From an uncultured bacterium (lineage in GTDB: Bacteria > Desulfobacterota_D > UBA1144 > Nemesobacterales > UBA2774): 64,000 nt of DNA. Where the stretch lies: the NCBI GenBank assembly GCA_963705505.1, contig CAVPJU010000003.1:224001-288000 (forward strand), given 5' to 3'. Shown here one piece after another: positions 1-64,000 of this stretch (position 1 is the stretch's first letter; each line of letters opens with the position of its first letter). The notes beneath the pieces were generated by a model. The model was not told the origin of the DNA, made no database searches, and worked only from the letters and a program-made list of their open reading frames with translations. A program made the translations under genes and the position numbers.

Positions 1-26
1 CCCGGGTATATGGCTACTTTACACAT
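1..26 (-). CDS. coaD: Phosphopantetheine adenylyltransferase, 5' end only (runs off the window)
   Basis: The minus strand from 26 reads ATG TGT AAA GTA GCC ATA TAC CCG GG = MCKVAIYPG, matching the CoaD N-terminus (xAIYPGSFDP). It overlaps the rsmD stop; rsmD-coaD is a common gene pair. Confidence 0.75.
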
Positions 27-574
27 TCATCGCTCCTTCTGAAAAAACTGAGATGGGTCCCGCCGAATGGCTTCGTAAACCTTTTAAAGCCGGGCGGAGT
101 TTCGTCTATCTTGTGGTCATGCTCTATTACCATCAGTCCCTCGCTGCTCAGAACAGGGGCCGCACTGTTTATGAAATCCGCGACCTCAAGAACCTCGTAG
201 AGCTTGTAAGGCGGGTCGATAAAAATTATGTCGAAAGATTCATTGTCCCTAATCAGGTTTTTCAGCGCATGTTCGTAACCGGCACATATCAGAGTCGCCC
301 GGTCCGCAAATCCGCAGGCGCTTACATTCTGACAGAGGATCTTAAACGCGGAAGGGTCTTTCTCGATAAATGTCACATGAGACGCTCCGCAGCTCAAGGA
401 CTCTATGCCGAGCCCTCCCGAGCCCGCAAATATATCGAGCACCTTCCGGCCGGAAATGTCCCCCAGCCTGTCGAATATCGATTTCTTGACCCTGCTCGTC
501 GTGGGGCGGACCTTTTGTCCCTTCGGGACCTTGAGCTTCCTCCCCTTGTGAGAGCCTGTAAGCACATGCAACAT
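14..574 (-). CDS. rsmD: 16S rRNA (guanine(966)-N2)-methyltransferase RsmD
   Basis: N-terminal KGRKL...VRPT, SAM-binding LDIFAGSGGLGIE, and the DIIFIDPPY motif. Confidence 0.93.
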   Translation of the reverse strand: MLHVLTGSHKGRKLKVPKGQKVRPTTSRVKKSIFDRLGDISGRKVLDIFAGSGGLGIESLSCGASHVTFIEKDPSAFKILCQNVSACGFADRATLICAGYEHALKNLIRDNESFDIIFIDPPYKLYEVLEVADFINSAAPVLSSEGLMVIEHDHKIDETPPGFKRFTKPFGGTHLSFFRRSDECVK

Positions 575-834
575 AAGGGTTGATATAGTACCATAGCGGC
601 CTTTTTTGGCAAAGAATCAGTCACTTGAACAACCTGATCCATATATGTCTTTAACATATAGCTTATTTTAACCAAGATCGGCTCAATCGATTGATAACTG
701 CGGAGACCAGTTTCGAAACGATATCGCCGATTGGATAATCGTACCTGCAAACTGAAAATATCGCTTTGTTCCGGGATATTATAAGATAAAATTGTAATCG
801 CCGGTCGTTATTCAGCATCCGGGGAGGATAATCT

Positions 835-1236
835 ATGAACCGTTTCGATGGTAAGTTTAAGATCTCCATATTGATTTTAATTCTGATGACCTTCACCCCG
901 GTCTCGCTTATCTCGGCAAGCGTCAAAGCGGCCACTGCCGATTCACAGATGATAGCGCCCGGGAAGAATGCGTCCACGTTGAGGGAAATAGACGAGCTCA
1001 AGGTCAGGAGGGCGCTTGAAAACAAGATCGTAGCCGGGCAGCTCATGAGTCACGGCTTAACGAAAGAAGAGGTCTCCGCAAAGCTGAATCAAATGAGCGA
1101 CGAGCAGGTCCACCAGATGGCGTCCCTTGCAGACAGAATTCCGGCTGGCGGCGACGCCGTCCTCGGAGTTGTGATAGCAGTACTTGTAATCTTTGCACTG
1201 GTGCTTCTGATAATATTCCTTTACAAGAGGGTATAA
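835..1236 (+). CDS. PA2779-family exported protein (signal peptide, PAGG motif, hydrophobic C-terminal helix)
   Basis: 133 aa with a GGAGG SD. It has an N-terminal signal peptide, then ...MSDEQVHQMASLADRIPAGG followed by a very hydrophobic stretch ending KRV. It sits directly upstream of a C39 peptidase. Confidence 0.8.
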   Translation: MNRFDGKFKISILILILMTFTPVSLISASVKAATADSQMIAPGKNASTLREIDELKVRRALENKIVAGQLMSHGLTKEEVSAKLNQMSDEQVHQMASLADRIPAGGDAVLGVVIAVLVIFALVLLIIFLYKRV

Positions 1237-1270
1237 ATGAACGGAAGCGGGAATTATAAATAAATTCCGA

Positions 1271-1825
1271 ATGTCCAAAATATCAGCTTTCGTAATCATT
1301 CCGCTCATAATCCTGATCTCCAACGCGGGCTGTGCTCAGAAGAGCGCCGGCGCCGGGAAAATACCGGAGGTGCAAAACGGCAAGGTCATAGATGGGGTGC
1401 CTTTCGTTAAGCAGAAGGATAATTTTTGCGGACCTGCCGCAATGGCATCGGTGCTCGAATATTACGGCGACGACATTTCCCAGGAAGAGATAGCCGGGAA
1501 GGTCTATACTCCAAAGCTCGAAGGGGCGCTTATATCGGACATGGAGAACTTCGCCAGGGATAACGGCTATCGAGCCGAGACAATTAACGGGAATATAGAC
1601 GCACTCGAAGAAGAGATAAATGAGGGGATTCCGGTCATTCTCCTGGTCGACAAGGGGAAGTGGAAAGTCAGCGTTCCGCACTATTATGTTGTTTACGGTT
1701 ATGACAAGGACAAAGAGGTTTTCATACTCCACACGGGAGACGAAAGCGGCCAGGAGGTCAAGTTCGACAAGCTCGACAGCGAATGGGAAAAAATGAACCG
1801 CCTGATGCTCATAGTGAGAAAGTGA
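1271..1825 (+). CDS. C39-family cysteine peptidase, predicted lipoprotein (PA2778-like N-terminal half)
   Basis: Lipobox-like NAGC; VPFVKQKDNFCGPAAMASVL (Gln/Cys motif); GIPVILLV; HYYVVYGYD (catalytic His). Confidence 0.85.
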   Translation: MSKISAFVIIPLIILISNAGCAQKSAGAGKIPEVQNGKVIDGVPFVKQKDNFCGPAAMASVLEYYGDDISQEEIAGKVYTPKLEGALISDMENFARDNGYRAETINGNIDALEEEINEGIPVILLVDKGKWKVSVPHYYVVYGYDKDKEVFILHTGDESGQEVKFDKLDSEWEKMNRLMLIVRK

Positions 1826-2409
1826 AAAATTCGCCGATTATATTTTCCGTATTATTAATTGCCTCCTCTCTCATATTCTCCGGATGCGCAGCCATTTACG
1901 GCTCATATTTCACAGATGACCCCCTCACCGCGGAAGAGCACAATAACCTGGGCGTAATTTACGAAAGGGAGGGTAAATATGACCTCGCCCTCAGGGAGTA
2001 TAAAAGGGCTATTTCCCTGGACGGAAAGCTCATAGTCCCTCTCGTCAATGTAGGGAACGTTTACGTAAAGGAGGGAGAGTATGATGAAGCGGAGAAGTAT
2101 TACAAGAAAGCCCTCGGGAAGGACAAGCATAATACGGAAGCTGCAAATAACCTCGCGTCCGTCTACATCAAGACCGGGGGGGATTATGAAGAAGGGATAG
2201 AAACCCTCCTCGCTGCGACGGAATCCCAAAAACCTGTCCCCGCATACGCGCTCGACACGCTGGGTGTTTTGTACTTCAAGACCGGAAACCGCGAGAAGGC
2301 GGGAGAGCTATTGAACGAAGCTTGCACGAGCGCCTCCGGTGATGATAAATTAAAGAGCGAAATAAGCGCACACCTCAGAGAGATCGGAGATAGTAAGGGA
2401 TGTAAATAA
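1822..2409 (+). CDS. Tetratricopeptide-repeat lipoprotein
   Basis: The GTG start overlaps the upstream TGA (GTGA). Lipobox FSGC; TPR motifs HNNLGVIY...ALREYKRAI, NVGNVY...AEKYYKKAL, NNLASVY, DTLGVLY. Confidence 0.85.
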   Translation: MKNSPIIFSVLLIASSLIFSGCAAIYGSYFTDDPLTAEEHNNLGVIYEREGKYDLALREYKRAISLDGKLIVPLVNVGNVYVKEGEYDEAEKYYKKALGKDKHNTEAANNLASVYIKTGGDYEEGIETLLAATESQKPVPAYALDTLGVLYFKTGNREKAGELLNEACTSASGDDKLKSEISAHLREIGDSKGCK

Positions 2410-2444
2410 TGTGTGCGGTCTCCACAGCAAGAATCGGAGACAAT

Positions 2445-3374
2445 CTAACCAAGAACAGTACCCGGTTCGATCTTCCTTCCCGCAAGAAATGCCCTCGAGT
2501 CGAGCCTCCTGCCTCCTTCAAGCTGAAGCTCGAGGATATCGAGCGCGCGCTCGCCGGTCACAATGCGCAAAACACCTTGCCCGGCAATGACCGCCTCTCC
2601 GGGCTTCCCCTCCCCCACCCCTTCAGAAACGGCTGCCCTGTATATCTTGAGCAGCTTCCCGTGAAGGTATGTGTATGCGCCGGGCCAGGGGAGCATGCCC
2701 CTGATAAGATTCCTTATCTCCTCAGCCGGTCTCGTCCAGTCTATCCTGCCGTCCTCTTTTTTCAGCATAGGCGCGTAGGTCGCAAGCGAATCATCCTGTT
2801 TCACCGGACGGAGAGTTCCTTTCTTCAGCTCGGCGATCGCTTCTATAAGAAGCCGGGCCCCTATGACAGAGAGCTTTCCGGACAACGTCTGCCCCGTGTC
2901 GCCGGGATCGATCGGGACTTCTCGTTTCAGCAGCATGTCCCCCGTGTCCATACCCTCATCCATTTGCATAACAGTAATGCCCGTCACCTCTTCGCCGCGC
3001 GCTATGGCCCAATTTATAGGCGCCGCTCCGCGGTATTTCGGAAGCAGGGACGCATGGACATTAATGCAGCCGAATGGCGGAAGGTCGAGTATCGTTTTCG
3101 GAAGGATTTTTCCGTAAGCCGCCACACAAATCAGGTCGGGGTTTATATTCCCGAGCTCATTTAAGAACTCTCCGGTCCTGATTTTAGAAGGCTGAAGTAC
3201 GAGGATACCGTGCTCTTCCGCGATTATCTTCGTCGGTGGCGCTGAGGCTTTGAGCCCCCTCCCCTTCGGTTTATCAGGCTGCGCAACGAGAGCCGCGACC
3301 TGGTCTTCGGACTCTATCAGTGCTATTAGCGACGGTACAGCGAATTCGGGGGTCCCCATGAAGACGATTCTCAT
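2445..3374 (-). CDS. fmt: Methionyl-tRNA formyltransferase
   Basis: MRIVFMGTPEFAV, QPDKPKGRG, INVHASLLPKYRGAAPI, MDEGMDTGD. Confidence 0.97.
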   Translation of the reverse strand: MRIVFMGTPEFAVPSLIALIESEDQVAALVAQPDKPKGRGLKASAPPTKIIAEEHGILVLQPSKIRTGEFLNELGNINPDLICVAAYGKILPKTILDLPPFGCINVHASLLPKYRGAAPINWAIARGEEVTGITVMQMDEGMDTGDMLLKREVPIDPGDTGQTLSGKLSVIGARLLIEAIAELKKGTLRPVKQDDSLATYAPMLKKEDGRIDWTRPAEEIRNLIRGMLPWPGAYTYLHGKLLKIYRAAVSEGVGEGKPGEAVIAGQGVLRIVTGERALDILELQLEGGRRLDSRAFLAGRKIEPGTVLG

Positions 3375-3518
3375 ATCTCTGGATTATATTCAGAAGCCTC
3401 CCGCTATTCAAACCGTGCCGGATAGATTTAATCAGGAGAAGTCAGTCGGGACGATTCGAATTGAAATTCGGATGATTGAGAAACAAATTACGGTTGGATT
3501 CCAAGAAGGAAGGGAAGC

Positions 3519-4847
3519 TTACTGGCCGTTCTCATCGGGTTTCTCCGAGACAGCCCTGCTAAATTCATCAGTAATCCATTTTTTTATCTGCTCCTGAGAG
3601 CCCTTGCCTATTATATTCCTGACCTTCTTTAAAGATATAACCGCCTTGGCAGCCGATCTGTGTCCGCCAGCGCTGCCGATATCCTTAAACAATTCCCTCA
3701 CGAGCCTGCCCGCGCTTTTTACATACCCCACGTTCCTTACCGAGATGATAAGGTGCGAATTCGCCAGTATGCCGAATGCTACGGACCACTCGATACCCTT
3801 TACCTGAATGCCGAAATCGGCCATTTTCGGTATCAGGTATTCCCTGTCCACCCTCCCGACATTGACGAAGAATATCTGACCCTCGATCCAGTGGTCCGCG
3901 AGTGCCTGCCCGAAGGACTTGATTTCCGAAGGCGGCACTTCGGCGCGCTCTATGCGTCTCAATAACCCGAGGTTCGCGAGGGGATAGAGGAAAGTAAAAG
4001 CTTCGACGTCATCAGAATCTGCGTCCCTGTTGAGCGTGACGGTATCCGTTTTGATCCCGTAGAGGAGCGCTGTAGCAAGCCTCTCCGATATATCCGTCTG
4101 CGACGCTCTCAGATACTTGGTAAGGATCGTGGAAGTCGCTCCCTCCTCGGCCCTTATTTCCTTGAACCTCGCATCGTAGGAACCGACGAGGGGGTGGTGA
4201 TCGATCACGGTGTCCACAGGCGGAAGCTCGGGGCCGAAAAACGGGGGCTGCACATCGAGCAGCGCTATGGAGTCGAACTCCTTGAGATCTTTTAAATGGA
4301 GCTCCTGCAAATCGATTTCGAGAAGCTCTATCATCGCGACGTTTTCCGGACGCGAAATCTTGTCTCCGAGATGTCCTATAGTAGCAGTCTGTTTATTCCT
4401 TTTCAGAAGGACCCTCAGAGCGAGCGCGCTCGCGATCGAATCGGGATCGGGGTGGTCATGGAGCAGGATCAGCATCTTCTTTGCGTTCGCATGTATCTTC
4501 CTCAGCTCATCGACCCTGAGATCGGCCCTGGCGAGCTTTTCCTCACGCGCTATCTCTTCGGACAGCAGCTTATGAAACGCGACGAACCTTACCGACGGCG
4601 GCGGCTCCTCTTTCTGCTCTCCGTTGCTTACGATCATCGGCGTCTGGGGATAATGCGCCGACAGCTCCTTCGTAATCTCCGGAGCAAAGCACCTGCTTTC
4701 AATCATGATTATGGAAAAGTTGCCTGTCTGGTTGAGTGCTTCCTCCAGAGAGCTGACCCAGATGACCTCACCCCTCTTCGAGAAAAGCCCGAGAAGAAAT
4801 GAATCGAAATCCCCGATAAATAAATATCTTCTCAGTTCCTTCTGCAT
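3519..4847 (-). CDS. DHH/DHHA1-family phosphoesterase with an extra ~110-aa N-terminal domain
   Basis: HDHPDPDSIASA, LLD, VIDHH, YGIKTDT and C-terminal AGGHRSAA motifs. Confidence 0.85.
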   Translation of the reverse strand: MQKELRRYLFIGDFDSFLLGLFSKRGEVIWVSSLEEALNQTGNFSIIMIESRCFAPEITKELSAHYPQTPMIVSNGEQKEEPPPSVRFVAFHKLLSEEIAREEKLARADLRVDELRKIHANAKKMLILLHDHPDPDSIASALALRVLLKRNKQTATIGHLGDKISRPENVAMIELLEIDLQELHLKDLKEFDSIALLDVQPPFFGPELPPVDTVIDHHPLVGSYDARFKEIRAEEGATSTILTKYLRASQTDISERLATALLYGIKTDTVTLNRDADSDDVEAFTFLYPLANLGLLRRIERAEVPPSEIKSFGQALADHWIEGQIFFVNVGRVDREYLIPKMADFGIQVKGIEWSVAFGILANSHLIISVRNVGYVKSAGRLVRELFKDIGSAGGHRSAAKAVISLKKVRNIIGKGSQEQIKKWITDEFSRAVSEKPDENGQ

Positions 4848-4849
4848 TA

Positions 4850-5680
4850 TTATTTAGCCCTGCTCAGTGATTTCTCACCTGAGCTTTCGCACGCCCTGCT
4901 TAAACCGCTCACGAATCCGGAGAGTTCGTCAAAGAGCTCTTTCTTCTTCCCCCCGTGTTTTTCGATTATACGTACTATCGCGCTCCCCACTATAACGGCG
5001 TCCGCATAACGGGCGATTTTGGCAACCTGTTCCGGCGAGGATATACCGAAGCCTACGCCCACAGGGAGCTTGGTCACACGTTTTATCTCGCCCGTAAGAT
5101 CGGCGAGTGAATAATCCATATCGGGCCTCACGCCGGTAATACCGGTCACGGAAACGAGGTACACGAAACCGCTTGCATTTTTCGCGACGAGGCTGATCCT
5201 TTCACCCGTACTCGTGGGAGCCAGCAGGAAGATGAAATCGAGTCCCGCCTTATCGGTATGGACTTTGAATTCGCCCGCTTCTTCGGGAGGCAGGTCTACC
5301 GCGAGGACCGCGTCAGCGCCGGCTTTTGCCGCGTCTTTGGCGAATCTTTCGAGGCCGTATTTGAAATAAGGATTAAAGTAGCCGAAAAGGATTATGGGTA
5401 TCTCGGATTTTTCCCTGATGCGTTTGACTATCTCGAGAACCTTTTTTAGCGTTGTCCCCTTGGCGAGCGCTCTTTCCGAGGCAAGCTGTATGGCCGGACC
5501 GTCGGCCATCGGGTCGGAAAACGGGACGCCCAGCTCGATTATGTCCGCTCCGCTTTCTTCAAGCTTAAGCACGAGCTCAGCGGTTAAATCCGGAGACGGG
5601 TCCCCGGCTGTAACGTAATTGACGAGAGCTGTCCTGTTCTTTTTTTTAAGCTCCCTGAACTTATCGGCTATTCTGCTCAT
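4850..5680 (-). CDS. trpA: Tryptophan synthase alpha chain
   Basis: IIELGVPFSDPMADGPAIQ, GFVYLVSVTGITG, VGFGIS, ADAVIVGSAIV. Confidence 0.97.
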   Translation of the reverse strand: MSRIADKFRELKKKNRTALVNYVTAGDPSPDLTAELVLKLEESGADIIELGVPFSDPMADGPAIQLASERALAKGTTLKKVLEIVKRIREKSEIPIILFGYFNPYFKYGLERFAKDAAKAGADAVLAVDLPPEEAGEFKVHTDKAGLDFIFLLAPTSTGERISLVAKNASGFVYLVSVTGITGVRPDMDYSLADLTGEIKRVTKLPVGVGFGISSPEQVAKIARYADAVIVGSAIVRIIEKHGGKKKELFDELSGFVSGLSRACESSGEKSLSRAK

Positions 5681-5824
5681 ATGATTTTAGAATTGGATTT
5701 AAATGGATGAAATCAACCGACAGTCATTTGTTCCCAAACCACTGCTCTTATTGATGGTCATTTTAAAGGGATATTAAACTATTAAAAGCTAAAGAACCCG
5801 CCCCATAACTTGATTACACCGGAC

Positions 5825-5852
5825 AATCTAACACCTCCGGGACTAAAGTCAA
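5825..5852 (-). promoter_or_regulatory. Putative sigma70 promoter inside the trpB-trpA spacer
   Basis: Minus strand TTGACT-N16-TAGATT, with a TGn extended -10. Confidence 0.4.
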
Positions 5853-5929
5853 GATTGAGACCAGGCGGCACGCAGGGAATGAGGCAAAGGGATTTCCGTC
5901 GCCCGCAATGATAAAACTTGCAATAAACT

Positions 5930-7138
5930 TCACTGTTTTAGACCCTTTATGAGAATATCGGAAACGGCGTTTATGTCCTTATCGCCCCTTCCCGAGAGGC
6001 ATATAATAATTACAGAATCCCTGGGCATACCAGGCGCGATTTTTCTCGTGTATGCGACGGCATGGGAAGACTCGAGCGCCGGGATTATGCCTTCCACCCG
6101 GGAGAGGTACCTGAACCCTTCGAGCGCCTCCGAATCCGTAACATTCGTGTACGAAACCCTCCCCGTATCGTTGAGATATGAATGCTCCGGCCCAACGCCC
6201 GGGTAATCGAGGCCGGGAGCTATGGAGTGAGTGCCCTGCACCTGACCGTCCTCATCCTGAAGTAGATAGGTTTTACTGCCGTGGAGCACGCCGACTGTTC
6301 CGCTTGAGATGCTCGCCGCGTGGTGACCGGTCTTTATACCGCTGCCCGCCGCCTCGACGCCTGTCATTCTTACGGTTTCATCCCCGAGGAAGGGATAGAA
6401 GAGCCCCATTGCATTAGAACCTCCGCCTACACACGCCACGAGCAGATCGGGGAGACGCTTTTCCTTCTCCAGTATCTGCTCCCTAGCTTCCCTGCCTATG
6501 ACGGATTGGAAATCCCTCACCATCATCGGATAGGGATGCGGCCCCGCGACGCTTCCTATGATATAAAAAGTATTCCTGACGTTCGTTATCCAGTCTCTCA
6601 TAGCCTCGTTCATCGCGTCTTTCAGCGTCTGAGTCCCCTGAGTCACCTCCCTTACGGTTGCGCCCAGGAGTTTCATGCGTGTTACATTGAGCGCCTGCCG
6701 CCTCGTATCCTCAATGCCCATGAATATCTCGCATTCCATATCGAGGAGCGCCGCTACGGTTGCGGTTGCCACTCCGTGCTGTCCCGCCCCTGTTTCCGCG
6801 ATGATCCTCTTTTTCCCCATACGCGAAGCCAGAAGAACTTGCCCCATAGTGTTATTGATCTTGTGAGCGCCTGTGTGCGCGAGGTCCTCTCGTTTAAGGT
6901 AAATCTTCGCCCCCCCGAGGTCTTTCGTCATCCTCTCGGCGAAGTAAAGCGGGGTCGGTCGTCCGACATATTCCTTCAAATAGTATTCGAGCTCCTGTCT
7001 GAACTGGGGGTCGTCCTTGATTTCGAGATACGCCTTTTCGAGCTGCAATATAGCAGGCATAAGGGTCTCCGAGACATACCTGCCCCCGAATATGCCGAAA
7101 TGTCCCAATTCGTCCGGCATTACAGGTCTAGTCGCCAT
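5930..7138 (-). CDS. trpB: Tryptophan synthase beta chain
   Basis: [16 protein letters not shown] (PLP lysine), [27 protein letters not shown]. Confidence 0.98.
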
Positions 7139-7742
7139 TTTTCACCGCCTCGATAAATTTTCTCATCTTGATATGATTTTTTCTGCCGGGCGAGTCTTCG
7201 ACGCCCGTGCTTACATCAACGCCGTAGGGCCTGACTAACTTAATGGCCCGGGACACATTATCGGGAGTTAACCCGCCGGATAAAATAACTTTTTTTGATG
7301 TTTTTATACCCTTTAAGACTCCCCAGTCAAAGCTCGACCCGGTCCCCCCGTAGAGTTCGTCAGAATGCTTATCAAAGAGGATAGCCCGAACCGGATAAAG
7401 TTCAACTTCATCTATATCAACTCCGTCTTTCACTCTCACCGCCTTTATCACTTTATAGGGCAGCATTGCGCAGAACTCGGGACTCTCGTCCCCGTGGAGC
7501 TGTACCGTATCTATTCCCGACATCTCGGCCGCCTCATTAATCTCATCTATGCCCTGATTGACGAAGACCCCGACGGCAGAGACAAAAGGGGGGAGAACGG
7601 AAATGATTTCAGAGGCGTCGCGGGGATCTATGTATCTTCGACTGCCTTTGTAAAATATAAAACCCAGCGCGTCCGCGCCCAGCTCGACCGCGCGCAGTGC
7701 GTCTTCAGAATTGGTAATTCCGCATACCTTGACCCTTGTCAT
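7128..7742 (-). CDS. trpF: Phosphoribosylanthranilate isomerase
   Basis: [38 protein letters not shown]. It overlaps the trpB start. Confidence 0.96.
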
Positions 7743-7809
7743 CGGAAAGGAAAATTATAAAATCACATTCCGCCTATGTAAACCGGAACCGCCCTCCCGG
7801 TATTACCCG

Positions 7810-8922
7810 TTAACGGTTATCCAGATAATCTCTGACGGATTCGGCTATGATCCTGTACCCGTTCTTATTCTCATGCCCGCCGAAGTTGTTCGGGTATATC
7901 TGCTCCGTGCCGGCGCTCCGGCTAAGCGGGCCGAGCACATCGATATATTCGATGCCGTGCTCCCCGAAATATGTTTTGACCGCGGTATCGACCCGCCTCT
8001 CGTTCTCAATAAGGTAATCGATTTTGTTCGATGCGGGAAGCGCCGTATTCCCCTCGATATACTTTGCGAATACACTTTCCTTCGTAGGTATGATGACCAC
8101 GAGGAATTCGATATTGTTCTTTCTCGCAAGCTCGTTCATACGGTTAAAAAATTCGAGGCTCAGCCGAAGCCCTTCCTTTATTCGTGCATTCTCCAGGTCG
8201 AGTCCCCTGAGCCTCTGGCCGGGGGTAAACCCCGTGTCGATGCCCGTTTTTTCATCCTTGAGCATGACGATCTCCTCCCCCCTCTTCATCCTCCTCATCT
8301 GCCTCAGATTATCTCCGACGAACGAAGAGCTCACGAGCCTGTATAACACGCTGTGTCCGGACAGCCAGTCGCCTATACCGTATGAGAAATCTTCTTCATC
8401 GTCGTCATCTCCGCTTTCAGGCGCCCGAGAAAATTCGGGCTTCCTCAGCTCTTTCCATTGCGAGACATTATACACAGCAGTGAAAGAGTCCTTGAGATCG
8501 TTCCCCAGGTAAAACCCCGCAATTATAATTTTCGGATGAAGCGAGAGAGCCTCGTTTTCCATAAGATAGAGATACTCCGGAGGTCCATAGCCCCCGAGTG
8601 ACATGTTATATACAGTTTTACCTGTCATCCTCCCGAGCGCGGAGGGCCAGGAATCCCTCGCTCTCGCGCTTATACCGTATGTGTGCGAGTCGCCTATGGC
8701 AACTATATCGGCTGTACCCGCAACCGACCTGTTTCTGAAGCCGCGGGAATCGTGGGCTCCTGTGCCGGGCTCTATCCTGTACCTGAGCACATCGTCGGGG
8801 ACCCTCCTCGGCTTCAAAAAATCTATCGGGTCGAATACGGTTCTGGAAACTCCCTCGGCTATCAGGAGCGATATTACCAATGAAAACAGGGTCAATAAAA
8901 AGTATTTGATGTATCTATTCAA
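7810..8922 (-). CDS. Membrane-anchored SGNH/GDSL hydrolase-family protein
   Basis: N-terminal TM helix; block I AIGDSHTYG; block II NMSLGGYG; block III GNDL; C-terminal GGH.N..GY. Confidence 0.75.
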   Translation of the reverse strand: MNRYIKYFLLTLFSLVISLLIAEGVSRTVFDPIDFLKPRRVPDDVLRYRIEPGTGAHDSRGFRNRSVAGTADIVAIGDSHTYGISARARDSWPSALGRMTGKTVYNMSLGGYGPPEYLYLMENEALSLHPKIIIAGFYLGNDLKDSFTAVYNVSQWKELRKPEFSRAPESGDDDDEEDFSYGIGDWLSGHSVLYRLVSSSFVGDNLRQMRRMKRGEEIVMLKDEKTGIDTGFTPGQRLRGLDLENARIKEGLRLSLEFFNRMNELARKNNIEFLVVIIPTKESVFAKYIEGNTALPASNKIDYLIENERRVDTAVKTYFGEHGIEYIDVLGPLSRSAGTEQIYPNNFGGHENKNGYRIIAESVRDYLDNR

Positions 8923-9188
8923 CGGAAATCGATTCCTCTATATATGAAGGGGGATCCGCTTTGCCGGTCAGCAGTTTTCATGAAGGTGCATATTTTCTCC
9001 GAAACTGTCCTCCGGCATTTATATATTTTAAATTTCCAGTAATATAATCGAGGAAAAAGTCCGAGACAATAAGCGCCCCGGACACGAAACATCCGTACGA
9101 CATGTGTTATAATATTTACCCGAGCCGAATTCAAATTATCCGAAAATCTTGAATATCCCAGCACACTGCCCGTAAACAGAGAGACTAT

Positions 9189-10289
9189 ATGAACGAAACA
9201 GAAACAAAGCCGTCCTTTAAAAAAAAGCTCTGCCTTGTGCTCATAAGCGTTTTTTTTACACTCGTCGTCCTCGAAAGCGCGACCCGTATCTGGCTCGACT
9301 TCATAGCTCCTGAAGATGTGAGCTTAGAGTATTCGCTCTATTCATATCTCAGTCCCGACAATCAGAGGTACGCGCGCCACCACTATCTGAACTATTACCC
9401 GAACCCGAAATATAAAAGAGAGAAAACCCACCATAACTCCCTCGGCTACAGGAACAACGAATTCCCCGCAAAAAAGCCGGAAGGAGTTTTCAGGATAGTG
9501 ATATTGGGCGGATCGACGACCTACAACATCGGAATCGATGACAACGACAAAACTGTCACCGCGCAGCTCGAGAGGATACTGAGGGAGGAATACGGGTATA
9601 AGAACGTGGAGGTCATAAATGCGGGCGTCGGAGGATATAATTCCTGGGAAACCCTTATAAACCTCGAGTTCCGCGTTCTCGACATCGACCCCGACCTTAT
9701 AATAGAATACGAAGGCACGAACGACGTACATGCGCGGTTTGTCGATCCCGCCTCTTATAAGGGGGACGATTCGGGACGGAGGAAGCAGTGGGACCCCCCT
9801 TCGATCTTCTTCCTCGAGCACAGCGCTCTTTTCCGTGTGATACTGAGAAAATTGGGCGTTACGCAGCAGGTCGGAATCGGAAACTTCATCACCCCGAAGA
9901 CAGCGTACGGCCCGGTGTCGGTAGCCAAACACAACCCTATGGAGCTCTTGAAAAAAAACCCGCCCATATATTACAGAAGGAACCTGAACAATATGGTAGC
10001 CATAGCAAAGGCCAACGACGTGGACATCATGTTCGTGACGTGGGCCTATTCCCCGTATCTCGACGACTACGCGTCAACCCCGTATTATCAGAAGGGTTTC
10101 GAAGAGAACAACGAGGTCATGAAGGAAGTCGCCGCGAGCAACGGCATCCCGTTATTCGATTTTGCATCTGTTATGCCCAAAGACAAGAAATACTGGCACG
10201 ACGGTCGGCATGTCAACGAGCTTGGGGCTGAAAAGCAGGCCGAGCTAATCGCCGAGTTCATCGAGAAAAACAGCCTTATAAAGAAATAG
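9189..10289 (+). CDS. Membrane-anchored SGNH/GDSL hydrolase-family protein
   Basis: N-terminal TM; NSLGYR; RIVILGGSTT; EVINAGVGGY; GTND; DGRH. Confidence 0.8.
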   Translation: MNETETKPSFKKKLCLVLISVFFTLVVLESATRIWLDFIAPEDVSLEYSLYSYLSPDNQRYARHHYLNYYPNPKYKREKTHHNSLGYRNNEFPAKKPEGVFRIVILGGSTTYNIGIDDNDKTVTAQLERILREEYGYKNVEVINAGVGGYNSWETLINLEFRVLDIDPDLIIEYEGTNDVHARFVDPASYKGDDSGRRKQWDPPSIFFLEHSALFRVILRKLGVTQQVGIGNFITPKTAYGPVSVAKHNPMELLKKNPPIYYRRNLNNMVAIAKANDVDIMFVTWAYSPYLDDYASTPYYQKGFEENNEVMKEVAASNGIPLFDFASVMPKDKKYWHDGRHVNELGAEKQAELIAEFIEKNSLIKK

Positions 10290-10309
10290 AACGGGCTGAT
10301 ACACCAGTA

Positions 10310-11629
10310 TCAGAGACTTTGCTCCCCCGCTTTTTTCATAAGATATCCGAATACGACGAAGGATAGCGCGGACTTTATCACTGCAAACCCCAGAAACGCG
10401 AGCGCGGCGCCGACATAAGAGTAAGGGGGAACAAGAATCAACATAAGCGCCAGATAAACTACTGTGGTAACAACATAAAATGCAGTCCTTATACCGGGCT
10501 TCCCCATGGAAAGAAGCGCCGGATTAATCCAGTATGTATACCTCGCTATGAGCACTCCCAAGGCGAGTATTCTGAGCGCGTTCGTAGCGGGCACGTACTC
10601 CTCACCGAAAACTATCCGGACTATAGGCCCCGCGAATACGATAATTAAGAGCGTTATCGGCACGATAAGCTTCATCAGGTTCTTCGTCGATTCTTTTATG
10701 AAACTCTTGAACTCCTCCATAGCATTCATAGTAGTAAATTTAATAAGCTCCGGGAAGATAGCCTCGTAAAGCGTATCCACGATACGGTTTACTATCTGGG
10801 AAACCGAATTCGCTATTCTATAAAAACCCACTGCGTCCTTCCCGGCAAAAAAGCCGAGCACCATTATCCCCAGGTACTTGTCGCTGCCTGTCTTGAGAGT
10901 CGCCATGATACTCGTATTGCCCAGGAACCACACGATCTCCTTCCACTGACCCTTTATCAGGAAGATATCGGCAGTAAGCCAGTTCCCGAGGTTTTTTTCG
11001 CGGAGCGTACTCCCGACGGCCCACATCCTCACCGCGACGGCAATAAAGTTCGACAGGATCAAGCCGTACAAGGCCCCTTTTATTCCCAATCCCATAAGGA
11101 GCAGGACAGCTACAAGTACAAGCTGCGTCAGGTTCTCGAGTGAATTTATTACGGCAATCTTCTTATACTTTTCAAACACCCTCAGTATTGCGTCGGATGT
11201 CAGTTTGGCAGTTTCTATAAACAGACCCAGGGCATAGATCCAGATATAGATATAGGCCTCGGGCGAGTGAATCACGTATTTGCTTATTAGCTTTGCGGTC
11301 ACAATCGCGATGACGAAAGAAACAGCGCCGCTCGCCACATCGAGGAAATACGAGAGCTTAATCATCGAGAGGGTTTTGTCCGTCTCCCCCTGCTCCCAGT
11401 ATGACCCTATATACTTGACAGCCGTTTCCCAGACCCTGACGTCGAAGAATTGATTCATCATTGCTATATATGCAATGACGAGCTGAAGCAAACCGTAGTC
11501 GGTCACCCCCAGGAACCTTGCCAGAATAACCGTCTGGAGCGCCGCAAAACCCCCGGCCGCCGCCTTGCCGCTGAAGAGCCAGGAAGCGTTTAAAAATAGT
11601 TTTTTCTGAATGCTGCGAGATTCAGTCAT
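10310..11629 (-). CDS. Oligosaccharide flippase (Wzx/PST family)
   Basis: About 12 TM segments; ILARFLGVTDYG; VGFYRIA; FGEEY..A...LRIL. Confidence 0.85.
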   Translation of the reverse strand: MTESRSIQKKLFLNASWLFSGKAAAGGFAALQTVILARFLGVTDYGLLQLVIAYIAMMNQFFDVRVWETAVKYIGSYWEQGETDKTLSMIKLSYFLDVASGAVSFVIAIVTAKLISKYVIHSPEAYIYIWIYALGLFIETAKLTSDAILRVFEKYKKIAVINSLENLTQLVLVAVLLLMGLGIKGALYGLILSNFIAVAVRMWAVGSTLREKNLGNWLTADIFLIKGQWKEIVWFLGNTSIMATLKTGSDKYLGIMVLGFFAGKDAVGFYRIANSVSQIVNRIVDTLYEAIFPELIKFTTMNAMEEFKSFIKESTKNLMKLIVPITLLIIVFAGPIVRIVFGEEYVPATNALRILALGVLIARYTYWINPALLSMGKPGIRTAFYVVTTVVYLALMLILVPPYSYVGAALAFLGFAVIKSALSFVVFGYLMKKAGEQSL

Positions 11630-11649
11630 GAGGCGCGACGTGAGACCGG

Positions 11650-12840
11650 CTAGTGTGATTTCCCCTTAACCGCATTCTTCAATGCATTGACATAATTATT
11701 TATCATCCCGTCTTCCGTATGAAATTCCCTCACCATTTCCCTGCCGCTTTCTCCAATCATGCGGGCTTTTTCCGGGTCCCTCAGGAGAGACTTCACGGCA
11801 TCCGCAATATCCGCCACGCTTTCAGGGTCGACAAGGATACCGGTCACGCCGTTTTTCACTGCTTCAGCCGACCCTCCGTGATTACCGGCTACCACCGGCT
11901 TCCCCCTCGCGCTCGCCTCGAGGAGCGCGTTGGGAAGACCCTCTATCTTATTATCCCAGTACCTGCTCGGCATTACGAATACGTCCGAGAGGTCTATGTA
12001 ATCGATTATTTCGTCGTGATTAACGCCCCCCGTAAATATAACGGAATCACCTACGCCCGTATCCTCGGCGAGCTCCCCGAACTTCTCTTTGAACCTCCCC
12101 TCCCCCACGACCAGATAGACGACGTCGGGGAATTCTTCTTTTATCATTGGGAGGGCCCTTATCACCATATCCTGACCCTTCCTCGGGAGCACTCTCGCAA
12201 CAGTAAGAATGACCTTCGCCCCGTCGTGTATTCCGTACTTCGCTCTGAGACCGCGTAATTTTTCCTTGTCCGGCCCTTTAGACAGCAGTTCCTCACCGAC
12301 TCCGTTATATATGACCGTTATCCTGCCGCCGGGAACGCCGACGCTCTCCAGGAGCTGCTTGGTATTTTTGCTGACCGCAATGATGACGCCTGCATGTCCG
12401 TAGAGCCTCCTCATCGGGAACCTCATCATCCTTTTCAGTAATCTACTTCCGTAAAAACACGTGGTGATACCCGAGCCCGCAACGCGGACCGCCGGCATGA
12501 ACGAAATACCGGGAACAAGACCCCCGGCGGCTTCGGCCTCTTCGGTTATAAACAGTACGACATCCGGTTTTTCATTGCGGAGAGCCAGCATCAGGAAAAG
12601 CCATCCGAGCAGAATGTCGGCGTGCGGGAGAGCCTTTATCCATTTACTGCCGAGACCCGGGATCCTGATCACACGGCATCCGAGCCGCCGGTCAACCTCA
12701 ACGTCGTCCCGGCCGTAACCGGGCGCAAGCACGACCGCCTCGATTCCCGAGCCGGAAATACCCTTCGCAAGCTTTAAGCTCGTAGTCGCCAGACCTCCCA
12801 GATAGGGGGGAAACTCATGGGTATAAATAAGGACTTTCAT
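11650..12840 (-). CDS. Glycosyltransferase family 4
   Basis: EFPPYLGG, IIAVSKNT, VIYNGV, ARVLPRKG, DVFVMPS...EGLPNALLEA (EX7E). Confidence 0.9.
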   Translation of the reverse strand: MKVLIYTHEFPPYLGGLATTSLKLAKGISGSGIEAVVLAPGYGRDDVEVDRRLGCRVIRIPGLGSKWIKALPHADILLGWLFLMLALRNEKPDVVLFITEEAEAAGGLVPGISFMPAVRVAGSGITTCFYGSRLLKRMMRFPMRRLYGHAGVIIAVSKNTKQLLESVGVPGGRITVIYNGVGEELLSKGPDKEKLRGLRAKYGIHDGAKVILTVARVLPRKGQDMVIRALPMIKEEFPDVVYLVVGEGRFKEKFGELAEDTGVGDSVIFTGGVNHDEIIDYIDLSDVFVMPSRYWDNKIEGLPNALLEASARGKPVVAGNHGGSAEAVKNGVTGILVDPESVADIADAVKSLLRDPEKARMIGESGREMVREFHTEDGMINNYVNALKNAVKGKSH

Positions 12841-13017
12841 CAAACGCCGTCATGCATAATCTGTTATAGCGATATCGAATATTATGAGCATGTATTATTG
12901 CACTTTATTTTATAATACACTATATTTCGTTTTAGATTTTCCGTTAGAGACAGCGTTCGAACGACGGGGGGAGTAGAATAAATAACTCGTCCGAAAGTCT
13001 AAACCCGGGAGGGTGTT

Positions 13018-13263
13018 ATGAATGAGCTTGAAACCCAGTTGATCGATATCCTTTGCAGGGGCACCGGCCAGGGGAACACCAACACAGATAGACTCACGCA
13101 GACAATCATGGAATTAAACCCCGGCCTCGACTATAATCAGGCGAAGATAAAAGTAGTCGAGGCGTTGAACGACCTCAAGGACAAGGGCCAGATTCAGATA
13201 ATAACCATCAACTGGGAACTCGGGGATGAATTCCTATATATCTGTACCAACATAATCGAATAA
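13018..13263 (+). CDS. Small hypothetical protein, possibly winged-helix
   Basis: 81 aa with a GGGAGG SD; the pattern ...VVEALNDLKDKGQI is followed by a beta-like tail. Confidence 0.65.
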   Translation: MNELETQLIDILCRGTGQGNTNTDRLTQTIMELNPGLDYNQAKIKVVEALNDLKDKGQIQIITINWELGDEFLYICTNIIE

Positions 13264-13314
13264 ATCCGGCCCCACACTTGCAGTGAGCCTTTTTAGTTAT
13301 AGACGGAGATCTTA

Positions 13315-13641
13315 ATGCCGACACTCGACTATATAAGGATCGTGGGGATATCGGATATAACGTCCGGCGGTCACGCCCCTTGCGACGTAACCTTCAATAT
13401 AGAGTACTCCGGGGATGCGGAATTCAGCGTCCCGATGATGGGGACTATAACGATAAGGCTTACCGAGCTTGTCGATACGACTGGGCTCGGATACGGGGAG
13501 ATAGAAAAAATCGCTTCACGCCTCGTAAGACAGGTGCTGGTCAGGGAAAAGGACAAGGACGGATCGATAATCATACTGCATATTCTCGGACTGCCTCTCG
13601 ATGAATGGCTGAGGATGAATATACCCTTCTTAAGGCAGTGA
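13315..13641 (+). CDS. Hypothetical protein
   Basis: 108 aa with a GGAG SD; co-oriented with the previous ORF and fills the gap. Confidence 0.65.
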   Translation: MPTLDYIRIVGISDITSGGHAPCDVTFNIEYSGDAEFSVPMMGTITIRLTELVDTTGLGYGEIEKIASRLVRQVLVREKDKDGSIIILHILGLPLDEWLRMNIPFLRQ

Positions 13642-13714
13642 AATTTAAAAAAACAAGAAACTAAGCGGAATTCTTAACCCCGCAAATACCAATTATCCAT
13701 AAACACATAATCCC

Positions 13715-13744
13715 TTTACAAATCCTAAATTAATCGTGTATAAT
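13715..13744 (+). promoter_or_regulatory. Putative sigma70 promoter of the LysM-NlpC/P60 gene
   Basis: TTTACA-N18-TATAAT in an AT-rich intergenic region. Confidence 0.45.
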
Positions 13745-13875
13745 CTCTCCCAGCTAATTTTAAGTAGTTTACTTAGTTCTTTGAAAACCTAGACCAAAAA
13801 GCATGACCGGATCTCGGGGCTTAATTCCGGGATTGATGTTCTATTAGGATTTTTGTCTCTGCAGGAGGTATGGGT

Positions 13876-16605
13876 ATGGTACTTAGGAATTCCTTAATTA
13901 TACTTATCGCTCTTCTCCTTCCGGCAACTTCTCTAGCGGCCAAAAAATACGTGGTGAAGAAAGGAGATAACCTTTATGATTTATCCACGAAGCTCGGGGT
14001 TTCAGTAGATGAATTAAAATCAACAAACAATCTGGAAAACGACAGGCTCGATATAGGCGATGTGTTAACAATCGATGACTCTGTTAGTACAGAGAAAACA
14101 GACGAGAACATCGCTCGCAGCACTAATAAAGAATATTTCGTAAGGAACGGTGATACGCTAGGTGAGATAGCGGGAAAATACGGCGTATCCGCCGAAGACT
14201 TACAAGAAGCAAACGATTTAAAAACCACAAACTTACAAATCGGACAAAAACTCTTAATCCCTCCTTTAAATTCCGAATCCGTCGCAGTCAAGGCTGCTGA
14301 AGTTCCGACGAAAGCCGAAACAAGCGTTGAGGCCGCCGGCAAAGAGCCTGACTCCGTAAAAAGTCCTTCCGCAGTTCCGGCTGAATACGCAGTCCAAAAG
14401 GGCGATACACTTGGGCATATTGCGCTCAAATTCAACGTATCGAGCGGGGACATTAAGAAGGCCAACGGACTCAAAAACGACAAGCTGCAGATAGGTCAAA
14501 CACTCAGAATCCCCGCACCCGATGAAACCGCAGAGGCCGGGCAGGCTCAGGCGGTCAAGGTTGCAGCCGCCGATACATCAGTACGGACGGAAAGCGGTTA
14601 TTACCTCGTCCAAAAAGGCGATACGCCGGGCGAGATCGCCGAGAAACTCGGCGTCGGAACCGATGAATTAATAAAATTAAACAACCTCAACAGCAAGACC
14701 CTCCGGATAGGGCAGAGACTTATTGTTCCCGGGTCTCAACCGCAAGCAGCGGCACGCGATACCGTAAAAACCGCCGCCGCGGAATCCCAAGATAACATCC
14801 AGGAAACAAAAGAGGTGCGGAACCCCGGAACGGCAAAAGTCACGCAGGCGCAATACGTCGTCCAAAAGGGCGATACGCCCGGCGAGATCGCCGGAAAACT
14901 CGGCGTGAGCACGGATGAATTAATAACGCTCAACAACCTCGACAGCAATAAACTCCGGATCGGCCAAGTACTCACGGTTCCGGGAGCTCAATCAGAAAAC
15001 AGCAAAGAAGCCGTCTCCCCTGATACGGGGACTGAAGCCGCAAACCGGGACGAAGCTGCGGACAGACCGGAAATCCGGGAAGAAATACCTTCGGAATATA
15101 CCGTAAAGAAGGGCGACACGCTCTGCGACCTCGCTAAAAAATTCGGGGTATCCGTAGGTAGCATTAAGAAGAGCAACGATCTCAGAACCGACAACCTGAG
15201 GATCGGACAAAAACTCGCCCTGAATGTATCGGGGACTCCGGTAGCCGCGCAAGAGACAGGACAGGATACGGACAAAAAGGCCCGGTCCGTGCCGGAAGCT
15301 GAAAAAACGACGACAGCGAAATATACCCAGCAATACACAGTGAGAAGAGGCGACACTATAGGGCATCTCGCTATCAAATTCGGGGTTTCGCAGGGCGACC
15401 TGAAAAAAGCGAACGGACTCAGGAGCAACAGCTTGAGGGCGGGCCAGGTGCTGATGGTCCCCGGAACGGAAGCCACCGCAGAAACCGAAGATATCGTCGT
15501 CAGGGAAACCGCGCCCGAACCCGTGAGCGAGAAGATATATATTAAGAAAAGATACGTCGTTAAGGCGGGCGACTCTCTGAGCAGCATCGCAAACGGCTTC
15601 GGCGTCACCGTCGCGGAAATCAAAAAAGCAAGCGCTCTCAAAAACGACATAATAAACAAGGGCGACATACTATTGATACCTGTCCCGCAGGGAAAGGTCG
15701 CTTCTTCGAATTATAAATACACTGTCGCTACGGGTGACTCACTCGGCAAAATCAGCAAGAAATTCGGCGTTTCCCTAAGAGAGCTCAGGGACATAAACGG
15801 ACTTGCCGCCGATAATATCCGTGTCGGCATGAAACTGAATATTCCCGGACTGTATTCCCCCGAGGCCTCGGAAAGCCCGGCGGAGAACATAGGAGCGGCT
15901 TCTTCCCAGAAAGCAGAGTATGTTGTAAAGCAGGGAGATTCTCTCGGCCGTGTAGCCCGACGCTTCGGAGTTACGATTAAAGCACTCAAGCGAGAGAACA
16001 ACATCAAGGGGAATTCAATAAATGCCGGACAGGTTCTTTATATCCCCGGCTCCAGCCGCCAGGAAACCGAATACCTAGCCGTAACGAAAGCAAATATAGT
16101 TCAAGATTCTAACGGCCGTCTGAACACCGCAAACGGCCAGTCCCAATACTCGGAGCCGCAGGTTCAAAACGGAAGGTTCTCAAAAGAGAGCATCATACAG
16201 GTGGCAAAGAGGTACCTTGGGGCGCCCTACAAGTTCGGAGGTTATGACCTCACGACGGGAATTGACTGTTCGGGATACGTGAAAAAAATATTCAGCAGAT
16301 TTAACGTCTACCTGCCCAGGACGGCAAGAGACATTTATTACAGCGCCGGCTCGAGTGTAACAAAAAGCAATCTCGATACCGGTGACCTGGTATTCTTCCA
16401 CACATATGCGAAATACCCTTCACACGTCGGGATATACATAGGGAACGACGAGTTCATCCATGCTTCCTCCGCGTCCCGCATGGTAACCATAGACAGCATG
16501 AACAAGGAGTATTACAGAGCGCGCTACATTGGCGCAAAGAGGATTGCGCTGTCAGGCTTATTTTATGACGAGCTGTCCAAGGATTATGCGGGGTTCGAGA
16601 ATTAG
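13876..16605 (+). CDS. Secreted peptidoglycan endopeptidase: 10 LysM domains plus a C-terminal NlpC/P60 domain
   Basis: Signal peptide; ten YxVxxGD...I/L...FGVS...L...N.L....L.IGQ.L.IP repeats; GAPYKFGG...IDCSG...HVGIYIG...FIHASS. The AGGAGG SD favours the ATG at 13876. Confidence 0.93.
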   Translation: MVLRNSLIILIALLLPATSLAAKKYVVKKGDNLYDLSTKLGVSVDELKSTNNLENDRLDIGDVLTIDDSVSTEKTDENIARSTNKEYFVRNGDTLGEIAGKYGVSAEDLQEANDLKTTNLQIGQKLLIPPLNSESVAVKAAEVPTKAETSVEAAGKEPDSVKSPSAVPAEYAVQKGDTLGHIALKFNVSSGDIKKANGLKNDKLQIGQTLRIPAPDETAEAGQAQAVKVAAADTSVRTESGYYLVQKGDTPGEIAEKLGVGTDELIKLNNLNSKTLRIGQRLIVPGSQPQAAARDTVKTAAAESQDNIQETKEVRNPGTAKVTQAQYVVQKGDTPGEIAGKLGVSTDELITLNNLDSNKLRIGQVLTVPGAQSENSKEAVSPDTGTEAANRDEAADRPEIREEIPSEYTVKKGDTLCDLAKKFGVSVGSIKKSNDLRTDNLRIGQKLALNVSGTPVAAQETGQDTDKKARSVPEAEKTTTAKYTQQYTVRRGDTIGHLAIKFGVSQGDLKKANGLRSNSLRAGQVLMVPGTEATAETEDIVVRETAPEPVSEKIYIKKRYVVKAGDSLSSIANGFGVTVAEIKKASALKNDIINKGDILLIPVPQGKVASSNYKYTVATGDSLGKISKKFGVSLRELRDINGLAADNIRVGMKLNIPGLYSPEASESPAENIGAASSQKAEYVVKQGDSLGRVARRFGVTIKALKRENNIKGNSINAGQVLYIPGSSRQETEYLAVTKANIVQDSNGRLNTANGQSQYSEPQVQNGRFSKESIIQVAKRYLGAPYKFGGYDLTTGIDCSGYVKKIFSRFNVYLPRTARDIYYSAGSSVTKSNLDTGDLVFFHTYAKYPSHVGIYIGNDEFIHASSASRMVTIDSMNKEYYRARYIGAKRIALSGLFYDELSKDYAGFEN
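14607..14966 (+). repeat. Near-identical DNA duplication encoding LysM repeats 4 and 5
   Basis: cgtccaaaaaggcgatacgccgggcgagatcgccgagaaactcggcgt (from 14607) versus cgtccaaaagggcgatacgcccggcgagatcgccggaaaactcggcgt (from 14859); similarity continues through gatgaattaata...aacaacctc...ctccggat. Confidence 0.85.
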
Positions 16606-16673
16606 GCCATGTCAAGTTAAACATTATAAGGCATCCTCGTTGCATAAAATTAGCTGAGGACAGCAATTATTAT

Positions 16674-16698
16674 AAGCCGGGAACCGCGTTCCGGCTTT
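16674..16698 (+). terminator. Possible intrinsic terminator hairpin after the LysM gene
   Basis: AAGCCGGGAAC-cgc-GTTCCGGCTT stem with only a short T tract. Confidence 0.4.
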
Positions 16699-16764
16699 GC
16701 TACCCTAAATAACACCGTCCATTGAAAGATAAGAAGTGCTGTTTATATTATAGAGATTAATATC

Positions 16765-17661
16765 ATGGACCAGCTCGTTCAAAATTTCAGGGATTATTTA
16801 AGTTCCGAAAGAAACTATTCAAAACACACAGTTAAGGCGTACATAACCGACATCGGCGAGTTCTGCCGCTTGATAAAAGAAAAAAAGTTGATCGACGATA
16901 AAGAAGGCCGTATAGATCTCGAAAAGCTCGACGAAACCCCGGTGAGGGCGTACATAAGCTGGCTCTATACCAGAAACTCGAGGACATCCATATCGAGGAA
17001 GCTGGCATCTGTGAGGACTTTCTTCGAGTTTTTAATAAGGAAAGGGGCGGTTAAAAATAACCTCGCAAAGCTCGTGCCCACGCCTCACGGAGAAAAGAGG
17101 CTCCCGACATTCCTCACTGTAGACGAAGTCGTCAAGCTTCTCGATATAGAGGGTTCGGGAGGAGCGCTTACCTTACGCGATATCGCAATACTCGAGCTCC
17201 TTTACTCAAGCGGCCTCCGGGTGAGCGAGCTCGTGGGGATCAATTTAAACGACCTCGATCTCGACAACCTTACGGTCAAGGTCCTGGGGAAGGGGAACAA
17301 GGAAAGGATCGTCCCCGTAGGCTCCAAGGCGGCCCAGGCGCTCAGGGAATATTTACACGCCAGGCTCGGCATGAATCCCGCAGCAGAACATTTATTCGTC
17401 AATTCCAGGGGCGGCAGGCTCAATGTCAGGAGTGTGGACAGAATAATCAAAAAATACGCCGTGCTTGCCGGGATACCTAAAAACGTGAGCCCTCACGTGC
17501 TCAGACATACGTTCGCGACACACCTTCTGGGGGGAGGCGCAGACCTCAGGGCAATACAGGAGATGCTCGGTCATAAGAGCCTCTCGACCACACAGAGATA
17601 CACGCATACGTCGATTGAAAAATTAATGGAAATTTACGATAAGACACACCCGAGAGCATAA
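16765..17661 (+). CDS. xerC: Tyrosine recombinase XerC
   Basis: [35 protein letters not shown]...TTQRY; directly upstream of hslVU. Confidence 0.88.
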
Positions 17662-17663
17662 TT

Positions 17664-18200
17664 ATGGAAAACTTCCACGGAACAACAATACTTTGCGTAA
17701 AGATCGGAGACAAGGTCGCGATGGCCGGGGACGGTCAGGTAACGCTCGGTCATGCCGCCGTTAAGCACTCCGCCAAAAAGGTAAGAAAGATATTCGAGGG
17801 GAAGGTGCTTGTGGGGTTCTCAGGGGCTACGGCAGACGCCATGACCCTCTTTGACAAGTTCGAGGCCAAACTAGAGGAGTTCAGAGGGAACCTCAAGAGG
17901 GCTGCCGTAGAGCTCGCAAGGGACTGGAGGACCGACCGGATACTGAGGAGGCTCGAAGCGCTACTGGCTGTAGCCGATAAAGAGAGCATGTTCCTCATAT
18001 CAGGGAGCGGGGACGTGCTCGAGCCCGACGATAACGTCGTTGCGGTCGGCTCGGGGGGCTCTTACGCCCAGGCAGCCGCAAAAGCGCTTTCCAGACACTC
18101 ACAGCTGAGCGCAAGGGAAATCGCGGAGGAGTCCCTGAAAATCGCGTCCGAAATATGCATTTACACTAACGACAAAATCACCGTAGAGGAACTTCAATAA
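17664..18200 (+). CDS. hslV: ATP-dependent protease subunit HslV
   Basis: Short propeptide then TTILCV...[25 protein letters not shown]. Confidence 0.97.
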
Positions 18201-18201
18201 A

Positions 18202-19533
18202 ATGAGCAGCGAAACATTTTTCACTCCGAGAGAGATCGTCTCAGAGCTCGACAGGTACATCATCGGTCAGAATAAGGCAAAGCGAGCAGTGTCGATCGCT
18301 CTCCGCAACAGGTGGAGGCGCCAGCGCGTATCCCCCGAGCTAAAGGATGAAATCGCGCCCAAGAACATACTCATGATAGGCCCTACGGGAGTAGGTAAAA
18401 CCGAGATCGCAAGAAGGCTCGCAAAGCTCGCCCAAGCCCCGTTCCTTAAGGTCGAGGCGTCGAAATTCACGGAAGTAGGCTACGTGGGCAGGGACGTCGA
18501 GTCGATGATAAGAGACCTCGCCGACATAGCCATAAAAATGGTAACCGACGAAGAGAAGCATACGGTCAGGGCGAAAGCCGAAGACCAGGCCGAAGAAAGG
18601 ATGCTCGACCTCCTGTTCCCGACGGGGACGGGCTCGGAGACGCCGTCCGATACGAGCGGCGAGACGAGAGAGAAATTACGGAAGCTGCTCAGGGAAGGCA
18701 GGCTCGACGAAAGGTTCGTCGACATAGAGGTCACTTCAAAGAATTTCCCCATACAGGTGTTCTCCCCGACGGGTCTTGAGGAGATGGACGTAAACATCTC
18801 GGATATGCTCGGGAATCTTTTCCCGAAAAAAACAAAGAAGAGAAAGGTCAAGGTTCCCGATGCTATGGAAGTGCTCATCCAGGAAGAAGCGCAGAAGCTC
18901 ATCGATATGGACAACGTCGTCAAAATGGCGATCGACCGGGTCGAGCAGTCGGGGATAATATTCATAGACGAGATCGACAAGGTCGCGGGGCGGGAGAGCA
19001 CGGCAGGGCCGGACGTCTCGCGTGAAGGTGTGCAGAGGGACCTGCTTCCGATAATAGAAGGCTGCACCGTGAACACGAAGCACGGAATGGTGAGGACCGA
19101 TCACATATTATTCATCGGCGCGGGCGCATTCCACGTATCGAAGCCTTCGGACCTGATTCCCGAGCTCCAGGGCAGATTCCCTATAAGGGTCGAGCTTGAG
19201 CCCCTTACGACAGAGGACTTTGTAAATATCTTGACTCAGCCCAAGAACGCCCTCATAAAGCAGTACACGGAGCTCCTGAACACCGAAAAGATAGAACTCA
19301 CTTTCAAGGAAGACGCTATCCGGGAAATAGCCGAGACCGCTCAGACCGTCAACGAATCCACCGAGAACATAGGGGCGAGGAGGCTCCATACCATAATGGA
19401 GAGAATGCTCGACGATATTTCGTTCAACGCGCCAGACATGGCCGAGCAGAGTATAGTGATCGACGCGGCATACGTGAGGGAAAAGATCGCCGATATAGTC
19501 AAAGACAGAGACCTGAGCAGATATATCTTATAA
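18202..19533 (+). CDS. hslU: ATP-dependent protease ATPase subunit HslU
   Basis: [46 protein letters not shown]-terminal DLSRYIL. Confidence 0.98.
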
Positions 19534-19630
19534 GATCGCCCGTTAGCTCAATCGATTTGAGTACGAGTGAGCGTTATAGCCCGGACCTAAAGCTAAAGAA
19601 ATAGAATCGAACGATCACTTCACTGCAAAG

Positions 19631-20353
19631 CTATATTTTCTTCTGCCAGAGCGCTTTCCCGATGAAAAAAGGCCCCAGGCTCTCAAGGTACATCGATGTC
19701 TGCTTTGTCTTCCGCATCGATTGAATGAGGATCGAGAGAGGGTAAAGCTCCTTACCCAGAACCCCTATTACGAAGTCGTTATCGTTCTTGTCGAGACCGT
19801 GACAGGCAAGGCGGATGTCCTTTCCGTACCCAGCGTCCCCGAATTTAAAGCCGAGCTTCCCGTGCTCGCCGAGAACAGAACGCTGCTCTTCTGAGGACAG
19901 GGTTTCGAATAGCTTATTCCTCCTCAACGGATACCATATCACCCACGGAAGCCCGGGGTCGAGCACCCTTTCCCTGGGCCTGTCGATCAACACCTTTTCC
20001 AGGTCCGGCTCGTACCCGAACGAATAAGTCCTCCCCAGCATCGTGTATTCCGGTTTCGGTGTCAGCTCCGTGAAGGCCGAGCCATTTAGAAAGTCCCTCA
20101 GCTCTCCCACGAAGAAATCGGGGGCCTCGCTCACTGCCAGAAGGCCTATCCCGTAGGGGTCGTTTATGTCCGCATAAAGCGCGAAATCCAGGCCGGACTT
20201 CTTCAATTCTTCTATTAGTTTCAAGGTGTTATGGCAATTCCCGAAAGCGAGAAGCTGCATGAGCAGCCTCCTGTCCGAGGAAAGCACCGTACCGTCCTTC
20301 GCCCTCCCCTTCTCGCTTATATCCAGATCTGTGTGTTCCGTATCCGTAGACAT
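19631..20353 (-). CDS. Chlorite dismutase/ChdC (HemQ)-like heme-binding protein
   Basis: WYPLRR, EHGKLG (proximal His), DIRLACHGLD..DNDFVIG, MRKT.QT..Y....PFFIG. Confidence 0.8.
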   Translation of the reverse strand: MSTDTEHTDLDISEKGRAKDGTVLSSDRRLLMQLLAFGNCHNTLKLIEELKKSGLDFALYADINDPYGIGLLAVSEAPDFFVGELRDFLNGSAFTELTPKPEYTMLGRTYSFGYEPDLEKVLIDRPRERVLDPGLPWVIWYPLRRNKLFETLSSEEQRSVLGEHGKLGFKFGDAGYGKDIRLACHGLDKNDNDFVIGVLGKELYPLSILIQSMRKTKQTSMYLESLGPFFIGKALWQKKI

Positions 20354-20646
20354 TTCAATACCTCCGAGATCATAAAATATAACAGGGAAACCGTGTATTG
20401 GCGATTGAGGAATTTCATCTCTCTCCCCGCTGAAAGACCGTTAAGACTGATATCAATATCCGCCTAACGGTCCCTCCGGGGAAATATTCTGTCCGTTTCA
20501 GCGGCTCTCGATTAAACCGTATCCGGCGATTACGGAAGCTCCGCAACTGTTGGCAATTATTATGCGCACACCAAAAGAATTTATTGGCATAAATACATAT
20601 TTACTTTATAATAATCAGCTTTCTTTTCCGGCGGAAAAAGAGGGAG

Positions 20647-21528
20647 ATGAAAAACCTAATACAGAAGGCAAAAACACTCGTAGAAGCCCTTCCCTACATT
20701 AAGGAATTCTACGGGCAGACGATAGTCATCAAATACGGCGGGAGCATAGGGGACGACGACCTTTCCAACTTCGCGCGCGACATAGTGCTCATGAAATATG
20801 TGGGCATCCACCCGGTCGTCGTTCACGGGGGCGGTCCCCAGATAGGGAGCCACCTCAAGAGACTGGGGATAGAGTCGAAATTTATCGCCGGACTCAGGGT
20901 GACGGACGAGGAGACGATGGAAGTCGTCGAGATGGTCCTCGTAGGGAAAGTCAACCAGAAGATAATAGAAACCATACATTCGATGGGCGGAAAAGCGGTC
21001 GGCACGTCGGGCAAGGAAGGGAAAATGATACTCGCGAGGAAGCTCGACGTGAAAAAGTTCGCGCTCGAGAACGGGCTCGACATACCGGAGGATGCCGATC
21101 TGGGTATGGTCGGAGAGGTCGAGTGCGTAAACCCACAGCTGATAAAGGTGCTCGAAAGCTCGGGCTTCATACCGATAATCGCGCCGATAGGGTTCGACGA
21201 AGAAGGGAAGACCTACAATATAAACGCGGACCACGTGGCCGGAAAGATCGCGGGGGCTCTCAAAGCCGCCAAATTGATACTCATGACGAATGTCCCCGGC
21301 ATAATGGACAAGGAAAAAAATCTCCTCTCGAGCATCACCGAATCACAGGCCAGGCACCTTATTAAAAAAGAGATCATCTCAAGCGGCATGATACCAAAAG
21401 TCATGTGCGCGATCGAAGCGCTCCACGACGGCGTGCAGAAGGTCCACATCATCGACGGAACTATCGAGCACTCGCTCATACTCGAAATATTCACCGACGC
21501 GGGAATCGGGACGGAGATACTGCTTTGA
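20647..21528 (+). CDS. argB: Acetylglutamate kinase
   Basis: EALPYI, VIKYGG, VVHGGGPQI, GLRVTD, YNINAD, GMIPKV, GIGT. Confidence 0.97.
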   Translation: MKNLIQKAKTLVEALPYIKEFYGQTIVIKYGGSIGDDDLSNFARDIVLMKYVGIHPVVVHGGGPQIGSHLKRLGIESKFIAGLRVTDEETMEVVEMVLVGKVNQKIIETIHSMGGKAVGTSGKEGKMILARKLDVKKFALENGLDIPEDADLGMVGEVECVNPQLIKVLESSGFIPIIAPIGFDEEGKTYNINADHVAGKIAGALKAAKLILMTNVPGIMDKEKNLLSSITESQARHLIKKEIISSGMIPKVMCAIEALHDGVQKVHIIDGTIEHSLILEIFTDAGIGTEILL

Positions 21529-22727
21529 GAACGGACGAGATAATTTCCGGAACTTCCGAATACATCATGAACACGTACGGCAGGTACCCGATCGCGATGG
21601 TCAGGGGAAAGGGCTGCTGGGTATGGGACGCCGACGGGAAAAAATACCTGGATTTCGTGACCGGCATAGCGGTAAACAACCTGGGCCACTGCCACCCGAA
21701 CGTAGTCCGGGCGATCTCCGAGCAGTCGAGAAAGCTCGTGCAGGTGTGCAACCTCTACCATATAGAGAAACAGGTCGAGTTCGCAAAGATGCTCGTCGAG
21801 AACTCGTTTGCGGACAAGGTGTTCTTCTGCAACAGCGGAGCCGAGGCGAACGAAGGGGCGATAAAGCTCGCAAGGAAGTGGGGGGGAGCCAACGGGGGGA
21901 GATATAAAATAGTACATGCCACCGATTCATTCCACGGAAGGACACTCGGCGCGCTGAGCGCTACGAACAAAAAATATCAGAAGGGCTTCAAACCCCTCGT
22001 GCCGGGATTCAAGGCCGTCCCGTACGGAAAGATAGAGCCTCTCGAAAAAGCTCTCGACGACGAAAAGGTCTGCGCCGTCATACTGGAGCCTATACAGGGC
22101 GAAAACGGCGTGATCATACCGTATAAAAATTTTCTAAGGGACGCGAGGAGACTCTGCAAGCGTAAAAACGTGCTCCTTATACTCGATGAAATACAGGTGG
22201 GGCTCGGCAGGACGGGGAGGCTCTTCGCCTACGAGCACCACGGGATAAAGCCCGATATCATGACCCTTGCAAAGGCACTGGGCGGCGGGATACCCTGCGG
22301 GGCGGTCCTCGCCACGGATGAAGTCGCGAGACATTTCTCGCCCGGAAATCACGGTACGACACTCGGCGGGAACCCCCTTGCGATGAGCGCGGGTATTGCC
22401 GTAATGAAGACAATTGTAGAGGACGGACTGCTCGACAATGCGGAGGGGACGGGGGAGTATTTTCTGAGCGGGCTCCGGTCGGTTAAAGAGGAGTACGGGG
22501 AGCTTATAAGGGACGTAAGGGGGAAAGGGCTGATACTGGGTATCGAATTCAGGAGCCCTGAAATCGCTAAGGAAGCGGTCGGGAAATGCACGAATAACGG
22601 ACTTATCACCATTCTCACCGAGCAGAAGGTGATGAGAATGCTCCCGCCTCTTATCGTGGGCAGGAAAGAGATAGATCACGCGATTAAAATAATCCGCAGG
22701 TCGCTTAAAGAGGTCCCTATTGCCTAG
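21525..22727 (+). CDS. argD: Acetylornithine aminotransferase
   Basis: The TTG start overlaps the argB stop. YLDFVTGIAVNNLGH, FFCNSGAEANE, SFHGRT, DEIQVGLGRTG, TLAKALGGG. Confidence 0.95.
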   Translation: MRTDEIISGTSEYIMNTYGRYPIAMVRGKGCWVWDADGKKYLDFVTGIAVNNLGHCHPNVVRAISEQSRKLVQVCNLYHIEKQVEFAKMLVENSFADKVFFCNSGAEANEGAIKLARKWGGANGGRYKIVHATDSFHGRTLGALSATNKKYQKGFKPLVPGFKAVPYGKIEPLEKALDDEKVCAVILEPIQGENGVIIPYKNFLRDARRLCKRKNVLLILDEIQVGLGRTGRLFAYEHHGIKPDIMTLAKALGGGIPCGAVLATDEVARHFSPGNHGTTLGGNPLAMSAGIAVMKTIVEDGLLDNAEGTGEYFLSGLRSVKEEYGELIRDVRGKGLILGIEFRSPEIAKEAVGKCTNNGLITILTEQKVMRMLPPLIVGRKEIDHAIKIIRRSLKEVPIA

Positions 22728-23634
22728 ACACTTCCTCAGTATATCGGACCTTTCAAAGAAGGAGCTCGAATCCCTTTTTAAAAGGGCCGCCAAGCTCAAG
22801 GCCGAAAAGAAATCGGGCAAGGCCCACACTACCCTTAAAGGTAAATCGATCGGGCTTATTTTCGAGAAGCTCTCGACGAGAACGAGGGTATCGTTCGAGG
22901 TCGCGATAAACGACCTCGGAGCAAACTCGCTCTATCTGAATCCGAACGATATGCAGCTTGGGAGGGGGGAAACTATTGCCGACACTGCAAAGATCCTTTC
23001 CTCCTACCTCGACGGCGTAATCCTGAGAACATATCAACAGGAGAGGCTCGAAGAATTTGCAAGGGCGGCAACCGTCCCCGTGATAAACGCGCTTACGGAC
23101 CTCGAGCACCCGACGCAGATAGTGTCCGACCTCTTTACAATTAAAGAAAAGGGCATCGACCTCGGAAAAATGAAGTTCGCATACATAGGCGACGGAAACA
23201 ACATAGTGAATTCGCTCATCGGAGCCGCTGCATTAATGGGCTTTCGACTCTCAATCGCGGCGCCCAAGGGATACGAGCCGGATTTGAGTGCGCGTGATAA
23301 AAAGGGGGGTATCGATGCCTCCAATATCGAGGTCGTAATCGACCCGGTAAAAGCTGCGGCCCATGCAGACGTTTTATACACGGACGTTTGGGTCAGCATG
23401 GGTCAGGAGAAAGATACCGGGAAGAGAAAGAAAGTCTTCAAGCCTTACCAATTAAATAAAAAGCTGCTTTCCTACGCGAAACCAGATGCTCTCGTAATGC
23501 ACTGCCTGCCTGCGCACAGGGGGGAGGAAATTACCGACGACGTCGCGGACGGACCCAACTCGATAATTTTCGAGCAGGCTGAGAACAAATTACACGCAGG
23601 CAAAGCCGTGCTCGAAATGTTTATGAAAAGCTGA
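22720..23634 (+). CDS. argF: Ornithine carbamoyltransferase
   Basis: STRTRVSFE, HPTQ, GDGNN, YTDVWVSMG, MHCLPAHRGEE. Confidence 0.97.
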   Translation: MPRHFLSISDLSKKELESLFKRAAKLKAEKKSGKAHTTLKGKSIGLIFEKLSTRTRVSFEVAINDLGANSLYLNPNDMQLGRGETIADTAKILSSYLDGVILRTYQQERLEEFARAATVPVINALTDLEHPTQIVSDLFTIKEKGIDLGKMKFAYIGDGNNIVNSLIGAAALMGFRLSIAAPKGYEPDLSARDKKGGIDASNIEVVIDPVKAAAHADVLYTDVWVSMGQEKDTGKRKKVFKPYQLNKKLLSYAKPDALVMHCLPAHRGEEITDDVADGPNSIIFEQAENKLHAGKAVLEMFMKS

Positions 23635-23700
23635 GCATTCCAAGATTAAATCAGCCCCCTCGATACCAAAACCGGCAGGATCACCAAAACAGATAAGTAA

Positions 23701-23964
23701 TCAATAATCCTCGTCTATATTTATCGTGGGGTTGTACTCGATATTGAACGCCCTTCTTATGGGGTCGGAATTAAACACCCAGTAAGTACCCCTGACGAAT
23801 ACGCTCGTCAAAGCCAGAGGCGGTCTCAACGCCAGGCTCATGAGCTTGAAAGGATGAAGCGCGTCGCCCGGGTTGTATTTGTAGTCCGTTATCTGCGGAG
23901 CCTGGGCTCCGGCGGAAGAAGCGAAAAGCATAAGACCCAGTATTAAAACCGCAAAATATTTCAT
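23701..23964 (-). CDS. Small secreted hypothetical protein
   Basis: GGGGAG SD 6 nt before the ATG at 23964; signal peptide MKYFAVLILGLMLFASSAGA|Q. Confidence 0.7.
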   Translation of the reverse strand: MKYFAVLILGLMLFASSAGAQAPQITDYKYNPGDALHPFKLMSLALRPPLALTSVFVRGTYWVFNSDPIRRAFNIEYNPTINIDEDY

Positions 23965-24226
23965 ATCCATCTCCCCTTTAAAGTAATTTATTAACTTCTT
24001 ATGCCAAATTATAAGTTCCATGCCGGAATTAGTCAATGGGGTAGAATCGCTGTACCAAACGGTTAAATTACATAGTTAAAGCAGAAAGTTACATCCTCCC
24101 TGTAAATCCGGCGGCCCGCCTTCCGGAAAAATGATCGTAATTTGTGCGGGCTGGTATAATATGAAAGACCACTTGCAAATAAATTGTAAAATTTATAGAA
24201 TTATAATCTTTGAGGTCAGCTATTAG

Positions 24227-25345
24227 ATGAGAAGGGGAGAAAAAGTTTATTACGTCAAGGATTTCATTCAAACCGTCCCTCTTCCCTCGCCCAAAAAGAT
24301 ATTCACCGAACTCGAGAAGCTTGGCTACAGGGGTCAGCCTCAGGCCAGAAAGGCAGTGTCGCTGGCCTCGTACAGGCACGTAAAAAGGTTGAAGCTCCTC
24401 CACATGAAAAATACGCCGAGGACCAGCCTGCCGCCGCGACCGAACACCATCCTGATGGGGCCTACCGGATGCGGCAAAACCTACCTCATCGAGCTTCTAT
24501 TCGGCGAGATATTCAAGCTCCCATTCGTTATCATAGACATGACTAAATTCACGGAATCGGGTTATGTAGGCGACGACGTCGTAAATATACTCGTGCAGCT
24601 CGTATATGCGGCCAACGAAAGCATAGACATAGCGGAATGCGGGGTTATAGTGCTCGATGAATTCGATAAGATAGCCGGCGCCTACAGCAGCGCCAGGTTT
24701 GCGGGGCAGGGCACAACGAAAGACGTCTCGGGGTACGGCGTTCAAAGGGAGCTCCTTAAAATCCTCGAAGGCACGGACGTCCAGATACCGCTTGACTTCG
24801 GGTTCTCGAGCAGGGGACCCCGCGCGCTCATCTCGACGCGTGATATCACCTTCTTTTCCGTAGGAGCATTTTCCGGCATAAGGGGCCTCCTTGAAAAAAG
24901 GGGATTGGGGTTCCTGCAGACGCTCGAGGAAAACAGGGGGGACGAGGACTCCATAGCGTATAATCTCACGGAGGAGGAAGCGGACGACATAACGAAGTTT
25001 CATCTGTTCGGGTTCCTCCCGGAGCTCATTTCGAGATTCAACAGGATCGTGCCGTTCACCCCGCTCCACAGAAACACGCTCAAGGAGATTATCCAGATCA
25101 AGATACAGAACTATCAGAGGGAATTCGAGGAAGAGGGGTTCAAGCTGCATATAGAACCCATGGTGATCGATTTCATAATCGAGGAAGCGCTCAGGAGACA
25201 GACGGGCGCAAGGGGCCTCGACGTCATCATATCGAAATACCTGGAAGAAGTGGCTTTCGAAACATTCGGCAAGAGCGACGAGGGAGAAGTCATACTTACA
25301 CTCGATTCGGGCGGGGTTTCGCACATAGTTAAGAGACGCGCATGA
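24227..25345 (+). CDS. ClpX-like AAA+ ATPase lacking the N-terminal zinc-binding domain
   Basis: Walker A GPTGCGKT; pore-1 GYVG; Walker B VLDEFDKI; KDVSGYGVQRELLKILEG; LGF loop; TGARGL. Confidence 0.85.
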   Translation: MRRGEKVYYVKDFIQTVPLPSPKKIFTELEKLGYRGQPQARKAVSLASYRHVKRLKLLHMKNTPRTSLPPRPNTILMGPTGCGKTYLIELLFGEIFKLPFVIIDMTKFTESGYVGDDVVNILVQLVYAANESIDIAECGVIVLDEFDKIAGAYSSARFAGQGTTKDVSGYGVQRELLKILEGTDVQIPLDFGFSSRGPRALISTRDITFFSVGAFSGIRGLLEKRGLGFLQTLEENRGDEDSIAYNLTEEEADDITKFHLFGFLPELISRFNRIVPFTPLHRNTLKEIIQIKIQNYQREFEEEGFKLHIEPMVIDFIIEEALRRQTGARGLDVIISKYLEEVAFETFGKSDEGEVILTLDSGGVSHIVKRRA

Positions 25346-26649
25346 AGATATCGATTGTAAGCCTCGGCTGCTCCAAAAACCTTGTTGACAGCGAGATCAT
25401 CACGGGGGCGTTAAAAGCTGCCGGACACGAGATCTCGACTGAAGAAGACTCCGAAGTAATAATCGTCAATACATGCGGCTTCATCGGCGATGCAAAAAAG
25501 GAATCCGTCGATACCATACTCGAACTCTCGAAGAGGAAAGAGAACGGAAGCTGCCGGAAGCTGATCGTTACGGGGTGCCTTGTCGAAAGGTATTCAAAGG
25601 AGTTAAGCCGCGAGCTGCCGGAAGTGGACGCGTTCTGGGGCACGGGAAACCTGCTCAAGATCAATGAGGCCTTAAAGGATCTACCGGGTGAAAAAATACA
25701 CCTTAACCCGCCCGGGACTCTCTACGACCCCGATACGCCGAGAGTGCTCCTCACCCCGCCTCACTATGCTTATGTCAAGGTTTCCGAAGGATGCTCGAGG
25801 ACGTGCTCATTCTGCATAATCCCGAAAATGCGGGGCATAATGAAAAGCAGGACCGTCGAATCAATCGCCGGGGAAGTCAACAGCCTCGCGCTGCGCGGCG
25901 TAAGGGAGATAAACCTCATAGCCCAGGACATGACGAGCTACGGAAGGGACATCGGGACTAGCCTCGAGAATATGCTGAGAGCGCTCGCCGAAACAGACGG
26001 CATAAAGTGGATCAGGATTCATTACTGCTACCCGTGGGGGTTATCGGATTCGCTCATCGATCTCATTGCAGGGGAAGAAAAGATACTGCCGTACATCGAT
26101 ATGCCGCTTCAGCACATAAACGACAGGATACTGAGCCTGATGGACAGGAAGACACCCGCCAAGCGGATCAGGGATATAATTCGCAGGCTCAGAAGCCGTA
26201 TAGACGATTTGACCCTCCGCACGACTTTCATAGTGGGATTCCCCGGAGAGACCGATGAGGAATTCGAAGAGCTCCTGGATTTCGTCGAGGAAACCGGGTT
26301 CGACAGGGCGGGCGCATTCAAATACTCTCAGGAAGAAGGGACTCCCGCAGGCGGGATGCATCATCAGATACCCGACGAGGTAAAAGAAGAAAGATACGAG
26401 AGGCTCATGCAAGTCCAATCGGAAGTGTCACTGAGAAAAAATAATTCCCTTATCGGCTCGATACACGAAGGATTCATCGAGGGTAGAGAGAACGGGAACT
26501 ATATTGCAAGAATTCCCTCTCAGGCCCCTGAAGTGGACGGGCATACATATATTAAGCGAACTGACGTTTTAAGAACAGGCGACCTTGTGAAGTTAAGGAT
26601 TACCAAGGCGGATATATACGATCTTTACGCTGAAATCGTCCCGGTATAA
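25342..26649 (+). CDS. rimO: Ribosomal protein S12 methylthiotransferase RimO
   Basis: SLGCSKNLVDSE, NTCGFI, YVKVSEGCSRTCSFCIIP, RTTFIVGFPGET, APEVDG, C-terminal TRAM domain. Confidence 0.96.
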   Translation: MKISIVSLGCSKNLVDSEIITGALKAAGHEISTEEDSEVIIVNTCGFIGDAKKESVDTILELSKRKENGSCRKLIVTGCLVERYSKELSRELPEVDAFWGTGNLLKINEALKDLPGEKIHLNPPGTLYDPDTPRVLLTPPHYAYVKVSEGCSRTCSFCIIPKMRGIMKSRTVESIAGEVNSLALRGVREINLIAQDMTSYGRDIGTSLENMLRALAETDGIKWIRIHYCYPWGLSDSLIDLIAGEEKILPYIDMPLQHINDRILSLMDRKTPAKRIRDIIRRLRSRIDDLTLRTTFIVGFPGETDEEFEELLDFVEETGFDRAGAFKYSQEEGTPAGGMHHQIPDEVKEERYERLMQVQSEVSLRKNNSLIGSIHEGFIEGRENGNYIARIPSQAPEVDGHTYIKRTDVLRTGDLVKLRITKADIYDLYAEIVPV

Positions 26650-26661
26650 AAGAATAAACCA

Positions 26662-27867
26662 CTAGCTGCGAGCGTCGTTTTCATCAAAGACCTGCCGGAT
26701 GCCGTAGGTCGTCGTCCTTTCGGCTGGTATCCTGCCTATCTCCCACGTAAGCCTTCTGAACTCCTCGGGCGGGAAGTACTGCCCGTAGCTCGCCCCGGCG
26801 GAGCGCGAAATCTGCTCTTCCATGAGCGTGCCGCCGAAATCGTTTGCGCCCGCGGTAAGGGAGAACTGTGCAAATTCGGGACCCTGTTTGACCCAGGAGA
26901 CCTGGATGTTGTTTATCCAGCCCCTGAGCATGAGCCTCGAAACTCCGTACATCTTGAGCTGGTTGAGATCGCCCGGACCCTCCTGCACCTTGCCCTTCGA
27001 ATGCTTATAGAGCCTCGTGTTCCAGGGTATGAATCTAAGGGGGACGAACTCCGTAAACCCTCCCGTTTCTTTCTGGATATCCCTTAAAATACCGATGTGC
27101 TCCGCCCAGTGGTGAGGCTTGTCCACATGGCCGTACATTATGGTGGAAGTCGTACGCATGCCAGCCCTATGGGCTTTCTTGACTATCCTTATCCATGCTT
27201 CGGTCGGCATCTTCCTCGGGGCGATTATCTTCCTTACCTCTTCGACGAGTATTTCGGCTGCAGTACCGGGGAAGGTATTGTGGCCGACGTCTTTTAATCT
27301 GTCGATGAACTCCTCTTCGCTGATACCGAGGGTCTCCGCGCCGTAATAAATCTCAAACGGCGAGAAGGCGTGCGTGTGCATTTCGGGGACAGCCCTCTTA
27401 ACAGCCTTAATAAGCTCTATATAGAAATTACCGTCGATATCAGGATGCATACCGCCCTGCATGCAGACCTCTGTCGCACCTATATCCCAGGCCTCCTTCA
27501 CCTTGTCTGCTATCTCGTCCATAGAAAGAAAGTACGCCCTCTCGTCCCCCTCCGGGGCCATGAAATTGCAGAAGCCGCAATAGGTGTTGCAAATATTCGT
27601 GAAGTTTATATTCCTGTTTACCACATAAGTAACGACGTCCCCCACGTCCTCCTTCCTTATCTCGTCTGCGGTTATAGCGAGAGCGGAGAGCTCGTCAGGA
27701 TCGGTTATGTTAAACAGATCCTCCGCCTCCCGGACGGAAATCTCCTCGCCTGACAGTGATTTGTTCAATATCCTGCCGGTGGTTCCGTTGACCTTTCCCA
27801 GAATGCCGTCAAGCCCCAGGCTCCTGTTCTCTTCAATCCGTTCGACTGCCTCTTTAATATGCTCCAT
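26662..27867 (-). CDS. cofH: F0 synthase subunit CofH (radical SAM)
   Basis: VTYVVNRNINFTNICNTYCGFC, PGTAAEIL, QKETGGFTEFVPL, NIQVSWVKQG, GANDFGGTLMEE; GAGGAGG SD before the ATG at 27867; next to cofG. Confidence 0.9.
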   Translation of the reverse strand: MEHIKEAVERIEENRSLGLDGILGKVNGTTGRILNKSLSGEEISVREAEDLFNITDPDELSALAITADEIRKEDVGDVVTYVVNRNINFTNICNTYCGFCNFMAPEGDERAYFLSMDEIADKVKEAWDIGATEVCMQGGMHPDIDGNFYIELIKAVKRAVPEMHTHAFSPFEIYYGAETLGISEEEFIDRLKDVGHNTFPGTAAEILVEEVRKIIAPRKMPTEAWIRIVKKAHRAGMRTTSTIMYGHVDKPHHWAEHIGILRDIQKETGGFTEFVPLRFIPWNTRLYKHSKGKVQEGPGDLNQLKMYGVSRLMLRGWINNIQVSWVKQGPEFAQFSLTAGANDFGGTLMEEQISRSAGASYGQYFPPEEFRRLTWEIGRIPAERTTTYGIRQVFDENDARS

Positions 27868-29134
27868 AGGATGCCTCCTCAAGCGGAACGTAACCCTGCT
27901 CGTCTACGGAATCTCCAACCAGCTTGAGCAGATCGTCGTTTATGTGTTTATGGTCTATGAATTCGGGGTACACGGGAAGCCTTTCCCTCAAAGTGAAACC
28001 CATTTCCTCTATAACATTCTTCATTCTTTCGAGCTTTGGCCATGGGGCTTCCGGGTTGACGTAATCTATAGTAAGCGGAGAAACACCTCCGAGGTCGTTA
28101 ACGCCCGCGTGTATGAACAGGGGATAAGTATCGGGGTTAAGGTTGGGCGGTATCTGTATGTTCATACCCTCGCCGAAAATTAGCCTGGCGATGGCCACTA
28201 TCTTTAACATATCTATAAAGTCAGGCGGCGGGTACTTCTCCATAAGAATTCCCTGCTTGGGGCTGAAATTCTGTATGATTATTTCCTGGATATGACCGAA
28301 CCCGTCGTTAAGCTCCTTAAGGGCATAGAGGGAGTCAATCCTCTCCTCCCATGTCTCGCCTATACCGACGAGTATCCCAGAAGTCCATGGAATCCGGAGC
28401 TCCCCGGCGATCTCCATAGTCTTCATCCTCTGCCTGGGCACCTTGTCGGGGCACCCGTAGTGGGCCTCCCCCCTTTTGAGCAGCCGGGGGCTTATGTTCT
28501 CGAGCATCAAGCCCATGCTCGGATTCGTTTCCCTGAAGGCCTGAAGCTCATCCCTCGTAGCCAGTCCGAGATTGGTATGAGGGAATATATTCTCCCTGAG
28601 CCCCGCCTCCCCCATCGCAATCAGGTATTCGGCAGTACTCCTGTAGCCAAGCTTCCCGAGCGCCTCGCGGTATTCGGGGTATATAAGCTCGGGTTTATCC
28701 CCCGTAACAAATAATAATTCGGTGCAGCCGAGACTTGCCCCTTTTTTCGCCATTTCCACGACTTCCCCGGGCATAAGAAATAAAGGGCCCTCCCCGGGCT
28801 CGTATTTAAAGGTGCAGTACCCGCAGCGGTTACGGCAGAGCTGCGTAAGCGGAACAAATACATTCCTCGAGAAAGTAAGCGTTCTCCCCTTCCCCCTGTC
28901 CCTGATCCCGGATGCGGCAAGAAGGAGGAACGGGATCTCTTTCCTATCCAGTCTTGAGAGCGAAATAGCGTCTTCCCGTCTCAGGGGACCGCCGTTCTCA
29001 GCCTTGAGGAGTATTTCTTCGACCCCTCCCGAAGGTTTTCTCAGGAGTTCCGACACGCCGCCAAGCATCCCGGATAAATAATCCGCGGGAGCTTTCCCCG
29101 AATAACAATCCGATTTTTTATCAAGAGAAGCCAT
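27854..29134 (-). CDS. cofG: F0 synthase subunit CofG (radical SAM)
   Basis: TFSRNVFVPLTQLCRNRCGYC, PHTN, SMGLMLE, GHIQEIIIQNF, QIPPNL, GGVSPLTIDYVNPEAPWP, LRERLPVYP. The start is uncertain (29134-29167). Confidence 0.92.
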   Translation of the reverse strand: MASLDKKSDCYSGKAPADYLSGMLGGVSELLRKPSGGVEEILLKAENGGPLRREDAISLSRLDRKEIPFLLLAASGIRDRGKGRTLTFSRNVFVPLTQLCRNRCGYCTFKYEPGEGPLFLMPGEVVEMAKKGASLGCTELLFVTGDKPELIYPEYREALGKLGYRSTAEYLIAMGEAGLRENIFPHTNLGLATRDELQAFRETNPSMGLMLENISPRLLKRGEAHYGCPDKVPRQRMKTMEIAGELRIPWTSGILVGIGETWEERIDSLYALKELNDGFGHIQEIIIQNFSPKQGILMEKYPPPDFIDMLKIVAIARLIFGEGMNIQIPPNLNPDTYPLFIHAGVNDLGGVSPLTIDYVNPEAPWPKLERMKNVIEEMGFTLRERLPVYPEFIDHKHINDDLLKLVGDSVDEQGYVPLEEASYGAY

Positions 29135-29278
29135 TTTTCTCCCAACCAGATACATGACCGAGTACATATTTAGATTAAAGTCTTAATGAAAACGATGCCT
29201 CTGACCGATATCACCCCGGATTAAGCTATTAATGATTGCATAAACAGGCAAAACTTGTCAAGCAGAACCGGTTGACCG

Positions 29279-30205
29279 TCAGGCCTCCGAGAGCACGGCG
29301 GAAGCAAGCTTGGCCGCCTTAGCCGGGTCCGACATCAGGGTATCCATAACCAGGGGCTTAATGCCCATTTCGCTTATTCGTCCCGCCTCCCGGGCGTCTT
29401 CCCTGTCTATCACCATCACGTCGAGGAAGTCCAGATAAAGCCTCGCAATCTGTGCCGATGAAACCTCAAGCCCCAAACCCCTCATCAGCTTATCCGCGGG
29501 CCCCTTGAGGGGCATTCCCCCTATAAGGGGGCTTATGGCGATAATCTTTGCGTGAGTGTTCCTGAGGGCTTCCCCGATGCCCTTTATATTAAGTATCGGG
29601 CCTATGCTTATTATAGGGTTACTGGGACAAAGAATAATTAACCCTGCGTCCCTGATCGCCTCGATTACGCCGGGAGAGGGTTTCGCCCTTTCGATGTTTT
29701 TAAAGACCACCTTAATGACATCGGGCCTCATCCTTTGTTTAACGAGATATTCCTGAAAATGCATCTCTCCTTCGTTCGTAACTATCCATGTCTCCACATC
29801 CTCATCGGTCATGGGCATGACCCTGATATTTCCCTTTACTCCGAACGAGCTCGCTAATTTCGACGTGATTTCCGAAGGAGGGCAGCCCGACTGTCTCATA
29901 TGTGTGCGGAAAATATGGGTCGCAAAATCGACGTCCCCTATATTAAACCAGGTCTCACCGCCGAATCTCGCGAGCGCCGTGAGGCTGTTAAACGTATCAT
30001 CAACTATTCCCCACCCTTTCTGCTTATCTATATGGCCGGAAAGCCTGTATATTACGGTATCGACGTCGGGGGAAATCCTGAGTCCGTGCAAAACTATGTC
30101 GTCGCCGGTATTTACGATTATAGAAAGCGATTCATCGCCTATTACTCCAGATAGACCTTCGAGGAATTTAGCGGCCCCGACTCCTCCGCCAAGGGCAGTA
30201 ATCAT
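29279..30205 (-). CDS. cofD: 2-phospho-L-lactate transferase (F420 biosynthesis)
   Basis: LGGGVGAAKF, VNTGDD...GLRISPDVDT, WFNIGDVDFATH, HFQEY, PSNPIISIGPIL, KGPADKLM. Confidence 0.93.
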   Translation of the reverse strand: MITALGGGVGAAKFLEGLSGVIGDESLSIIVNTGDDIVLHGLRISPDVDTVIYRLSGHIDKQKGWGIVDDTFNSLTALARFGGETWFNIGDVDFATHIFRTHMRQSGCPPSEITSKLASSFGVKGNIRVMPMTDEDVETWIVTNEGEMHFQEYLVKQRMRPDVIKVVFKNIERAKPSPGVIEAIRDAGLIILCPSNPIISIGPILNIKGIGEALRNTHAKIIAISPLIGGMPLKGPADKLMRGLGLEVSSAQIARLYLDFLDVMVIDREDAREAGRISEMGIKPLVMDTLMSDPAKAAKLASAVLSEA

Positions 30206-30484
30206 TCGGGCAAACCTTCAAGAAAAGAGAAAATGAAAAGCCATTTTTTAATGGTAATTACTCCGTCTTTAGGAAGGGGTTAAGAATATTTGAGCGTGCC
30301 TGAACTGTCAAGTCAATCCGCCCCCCGATCGTCCTCTCCATAAGCGAGAGGCACGGGATAATCGGAAGATTAACAAGGATTACCGGGCGTATATGACCGG
30401 CACAAATCCCGGCTTGTTGAAACTGAAGAGGAAGTGATATAGATTTTTATAAGAATTTAGCACACAAAAGGGGAAAACTATCAC

Positions 30485-32089
30485 ATGAGTCTCAATTTTA
30501 TAAGGAACCGGAACAGCTGGTTTATAAGAGGCATTTTAATTCTTATAGCTTTTACCTTTATCATAGGCATCGGATACAGACTGAGCAATATCGGCAATCT
30601 AACGAGTGTCCCGAAGAGGGTCGCGGCAGAGGTCAACGGGGAACAAGTTAGCCTAATTAATTTCTACCTTCTCAGGGATAACCTGAAAAGGCAATTCAGC
30701 CAGAAAGGCGAAATCCCGCAGGAATACCTCAACCAAATCAACATAATCGCTCTGAATAACCTGATCAACCTAAAGCTTCTCGCTCAGAAGGCAAGGGAGC
30801 TCGGGTTCAAAGTAACGGATCAGGAGCTGGACAACGCCATTAAGTCAGACCCGAATTTCCAGATCGACGGAAAGTTCGTGGGCAGGGAGAGGTACAAGCA
30901 ATTCATCCAGCAGGCTCTCAAGCAGGACGTGGGCGAATTCGAGAATTCCTACAGAGAAAATCTGCTCGCCCAGAAACTCGCAAATTTTATAGACGAAACG
31001 ACTATTATTACAGACGAGAATTTGTTTAACGTCTACAAGAGGCAGAACGAGAAGGTAAACCTCTATTATATATCCTTCTCGGGGAAAGAGTTTATCGACT
31101 CCTACACACCGTCCGAAGAAGAGATAAAGCAGTACTATCAGGGACACAAGGCCGAATTCAAAACACCCGAGACCAGGACAATCAGGTATTTCACGCTGAG
31201 CCCCGGATCGTTTGAAAAGAATATCAAAATTCCGGACGATGAAATCAGCTCTTACTACAAGGCCTATCCGGAAGAATTCCAGTCCCCGGAAGGAAAACCG
31301 TTACCGCTTGAGGATGTAAAAAAGGACATCGAATCGAAGCTCAAGGCACAGAAGGGAGAAGCCCTCCGCCAGCAGTTCATGTCCAAGGTTGAAAATCCGG
31401 ACAAGGGAAATAGCAATATCGACGCCCTTGCGAAAGAGTACTCGGCAGATTCGATTGCCGAGAGTAAGCCGTTCTCTTCAAAGGATAACATGACAGACAT
31501 ACCGCCATCGATCACGCGTCAGGCTTTCGGGATGGAAAAAGGCAAAGTGTCGATAGTGCCGGTCGGGACCACCGTATGGGTCATGGAGGTAAAGCAGATT
31601 ATCCCTCCCCGCGAGAAACCCTTCGAGGAGTCCAAGGAGGAAGCGGCGCAATCCGTAAAACTTGAAAAATCTACTCTGCAGGCAAGGAAAAAAGCCGAGG
31701 AGACGCTAGGGAAATTAAAGACGGTCAAAAAAGAAAACCTGACGGCCGAAGCAAAAAAGCTCGGTTTGGACCTTAAGGAGACGGGCTTTTTCTCACGCAC
31801 GGAGACTGTGCCGCAGATCGATTCTCAGGAGCTGACCGTGGATGCTTTTGAGATGGGCGATAAATCGGGCGTTTCAAACAAGATTTATAATAACGGGGAC
31901 AACTTCTACATAGTTTCAATCAAAGAAATAAAAAGCGCAGACCCTGAGGATTTTAAGGGAGTTAAGGATGCACTGATGGAACAGGAGCTGCAGAACCAAC
32001 GTTCTCAGGTTATACAGAAAATGATACAGGACCTGAGACGAAAGGCAGAAATCGTACCGAACGCCGAATTATTTCCTTCTCAAGGATGA
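30485..32089 (+). CDS. ppiD: SurA-N-domain periplasmic chaperone, PpiD-like
   Basis: N-terminal TM; AEVNGEQVS; LLAQKARELGFKVTDQEL...FQIDGKF; degenerate rotamase regions. Confidence 0.75.
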   Translation: MSLNFIRNRNSWFIRGILILIAFTFIIGIGYRLSNIGNLTSVPKRVAAEVNGEQVSLINFYLLRDNLKRQFSQKGEIPQEYLNQINIIALNNLINLKLLAQKARELGFKVTDQELDNAIKSDPNFQIDGKFVGRERYKQFIQQALKQDVGEFENSYRENLLAQKLANFIDETTIITDENLFNVYKRQNEKVNLYYISFSGKEFIDSYTPSEEEIKQYYQGHKAEFKTPETRTIRYFTLSPGSFEKNIKIPDDEISSYYKAYPEEFQSPEGKPLPLEDVKKDIESKLKAQKGEALRQQFMSKVENPDKGNSNIDALAKEYSADSIAESKPFSSKDNMTDIPPSITRQAFGMEKGKVSIVPVGTTVWVMEVKQIIPPREKPFEESKEEAAQSVKLEKSTLQARKKAEETLGKLKTVKKENLTAEAKKLGLDLKETGFFSRTETVPQIDSQELTVDAFEMGDKSGVSNKIYNNGDNFYIVSIKEIKSADPEDFKGVKDALMEQELQNQRSQVIQKMIQDLRRKAEIVPNAELFPSQG

Positions 32090-32115
32090 TAGCTGGGATA
32101 AGGGGACATATATAA

Positions 32116-34860
32116 TTGTCTAAAAGAGCTCTTATAATCGGATCAGACGCGGATTACTGCTACATCATAAAGGAGTTCCTGGTTCTAAGAGAGCTATATG
32201 TCACCGTAGTCTTAAATTACAAAGACGGCATCGACAGACTCTTTTATGAAAAACCCGATTTGACCATTCTGGAGCTCACGGCTCGCGGATCGGTCGAGAA
32301 CCACATAAATGCGATAAAAAATTCAAATGAATTCGAGATTATTGACTTCACGAGGATTGAGGGGCCGGAAAAAGGAACCAAAGCCGTATTGATCTTCGAC
32401 GATAAATCCCGGATTAATTCCCTTTTCGACTTCCTCAGACACAACTACTCAAATCCAGTGACTGAAGAATCACCCGACACCGAAGACGAGGGGAGCCTCG
32501 GCTCCACGTTTTATCCGAGTCTGCTCGTCGATATCTACACCAAGAAAAGAAGCGGGATTCTATCCATTACCTCGAATACCGAATTGATAATTTATTTTAT
32601 AAACGGCAGCCCGGTTTTCGCAGAGGGAGGAGACGTCGAAACGGCGATAGGGAAAATACTGCTCGACAGCGGCAAGATAAATGAGGAAACATACGAGAAG
32701 GCTCTGGACATCGCCACAAAGAACAAACAGAAATTCGGACAAATACTGTTCGAAATGGGCATAACGTCCCCTCACGAACTCAACAGTTTTCTCGAATTTC
32801 AGATACAGGAAAAAATACTGAGAGGGTTTTATTACATCAACGGAAAATATGTTTTTAAAAGCGGTGATGATTTCGCAGACAGGATAGTTTCATATCAGGT
32901 CAATTTGTCCAAGGTAATTTACGAAGGGGTTAAAAGGTATATAGATGTGGAGAGCCTGGATGAAAGAAACCCGGTAATCGAAATTGACCCTAAATTAAAG
33001 AGCGATATTAACAGCCTGGGTCTCAAACCCAAAGAACTCCGGTTTGTACAGCTTTTAAAGGAGAGGTCGACCGTAAAGGATGTGCTCGAAACATCGAGGC
33101 TCGATAAACCGGAAACCCTTAAGCTCTTATACTTTCTTTCCCTGTTCAAACTGCTGAGCATCTCCGGAATTTCACCGGACGCGATAGGCAGAGCCTCTAT
33201 TGAAAAGCTCGTCAGGGAAAAGGAAGCGGCCGGGGAATCAAAAGAAACTCAAAGGTTTACATCGGATGCCGAAAACGCGTTCAGCATGAGCGAAGACATA
33301 CAATCAGCCTTTTTAAACCTGACCGCTCAGGCTGATGCCGGCACGGATGACGCGGGGGGATTTCCGTTCGGCGCGTCTAAAGATCCGGTACCCGAAGCGC
33401 GGGCAGAGAGCGGACACGAAACCGGGAGTGAAGAATTAATTACAAATAAATCCGCAGATACGGTGGAAATATCCCCGGTTTCCGAAATAGCCGGGGAAAA
33501 CCGGGCAGAGGGCGATGCGCAGTTTTTTGAGCCCGCCTCCGGGTCACATGAGGAAGACGGGAATCACGAGGCCTCTGAGGAAACATCCGACCTGCGCCAG
33601 CATGAAGACGATTGGAAGGAACGGGCCTTTTACATGCCCGAGACCCCGGAGGCACAGGCGAGGTCCGAAAACCAATATACGGCTTCTGAAGGGAGCACCG
33701 ATAATATTGATCTTGGTGAACGGGGTGAAGGAAAAACCCCATGGCTGACTGAGGAAAGCACACCTGGCTATGAAATCGAGCTCGACTTGGGTCCCGAGCC
33801 CGCCGAGCCCGATACGGAAATTGACGAGGAGTCCGCCTTTAACCCGAAGGAGCAGGGAAGCGTTCAGGCCGAGAGCTTGAGCCCCGAGCCGGAATTGGAG
33901 CTGGAAAGAGATTCTGACCGGTACTCGACTCAGGAACATACACCGTCTTCCGGCAGCATAAACGACCTGTTTCAGCCTTACACGGACGCCGTAGACAAAA
34001 AGGAAACGGATACGGAAATCAGCGAGACTGCGGACGCTGAGGAATTCGAGTTGATTTTAGCAGACCAGTCTCCGGGCCCCGCAAATGCCGGCGACACACA
34101 GAATGATTGGATGGGGAAAACTCATTCCGCCGCGTTTAATGAGCGGGTAACGGAATTCTATTCTACGATGGACGAAAAAGATTACTACCAAATCCTGGGA
34201 GTGACTCAGGAAGCCCAGACCGAAGAAATTAGAGACGCCTATTATAAACTCGTAAAATTTTACCATCCCGACGTCAACCCTAACGCGGACCACGAAATAA
34301 AGGTAAAGGCGGAAGAAATATTCACAAGAGTCACGACCGCTTACGAAACACTTTCGGAAGCTGACAAAAGGAAGCAATACGACTCCCATGAGGAGCTTGC
34401 CGAGCTCAAAACCCAGGCTAAATACATATATGAAGCGGAAATGGCTTTTAAGAAAGGCATTACTCTGCTGGTACAGCGGGATTATGTCGAAGCGGAAAAG
34501 AAAATAAGGGAAGCGGTAAACATGAACCCCGATGAAGCTGCATATCTGGGGGCACACGCATGGACCCGGTTCCTCGCCGCAGAGGACAAGTCAGCAGTCC
34601 TCGAAGAAGTCAAAGGGTCCCTGGAAAAAGCTTTAAAAATGAACGAAAAGATACCAGAAAATTATTTCTACCTGGGGTCCGTATACAAGTTCACGAACGA
34701 TCCGAAAAAGGCGGAAAGGTATTACGAAAAGGCCCTCGAACTGGATCCGGATTATATTGAAGCAAAACGAGAGATCCGCCTCATCAATACACGCAAAACA
34801 GAAAGTAAAAACGATAAAAGAGTCGAAAAAAAGTTCTGGTCCAGCATTTTTAAGAAATAA
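32116..34860 (+). CDS. Multidomain protein: degenerate receiver-like domain, DUF4388-like domain, acidic linker, DnaJ domain, TPRs
   Basis: DYYQILGV...IRDAYYKLVKFYHPD (J domain); EGSLGS..PSLL....KKRSGILSI...IYFINGSPVFA; C-terminal TPRs. Confidence 0.8.
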   Translation: MSKRALIIGSDADYCYIIKEFLVLRELYVTVVLNYKDGIDRLFYEKPDLTILELTARGSVENHINAIKNSNEFEIIDFTRIEGPEKGTKAVLIFDDKSRINSLFDFLRHNYSNPVTEESPDTEDEGSLGSTFYPSLLVDIYTKKRSGILSITSNTELIIYFINGSPVFAEGGDVETAIGKILLDSGKINEETYEKALDIATKNKQKFGQILFEMGITSPHELNSFLEFQIQEKILRGFYYINGKYVFKSGDDFADRIVSYQVNLSKVIYEGVKRYIDVESLDERNPVIEIDPKLKSDINSLGLKPKELRFVQLLKERSTVKDVLETSRLDKPETLKLLYFLSLFKLLSISGISPDAIGRASIEKLVREKEAAGESKETQRFTSDAENAFSMSEDIQSAFLNLTAQADAGTDDAGGFPFGASKDPVPEARAESGHETGSEELITNKSADTVEISPVSEIAGENRAEGDAQFFEPASGSHEEDGNHEASEETSDLRQHEDDWKERAFYMPETPEAQARSENQYTASEGSTDNIDLGERGEGKTPWLTEESTPGYEIELDLGPEPAEPDTEIDEESAFNPKEQGSVQAESLSPEPELELERDSDRYSTQEHTPSSGSINDLFQPYTDAVDKKETDTEISETADAEEFELILADQSPGPANAGDTQNDWMGKTHSAAFNERVTEFYSTMDEKDYYQILGVTQEAQTEEIRDAYYKLVKFYHPDVNPNADHEIKVKAEEIFTRVTTAYETLSEADKRKQYDSHEELAELKTQAKYIYEAEMAFKKGITLLVQRDYVEAEKKIREAVNMNPDEAAYLGAHAWTRFLAAEDKSAVLEEVKGSLEKALKMNEKIPENYFYLGSVYKFTNDPKKAERYYEKALELDPDYIEAKREIRLINTRKTESKNDKRVEKKFWSSIFKK

Positions 34861-34958
34861 TTGAATTTCTATGCCGCGGTATCCGCCGGGAGCCGGCTTC
34901 TCGCTCGGGTTATTTACTTTTTTTAAACTTTTGATTATCTTCACTAAATACATCAGCG

Positions 34959-37900
34959 ATGAAAATCAAATCCCTGGAAATTACCGGCTTTAAATCATTC
35001 TACGAAAAGACACGGATTCATTTCGATACACGCCTGAGCGCGATAGTGGGACCCAACGGCTGCGGCAAGTCGAACGTGCTTGACGCCATCAGGTGGATAC
35101 TGGGCGAGCAGAATCCGAGGCAGCTGAGAGCGAATGTAATGGAAGAGGTGATTTCAAACGGAAGCGAGTTTATGAAGCCCCTCGGGATGGCTGAGGTATC
35201 TCTCGTCATGGAAAGGGTGCCGAGCTACAATTTCGAGGAGGTGGAAATCAAACGCAGGGTCTTCCGGTCAGGCGATACCGAATACTTCCTGAACGGGGTC
35301 TCATGCAGGCTTAAGGACATCACGGACATTTTCATCGATACCGGGTCGGGCGCCAGGGCTTACTCCGTCATCGGACAGGGCAGAGTGGATCAGATGATCA
35401 CGGCGAAACCCGAGGATAAAAGGACACTCATCGAAGAAGTGGCCGGAATCAGGAAGTACAAGATAAGGCGGAGGGAAACGGAGACGCGCATCAAAACGAC
35501 AAAGGAGAACCTGAGCCGTGTAAAAGACATGACGAACGAAGTGAAGCGGCAGATGGATACACTCAGCCTTCAGGCCAAGCACGCCGAAGAATTCAGGGAA
35601 ATATCGGAAGAAGCGAGGAGGCTCGAAGCCAGAATACTGAGGGCGAGGCTCGAGAGGCTTGAGAAGAAAATGAAAGCCGTGCTTGAAGAAAAGGCAGCAG
35701 TCGACCAGTCTATAGCCAAATCCGAAGAAGAGATCATACAGATTGTTAACCTCGTCAAGAAATTAAATAACCAGTCATTCATTACGGACGATAAAATCAG
35801 AGAGTTTGAAAACGAAATCTACAGGACCAGGACCGACCTCCAATCAAAAATATCCTCGCAAGAGTTAATCAAGACGGAAATATCGAGTATAGAGAGGTTC
35901 ATAGAAAAAATAGAAAGCGAATCCGTCCTCCTCGCCGGTGAAAGCAGGAACCTGGCGGCGCAGACAGAAATCAAAAAAAGGGTTCTCGAAGAAGTGAAAT
36001 CCGAATTACAGAGTGAGAAAGCCCAGATAGAAGAGAAAGAAAGCACATTGTCATCAATTAAGGCCGGCTTCTCCGAAATCCGCACCGAACACCAGGAGAT
36101 AAGAGCCTCTCTGTTTAAAACCCTTGACCAATACAGCTCTATCAAAGGTGCGGCATTGGGTTACGAGAAGGAATTAAAAGACCTCTATTCAAGAAAAGAG
36201 GGAATCGAAAATGAGCTTGTCGAAATAGACCTAGAGCGCAAAGGCGCAGCGGATGAAATCTCGAGGCTCGAGCAAACCCTGGCCGAGAATGAATCAAAGA
36301 AGCACAATGTTTCCGGCTCCAGAGACCGCCTTCAGGCGTCCCTTTCGTCCGTCAAAGAGATACAGGGACAGAAACGGGGTGAAAGCGACGCGCTTATGGA
36401 GCGTCTCAAGGAAAATGCGTCGAGGCTCACCGCGCTTCATCAGATACAGGCGAATTACGAATGGCTCCCGGAGGGAATAAGGAACTTCATACTCGAACAC
36501 AAGGGTAACGGCGTGCTCGGAACCGTATCGGATTTTATCTCGGTCCCGGAAGGATTCGAACGAGCCGTGGAAGCCGCGCTCGGGGATAAGATCAAATGGA
36601 TCCTCGTTGAGGAAAACGCCCAGGCGCTCAAAGCTATAGGTTCTCTGAGAGAGCGCTCCCTCGGCAGGGGAACATTCGTTTCGGCCAGGAGCGACGAAGC
36701 GTTAGCAACGTCAAACGGAAACCCGGTCAATGCGCAGCCGCTTTCCGACATTGTTTCCCTCGATAACAAACTCGGCATAATCGAGAACGTGCTCAAGAGC
36801 GTATATATGGTTTCCACGATCGATGAGGCTTTGGAACTGCGCTCGGGAGCGGGCGGAGGCGCGTCTTTCGTTACGGCTGAGGGCGATTGTCTGCACTCGG
36901 ACGGAGCTATTTCCGGCGGCACGGCTCAGCCGGGGGTGCTCGAGAGGAAACGGGAAATCGAGAATCTCAAAATCGTTATCGGCGACCTCCAGAATGAGAT
37001 AGATAAATTGACTCTCGAAATAGAGGCCGGAGAGCTCGAGATAGGGAGCCTCAATTCCGGAATAAAGGAGTATGAGAACGAGCTTGTCGAGATTGAAATC
37101 AGCGATGCGGAAACGAGGAAAGACATACTTAATTTTAAAAATAACCTTGAGAAACTGGACAGACGCATCGAGATAATAAACCAGAGCCTTAAAAAAACCG
37201 ATACCGAGACAGACGAAAAGCTCGTCCTTATAGACGAGACCAGGGCCAAGATAGTCAGGCTCGATTCGGAGAAATCGGTCCTGGAGCAAAGATTCGGGGA
37301 AATCGAGGTAAAAATCAAGAGGGCTGAAGAAGAGGAGCGCTCGGTTGAAAGGGAAATCGCGGAAAAGAAGGTCAGGTGCGCCTCTCTAGCCGAAAAGGAA
37401 AAAAGCCTTCTAGAGGATTTAACCGAGCTTGAAAACAGGATAAGGGACATTGATAACCGGCTCCTGCTCGAATCCAGGAACATAGAGGAAAAGAAGCAGG
37501 AGAAGATGAGCTTCATTGAAAAAGACAGATACACGGTAGAAGAGATAAGCGGCATCAATATCGTCCTTACGGAAAACGAAGAGAAGCTCTTGGCTTTGAA
37601 AAACGAAAGGAGCGTTCTCCTGCAGGATATCGCAGCGACAAACGAAAAGAGGGAAAGCCTGAATGCCCTGTTATCCGATCTGAGACTCAAAAACAATTCC
37701 CTCGAGCTCGACCTCAACAGCCTGCAGATCGAGTCGGAGAACATCAACGGCATCATGGAGAGGAGCAATCTGTCCGAAATCGGATTAAGCTCGGCCGATA
37801 GAGACTCTCCCGACGCTCAGGATCTCATGAACATAAATCTCCCGGAAGAGGAAGCCAGGTTGAGAAAGCTTCAGGCTCAGATCGAAAAATTCGGACCCGT

Positions 37901-38483
37901 GAACCTGCTGGCTCCCGAGGAATATAACAAGCTCGACGAAAGGTACACATTCCTCAACGAGCAGATGGATGACCTCACCCAGGCGATTAATTCGCTCGGG
38001 AAGGCTATCAGCAAGATCGACAAGGAGTCCGAAAAGAGGTTTAGCGAAACCTTCGAGCTCATGGATCAGAAATTCCAGGAGATATTCAGCCGCCTGTTCA
38101 GGGGCGGGGAAGGCAAACTGGTGCTGACGGAGCCCGACGATATGCTTGAGTCCGGGGTGGAGGTCATGGTCAGGCCCCGGGGCAAAAAATTCCAGTCCAT
38201 CAGCCTGCTTTCGGGAGGCGAAAAGGCCCTCTCGGCGATCGCCCTCATAATAGCAGCCTGCCTGATAAAACCGGCGCCTTTCCTGCTTTTTGACGAGATA
38301 GACGCCCCGCTCGACGACAGAAACACTTCGTATTTCATCGAACTCGTTAAAGAAATAGACAGCAATTCCCAAGTGATTTTGATAACTCATAACAAAAAGA
38401 CCATGCAGGAAGTAAACTCCCTGATCGGCATAACATCCAACAGGACGGGTACTTCGACTGTAGTTTCGGTCGATCTCAACTGA
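34959..38483 (+). CDS. smc: Chromosome segregation protein SMC
   Basis: GFKSF, IVGPNGCGKSN, long coiled coils, hinge (AVEAALG...GRGTF), LSGGEK, FDEIDAPLD. Confidence 0.97.
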   Translation: MKIKSLEITGFKSFYEKTRIHFDTRLSAIVGPNGCGKSNVLDAIRWILGEQNPRQLRANVMEEVISNGSEFMKPLGMAEVSLVMERVPSYNFEEVEIKRRVFRSGDTEYFLNGVSCRLKDITDIFIDTGSGARAYSVIGQGRVDQMITAKPEDKRTLIEEVAGIRKYKIRRRETETRIKTTKENLSRVKDMTNEVKRQMDTLSLQAKHAEEFREISEEARRLEARILRARLERLEKKMKAVLEEKAAVDQSIAKSEEEIIQIVNLVKKLNNQSFITDDKIREFENEIYRTRTDLQSKISSQELIKTEISSIERFIEKIESESVLLAGESRNLAAQTEIKKRVLEEVKSELQSEKAQIEEKESTLSSIKAGFSEIRTEHQEIRASLFKTLDQYSSIKGAALGYEKELKDLYSRKEGIENELVEIDLERKGAADEISRLEQTLAENESKKHNVSGSRDRLQASLSSVKEIQGQKRGESDALMERLKENASRLTALHQIQANYEWLPEGIRNFILEHKGNGVLGTVSDFISVPEGFERAVEAALGDKIKWILVEENAQALKAIGSLRERSLGRGTFVSARSDEALATSNGNPVNAQPLSDIVSLDNKLGIIENVLKSVYMVSTIDEALELRSGAGGGASFVTAEGDCLHSDGAISGGTAQPGVLERKREIENLKIVIGDLQNEIDKLTLEIEAGELEIGSLNSGIKEYENELVEIEISDAETRKDILNFKNNLEKLDRRIEIINQSLKKTDTETDEKLVLIDETRAKIVRLDSEKSVLEQRFGEIEVKIKRAEEEERSVEREIAEKKVRCASLAEKEKSLLEDLTELENRIRDIDNRLLLESRNIEEKKQEKMSFIEKDRYTVEEISGINIVLTENEEKLLALKNERSVLLQDIAATNEKRESLNALLSDLRLKNNSLELDLNSLQIESENINGIMERSNLSEIGLSSADRDSPDAQDLMNINLPEEEARLRKLQAQIEKFGPVNLLAPEEYNKLDERYTFLNEQMDDLTQAINSLGKAISKIDKESEKRFSETFELMDQKFQEIFSRLFRGGEGKLVLTEPDDMLESGVEVMVRPRGKKFQSISLLSGGEKALSAIALIIAACLIKPAPFLLFDEIDAPLDDRNTSYFIELVKEIDSNSQVILITHNKKTMQEVNSLIGITSNRTGTSTVVSVDLN

Positions 38484-38632
38484 ACCACGCCGAAACAGGC
38501 GTAATTATCCGGAAATTTCGAACTATGAAACCGACACCCGTCCATCAGGCGTATAAGTAAGCAAAATTTGTGATGCCAGGGTTTTACACTTATACTTTTA
38601 ACGGTTTATACATATCGGAGGCTTATTAGAAA

Positions 38633-41491
38633 ATGATTTCTTACATAATGAAGAAAATTATCGGCTCCCAGAACGACAGGGAGATCAAAAGACTGGGCGC
38701 GATGGTGGATGAGGTCAACGAATACGAGAGCGATTTTTTGAACCTACCCAACAAAGCGTTTGCGGAGAAAACCGAGGAGTTCAAGGAACGGATAAAAAAC
38801 AGTCTCAACGGAAACGGCGATGCATCCGACGAGGAACATTTTAAAAAATCAGGGGAAGTGCTCCTCGAAATTCTCCCCGAGGCGTTCGCGCTGGTGAGGG
38901 AGGCGTCCCGCAGGACGCTCGGAATGCGCCCTTTCGATGTACAGCTGATCGGCGGCCTTGTCCTCCATATGGGCAGGATTGCGGAAATGAAAACGGGAGA
39001 AGGAAAAACGCTCGTAGCCGCCTTGCCCCTCTATCTAAACGGTATCACCGGTAACGGGGCACACCTGGTCACGGTAAATGACTACCTGGCAAGGCGCGAC
39101 GCGTTATGGATGGGCCCTATTTACAAGCTCCTGGGGTTGAATATCGGGGTTATCAATCATGAGATCTCGTATCTCGTGGAATGGGAGGATCCGGTAAGGG
39201 CGAAAAACGCCATAGATAATAATTTGAGCGTATGGCCGGGTGAGTATATGGACATGGAGATACCCCCCGAGAAGAACCTCGACGTGCTCGCCACATTTAA
39301 GACCAAGCTTGTCGAATGTCCGAGAAAGGAGGCGTACAGGGCGCACGCGACCTACGGCACCAACAACGAATTCGGGTTCGATTACCTGAGAGACAATATG
39401 AAGTTCTCCCTGACCGACTATGTTCAGAATGAGCATAATTTCGCGATCGTCGACGAGGTGGACAGCATCCTGATCGACGAAGCGAGGACCCCTCTTATAA
39501 TATCGGGCCCTTCCGAGGACTCGACTCAGCTTTACTACGATATAAACAACGTGGTAAAAAAACTTCAAAAGGAAGTCGATTTTACACTCGACGAAAAAAC
39601 CCGGCAGGTTACCCCTACTGAGGAAGGATCGAACAAGGTCGAAAGGGCTCTCGGCGTAAGCAACGTATATGACCCTGCAAACCTCGAGCTTCTGCATCAC
39701 GTAATACAGGGACTCCGCGCCCATAACCTCTTCCACAGGGACGTCGATTACATGGTCAAGGACGGAAAGGTCATCATCGTAGACGAATTTACGGGGAGGC
39801 TCATGCCGGGAAGGCGCTGGAGCGACGGCCTCCATCAGGCTATCGAGGCGAAAGAGGACGTCGAAATAGAGAATGAGAACCAGACTCTGGCCACCATAAC
39901 CATTCAGAACTACTTCAGAATGTACAGGAAGCTCGCGGGGATGACCGGTACCGCGGACACGGAGGCGTTCGAGTTTAAAAATATATACAATCTCGACGTA
40001 AACGTCATACCGACAAATAAACCGATGATAAGGACCGACAGGAACGACTCCGTATATAAAACGGAAAGAGAGAAGTTCAACGCCGTTGCGGAGGAGATAA
40101 AGGAGCTAAACGAGAAGGGACGCCCTATACTCGTAGGCACGACATCCATAGAGAAGTCCGAACGGCTCTCGGGCTTGCTCCAGAAGCTCCGTATCCCCCA
40201 TCAGGTGCTCAACGCAAAGCACCATGAAAACGAGGCGGAAATCGTAGCTCAGGCGGGAAGGATAGGTGCCCTGACAATTGCGACGAATATGGCCGGTCGG
40301 GGAACGGACATCATTCTCGGCGGAAACAACGAATACCTGGCACGGGACGTACTCAGGAAAAAATTCAGGGTGGAGCCTCATGAAGCCCTTCCCGAGCAGT
40401 TCGAGGAAGCGATGCTCGAAGCCAAAGTCGTTTGCGAGAATGAGAAAAAGAGGGTGCTCGAGCTGGGGGGTCTCCACATAATCGGCACGGAAAGGCATGA
40501 ATCCAGGAGGATCGACAACCAGCTGAGGGGAAGGTCGGGAAGGCAGGGCGACCCGGGCTCCTCACGGTTCTTCGTATCGCTCGAAGACGACCTCATGAGG
40601 ATATTCGCGTCTGAGACTATCACCAAGATTATGGACAGGCTCGGATGGGAAGAGGGCGAGCCCATAGAGCACAAGATGATTACACGCTCGATAGAGAACG
40701 CGCAGAAGAAGGTCGAGGGCAGGAACTTCGACATTAGGAAGCACCTCCTCGATTACGACGACGTGCTCAATAAGCAGAGAGAGGTTATTTACAGAAAGAG
40801 AAGGGAATTTCTGGCCGGAGGGGAGAGCCTGAAAGATAACCTCTATGAAATGGCCGACGAGATTATCGAAGACCTCTCTTCGGAGATGGTCCCCGAAAAA
40901 GGGAAATCCGACGAAGCGGACCTAGGCGATCTGAAAGAAGCCGTGCGCGGCTCGTTCAATATTCAATTAGAACTCGGCGAGATGGCTCAAGACGGGATCA
41001 GAAGGGAAGCCGTTACCGAGCATATACAGAATAAAATCCGTGAGTTTTATGAGTCCAAAGAGAGCGAAATAGGACCTGAAACCATGAGGCAGATAGAAAG
41101 ATACATCATGCTTCAGACACTCGATTTCCTCTGGAAAGACCACTTGCTGAACATGGACCATCTGCGTGAAGGGATAGGGCTCAGAGGATATGCGCAGCGC
41201 GACCCTCTCCACGAATACAAACGCGAAGGGTTCGATATGTTCTCTTCTCTCATGAACCGCCTTTCCTACGACGTATGCGAAAAGCTTTTCAGGGTCCAGC
41301 CCGTAAGCGAAACCGATATGGAAAGACTCGAGAGGAGAAGGAGAACCGAGCAGCAGCGGATGACTTTAAGCAGGGGCGAAGAAGAAGAGAACAAGAAACC
41401 GGTCAAGAGACACGACAAAAAGGTGGGAAGGAACGACCCGTGCCCCTGCGGAAGCGGCAAGAAATATAAAAAATGCTGCGGCACCACATAG
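38633..41491 (+). CDS. secA: Preprotein translocase subunit SecA
   Basis: [53 protein letters not shown]-terminal [18 protein letters not shown]. Confidence 0.99.
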
Positions 41492-41502
41492 GGGAACCCC
41501 AG

Positions 41503-42444
41503 TTGGAACCGTCTGAGTTTATCGGCAAGATCAGAAGCCTGGAAGCAAATATAGGCGGCGTATTAAAGGGGAAACCCGGGATTGTAAAAACGGCTATTGT
41601 GGCCCTTCTGTCCAGGTCGCACATGCTGATCGAAGACGTCCCGGGGGTCGGAAAAACGTCCCTCGCCCACGCACTCGCAAGGTCGACAGACCTTTCGTTC
41701 GGGAGAATCCAGTTCACGAGCGACCTCCTGCCCTCCGACATACTGGGCGTATCCGTCCTAGAACAATCGACCGGGGATTTCAAATTCAAACCGGGCCCCA
41801 TATTCGCGAATATAGTCCTCGCTGACGAAATAAACAGAGCAACTCCCAAGACTCAAAGCGCGCTGCTCGAAGCGATGAACGAGGCGAAGGCTACGATCGA
41901 CGGGACGTCATACGATATCCCGAAACCGTTCATGGTAATCGCGACTCAAAATCCCTTCGAGTATAAAGGGACATTCCCTCTCCCGGAGAACCAGCTCGAC
42001 AGATTCGCATTGAGGATCAGCATAGGTTATCCGGACAGGGAGAGCGAAAAGCAGATATTGTCGTCATCGAGCCCGGTTAACTCTTGGGACAGCATAAAAC
42101 CCGTAATATCAAAAGAAGAGGTCACGCTGCTTCAAAGAATGTCGGAGAAGGTCAGGATAGACGAGTCCATTCTCGATTACATCCTTGCAATAATAAACGA
42201 AACCAGGAACCCCAAGATGTTCGAGCTCGGCGTGAGCCCGAGGGGAGCGATTGCGCTTAAGAACACCGCGCAATCCCGTGCTCTCACGGACGGAAGGACT
42301 TTCTGTATACCGGAGGACGTAAAGGAAATGGCGGTCCCTGTCCTCGCGCACAGGGTCATACTCCGTAACGAGCGTTTTATGGGGCAGGGAGGCGAGGAGG
42401 AAGCTTTAAGGGAAGTCCTCGGGAACGTAAAGGTGCCGGTTTAA
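41503..42444 (+). CDS. MoxR-family AAA+ ATPase
   Basis: LIEDVPGVGKT, RIQFTSDLLPSD, LADEINRATPKTQSALLEAM, ATQNP, LDRF, GVSPR. TTG start chosen from the AGGGGA SD. Confidence 0.92.
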   Translation: MEPSEFIGKIRSLEANIGGVLKGKPGIVKTAIVALLSRSHMLIEDVPGVGKTSLAHALARSTDLSFGRIQFTSDLLPSDILGVSVLEQSTGDFKFKPGPIFANIVLADEINRATPKTQSALLEAMNEAKATIDGTSYDIPKPFMVIATQNPFEYKGTFPLPENQLDRFALRISIGYPDRESEKQILSSSSPVNSWDSIKPVISKEEVTLLQRMSEKVRIDESILDYILAIINETRNPKMFELGVSPRGAIALKNTAQSRALTDGRTFCIPEDVKEMAVPVLAHRVILRNERFMGQGGEEEALREVLGNVKVPV

Positions 42445-42520
42445 AACCGGTAATGACAGAAAGGGCATGGTAAACTATAAAAGGTTCTGGTGTGATTAAG
42501 AGATCGCAACGGAGGAAAAA

Positions 42521-42799
42521 ATGAACCCTAACCGGAAAATTTATTTTTATCAGGGTAAACCGCCTGCATATCTTCTCCCCCTTATTCTGTTGTTGGGGAT
42601 CGTAGTATTCGCAATTCTTGCAGTATTCGGATTTTTTCTCGGAATCGCGGTAGGTGTCGTGCTGATTATATTCGGAATTCTGAGGCTTTTCTCATCCAAT
42701 AACAAGAAGAAGGTCAGGACTGTCGATGAGGACGGCAGAACCACTATAATTCTCGACAAAGAGGACTACGAGGTCATCGAAAAGGGGAAGAAGTATTAG
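42521..42799 (+). CDS. Small membrane protein
   Basis: GGAGG SD; long hydrophobic segment followed by a charged tail. Confidence 0.7.
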   Translation: MNPNRKIYFYQGKPPAYLLPLILLLGIVVFAILAVFGFFLGIAVGVVLIIFGILRLFSSNNKKKVRTVDEDGRTTIILDKEDYEVIEKGKKY

Positions 42800-42807
42800 G
42801 GACGGGC

Positions 42808-43086
42808 TTACGTGAGACCGTCGATTTCACCGGCGAGGTTAAAGTCCTTCTCGGTGAGACCGCCTTTACTGTGTGTCGATAGGGTCAAAGTCACGTTTCT
42901 GTATTGAATGAGGATATCCGGATGGTGGTCGGCCTTCTCGGCCAGTATAGCGACCTTAGTTACGAAACCCAGAGATTCGACGAAGCTCTTATTCTTATAA
43001 ACCTTGACGATTTCATTCCCCCTCCTCTCCCAGCCTTCCAAACTCTTTAGCCTCTCGGCTATTTCAGCTTCCGATAAGAGCGCCAT
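42808..43086 (-). CDS. phhB: Pterin-4-alpha-carbinolamine dehydratase
   Basis: AEKADHHPDI...V.L.THSKGGLTEKDF.LA signature. Confidence 0.92.
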   Translation of the reverse strand: MALLSEAEIAERLKSLEGWERRGNEIVKVYKNKSFVESLGFVTKVAILAEKADHHPDILIQYRNVTLTLSTHSKGGLTEKDFNLAGEIDGLT

Positions 43087-43162
43087 GCCGTCTCGCCTCC
43101 CTTTTTTATAAGTTAATTGAGAGCGGTTGGATAGTCAAAAGATTGTTATTTAAACTTAAGGA

Positions 43163-43665
43163 ATGCCAAGAGCCTTTATCGGTATAGGGTCGAACCTGGG
43201 GGACAGGATAAACAACTGTAAAAAAGCGCTCAATGAAATCCGGGGCTTTGCGGAAATCGTCAGGGTGTCATCGGTATATGAAACGGAGCCGGTCGGGAAT
43301 GAGGACCAGCCCGATTTTATAAACTGCGCCGCGGAGATCGAAACTGCGCTCCCTCCGGTGAGCTTCTGAATCGTCTCCGCTCAATTGAACATGATCTCGA
43401 CAGACTCCGCGGCGAGAGATGGGGACCGAGGACGATCGACCTCGATATTATATTTTATGACGATCTGATAATCGATACGGAAGAGCTGAAAATCCCTCAC
43501 GTCAGCGCTCACACGAGGCGTTTCGTGCTCGAGCCTTTGTGCGAGATAGACCCGTGGCTCGTTCACCCGGGATTCGGAGTCCGCGTATACGAGCTGCTTA
43601 ACAACCTCGAGGACACGAAGAAGGTCGAAAAAGTCGGAGACCCGTCCACATTATTTCCACAGTAA
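43163..43665 (+). pseudogene. folK: 2-amino-4-hydroxy-6-hydroxymethyldihydropteridine diphosphokinase, split by a 1-nt frameshift (real lesion or sequencing error)
   Basis: The first frame reads AFIGIGSNLGDR...SSVYETEP...FIN and stops at 43369. The -1 frame from ~43357 continues ELLNRLRSIE...RWGPRTIDLDII...IPH...RRFVLEPL to TAA at 43665. Confidence 0.9.
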
Positions 43666-43838
43666 TCAACATACTATCAACACCCCTGGAACAAGATTCC
43701 AAGAACATTTTCAACAGGGAGGCAGATAGGGCTGATTAAAAATAATACAATAATCCAGGGAGATTAAGCCGATTTTTTGTTTAAATACAGGGCTTTTTGT
43801 GGATAACCTATTTTGCCGCGGCCAGGGAGTTATCCACA
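43642..43838. promoter_or_regulatory. DnaA-box cluster (candidate oriC or DnaA-titration locus)
   Basis: Perfect TGTGGATAA (43798-43806) and TTATCCACA (43830-43838); TTTTCAACA (43708-43716); phased weak boxes at 43642, 43653, 43663 and 43674. Confidence 0.6.
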
Positions 43839-43853
43839 GGCTTTGACGCCCTT

Positions 43854-44708
43854 TTACATCTGGGAAAAACTCCTTGCCGATTCCAGAGTATTCCACAGCA
43901 GCATCGCTATTGTCATCGGACCCACTCCGCCCGGAACAGGCGTGATGTAGGAGGCTTTTTTGCTGACCCCTTCAAAATCCACGTCCCCGGTGAGCTTGCC
44001 TTCCTTGTTGCGGTTTATGCCGACATCGATAACGACGGCACCTTCCTTCACCATGTCGGCGGTAATAAAATCGGCGCGTCCCATCGCAGCAACGAGAATG
44101 TCAGCCCTCCTCGTCACCTCATCGAGCGGCTTCGTGCGCGAATGGCAGATGGTCACGGTCGCATGACGGTGAAGCAGCAGGATAGAAACCGGTTTGCCGA
44201 CTATATTGCTCCTTCCGACCACTACCGCCTCCTTCCCCTCTATACCGATATTATAAAAGTCGAGCATTTTTATGATCCCGTGCGGGGTGCACGATATGAA
44301 CCTCGGCTTGCCTTCCACAAGGAGGCCCACGTTATAGGGGTGGAACCCGTCTACGTCCTTAAGTGGGGATACCGCTCTCAGTATCTTTGTTTCGCTGATC
44401 TGAGCGGGCAACGGGAGCTGGACTAATATGCCGTGAATATTCTCATCCCCGTTCATCTTATCGACGAGCGAGAGCAGCTCCTCCTCCGTAGTTTCTCCGG
44501 GGAGCCTGTGCTCTTCCGAGTAGATGCCTGCTTCGGTACAGGCCTTTCTTTTATTCCTGACATATATTTCAGACGCCGGGTTATCCCCTACAAGAACCGC
44601 GGCAAGACCCGCCGTAATCCCCGTCTCCCTCTTGAGCCTTTCCACTCCCTCCGTGACCTCGTCCCTTATGTGCTGTGAAACCAGCTTACCGTCTATTATC
44701 TCAGCCAT
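43854..44708 (-). CDS. folD: Bifunctional methylenetetrahydrofolate dehydrogenase/cyclohydrolase
   Basis: IIDGK, YVRNK, GILVQLPLP, KDVDGFHP, GRSNIVGKP, TPVPGGVGPMT. Confidence 0.98.
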   Translation of the reverse strand: MAEIIDGKLVSQHIRDEVTEGVERLKRETGITAGLAAVLVGDNPASEIYVRNKRKACTEAGIYSEEHRLPGETTEEELLSLVDKMNGDENIHGILVQLPLPAQISETKILRAVSPLKDVDGFHPYNVGLLVEGKPRFISCTPHGIIKMLDFYNIGIEGKEAVVVGRSNIVGKPVSILLLHRHATVTICHSRTKPLDEVTRRADILVAAMGRADFITADMVKEGAVVIDVGINRNKEGKLTGDVDFEGVSKKASYITPVPGGVGPMTIAMLLWNTLESARSFSQM

Positions 44709-44724
44709 GGAATACTCCTCTTAG

Positions 44725-45525
44725 TCATTCGAATTTCCAGAAATGGTTTAATGGGCCGTGCCCTCTGCCGAGGTTAAAAGAATTCATGATGGCATAGGTT
44801 ACGTAATCCTTCGCTTCTTTCACCGCATCCAGTGGGGAAAACCCCGCCGCAAGCGCCGCGCAGACGGCAGCGGAATATGTACACCCGGTGCCGTGAGTAT
44901 TCGGTGTATCGATCCTCGGGGCTTTGAGCTCGTAATGGTTCCTTCCGTCATAAAAAACATCGATGGCGTCCGGCATATTTTCAAGATGCCCGCCTTTGAC
45001 GAGTACATATCCGGGACCCATCGATTTTATGGCCTCCGCTGCCTGTCTCATATCGGAGAGGGATGAGATTTGTAATCCCGTGATTTCCTCAGCCTCGGGT
45101 ATATTGGGGGTTACGATTAGAGCCATTCCAAAGAGCTCGTTTACCATCGAATCCCGGGCGTCCGCTCTAAGCAGTATGTCCCCTCCCTTGGATATCATAA
45201 CCGGGTCTACCACCAGCTTTAGGACACCGTACTCTCTTAATTTCTTCGATACGGCGGAAACGATTTCCTTATTCGACAGCATCCCGGTTTTCACCGCATC
45301 AGCGCCGATATCACTCAGGACTGCGTCTATCTGGAGCTCGACGAATTCCCGGGGCAAGTCGGTGATACCCAGAACGGACTCCGTATTCTGAGCGGTTACG
45401 GATGTGATTACCGACATCCCGTAAACCCTGAAGGCGGTAAAGGTTTTCAGATCGGCCTGTATTCCAGCGCCTCCCCCCGAATCGGAACCCGCTATAGTAA
45501 GAGCTCTTGGAACCTTTCGACCCAC
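44725..45525 (-). CDS. thiD: Hydroxymethylpyrimidine/phosphomethylpyrimidine kinase
   Basis: [47 protein letters not shown]. Confidence 0.96.
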
Positions 45526-45646
45526 GCCGCTTTATTCTACAAAGATTTTAAAACCATTACAAACAGGCCAGTCCGGCACCCTAGACTAAACAAAAATTAA
45601 ATGTAATATATTCTCTGCTAAAATAACCAAAGGAGATATCGGAGTT

Positions 45647-46063
45647 ATGGCAGAGATTGCAGAAAAAGACGAAATCCTGTTTCCGGAATTATTTACTGTC
45701 GATAAGGAAGGGAGGGTCAGGCTGGTAGCGGGCTACTCCAAGGAATCGAATAACTGGACCTTCCCCAAGTACCTAGCCGACCCCGTGAGTTTTTCCGACG
45801 ATGTGGAAGAGAAACTGTTAAGCCCTACAGGGGAGCTGCATTCATTTACGATCGTAAGGAGGAGCATGCCGGAGTTCCCCGTCCCCTATGCCCTCGCTCT
45901 CGTGGATTTTCCAGAGGGGGTAAGGGTTATGGCACAGGTTGAAACGGACGACCCGGAGGGGCTCAAAATCGGCCAGAAGATGGGCGTTACGGTAGGGACA
46001 GTAAAGAAATCAAAAGACGGCAAGGACGTTAAATCGTACAAGTTCTACCAGGTTAAGAAATAG
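45647..46063 (+). CDS. DUF35/ChsH2-like OB-fold protein with a degenerate (Cys-less) zinc ribbon
   Basis: AAGGAG SD; TGELHSFTIV...PYALALVDFPEGVRVMAQV...LKIGQKM is the DUF35 OB-fold pattern. Confidence 0.75.
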   Translation: MAEIAEKDEILFPELFTVDKEGRVRLVAGYSKESNNWTFPKYLADPVSFSDDVEEKLLSPTGELHSFTIVRRSMPEFPVPYALALVDFPEGVRVMAQVETDDPEGLKIGQKMGVTVGTVKKSKDGKDVKSYKFYQVKK

Positions 46064-46250
46064 AAGGTCCCTTGCAGCTGCAGAGATTCGCCCCTCGTTT
46101 CATAAATTAAGACAGTGACTCCCGTCAGGGGAATGGTACGGGACCGTCTGGTGAAATACCTTTAGGGATCATACCGGCTGTAAATTTAATGTTTACTTTT
46201 TCCCCTTTATCATTTATTCTGGAATTAGTCTCATAAGAGCATTTCACTTG

Positions 46251-47138
46251 ATGAAAAAATCTCTTCTGACGCTACTATATATCTCAGGATTACTTTTCAT
46301 CCTGCCGTTATCGGCTTTTTCAGCAACTACAACCGATTCAAATCCCCCTGATGAACAACCGGCGGAATTATCGGCGCAGAAGAGCAAAATCCTTTCAGTC
46401 GAGGTAACGGGCTCAAACCTCGGGCTTATACTGCTGGGGACGCTCACAAGCGGTAACGTCTCGAAAGCAATGATAAAAAACCCCGTCACGGGGGAGCTCG
46501 GATCGTATGCCCCCGGAGACAGACTCGACCTCGTCCATTCCGAGACAGTAAAGATAGTCCAGATTTCCAATTGTGTCGTTCTCCTGGAGAGATCCGGGAA
46601 CTTCGAGACGATGGAGTGTCAGAATAAAATGCCTACTGTTGTTTTTAACGGCCCTTCCGTTTTAGCAAAATACAGGATCACGCTTCCCGGAGACGGCAGC
46701 AGCAGGTTCATCTTCTCGGATGACTTCACTACGGATTACGATAAGGATATCTTGAGCGTAAGCGAAAAACACGGGGTGGACCCTTACCTCGTGAAGGCCG
46801 TAATAAAGACCGAATCGAATTTCGACCCGAATGCCGTGTCGCCTAAAAACGCGCAGGGGATTATGCAGCTCATACCCGAGACCGCAACCGATTACGGAGT
46901 GAGCGACCCCTTCGACGCTAAAGAGAATATGGAAGGAGGGGTGCATTACTTAAAAGACCTCCTCGAATATTTCAATGGCGACATGAGCCTCTCTCTCGCA
47001 GCGTACAATGCGGGGAAGGGTGCGGTCATAAAGAACGGCTTCTCGATCCCGCCCTATCCCGAGACGACGGATTATATCGCCAAGGTGCTCGGATACTACA
47101 AACTTCTCAAAGCAAAAAACTACGCTCTGAAAAAGTAA
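46251..47138 (+). CDS. Secreted SLT-family lytic transglycosylase with an N-terminal GspC/PilP-like domain
   Basis: Signal peptide; SLT motifs LVKAVIKTESNF, AQGIMQLIP, LAAYNAG, ET..Y..KV. Confidence 0.88.
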   Translation: MKKSLLTLLYISGLLFILPLSAFSATTTDSNPPDEQPAELSAQKSKILSVEVTGSNLGLILLGTLTSGNVSKAMIKNPVTGELGSYAPGDRLDLVHSETVKIVQISNCVVLLERSGNFETMECQNKMPTVVFNGPSVLAKYRITLPGDGSSRFIFSDDFTTDYDKDILSVSEKHGVDPYLVKAVIKTESNFDPNAVSPKNAQGIMQLIPETATDYGVSDPFDAKENMEGGVHYLKDLLEYFNGDMSLSLAAYNAGKGAVIKNGFSIPPYPETTDYIAKVLGYYKLLKAKNYALKK

Positions 47139-47278
47139 ATTACCCGCCGCTATGCCCGGATTTCTATGGGGCGCCGTCCGTACCGACCGATTCGATATCA
47201 TGTTAGCGCGATGCGCGTCAATCCGATTCCCATCCGCCATTACAGCCACATTTTCTAACCGTTGGAAATCCGTCTTGT

Positions 47279-47307
47279 TTGACAAAGCCCGGTTATTTAT
47301 CTAGACT
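47279..47307 (+). promoter_or_regulatory. sigma70 promoter for the tRNA
   Basis: TTGACA-N17-TAGACT, about 25 nt upstream of the tRNA. Confidence 0.65.
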
Positions 47308-47331
47308 AATAAATTCACTAAATAAATCTGA

Positions 47332-47405
47332 GGGCCCATAGCTCAGTTGGTTAGAGCGGCGGACTCATAATCCGTTGGTCCCTGGTTCGAGTCCGGGTGG
47401 GCCCA
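47332..47405 (+). tRNA. tRNA with CAT anticodon, most likely tRNA-Ile2 (lysidine type); CCA not encoded
   Basis: GGGCCCA/TGGGCCC acceptor stem; D arm AGCTCAGTTGGTTAGAGC; anticodon arm GCGGA-CTCATAA-TCCGT; T arm GGTTCGAGTCC. It lacks the fMet C1:A72 mismatch and the GGG/CCC anticodon stem. Confidence 0.93.
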
Positions 47406-47560
47406 TACTTTGACGAGGTTGCAGTTTTTTAAATGGGCAGGGAACTCAAGATAAGATACAGAAACAGAATTCCTATTCCGATACCGGTCTCCGAATTTCA
47501 AACCGGCTATATTCAAATCCCTCTTTCCGAAAATAACTCAATAAAAAAAAGGAGAAAAAG

Positions 47561-48289
47561 ATGAGAGACCAGATTTTGGTTCTCGATACGCTCCAGCGCA
47601 TAGATATGGAGCTCAGTCAATTGGAAAAAAACCTCAGAGAGTACCCCGAAAAAATCTCAGATTTCGAAAAAGAGCTCGAAACTTCAAAACAAAATCTGGA
47701 AAGTTCCAACAATAAAAAGTCAGAGGTATTAATAAATAAGTCGAGGCTCGAGCAGGAACTCGCCCATAACGAGGAAATGATTAAAAAGGCGGAACAAAAG
47801 CTGTTCGAGATCAAGACCCACAAAGAATACGAAGCATTGCAAAAGGAAATCTCCGAAACGAAAAGAAAGAACTCGGCCCTGGAAGAGAAGCTATTGGATG
47901 AGATGGAGAAAATCGAGAGTCTCGAATCCCGGATTTCGAAAGAAGAAGAGGAGCTCGCAAGCAAGGAAAGCGAATACGGGGAACAGATAACCGCCTTTAA
48001 AGAAAAGATAGAGGAATTGAACAGTCTGTATAAACCGAAAAAGAAAGAGAAAGAGAAAATCGTCTCCAATCTCAGCGCAGATATCCTTCCGATATACGAA
48101 CGCATCAAAAAAAGAAACGGTCAGGTGCTCGCCCTCGCAAAGAACGAGGTTTGCACGGGCTGCTACATGAGCATACCGCCCCAGCTCTTTAACGAGGTGC
48201 TGACCCTCACGAGATTGATACAATGCCCCAACTGCCAAAAATTCCTCTACTGCGAAGAAGAGATGAAGAGTGAAGCTAAAACAGGATAG
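47561..48289 (+). CDS. Coiled-coil protein with a C4-type zinc ribbon (DUF164-like)
   Basis: LQRID, a long coiled coil, KEYEALQKEI, CTGCYMSIPPQ...CPNCQKFLY. Confidence 0.88.
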   Translation: MRDQILVLDTLQRIDMELSQLEKNLREYPEKISDFEKELETSKQNLESSNNKKSEVLINKSRLEQELAHNEEMIKKAEQKLFEIKTHKEYEALQKEISETKRKNSALEEKLLDEMEKIESLESRISKEEEELASKESEYGEQITAFKEKIEELNSLYKPKKKEKEKIVSNLSADILPIYERIKKRNGQVLALAKNEVCTGCYMSIPPQLFNEVLTLTRLIQCPNCQKFLYCEEEMKSEAKTG

Positions 48290-48713
48290 CTTGCCCTTTA
48301 ATAAAGCCGATAAGGACCGCCTCGATATATATATCGACGGCGCCGCCAGGGGGAATCCGGGGGAATCCGGGATAGGTGTTTTGATAATGGAGGAGAGCGG
48401 CAGGACGCGGGAGGTCAAAAAATACCTCGGCACCCGGACAAACAACCAGGCCGAATACACGGCCCTTATCACAGCCCTCGAATCCGTCAAAGACCATAAA
48501 AACCAAGAAATCCATATCTTCACCGACTCCTTATTGCTTGCGAACCAGATGAACGGAATCTGGAAAGTCAGGCACCCCGAAATCAAAGAGCTCCACACGA
48601 GGGCAAAAAGCTTAATCGAAGGATTCAGCAGGGTTACAATCCGCCACATCCCCAGAGAACTGAACAAAGAAGCCGACAGGCTTGCTAATATCGCCATTGA
48701 TGAATATCTTTAA
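48270..48713 (+). CDS. rnhA: Ribonuclease HI family protein
   Basis: YIDGAARGNPGESG, TNNQAEY, TDSLLLANQ, HIPRELNKEADRLAN. Confidence 0.9.
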   Translation: MKLKQDSLPFNKADKDRLDIYIDGAARGNPGESGIGVLIMEESGRTREVKKYLGTRTNNQAEYTALITALESVKDHKNQEIHIFTDSLLLANQMNGIWKVRHPEIKELHTRAKSLIEGFSRVTIRHIPRELNKEADRLANIAIDEYL

Positions 48714-48716
48714 CGG

Positions 48717-49107
48717 AGAAGCAAGTGAGCCGGGCAATCGCTGGTCTCTGCACAAAATGCAGGGACTGGAGGAAAGTCCGAACTCCGCAGGGCAGAGCGC
48801 TGGGTAACGCCCAGGTGTCGCGAGACAACGGAAAGTGCCGCAGAAAACAAACCGCCAAAGCCCTTCGATCAAGAAGGGCCGGTAAGGGTGAAAAGGCAGT
48901 GTAAGAGACTACCGCGCCTGCTGGCGACAGCGGGCGGCAAGGTAAACCCCGCTCGGAGAAAGACAAAATAGGGAAGCGCTTTTCTTATTGAAATAAAGGA
49001 CGGCCCGTCCGATGCTTCCGGGTATGTTGCAAGAGGCATTCAGTAATGGATGTCCCAGATGAATGATTGTCCAAGACAGAATTCGGCTTACAGGCTCGCT
49101 TGCTTCT
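48717..49107 (+). ncRNA. rnpB: RNase P RNA (type A)
   Basis: GAGGAAAGTCCGAACTCC, GGAAAGTGCCGCAGAAA, GGTAAACCCC and ACAGAATTCGGCTTA; the terminal P1 helix pairs AGAAGCAAGTGAGCC with GGCTCGCTTGCTTCT. Confidence 0.96.
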
Positions 49108-50309
49108 AACTTATTTTTACAAGTACAAATTCCTTCTTCCCGATCCTCAGATGAAGCGGGCCCTTGTCAGGCATCACGGCAGTCGTATCCGTGAATTTTT
49201 CCCCGTCTGATGCTGACCCCGCCCTGAGCTATGAGCCTCTTTGCCTCATTCCTGCTCTTTAGCTTCTCGGACGACTCGACCACTAAATCTAGTATCGTCT
49301 TACTGTTGTTCCAGCCGATGACGACTTGTCTTGCATCTTCAGGAAATTCCCTATTGGAGAATTTCGTCTCGAAGTCTTCTTTAGCTATAATCGCAGCATT
49401 CTCCCCGTGTAGCCAGGAAGTGATCTCACTTGCAAGAGCCTTCTTAGCGTCCATCGGGTGCCCTTTTTTAAGGGCGTTTATCTCTTTCTCGGATTTGGAA
49501 GTCAGAAGCCCGTAGTACCGCCACATGAGGTCGTCAGGGATCGACATCATCTTCCCGTACATATCGACGGGCGGGTCTTCGACCGCGATATAGTTGTTAA
49601 GCGATTTCGACATCTTCCTCACGCCGTCAAGACCTTCGAGTATCGGGAGGAGAATCGCCACCTGCGGCTCCTGTCCGAAATTTTTCTGAACGCTGCGGCC
49701 GAGGAGTATGTTGAACTTCTGGTCAGTCCCGCCGAACTCGACGTCAGACTCCATATTGACGGAATCATACGCCTGTATGAGCGGATACATGAACTCGTTG
49801 ATCGTGATCGAAACGCCCGACTTGTATCGCTTGCTGAAATCGTCTCTCTCCAGCATGCGGGCTACGGTCTCGAGCGCGGAAAGCCTGAGCAGCTCCTCCC
49901 CGGTCATCTTACCGAGCCAGGACGAATTGAACATAACTTCCGTCTTTTCCCTGTCGAGGATCTTAAAGACCTGCCTCTCGTACGTGCGGGCGTTCTCCTC
50001 AACATCCGCTTTCGTGAGCGGGGGTCTGGTCTCGGACCTCCCGGACGGGTCACCGATCATGGCCGTGAAGTCTCCGATGAGGAACAAAATAGTGTGTCCC
50101 AGGTCCTGAAACTCCCTCAGCTTCTTCAATAATACACAGTGACCGAGGTGAAGATCAGGGGCTGTCGGGTCAAAGCCCGCCTTAACCCTGAGGGGCCTGC
50201 CCTCTTCTTTCGACTTCTTGAGCTTCGATAGAAGCTCCTCTTCGGAGATTATCTCCTCCGTTCCCCGTTTGATAATCCGAAGCTGCTCTCCGGGCTCTTT
50301 AAATCTCAA
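49106..50309 (-). CDS. tyrS: Tyrosine--tRNA ligase; the S4-like C-terminal tail is displaced by a 1-nt frameshift near 49208
   Basis: [34 protein letters not shown]. The ORF as read ends at 49167, but the canonical tail DGEKFTD...[14 protein letters not shown] lies in the +1 frame and ends at 49106. Confidence 0.95.
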
Positions 50310-50467
50310 CCTGCTAATTCCCCTTTCTCACGGAGTATTTCAGTCAATGAAATCGTTCAGAAATATAGAATATCACGATAGTTAGTCAATGGTGAGATTT
50401 TTGCCCCCTGTATTCAACACCCTTTCCTCTCTGTTTATAATTCAAACATTAGATACAATAATGGCGC

Positions 50468-50998
50468 ATGATAACCGAAATCCAGGGCAGAAAACTCAGG
50501 CTTCTCATACCGGCGTCCGAAATACAGGAGCGCGTCAGGGAACTCGGACAGCAAATCACGAAGGATTATTCCCAAAAGAACCCGGTGCTCATAGGGATTC
50601 TGAAAGGGGGTTTCATATTCCTGGCCGATCTCGTAAGGCAGATCGATTTTAACGTCGAAATCGATTTCATAAGGGCATCGAGTTATAAGGAGGGCATGGA
50701 GCCGGGGGAGATCGAGCTCGTGACGGACGTAATATCCCCGCTTAAAGGGAGGCACGTGATTTTGATAGAGGATATGCTCGATACCGGGGTTACGCTCAAT
50801 TACTTAAAATCCGTGATTCATTCCAAGGAGCCGGCATCCCTCAAAATTTGCGCGCTCATAGACAAGAAAGAGAGGAGGCAGGTCGAAATCGACGCCGATT
50901 ACGTGGGGTTCGATATCGAAGAGGGGTTCATAGTCGGGTACGGGACAGACTGCGGGGAGATGGGGAGAAACCTGCCCGGTGTTTACGTTCTGGAATAA
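50468..50998 (+). CDS. hpt: Hypoxanthine phosphoribosyltransferase
   Basis: GILKGGFIFLADL, RASSY, VILIEDMLDTGVTL, FIVGYG.D. Confidence 0.94.
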   Translation: MITEIQGRKLRLLIPASEIQERVRELGQQITKDYSQKNPVLIGILKGGFIFLADLVRQIDFNVEIDFIRASSYKEGMEPGEIELVTDVISPLKGRHVILIEDMLDTGVTLNYLKSVIHSKEPASLKICALIDKKERRQVEIDADYVGFDIEEGFIVGYGTDCGEMGRNLPGVYVLE

Positions 50999-51101
50999 AC
51001 CCGCTTTCGGACAGACAGAACGACCGGCGGGCAGAACCATAAGGTAAAAAAATCGCCCCAGACCGGTTAAAATAAATTAAAAAATACTATCGGAGATCAA
51101 T

Positions 51102-51563
51102 ATGAGTCTCAGGGAAAAGATACCCCAGGATTTAAAAGACGCCCTCAGGAGCAAAAAAGCCCTTGAGCTCACTGTGCTCAGGATGCTGCAGTCATCCATA
51201 AGGAACAAGGAGATCGAGAAAAACAAGAAAGAGCTTTCGGACGAGGAAGTTATAGAAGTCGTGGGGAGTGAAATAAAGAAGAGGAAAGAAGCTTCGGCCG
51301 AATTCGAGAAAGTGAACAGGCACGATGCCGCGGACAAGGAGAAAGCGGAGATCGAAATCCTGATGAAATATATGCCGAGCCAGCTTACTGAAGACGAAAT
51401 CAGGGCCGAAGTAAAAAAAGCTATAACCGCGGCGGACGCGAAGGGCGCGAAAGACCTCGGAAAGGTGATGAAAATCATAATTCCCGCGGTAAAGGGTAAA
51501 GCGGACGGATCGACCGTCACTAAAATCGTTAAGGAAGAATTAGAGAAGCTCGAGCAGGCTTAA
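51102..51563 (+). CDS. GatB/YqeY domain protein
   Basis: DLKDALRSK...LRML.S.I.NKEI, K.RKEA...F...R.D....E.EIL..YMP.QL, DLGKVMK...KADG. Confidence 0.92.
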   Translation: MSLREKIPQDLKDALRSKKALELTVLRMLQSSIRNKEIEKNKKELSDEEVIEVVGSEIKKRKEASAEFEKVNRHDAADKEKAEIEILMKYMPSQLTEDEIRAEVKKAITAADAKGAKDLGKVMKIIIPAVKGKADGSTVTKIVKEELEKLEQA

Positions 51564-51667
51564 AATGTCACAAATCTGATTGCCGGTCCGGGTTCATAGC
51601 AGTCACAGCCCCAAAACCGGCGTCAAAATCCTTTTCAATAACGGTATTCAACCAACAGGAGACTTAC

Positions 51668-53494
51668 ATGGCAGATACGGCAAAAACACTCAAATCGGGA
51701 TCGGAGGGCATCGTATGGGACCTTTCCGATCTTTATTCCGGCCTCAACGACCCCCGTATTGAACGGGACCTAAAGGACCTGATAAAAAAATCCGAAGCGT
51801 TCGAGAAAAAATACAGGGGGAAAATAAATTCGAAGAACATAAGCGCCCCTACCCTCCTTAAGGCTGTCCGGGAGCTTGAGTCCATAAGCGAGCTCATAGG
51901 GAAGCTCCTTTCGTTCGCATACTTGATTTTTGCCGCCGACACCGCAAAGCCCGAGCACGGCGCGTTCCTGCAAAAAATGCAGGAGAGGGCGACTGAGGCA
52001 AGAAAGTACCTGATGTTCTTCGAGCTCGAATGGGTGGCTTTAAAAAACGCGAAAGCGGAAAAGCTGATAAACGATAAGAGGCTTTCCGATTACCGCCATT
52101 TTCTCGAGCAGGAAAGGCGTTATAAACCCCACAGGCTGAGCGAGCCCGAAGAAAAGATAATGGACGAAAAAGCCAACACGGGTTCGAGGGCGTTCAAGCG
52201 ACTGTTCGACGAAGTGCTCAACAACATACGGTTTAAAGTGAAGCTCGAAGGGAAGGTCAAATCACTCAGCGAAACCGAGACGCTTGCGCTCCTATACGAC
52301 CCCGACCGTGCAAAACGTAAAGCGGCCGCCAGGGGGCTGACCGGAGGTCTCACCGAAAACTCGCACGTGCTGACATATATATTCAACACGCTCGTCCAGG
52401 ATCACGCCGTCAATGACCGCCTGCGCTCTTTCTCATACCCGATGGAGTCCCGGCATCTCGACAATGAGATAGATAAAAAAACCGTCTCCGCACTGATGAC
52501 CTCCTGTGAAAAGAACTACGAGATGGTCGAAACCTATTACAACCTCAAAAAGAAACTCCTGGGGCTCGGGAAGTTCTACGATTATGACCGTTATTCCCCC
52601 ATTTTTTCAGAATCGAAAACAATCAAATACAAGGACGGGAAAGAGATCATCCTCTCGTCGTTTGAAAAATTCTCCCCGAAGATGGCCGGTATAGCGGATA
52701 AATTTTTCCAAGGGAACTGGATCGACGCCGAGATAAGGGACGGGAAGCGGGGAGGCGCGTTCAGCCACGGCACTGTCCCGAGCGCACACCCGTATGTATT
52801 CATGAACTACACCGGGAAGCTCCGGGACGTCATGACGCTCGCGCATGAGCTCGGACACGGAGTGCACCAATACCTTTCGAGAAAGCAGGGGTATTTCCAG
52901 TCGAACACCCCGCTTACGACGGCAGAGACCGCAAGCGTTTTTGCCGAGATCCTCGTATTTCATAAACTGACCGAGACGGAGAAGGACCCGAGGACTAAGC
53001 TTTCTCTCATCTGCAGCAAGCTCGAGGATATATTCGCCACCGTTTTCCGCCAGGTGGTGCTGACGAGGTTCGAGGAAAGCCTTCACATGAGGAGAAGGGA
53101 AAAGGGCGAGCTTCCGCAGGAAGAGATAAATAAATTATGGATTGAAGCGAATAGGCCGATGTTCGGGAAGTCGGTCGAGCTCACGGAAGATTACAGCCGC
53201 TGGTGGATGTACATACCCCACTTCATTCACTCCCCCTTTTACTGCTACGCATATTCGTTCGGGGAGCTCCTCGTGCTCGCGCTCTACAGTAAATATCTGA
53301 ACGAAGGCGATAAATTCGTCCCGCGCTATATAGAGATGCTCTCCTCGGGGGGGAGCGTCGCGCCCGATAAGCTGCTCGCGCGGGTGGGTGTGGATATAAT
53401 GGACCCGGGATTCTGGCAGGGCGGTCTCGGCCTGCTTAAAGATATGGTCACGGACGCGGTAAAGCTCTCGGATAGGGTGGATAAAGCGGACTGA
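51668..53494 (+). CDS. pepF: Oligoendopeptidase F (peptidase M3B)
   Basis: WDLSDLY, GKRGGAF, TLAHELGHGVH (HExxH), AETASVFAE, IPHF...FYCYAY. Confidence 0.9.
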   Translation: MADTAKTLKSGSEGIVWDLSDLYSGLNDPRIERDLKDLIKKSEAFEKKYRGKINSKNISAPTLLKAVRELESISELIGKLLSFAYLIFAADTAKPEHGAFLQKMQERATEARKYLMFFELEWVALKNAKAEKLINDKRLSDYRHFLEQERRYKPHRLSEPEEKIMDEKANTGSRAFKRLFDEVLNNIRFKVKLEGKVKSLSETETLALLYDPDRAKRKAAARGLTGGLTENSHVLTYIFNTLVQDHAVNDRLRSFSYPMESRHLDNEIDKKTVSALMTSCEKNYEMVETYYNLKKKLLGLGKFYDYDRYSPIFSESKTIKYKDGKEIILSSFEKFSPKMAGIADKFFQGNWIDAEIRDGKRGGAFSHGTVPSAHPYVFMNYTGKLRDVMTLAHELGHGVHQYLSRKQGYFQSNTPLTTAETASVFAEILVFHKLTETEKDPRTKLSLICSKLEDIFATVFRQVVLTRFEESLHMRRREKGELPQEEINKLWIEANRPMFGKSVELTEDYSRWWMYIPHFIHSPFYCYAYSFGELLVLALYSKYLNEGDKFVPRYIEMLSSGGSVAPDKLLARVGVDIMDPGFWQGGLGLLKDMVTDAVKLSDRVDKAD

Positions 53495-53535
53495 CTGATC
53501 TGATGTAATACCGGGAAGCCCCTTTACAGGGACAA

Positions 53536-55482
53536 TTAATTGGTTTCAGCAAGGACACCGTACAGGACATCGCTTAATTTCTGCATCTCGTAGGGCTTTG
53601 GCAAGACTCCTTTAAACCCGTACTTTTGATACTTTTCCAGAATGGGATCGCTCGAATAGCCGCTCGAAACGATCGCTTTTACACCGGGATCGAAATTGAG
53701 AAGCTTCTCGATAGCCTCTTTTCCGCCCATTCCGCCGGGAACCGTCAAATCCATGATCACCGTATCGAAGGGTTTCCCTTCCACCTTTGCCCTCTTGTAG
53801 AGTCTCAAAGCCTCGCTCCCGTCTCTTGCGAATTCGACTTCATAGCCTATATGGGTCAGCATTTCGCCCGCGGCTTCCCTCACCTCGATCTTATCATCCA
53901 TGATGAGGACCCTGCCCCTGCCCCTCTTTATTGCCCGGTCTATTATAGCTTCAGCGCTAACGGCAAGGCCCTTCGCGGGAAGGTATATAACGAATTTTGT
54001 GCCGACATGAAGCTCGGAATCCACCGTGACATAACCGCCGTGATTCTTTATGATCGAATACGAGGTGGCGAGACCCAGACCGCTCCCGGTCTGTTTGGTC
54101 GTAAAGTAGGGATCGAATATCCTTGACAAATACTCTTTCGGAATACCGATGCCTTCATCCGCGATCGTCGTCTTGACGTATTTACCTTCATCGAGGGGGA
54201 TCCCCTTCTCTCTCCTCGCATCGACGTTTTCAATTTTTATGGTGATTTTTCCTTCGTTAGTCATCGCCTGTGCGGCGTTAATCAACATATTGCTTATTAC
54301 CTGGCTTATCTGTCCCTCGTCTATTTCCACTGTCCAGAGCTTTTCATCCACGATAAAGTGGAAATCTATATTCGAACCGCTCATCGTAAAGTTGGCTGTT
54401 TCCCTTATAACCTTTTCGAGCGACATCGTGACCCTGTTCTCCAGCGTTCCGCCTTTGGAAAAAGTCAGAAGCTGGGTAGATAAGTCCTTCGCCTTGTGAC
54501 ATGCCCTAAGGGCTTGAAACAGCCTCTGCTTAACCTTTTCATCCGATATATCGGGCAGTGAGCTTAGAGAGATATTCCCCATTATCGATGTGAGCAGGTT
54601 ATTGAAATCGTGCGCGACTCCGCCCGCAAGCACTCCGATAGATTCCAGTTTTTGTACTTTGAGGAGCTCTTCTTCCAGTTTTTTCAATTCGGTTATATCT
54701 CTGAATACAAGCACGACTCCTATGATAATCCCGTCCCTGTCGCGGATAGGGGAGCTGCTTGCCGAAACGTACCTGCACCCTTCTCTTCCTTTAGTGATAA
54801 GTACGGTGCCGCTCTCGAGACCCACAACATTATTGGCATTTATCGCCTTGTTTACGGGGTTCTCTTTCGGCTCTCCAGTCTCGACATTAACAATGAAGAA
54901 AACATCTTCTATGAATTTCCCCAGGGCTTCCGAATTAGACCAGCCGGTTAAGCGCTCGGCAATCCTGTTTATGAGTACTACCTTTCCCTCGGTATCGGTC
55001 GCGATCACTCCGTCCCCGATCGAGCTGAGAGTGACAGCCAGACGCTCTTTCTCTTCAAACAACGCCTGTTCGATCTTCGTTCTGTTATTGATTTCCCTCT
55101 GCCTCTCGAGCGCATATCTTATCGAGCGGGTCAACTGATTGATGTCGACTTCCCCTTTTATCAGGTAGTCCTGGGCTCCGAGCTGTACCGCTTTCACGGC
55201 AAGCTCTTCATCGCTCACACCGGTAAGAACAATAACGGGGATTTCGGGATAACGCTCATGCAATACGGAAAACGATTTCAGCCCTTCGCTGTCGGGAAGC
55301 TGCAAGTCTAATAAAACCAGATCAAAATTGCCGTGCTCCAGTATCTCTAGACTTCTTGCGAGCGTACTGACACATTCGATCTTGAATTTAATATTCTTCG
55401 CTCCTCCCAGCTTTTTCTCGACGAGCCTGGAGTAGCTTTCGTTATCCTCGATCAATAATGTTTTAACTGAGCCTGCAGACAT
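53536..55482 (-). CDS. Hybrid sensor histidine kinase (REC-PAS-HisKA-HATPase-REC)
   Basis: LLIEDN/LLDL REC; SIGDGVIATD PAS; AGGVAHDFNNLL; DEGIG, FTTK..GSGLGL; C-terminal REC. Confidence 0.93.
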   Translation of the reverse strand: MSAGSVKTLLIEDNESYSRLVEKKLGGAKNIKFKIECVSTLARSLEILEHGNFDLVLLDLQLPDSEGLKSFSVLHERYPEIPVIVLTGVSDEELAVKAVQLGAQDYLIKGEVDINQLTRSIRYALERQREINNRTKIEQALFEEKERLAVTLSSIGDGVIATDTEGKVVLINRIAERLTGWSNSEALGKFIEDVFFIVNVETGEPKENPVNKAINANNVVGLESGTVLITKGREGCRYVSASSSPIRDRDGIIIGVVLVFRDITELKKLEEELLKVQKLESIGVLAGGVAHDFNNLLTSIMGNISLSSLPDISDEKVKQRLFQALRACHKAKDLSTQLLTFSKGGTLENRVTMSLEKVIRETANFTMSGSNIDFHFIVDEKLWTVEIDEGQISQVISNMLINAAQAMTNEGKITIKIENVDARREKGIPLDEGKYVKTTIADEGIGIPKEYLSRIFDPYFTTKQTGSGLGLATSYSIIKNHGGYVTVDSELHVGTKFVIYLPAKGLAVSAEAIIDRAIKRGRGRVLIMDDKIEVREAAGEMLTHIGYEVEFARDGSEALRLYKRAKVEGKPFDTVIMDLTVPGGMGGKEAIEKLLNFDPGVKAIVSSGYSSDPILEKYQKYGFKGVLPKPYEMQKLSDVLYGVLAETN

Positions 55483-55549
55483 TTAATTCTCCGAATCGAA
55501 GTTTTCACAACTGATGCATTTCGGGAATAGTTCAATCTATTTAGATGGT

Positions 55550-55565
55550 TGCAAAAACCGTACCA
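55550..55565 (-). promoter_or_regulatory. sigma54-type promoter of the hybrid kinase
   Basis: Minus strand TGGTACGGTTTTTGCA (GG-N10-GC), about 70 nt upstream of the ATG. Confidence 0.65.
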
Positions 55566-55745
55566 TTATCAATAATCATCATAATTTATTGACATTAAAT
55601 ATTAATTTGCAGACTGTGCAAAAATTGTCCGCCACTTAATTGACAAAATACGTAATTTTCATTTCTTCCGACAACAAACCTTTGTCAACTCGGACAAGAT
55701 ATAGTATGGGGGGAATAATAAATCGTCACTATAGAGAACGGTCTT

Positions 55746-57047
55746 TCACTTATTCAAGCTGTTAAAATTCAAGACCTTCCCTTTAGAGATATCGTCCTTC
55801 TTATTCTTCTCATCGTACATCAGCTCATCGGCCTTAACCAAAAGCCTGTCGATAGAAGACGGGACTCTGGGATCAAAGTTTGCTATCCCGAAACTAAAAG
55901 ATAAGTGATAAGGTCTCGTGCCCTTGGAGTTATGCCTGTCGAGATTTTCATGTATGCGCCGTCTGATGGAATCCTCTCCATTTCCGTCGGAATCAGTCGT
56001 CAGGGCTACGAATTCATCCCCGCTTATCCTGGCCGTAACGTCTGAGCTCCGGAAAGTCTGCTTTAATACCGCGGCGGCATCGATTAACGCCTGATCTCCC
56101 ACATTATGCCCGTAGGCGTCGTTAATTTGCTTGAGTCCGTCCAAATCGAGAAGGATGAGCAGCACCTGCTCCTTTCTCCTCTCCGCCGCTTTGATATGAT
56201 GCTCGGCAAAAGTCAGAAACCCGCGCCTGTTATAAAGACCTGTCAGGTCGTCGGTTATCGAAAGACTGCGGAGTCGTTCCTCCATTTTTTTCCGTTCCGT
56301 AATATCGCGGGAATTCGCAATTACACCCAGCCCACCCGACACCGGAGGACACATCTTTCCTATGGATTCGATAGTAAGCCAGTAACCCTCCTTATGCCTG
56401 ACGCGGAACTCGGTTGAATAAAGGCGGTCCTGATTCTGCAGGCCTTCGGTAAAGGTATCTAAAACCCGCGGCAAATCCTCCGGGTGGACGAATTCAAATA
56501 TCCTCTTGCCCACCAGGTCGTCGTCGTCGTAACCCAGTACGCGCTTATGCGAGGGGCTGACATATTTCATCGTACCGTCTACATCCATTACCGTTATAAG
56601 GTCCAATGTATTCTCTATAAGCAGTTTAAACCTTTCTTCCGTAGACTTTACGGCATCTTCTGCTTTTTTGCGCTCTATCGCATACATGATCGAGCGTACA
56701 AGGAGTCTCGCATCCACCTGTCCCTTCATCAGATAATCCTGAGCGCCCAACTGTACGGCCTTCAGGGCCAAAGATTCGTCATCCGTCCCCGTGAGCACTA
56801 TAATGGGGACCTCCGTAACTTCGCTGATACTGAGCAGGGTATCTATATTCCCGCTATCCGGCAGGTCGAGGTCGAGAAGAATAAGATCGATCCCCCCTTT
56901 GGAGGCCCTTTCATATCCTCCGGAGAATGTATCGTGATGCTCCACTTCCATCGTTGAGGACGTCTTTTTGGATAGAATCCTCTTTATTAATTGCGCATAA
57001 TCCAGGTTATCCTCGATCAGTAATATTTTTATGTTTTGCATATTCAT
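55746..57047 (-). CDS. REC-PAS-GGDEF diguanylate cyclase (SGDEF variant)
   Basis: REC; PAS (FVHPED); TDDLTGLYNRR, DLDGLKQINDAYGHNVGD, RSSD I-site, RISGDEF. Confidence 0.92.
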   Translation of the reverse strand: MNMQNIKILLIEDNLDYAQLIKRILSKKTSSTMEVEHHDTFSGGYERASKGGIDLILLDLDLPDSGNIDTLLSISEVTEVPIIVLTGTDDESLALKAVQLGAQDYLMKGQVDARLLVRSIMYAIERKKAEDAVKSTEERFKLLIENTLDLITVMDVDGTMKYVSPSHKRVLGYDDDDLVGKRIFEFVHPEDLPRVLDTFTEGLQNQDRLYSTEFRVRHKEGYWLTIESIGKMCPPVSGGLGVIANSRDITERKKMEERLRSLSITDDLTGLYNRRGFLTFAEHHIKAAERRKEQVLLILLDLDGLKQINDAYGHNVGDQALIDAAAVLKQTFRSSDVTARISGDEFVALTTDSDGNGEDSIRRRIHENLDRHNSKGTRPYHLSFSFGIANFDPRVPSSIDRLLVKADELMYDEKNKKDDISKGKVLNFNSLNK

Positions 57048-57302
57048 TTTCGATAGAATCTTACAGCATAAGCCGGCAATTAGAGTAAAACCATGCTCCG
57101 TCGTTCACTTCGCCGCGAGAACGAGCACGTCGGCATTGAACACAAGCGAGTCAAACGAATGCGGGAAACCCCTGAAATGGCGTTTCTAACATACACCATG
57201 GCTTGTCTCCGAATATTGCGCTTATGGCCGCTCATATGCTTCCGGTCAACTTAGCTCGGGATCAATCCTCCTTGCCGATACAGAATTACCTTAAAATATA
57301 GA

Positions 57303-57318
57303 TACAAAAAACATGCCA
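57303..57318 (-). promoter_or_regulatory. Possible sigma54-type promoter of the diguanylate cyclase
   Basis: Minus strand TGGCATGTTTTTTGTA (GG-N10-GT; the -12 element deviates from GC). Confidence 0.4.
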
Positions 57319-57581
57319 ATAAACGCATTTTATTTCTTTGACATAACACTTTGTAACAACTGGACAATTTCGAATTATTAATTACTCTCGCGGCACTGGT
57401 TTGATTTTGAAGAGACAATATTTGTCCGTTCTTTCCATATTTGTCATTCAAATTATATTTCTTACCACTGTCGATGAAAAAATCGCTCCGGCTGACAACT
57501 CATATTTAAACCCATAAATCTCCCAGCCTCGGGACATATCAATGAAGTTAGATGATATAATCTTGCGTCAGGAGACACGAA

Positions 57582-58211
57582 ATGAAACTGCTGGTCATAG
57601 GAGCAACGAGGGGGATAGGGGCGCAGCTTTCGGAGCAGGCGCATAAGCGGGGGCACGTGATCACCGCACTTGTAAGGAATCCGGAAAAAATCAAGTTTAA
57701 CACCGGAGCTCTCAACGTAATCGGAGGCGATATAAGGGACAAGGATTCCGTAGGCACGGCGGCAGCCGGTCAGGACGCGGTATGTATCACGATCGGCATC
57801 GGGCCTACATTCAAACCCGTGACAGTCTTTTCCGAGGGGACTAAGAACGTCGTAGAGGCGATGAAAAAGGAGAACGTCCAAAAATTGGTATGCGTCACAG
57901 GGATCGGTGCCGGGGATAGCAAAAACCACGGGGGGTTTCTTTACGACAAGCTCGTTTTCCCGATCTTTCTAAATACGATTTACAGGGACAAGAACATTCA
58001 GGAATTGATAGTAAGGCAGTCATCCCTGCAATGGCTTATAGTCAGACCGGGGTTTTTAACAAACGGCCCCATAACCGGCAAATACAGAGTCCTCACGGAT
58101 TTGACGGGTGTGACTTGCGGGAACATCTCGCGCGGGGACGTCGCGCACTTCATCCTCGGGGAGCTCGAAACCATGGAGCATTTCGGACAGACACCGCTCC
58201 TGACTTATTGA
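57582..58211 (+). CDS. NAD(P)-binding oxidoreductase (atypical SDR, flavin/biliverdin reductase-like)
   Basis: VIGATRGIG, ALVRNPEK, GDI.D, WLIVRPG.L, ISRGDVAHFI. Confidence 0.85.
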   Translation: MKLLVIGATRGIGAQLSEQAHKRGHVITALVRNPEKIKFNTGALNVIGGDIRDKDSVGTAAAGQDAVCITIGIGPTFKPVTVFSEGTKNVVEAMKKENVQKLVCVTGIGAGDSKNHGGFLYDKLVFPIFLNTIYRDKNIQELIVRQSSLQWLIVRPGFLTNGPITGKYRVLTDLTGVTCGNISRGDVAHFILGELETMEHFGQTPLLTY

Positions 58212-58333
58212 ATGAGAATAATCGAATTATTGTCGTTCCATCTGAATTTTTGATTAAGAATATGGAATATTCGGCAATCCCTGTATTATAATAGTTCAAA
58301 AAATATCAAGCGCGGAACAAACAGGAAACTTAT

Positions 58334-59314
58334 ATGCCCTCCATAGAAGAGACGAGACATCAGATGGTTCAGTTCGTTTTCCCCGAGCATGCGAATACAC
58401 ACGGGACCCTCTACGGAGGGAGGCTTATGGATTGGATAATGCTCGCGGGAAGCATAAACTCCTCGCGCACAGCGAGGGGGATAACGGTCCTGGGCTCGAC
58501 GGACAGTATTGATTTTTTAAACCCCGTAAAGGTCGGGGAGATAGTTACGCTTGACAGCGCGATCGAATACATAGGATCGAGCTCGATGGAAGTCGGTGTA
58601 ACCGTGCACTCCGAGAATCCCGAAACCCGGGAGAGGAGGCTCGCAACCTTTTCTCATATGGCTTTCATAGCCGTTGATAAGGACGGGAATCCGAGACCTA
58701 TCAAGGAGAAGATCACGCCTGCGGACGAGAGCGAAAAGACCCTCTACAGCGAAGCCAAAAAACGGAGGGAGCTGAGGATCCCTCAAATCGGGAAGAGGGA
58801 CGAACAGGCGAGGAATACAATTGACGAGACCGAGATAACGAGGATGCGTCTCGAGACGACGAAGGTGGTTCTGCCCGAAGACAGCTTCTACGGCAGCTTC
58901 ATGTCCGTGGGCAAGCTGATGCTCGATATAGACGAGACAGCCGCCATACTGGCTATGAGGTTCGTCAAGGGGGTGCTTGTGACCGGGTCCCTGGACGAGC
59001 TCTTTTTCTATTCACCCATCATGGTCGGGGACATAATAATTTTTAAGGCCGGCATCACGTATGTGGGGAACACGTCCCTCGAAGTCGGTATCAAGGTCCT
59101 TTCCGAAAACATCATGAGCGGCGAACAGAGACATACATGTACAGCGTTCCTGACCTTCGTACACGTAGGGGAGGACGGGGCGCCGAAACAGGTGCCGGTG
59201 TTCAGACCGGAGACCCCCGAAGAGAAAAGGCTCTGGAAGAAAGCACAGGAAAGAAAGGAAAAAAGGACTGAGAGGATAAAGCATATCCACGAAGTCCCGC
59301 CGCAATTCGGATAA
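58334..59314 (+). CDS. Double hotdog-fold acyl-CoA thioesterase
   Basis: VFPEHANTHGTLYGG...F..PV.VG...G.SSMEV, repeated as VLPED...DE...GNTSLEVG. Confidence 0.88.
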   Translation: MPSIEETRHQMVQFVFPEHANTHGTLYGGRLMDWIMLAGSINSSRTARGITVLGSTDSIDFLNPVKVGEIVTLDSAIEYIGSSSMEVGVTVHSENPETRERRLATFSHMAFIAVDKDGNPRPIKEKITPADESEKTLYSEAKKRRELRIPQIGKRDEQARNTIDETEITRMRLETTKVVLPEDSFYGSFMSVGKLMLDIDETAAILAMRFVKGVLVTGSLDELFFYSPIMVGDIIIFKAGITYVGNTSLEVGIKVLSENIMSGEQRHTCTAFLTFVHVGEDGAPKQVPVFRPETPEEKRLWKKAQERKEKRTERIKHIHEVPPQFG

Positions 59315-59439
59315 CCTTCCCACCCTCTTGTATTTGTGTTACGATATCCTATTATTCCGCCTTAAATAGAGCTTATCCCTCTTTATACAATGAAATTCAG
59401 AGGTTCCCGTATGTTTATCTGCGGTGTGTGTGAATCTAG

Positions 59440-59871
59440 ATGAAATACAGAACTGTAGCTTTTCTCCTCGGCTTCCTCATTCTGGACATCGTCACCGTCC
59501 CGATAGACGAGTTTTCCTCGCACAGGGAAGTCCGCGGTCAGACAGATAAGCCCGCCGGTGTTACGGAAGAGAAAAAATACGTTTCCGACGACGGCATAGT
59601 CCACCTTCAGAGCCAGATGGATATAATGGATTTAATAAAGGCAATGAGCGAGATCAATGAAGAGCCTTATGTTATCGACGGATCCGTGAAGCCCAGGGAA
59701 ATAAGCATCATTACGCCTGAAGGCGGAATGAAAAAGGACGACGTGCTTATGTTCTTCGACACCGTGCTCCGTTTAAACGGTCTTGCAGTTGTGAAATCGG
59801 ACGGAATAAATAAGATCGTCAACTCAAGCGATATATCGGGAGCAAGCACTCCCGTCGAAACCGACAAGTAA
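59440..59871 (+). CDS. Exported protein containing only a secretin (GspD) N0-like domain
   Basis: Hydrophobic N-terminus; MDIMDLIKAMSEINEEPYVIDGSVK.REISIITP....DDVLMFFDTVLRLNGLAVVKSDGINKIV matches the GspD N0 pattern. Confidence 0.7.
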   Translation: MKYRTVAFLLGFLILDIVTVPIDEFSSHREVRGQTDKPAGVTEEKKYVSDDGIVHLQSQMDIMDLIKAMSEINEEPYVIDGSVKPREISIITPEGGMKKDDVLMFFDTVLRLNGLAVVKSDGINKIVNSSDISGASTPVETDK

Positions 59872-59891
59872 AACTAGGATATTAAAAACCC

Positions 59892-60800
59892 TCAGAAAAC
59901 AGGCGTTTCCCTCTTTTCGCTCCGGATAATCAGAAAATTCGAAAGTAGAATAAAGACACCGCCGAATAATATATATATACCGATATGCTGTGATAAGAAA
60001 ATCCATGCAATGACTGTAGCGCTCACGGGCTCGAGCAACAGTATGATTCCCGCAACGGATGCGGAGATCCTTTCAAGGGATCTATAAAAAAGCAGATGAG
60101 GAATTGCGCCCCCTAAAAGGGCAAATGCTGCGAGATACGCCCAGCTTGCCGGGGCCAGGCTGAGCGATAGCTTCACGAGACCCTTATCCGCAATCAGAAG
60201 GTCCAAGACCGGCAGGAGAAGCAAAAGCCAGAGGGAGGCAAAGCCAGACCATCCGAAAGTCGTCGTTATGTAGTGCTGGTCGAGCATAGCGCTCCTCTTG
60301 CCGAGAATGACCCAGAGAGACAGCAGCACTCCCGCGGCAAGCGCGGCGATTATCCCCGCTACGGAACCCACCGCACCCGCCTCCCATGATTTCAACAGAA
60401 TAACCATTCCGGCAAGACCGAGGAGAGCAGACCCGAGCTTAACGAGCGTTATCTTCTCCCCGAGGATCAGCCTTCCTATAAATATTGTCCAGACAGGCTG
60501 AGTGTAGAGAAGGAGGACAGTAAGCGCGACGGGCACTCCGAGAGCTATGCCTGAGAACAAAAGCAGCTCCAGGAGACCGCCTATAAGCCCGTAAACGGCG
60601 TAAAAAATAATTTTATCCCTCTTCAGCATGTAACGGGGCTTTATCAGAACAACAGGGAGGAGAAAGACGAATACGAGGAGTGACCTGTAAAACGTTACTT
60701 CATATAGGGACAGCCCCCTTTCCATCAGGAACTGCCCGCCGGGCGTTATGGTTCCGTATAAGATCCCCGCGAAAACTATAAACCAGTATTCCTTTTGCAT
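59892..60800 (-). CDS. DMT/EamA family transporter
   Basis: About 10 TM helices in two repeats; LLLYTQPVW...LGEKIT; ILLLEPVSA...FL.Q. Confidence 0.88.
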   Translation of the reverse strand: MQKEYWFIVFAGILYGTITPGGQFLMERGLSLYEVTFYRSLLVFVFLLPVVLIKPRYMLKRDKIIFYAVYGLIGGLLELLLFSGIALGVPVALTVLLLYTQPVWTIFIGRLILGEKITLVKLGSALLGLAGMVILLKSWEAGAVGSVAGIIAALAAGVLLSLWVILGKRSAMLDQHYITTTFGWSGFASLWLLLLLPVLDLLIADKGLVKLSLSLAPASWAYLAAFALLGGAIPHLLFYRSLERISASVAGIILLLEPVSATVIAWIFLSQHIGIYILFGGVFILLSNFLIIRSEKRETPVF

Positions 60801-60879
60801 AAGTCAGATTTTATAAATTGAGAGGTTCCCGATTACGAGAGACAATAAGGAAACTACGTTTTTATAAGTCCCCTTCTCT

Positions 60880-61965
60880 CTAGGTTAAATCCCTGAGCCT
60901 CGGCATGACCTCTTCGACAAGGAGTTTCATCGACCTCACCCATTTGTCCCTCGGCTTCCATTCGTGTCCCATTACGAGGAGCACGCCGAACCCGCCCACA
61001 TATTCGTAAAGCTCCCTGATTTTTTGAACGGCATCGTCGGGACTCCCGACAATCCAAAGATTGTCCATCATGTATTCAGGGGTCACCTGAGCGTCCGACA
61101 TCCCCTTGTCGGTCTTAAAGATATCCAGGTTCCCCCTGATCTTGGGAACCATCTTAAAAAAATAATCCGTAAAATCCCTGGCCAGAGTACCTTCCCGCAC
61201 CTCCCTCCTCGCTTCCTCCGTAGTTTCCGCGATATATATATCCCTCGCGACACGCCAGAGCGACTTACCGGGCTTCCTGCCCGCGCTTGCCGCGCCTTCT
61301 TCTACGGACGCCCAGTGTGTCCTCAATACGTCCCTGGTGATAAAATTTATGCTCATAGGAATCCAGCCGTTCGCGCCTGCGATCCTGAGGGTGCCGGAGC
61401 TCGGGGTAATTCCGGCTACCGCGATCGGGGGATGGGGCTTCTGATACGGCTTTGTGTGCACGCCGAGACCGACGTCCGACTGAGGCTCAGGGATGGTGAA
61501 ATTCCATCTCCTGTTCTGATACTTCCCGGGCCTGGGGTCTTTCCACAGGTTCAATATGAATTCGAGGGATTCGTTCGTCAGATCCCTTTGCTCCCCCGAT
61601 TTGGCGTCGATCCCGAACGCTTCGAAATCCCCGATAAAACTCCCTGCGCCCACACCCCAGTAAAACCTCCCCTTCGCAAGATGGTCGAGCACAGCGATCC
61701 TGTGGGCGAGCACGAACGGGTCGTGATCGGGAAGGCAGGAGACGCCCGTGCCAAGGATTATGTTCTTTGTCAGCGGGATTGCTTTCGCTATGAGGAGATC
61801 GGGGGCGGCTATGTTCTCCCAGCCGGCCGTAAAGTGCTCGCCGATCCAGGCTTCCCTGAACCCGAGCTCATCCAGGATAATAATCTGCTCTAGGTCTTCA
61901 TCGAGGGTTTGCGTGAGGTTCGAACCCGCCGGATGAAGCGGCATCGTAAAGTAGCCTATTTCCAA
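60880..61965 (-). CDS. Luciferase-like (LLM class) flavin-dependent oxidoreductase
   Basis: FTMPLHP, LGFREAWIGEH, LGTGV..LP.H.P..LA.RIA.LDHL.KGR, PYQKPHPPI, VGSPD, EEVMP. Confidence 0.9.
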   Translation of the reverse strand: MEIGYFTMPLHPAGSNLTQTLDEDLEQIIILDELGFREAWIGEHFTAGWENIAAPDLLIAKAIPLTKNIILGTGVSCLPDHDPFVLAHRIAVLDHLAKGRFYWGVGAGSFIGDFEAFGIDAKSGEQRDLTNESLEFILNLWKDPRPGKYQNRRWNFTIPEPQSDVGLGVHTKPYQKPHPPIAVAGITPSSGTLRIAGANGWIPMSINFITRDVLRTHWASVEEGAASAGRKPGKSLWRVARDIYIAETTEEARREVREGTLARDFTDYFFKMVPKIRGNLDIFKTDKGMSDAQVTPEYMMDNLWIVGSPDDAVQKIRELYEYVGGFGVLLVMGHEWKPRDKWVRSMKLLVEEVMPRLRDLT

Positions 61966-62083
61966 TCGAGACTCCGCTTAATTCAGGTATTCCTGTGAGT
62001 TTCAGGATATTAACACATCCCGTCTTCTTCTACAAAAATGTGTAGGGAGTTATCCTAGACGTCAGATGGAAGGTCTCTATTCT

Positions 62084-62112
62084 TTGAATTTGAAAGCCCC
62101 TTGGCGTATAAT
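62084..62112 (+). promoter_or_regulatory. Putative sigma70 promoter of nhaA
   Basis: TTGAAT-N17-TATAAT, 29 nt upstream of the ATG. Confidence 0.55.
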
Positions 62113-62141
62113 CTTGATGCTCCGGCAAGGATCAAACCACC

Positions 62142-63350
62142 ATGGCAGTCACTTCGGGACGCGCCGTTAATGCCATCCGTGAATTTCTCAAACTCGAATC
62201 CGCGAGCGGAATTATTCTGGTCGGGGCTGCGGTCCTTGCTCTCATATTAAACAACTCCCCCCTCTCGGGCTTGTACGACCTGCTGTTAAACACCCCTGTA
62301 GAGATCAGGGTCGGCGCCCTCCACCTGGCAAAGCCTCTCCTCCTCTGGATCAACGACGGCCTCATGGCTGCTTTTTTCCTACTGGTCGGCCTCGAGGTGA
62401 AGCGCGAGGTATTGGACGGACAATTGTCCAGCCTTTCTCAGATCGCTCTACCCGGCATTGCCGCTATAGGCGGTATGGTGATACCTGCGCTGATATACAT
62501 TTTTTTTAATTTCGATACCCCCGGAGCGTTAAACGGCTGGGCGATCCCCGCCGCAACTGATATAGCTTTCGCGCTCGGGATAATGACTCTCCTGGGCTCC
62601 CGTGTCCCGCTCTCGCTTAAGCTCTTTTTACTCACGCTCGCAATCATAGACGACCTCGGGGCTATAGTCATAATCGCAATTTTTTATTCGGGGAAACTGT
62701 CCCTCGTCTCCCTCGTCATGGCGGGAATCGCTGTAGCGGCGCTCGCCGCAATGAATCTAATGGGCGTGAAGAGGATAGCGGCTTACGTAATCGTCGGCGT
62801 AATACTCTGGATATGCGTCCTTAAATCCGGAGTGCACGCGACCCTTGCGGGGGTGGTTCTGGCGTTCGCAATCCCAATGAGGACGAAGGACGAGGAGCCC
62901 TGCCCGCTTCGGGAGCTCGAGCATACTCTGCATCCGTGGGTGGCGTTCGGGATTATGCCTGTTTTCGCTTTCGCCAATGCGGGGGTGTCGGTTGAGGGTA
63001 TGAGCTTAATGACCCTGTTCGAGCCCATTCCCGTGGGAGTCGCCCTCGGACTTTTTCTGGGAAAGCAGCTGGGCGTATTCGGATTTTCAAAACTTTGTAT
63101 AAAGCTGGGTCTGGCAAAAATGCCGGAGGGAGCGACATGGCTCACGCTTTACGGGACATCCGTTCTATGCGGTATCGGCTTTACGATGAGCTTATTCATA
63201 AGCACGCTGGCTTTCCATTCGAGTATGGCCGATGCGGGCGTATCGGCGAGGCTCGGAATCCTCGCGGGGTCGTTCGTTTCCGCGATCGGCGGGTATTTAC
63301 TGCTGAGATACTCTTTAAGCGGGGAATCCAAAACGAATGAGGGACCGTAA
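62142..63350 (+). CDS. nhaA: Na+/H+ antiporter NhaA
   Basis: [63 protein letters not shown]. Confidence 0.97.
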
Positions 63351-63419
63351 TACGAATAGAGATTTCGTCGGTAATATATAGTTGTTATTGCTTATATCAG
63401 CCTTTGCGGTTTTTCTCAA

Positions 63420-64000
63420 ATGAACATACTCAACCGGATAAAAGGAATTATTCTTTTCGTCTCCCTCTTCTACCTGACCTTCTACGTCCCTATGTCCCTC
63501 ACCTTTTATGCGCCTCAATGGATGAAGCTCAACTGTAACTGGCACGAACGCTGCAAAATCATAGGCTACGACAATGCATACAGGGGAATAGACGAGCTTG
63601 CCTCCTACTTCAGACACCGGGGCGGGCTCGAGAGTTTCTGGACCGTAAAGGAAAAACTGCATCTAAAAGAAGTACGCGGTATGTTCGATAAGATGCTCAT
63701 AGGCGGCGTGTTTGCGCTCGTGCTGCTTATATTTACATACGACCGTAGACGGGTCCCGCGCTACGCGCTGATAAATGCGGCGATAATTCTATCTCTCCTG
63801 CTAATACTCCCATTTTTCACCACGTTCTGGAGGGACATATTCCATCCCCTTCTGTTCAAGAATAATCTCTGGATGAACAACAGGTACGACCTCTCCTTTT
63901 ATATAATGCCCCGCCAGTTCTTCAAATACACGATCGCACTCCTGATAGCGATTTCCGTATCGGCGAATATCGTTCTGTGGCTGGCATTACGCAAAGGCGC
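63420..64000 (+). CDS. DUF1461 / Lit-like (lipoprotein intramolecular transacylase) membrane protein, 3' end off the window
   Basis: Not in the ORF track because it is open-ended. Manual translation from the ATG at 63420 gives MNILNRIKGIILFVSLFY...KEKLHLKEVRGMF...FWRDIFHPLLFKNNLW...DLSFYIMPRQFF with no stop before 64000. Confidence 0.75.
   Translation, partial: MNILNRIKGIILFVSLFYLTFYVPMSLTFYAPQWMKLNCNWHERCKIIGYDNAYRGIDELASYFRHRGGLESFWTVKEKLHLKEVRGMFDKMLIGGVFALVLLIFTYDRRRVPRYALINAAIILSLLLILPFFTTFWRDIFHPLLFKNNLWMNNRYDLSFYIMPRQFFKYTIALLIAISVSANIVLWLALRKG

Follow-up and report, generated by a model that had tools for sequence, protein, structure and literature searches.

Why would a lytic transglycosylase carry a domain of the kind by which type II secretion systems (T2SS) hold their secretin? 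The question is raised by one gene in a 64,000-nucleotide stretch of Dadabacterial DNA (the window), which a first-pass annotation, made from the letters alone, read as an SLT enzyme fused to a GspC-HR/PilP-like domain and as a tool for cutting the wall where T2SS or type IV pili assemble. The gene (46251-47138, plus strand) translates into a 295-residue protein, here P0001, with no internal stop; an in-frame TTG lies one codon 5' of its start at 46251, and a promoter scan found no specific promoter upstream of it on the coding strand. Its 74 homologs are 223 to 304 residues long, and all carry a precomputed PF01464 match. A probable cleavable Sec signal peptide without Cys, judged by eye and hydropathy, occupies about residues 1-25 (46251-46325) and is followed by an acidic, variable spacer and lead-in of low pLDDT (residues 26-53; 46326-46409). 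The GspC homology-region (HR) beta-sandwich, assigned by homology, profile, and structure superposition, spans residues 54-124 (46410-46622) and contains the stretch that had been singled out, NLGLILLGT...SGNFETM (residues 56-121; 46416-46613). A linker of mostly low pLDDT (residues 125-160; 46623-46730) leads to the SLT lytic transglycosylase domain (residues 161-285; 46731-47105; PF01464, E 1e-26).

The SLT domain had been described as intact, and so it proves: P0001 scores 93.2 bits against PF01464 (cut-off, 21.3) and has the catalytic motifs ES at E188-S189 (E188, 46812-46814), GIMQL at residues 203-207 (46857-46871), and AYNAG at residues 251-255 (47001-47015), all on the plus strand. The same three motifs are intact in 50 of 50 fusion copies. 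The modeled domain has the lysozyme-like fold, with Z scores of 10.8 to 13.8 against LtgA, MltF, MltC, MltD, Slt70, and MltE (13.8 for LtgA 5o2n, 13.6 for MltC, and 11.5 for Slt70); the EtgA structure 8urn was included in the structure comparison. Across 10 genomes of one genus, its dN/dS is 0.053. The domain is predicted to cut glycan strands to 1,6-anhydro products.

The assignment of the N-terminal domain needed testing, since P0001 matches PF11356 (T2SSC) with 17.6 bits (E 0.0036), under the cut-off of 27. Two relatives score above it (P0078, 39.7 bits; P0080, 32.8 bits), and T2SSC is matched by 21 of 30 family members, with no other Pfam family at E ≤ 0.01; PF16537 (GspB) has no match in P0001 or in the 30 members, and PF04351 (PilP) is matched by none of the 30. 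When residues 41-128 were searched against the 8793 ORFs of the source genome (G000; 2.88 Mb, 93.6% complete), GspC was the sole significant paralog (E 3.5e-12), and that genome's PilP was not matched. A profile of 30 fusion HRs matches a profile of 36 GspC HRs at 99.8% (E 5.8e-30), and the sole PDB sequence match of the fusion-HR profile is a GspC (7oio_A, E 0.0023). A GspC profile (A3) gave weak matches only against the PDB. A single-domain phmmer search of the PDB, with a PDZ protein as its best match (E 0.4), was rejected as not meaningful.

Structure agrees with this assignment. A first full-length model of P0001 was poor (pLDDT 56), yet it matched 3oss_C, the HR of ETEC GspC (E 1.3e-3, with no match at E ≤ 0.001). 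The model used here, built from a more diverse alignment, has a mean pLDDT of 80, a pTM of 0.53, and an inter-domain linker with pLDDT below 50. Its HR is a six-stranded beta-sandwich that superposes on 3OSS with Z 11.4 and an rmsd of 1.3 Å over 65 of 65 residues; Foldseek gives a TM score of 0.88 on the target (E 1.1e-3). PilP structures match the HR model at Z 7.3-8.7, below GspC-HR, and the GspB structure 4wfw at Z 6.3, the fold being common to all HR domains. The first Cys of P0001 is residue 108, so there is no lipoprotein Cys; C108 and C123, invariant in fusion HRs and common to Dadabacterial GspC, probably form a disulfide. These results confirm that the domain is a paralog of the GspC HR encoded in the same genome and does not come from PilP or GspB. 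The first-pass reading of a GspC-HR-type domain fused to SLT is thus upheld by the T2SSC matches, the paralogy, and the superposition on 3oss_C, and the fold comparison with GspC-HR and PilP to which it had pointed returns an HR beta-sandwich. Of its double label, the GspC part stands, specifically, and the PilP part does not.

A normal gspC coexists with the fusion gene. It encodes P0077 (200.5 bits against NF041515, cut-off 150) and heads a gspC-D-E-F-G cluster, with minor pseudopilin genes through gspK, on contig C6; among the scanned ORFs of that cluster (G000:C6:722926-730180), no gspL or gspM was recognized. The whole of P0001 scores 14.7 bits against the same NF041515 model. Of the 120 class genomes, 93 have HR matches; 91 distinct HR-bearing ORFs were taken from these, of which 50 pair the HR with SLT, 39 pair it with PDZ and are GspC, and 2 have neither partner. 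The copy from G013, one with neither, is interrupted by undetermined bases, and an SLT frame lies just downstream. In G016, at the usual thiD-linked site, an HR is followed by a degenerate, probably inactive SLT remnant (L058:3911-4744); this genome also has a separate close SLT (E 9.6e-42). In the fetched loci, a PDZ or gspD match accompanies none of the 50 fusions.

How the two domains came together can be read from the N-termini. A profile built from the N-termini of GspCs only matches four fusions from family f2 (L043, L074, L039, and L037) along both the membrane anchor and the pre-HR motif, which is of the GspC type Y..I...NIF, at E values of 7.9e-15 to 2e-7. These four relatives have a full GspC N-terminus in place of the signal peptide at residues 1-25. 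A fifth fusion is matched over the start of the anchor only, and P0001, with neither anchor nor pre-HR motif, is not matched. As four relatives retain the whole GspC N-terminus, comparison of the sequences identifies the gene as a duplicate of gspC in which SLT has taken the place of PDZ, and the series of forms traces the shortening of the N-terminus in most lineages. The signal peptide of the shortened copies is presumably cleaved.

An HR tree of 92 domains, with near-identical f1 copies thinned to 10 and with 82 columns, few for that many rows, puts the Dadabacterial GspCs in one group (99/96). The fusion HRs join Dadabacterial GspC against 15 outside GspCs (96/86), which had been picked as outgroup because the fusion profile matched them. 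Two long branches of fusion HRs lie outside the main fusion set, and a tree with all fusions in one clade is not rejected (p-AU 0.24). Fusion HRs are no closer to the GspC of their own genome (identity, 0.328) than to the GspCs of others (0.324). This lack of own-genome bias and the single GspC group led us to reject repeated, recent duplication of gspC within individual genomes. The simplest placing of the duplication would be before the families split. Over 28 genomes, fusion HRs have drifted apart faster than GspC HRs (mean identity, 0.40 versus 0.52).

Whether this HR still binds a secretin is a separate matter. Within the same 10 genomes, the HR has a dN/dS of 0.115 and the inter-domain linker one of 0.130, compared with 0.375 in the spacer (residues 26-46), which indicates that the HR is under purifying selection. 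HR strands 1-3 are reported to bind the N0 domain, with Ala133 and Val141 of ETEC GspC fully buried against GspD N0, and Arg at the equivalent Vibrio positions to abolish HR-N0 binding (PMC3169554). By the aligned superposition ranges and the 2lnv alignment, Ala133 and Val141 probably correspond to L65 and M74 of P0001. All of 23 diverse fusion copies have a hydrophobic residue at 65 and at 74, and T64, K76, and N77 hardly vary in either the fusion or GspC. Elsewhere on the strands that face N0, 74% of GspCs but 13% of fusions have a hydrophobic residue at position 72, and the Gly of GspC at position 85 is Thr or Ser in the fusion; these two changes, the faster drift of the fusion HR, and its lack of own-genome bias count against continued secretin binding. 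Hydrophobic gains at positions 109 and 118 are specific to the fusion.

The polar change at 72 and the gains at 109 and 118 are what might be expected had the HR been exapted and its secretin binding lost, leaving a housekeeping periplasmic lytic transglycosylase in which the HR regulates the enzyme internally or docks elsewhere, for instance on an AsmA-like protein. The linker would fit as well: by eye, 48 of 50 copies conserve a short motif around L138-I143 in it. The hydrophobic residues at 65 and 74 could pack against the linker or another partner instead of N0. However, the model shows no confident inter-domain packing, and the N0-facing positions 65, 74, and 76 have the same character in the fusion as in GspC. 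We consider such an exaptation unlikely, though it deserves to be kept in sight. The motif around L138-I143, which may stand in structurally for the GspC pre-HR motif, does not occur in L039 or L043, which are among the copies that retain that pre-HR motif.

Genomic context bears on the same choice. As the first-pass annotation had remarked, there is no adjacent gsp or pil operon: neither kind of gene is among the identified neighbors in the window, which are thiD, a ChsH2-type OB-fold gene, a CT398-like gene, and an RNase H gene, with a tRNA (CAT anticodon; 47332-47405) and the RNase P RNA (48722-49106) downstream. Nor is there one among the loci listed across families, with flanks of 1.5 to 4 kb. 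In the source genome, the gsp operon is on contig C6, the pil operon is on C1, and the fusion gene is on C3. thiD lies upstream of the fusion in many families; downstream are the tRNA and CT398-like genes in f1 and an AsmA-like gene (PF05170, E 0.00038, under the cut-off) elsewhere, namely, in f2, f4, f5, f7, and f8 loci. The missing gsp linkage and the AsmA-like neighbor would suit an exapted HR, but the latter adjacency is broken in f1, the source genome included. The AsmA-like gene of the source genome is split into two ORFs on a contig other than that of the fusion (G000:C6:21571-25318). Beside gspC itself, directly upstream and on the same strand, is a gene for a PBP4-type D-Ala-D-Ala carboxypeptidase (PF02113; L001:18259-19701), possibly another wall-loosening link to T2SS.

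The fusion is verified in 50 genomes from seven of the eight families of one Dadabacteria order. Intact copies are found in f1 (31 of 33 genomes, with one more high-scoring match besides), f2 (13 of 15, plus the interrupted copy), f3 (1 of 2), f4 (1 of 5), f5 (1 of 1), f7 (2 of 2), and f8 (1 of 37). No copy was found in f6 (0 of 6), where a GspC-type HR match is also missing, and none in f9 of the other order, whose 19 genomes give neither an HR nor a secretin match. The six f6 genomes (G024-G029) each have one short secretin (frames of 456 to 517 residues) and no GspC-type HR or PilP match. The fusion was also not found in G089, G019, and G020 (each 99% complete), in G018 (80%), or in any of 36 genomes of genus g26, of which 35 have a secretin and a GspC-length HR match. 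As most of these relatives keep GspC and a secretin, the enzyme would be accessory and dispensable. That T2SS persists without the fusion would also be in keeping with an exapted HR, whereas the failure to find the fusion in lineages without GspC speaks against one.

Distribution further helps to tell which secretin is addressed. The source genome has pilMNOPQ on contig C1, complete with pilP and with a PilQ bearing AMIN and N0-like domains; its pilM reads as two consecutive ORFs of 151 and 193 residues (G000:C1:153106-154154), possibly through a frameshift or sequencing error. PilP (PF04351) is also an HR-type beta-sandwich that binds secretin N0, and the common fold would allow the fusion to dock on PilQ, or on both secretins, and open the wall for pili. 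Fusion losses partly parallel PilP loss, as g26, G089, and G019 are without both. Genus g3, however, has the fusion in 10 of 10 genomes and PilP found in none of the 10 (79 to 98% complete), with one secretin match in 9 of 10; in the four genomes checked, this secretin is the one of roughly 900 residues that adjoins the gspC match. Keeping the fusion where no PilP is found favors GspD over PilQ as the probable partner. Conversely, G020 (99% complete) and G018 have PilP and not the fusion. The fusion HR derives from GspC and, unlike PilP, comes without a PF04351 match or lipoprotein Cys, the real pilP sitting within pilMNOPQ on another contig. We regard docking on PilQ as very unlikely indeed, and the type IV pilus half of the first-pass proposal is disfavored by the g3 genomes.

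GspD may have a wall link of its own. In Dadabacteria, it often carries an N-terminal LysM domain (PF01476) before N0, as in L001:14194-16917 (G000:C6), and one relative's GspD (L064) has six; the N-terminus of f1 GspD resembles a membrane anchor rather than a cleaved signal. In a set of 37 GspD proteins, 24 of 27 genomes with an intact fusion show LysM (one of them in a frameshifted frame upstream), against 0 of 8 genomes that have no fusion; the genome of the degenerate copy has no LysM, and G004, with no fusion found, has one. Co-loss of fusion and LysM is not significant (three independent pairs; sign test, p 0.5; G004 excluded as unknown and G016 scored as a loss), and genome reduction confounds it. 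On three pairs, the association is a lead, not evidence. The LysM itself may be an alternative wall link, which weighs against a wall-opening role for the fusion. GspA, GspB, and two GspS pilotin families were not found in the source genome (93.6% complete).

Beyond the 120 genomes of the class, two wider searches were made. A scan of one genome per species with the single protein, which finds close relatives only, gave 30 loci, 27 of them full-length, with titles of Dadabacteria, Thermodesulfobacteriota or Thermodesulfobacteriales, Deltaproteobacteria, and uncultured organisms, plus two of Spirochaetia that are 71% identical and probably mislabeled. The Acidobacteriota (Terriglobia) and gammaproteobacterial matches in that scan cover the SLT part only. 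The source names of the homologs suggest Dadabacteria/Thermodesulfobacteriota. Searching 1.84 billion representatives by profile brought up 59 matches: 10 complete HR+SLT fusions, one partial fusion, and otherwise GspC-like proteins, fragments, or repeat noise. Six of the fusions were placed in the HR tree, where they group with the order's copies. Across the class genomes, the species scan, and the representatives, no fusion was found outside this Dadabacteria order. The domain architecture is already on record in automatic annotation, PF11356 with PF01464 in 5 of the 74 homologs, and an Atlas cluster of 85 members has T2SSC in 18%. In the literature searched, with most subscription journals outside it, there is no description of an HR-SLT fusion, which the first-pass annotation likewise did not know as described, and none of a dedicated wall-cutting enzyme for type II secretion. 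The fusion is real, conserved, and apparently undescribed.

This distribution, which follows T2SS, and the cleavable-looking signal peptide of most copies would also be expected of a self-addressed T2SS cargo that digests foreign peptidoglycan, its HR being a tag that engages the secretin gate. Dadabacteria have been proposed to degrade microbial peptidoglycan, and their terrestrial clades are reported to have T2SS (bioRxiv 10.1101/2020.06.22.165886), which fits such a cargo. The marine streamlined clades, however, are said in the same preprint to degrade peptidoglycan yet to be without T2SS, and the genomes of f9, of about 1 Mb and presumably those very clades, have no fusion. Moreover, the GspC-type membrane anchor of the four f2 relatives fits a periplasmic role. 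A secreted cargo is, in our judgment, distinctly improbable.

Several known proteins resemble the fusion in part. EtgA is the space-making lytic transglycosylase of the type III secretion system. VirB1 of type IV secretion, likewise of the SLT family, is proposed to make way through the wall for its trans-envelope machine (PMC7777525). According to PMC5285504, type III and type IV secretion have dedicated wall-cutting enzymes, whereas type IVa pili do not; a title in the references of PMC9239104 has type VI secretion recruiting a housekeeping lytic transglycosylase. Such enzymes lie within the gene cluster of their machine, or one of its subunits recruits them, whereas the fusion is encoded apart, has a duplicated machine-subunit domain for its address, and would serve a T2SS. 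With GspC of the deltaproteobacterial type (NF041515; PF11356; 3OSS chain C), it shares the HR fold, the Cys pair, an IKN motif, an extra loop, and, in four relatives, the anchor, but it has SLT for PDZ, a signal peptide in most copies, and a place outside the gsp operon. GspB/OutB (PF16537; 4WFW), acting with GspA/ExeA, is also a second HR protein that binds N0, links secretin to peptidoglycan, and aids assembly, with the HR on N0 and the C-terminus on the wall (PMC9239104). Its wall contact, however, is a noncatalytic tail or GspA, whereas the fusion carries an enzyme, and the fusion HR matches GspC (Z 11.4) better than it does GspB (Z 6.3). By the features tested, the fusion falls outside GspC, GspB, PilP, and cluster-encoded enzymes of the VirB1/EtgA type. 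By analogy, its work would resemble that of a space-making transglycosylase dedicated to a machine, and also that of GspB.

How the wall, with its mesh of about 2 nm, is crossed by a secretin of 15 subunits is an open question in the field. The mesh is reported to block GspD multimers, which pass when it is loosened; secretins are known to get through with GspAB or with a pilotin, and systems that have neither are expected to use some other way (PMC10329019). We judge the chances slightly better than even that the fusion is an enzyme dedicated to opening the wall for type II secretion and that it docks on the secretin GspD. Its gene is an ancient gspC duplicate that exchanged PDZ for SLT, and in most lineages the anchored N-terminus was later reduced to a probable signal peptide. 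The protein would be exported to the periplasm, where the HR would dock on GspD N0 (N0-N1 span about residues 214-378 of P0076) and place the SLT domain at the peptidoglycan, and local cutting of glycan strands would let the secretin cross or sit in the wall. The enzyme would probably act at an early stage of assembly before ceding N0 to GspC; this hand-over follows the precedent of GspB, in which one N0 site is occupied at different times by two HR proteins (PMC9239104). As an accessory factor, it would have been lost several times in small-genome lineages that retain T2SS. Somewhat short of even are the chances of the fuller version, in which this wall-opener docks on GspD N0 before GspC, works with the LysM of the secretin, and replaces the GspAB and pilotin routes.

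At that strength, the fusion is a single-chain candidate for opening the wall to a secretin, with a structurally understood domain as its address label, and so binding and activity could be tested on purified fragments even though the hosts are uncultured. For the Dadabacteria that carry it, it offers a clear case of a machine subunit that was duplicated and refitted with an enzyme, with intermediate forms surviving in relatives.
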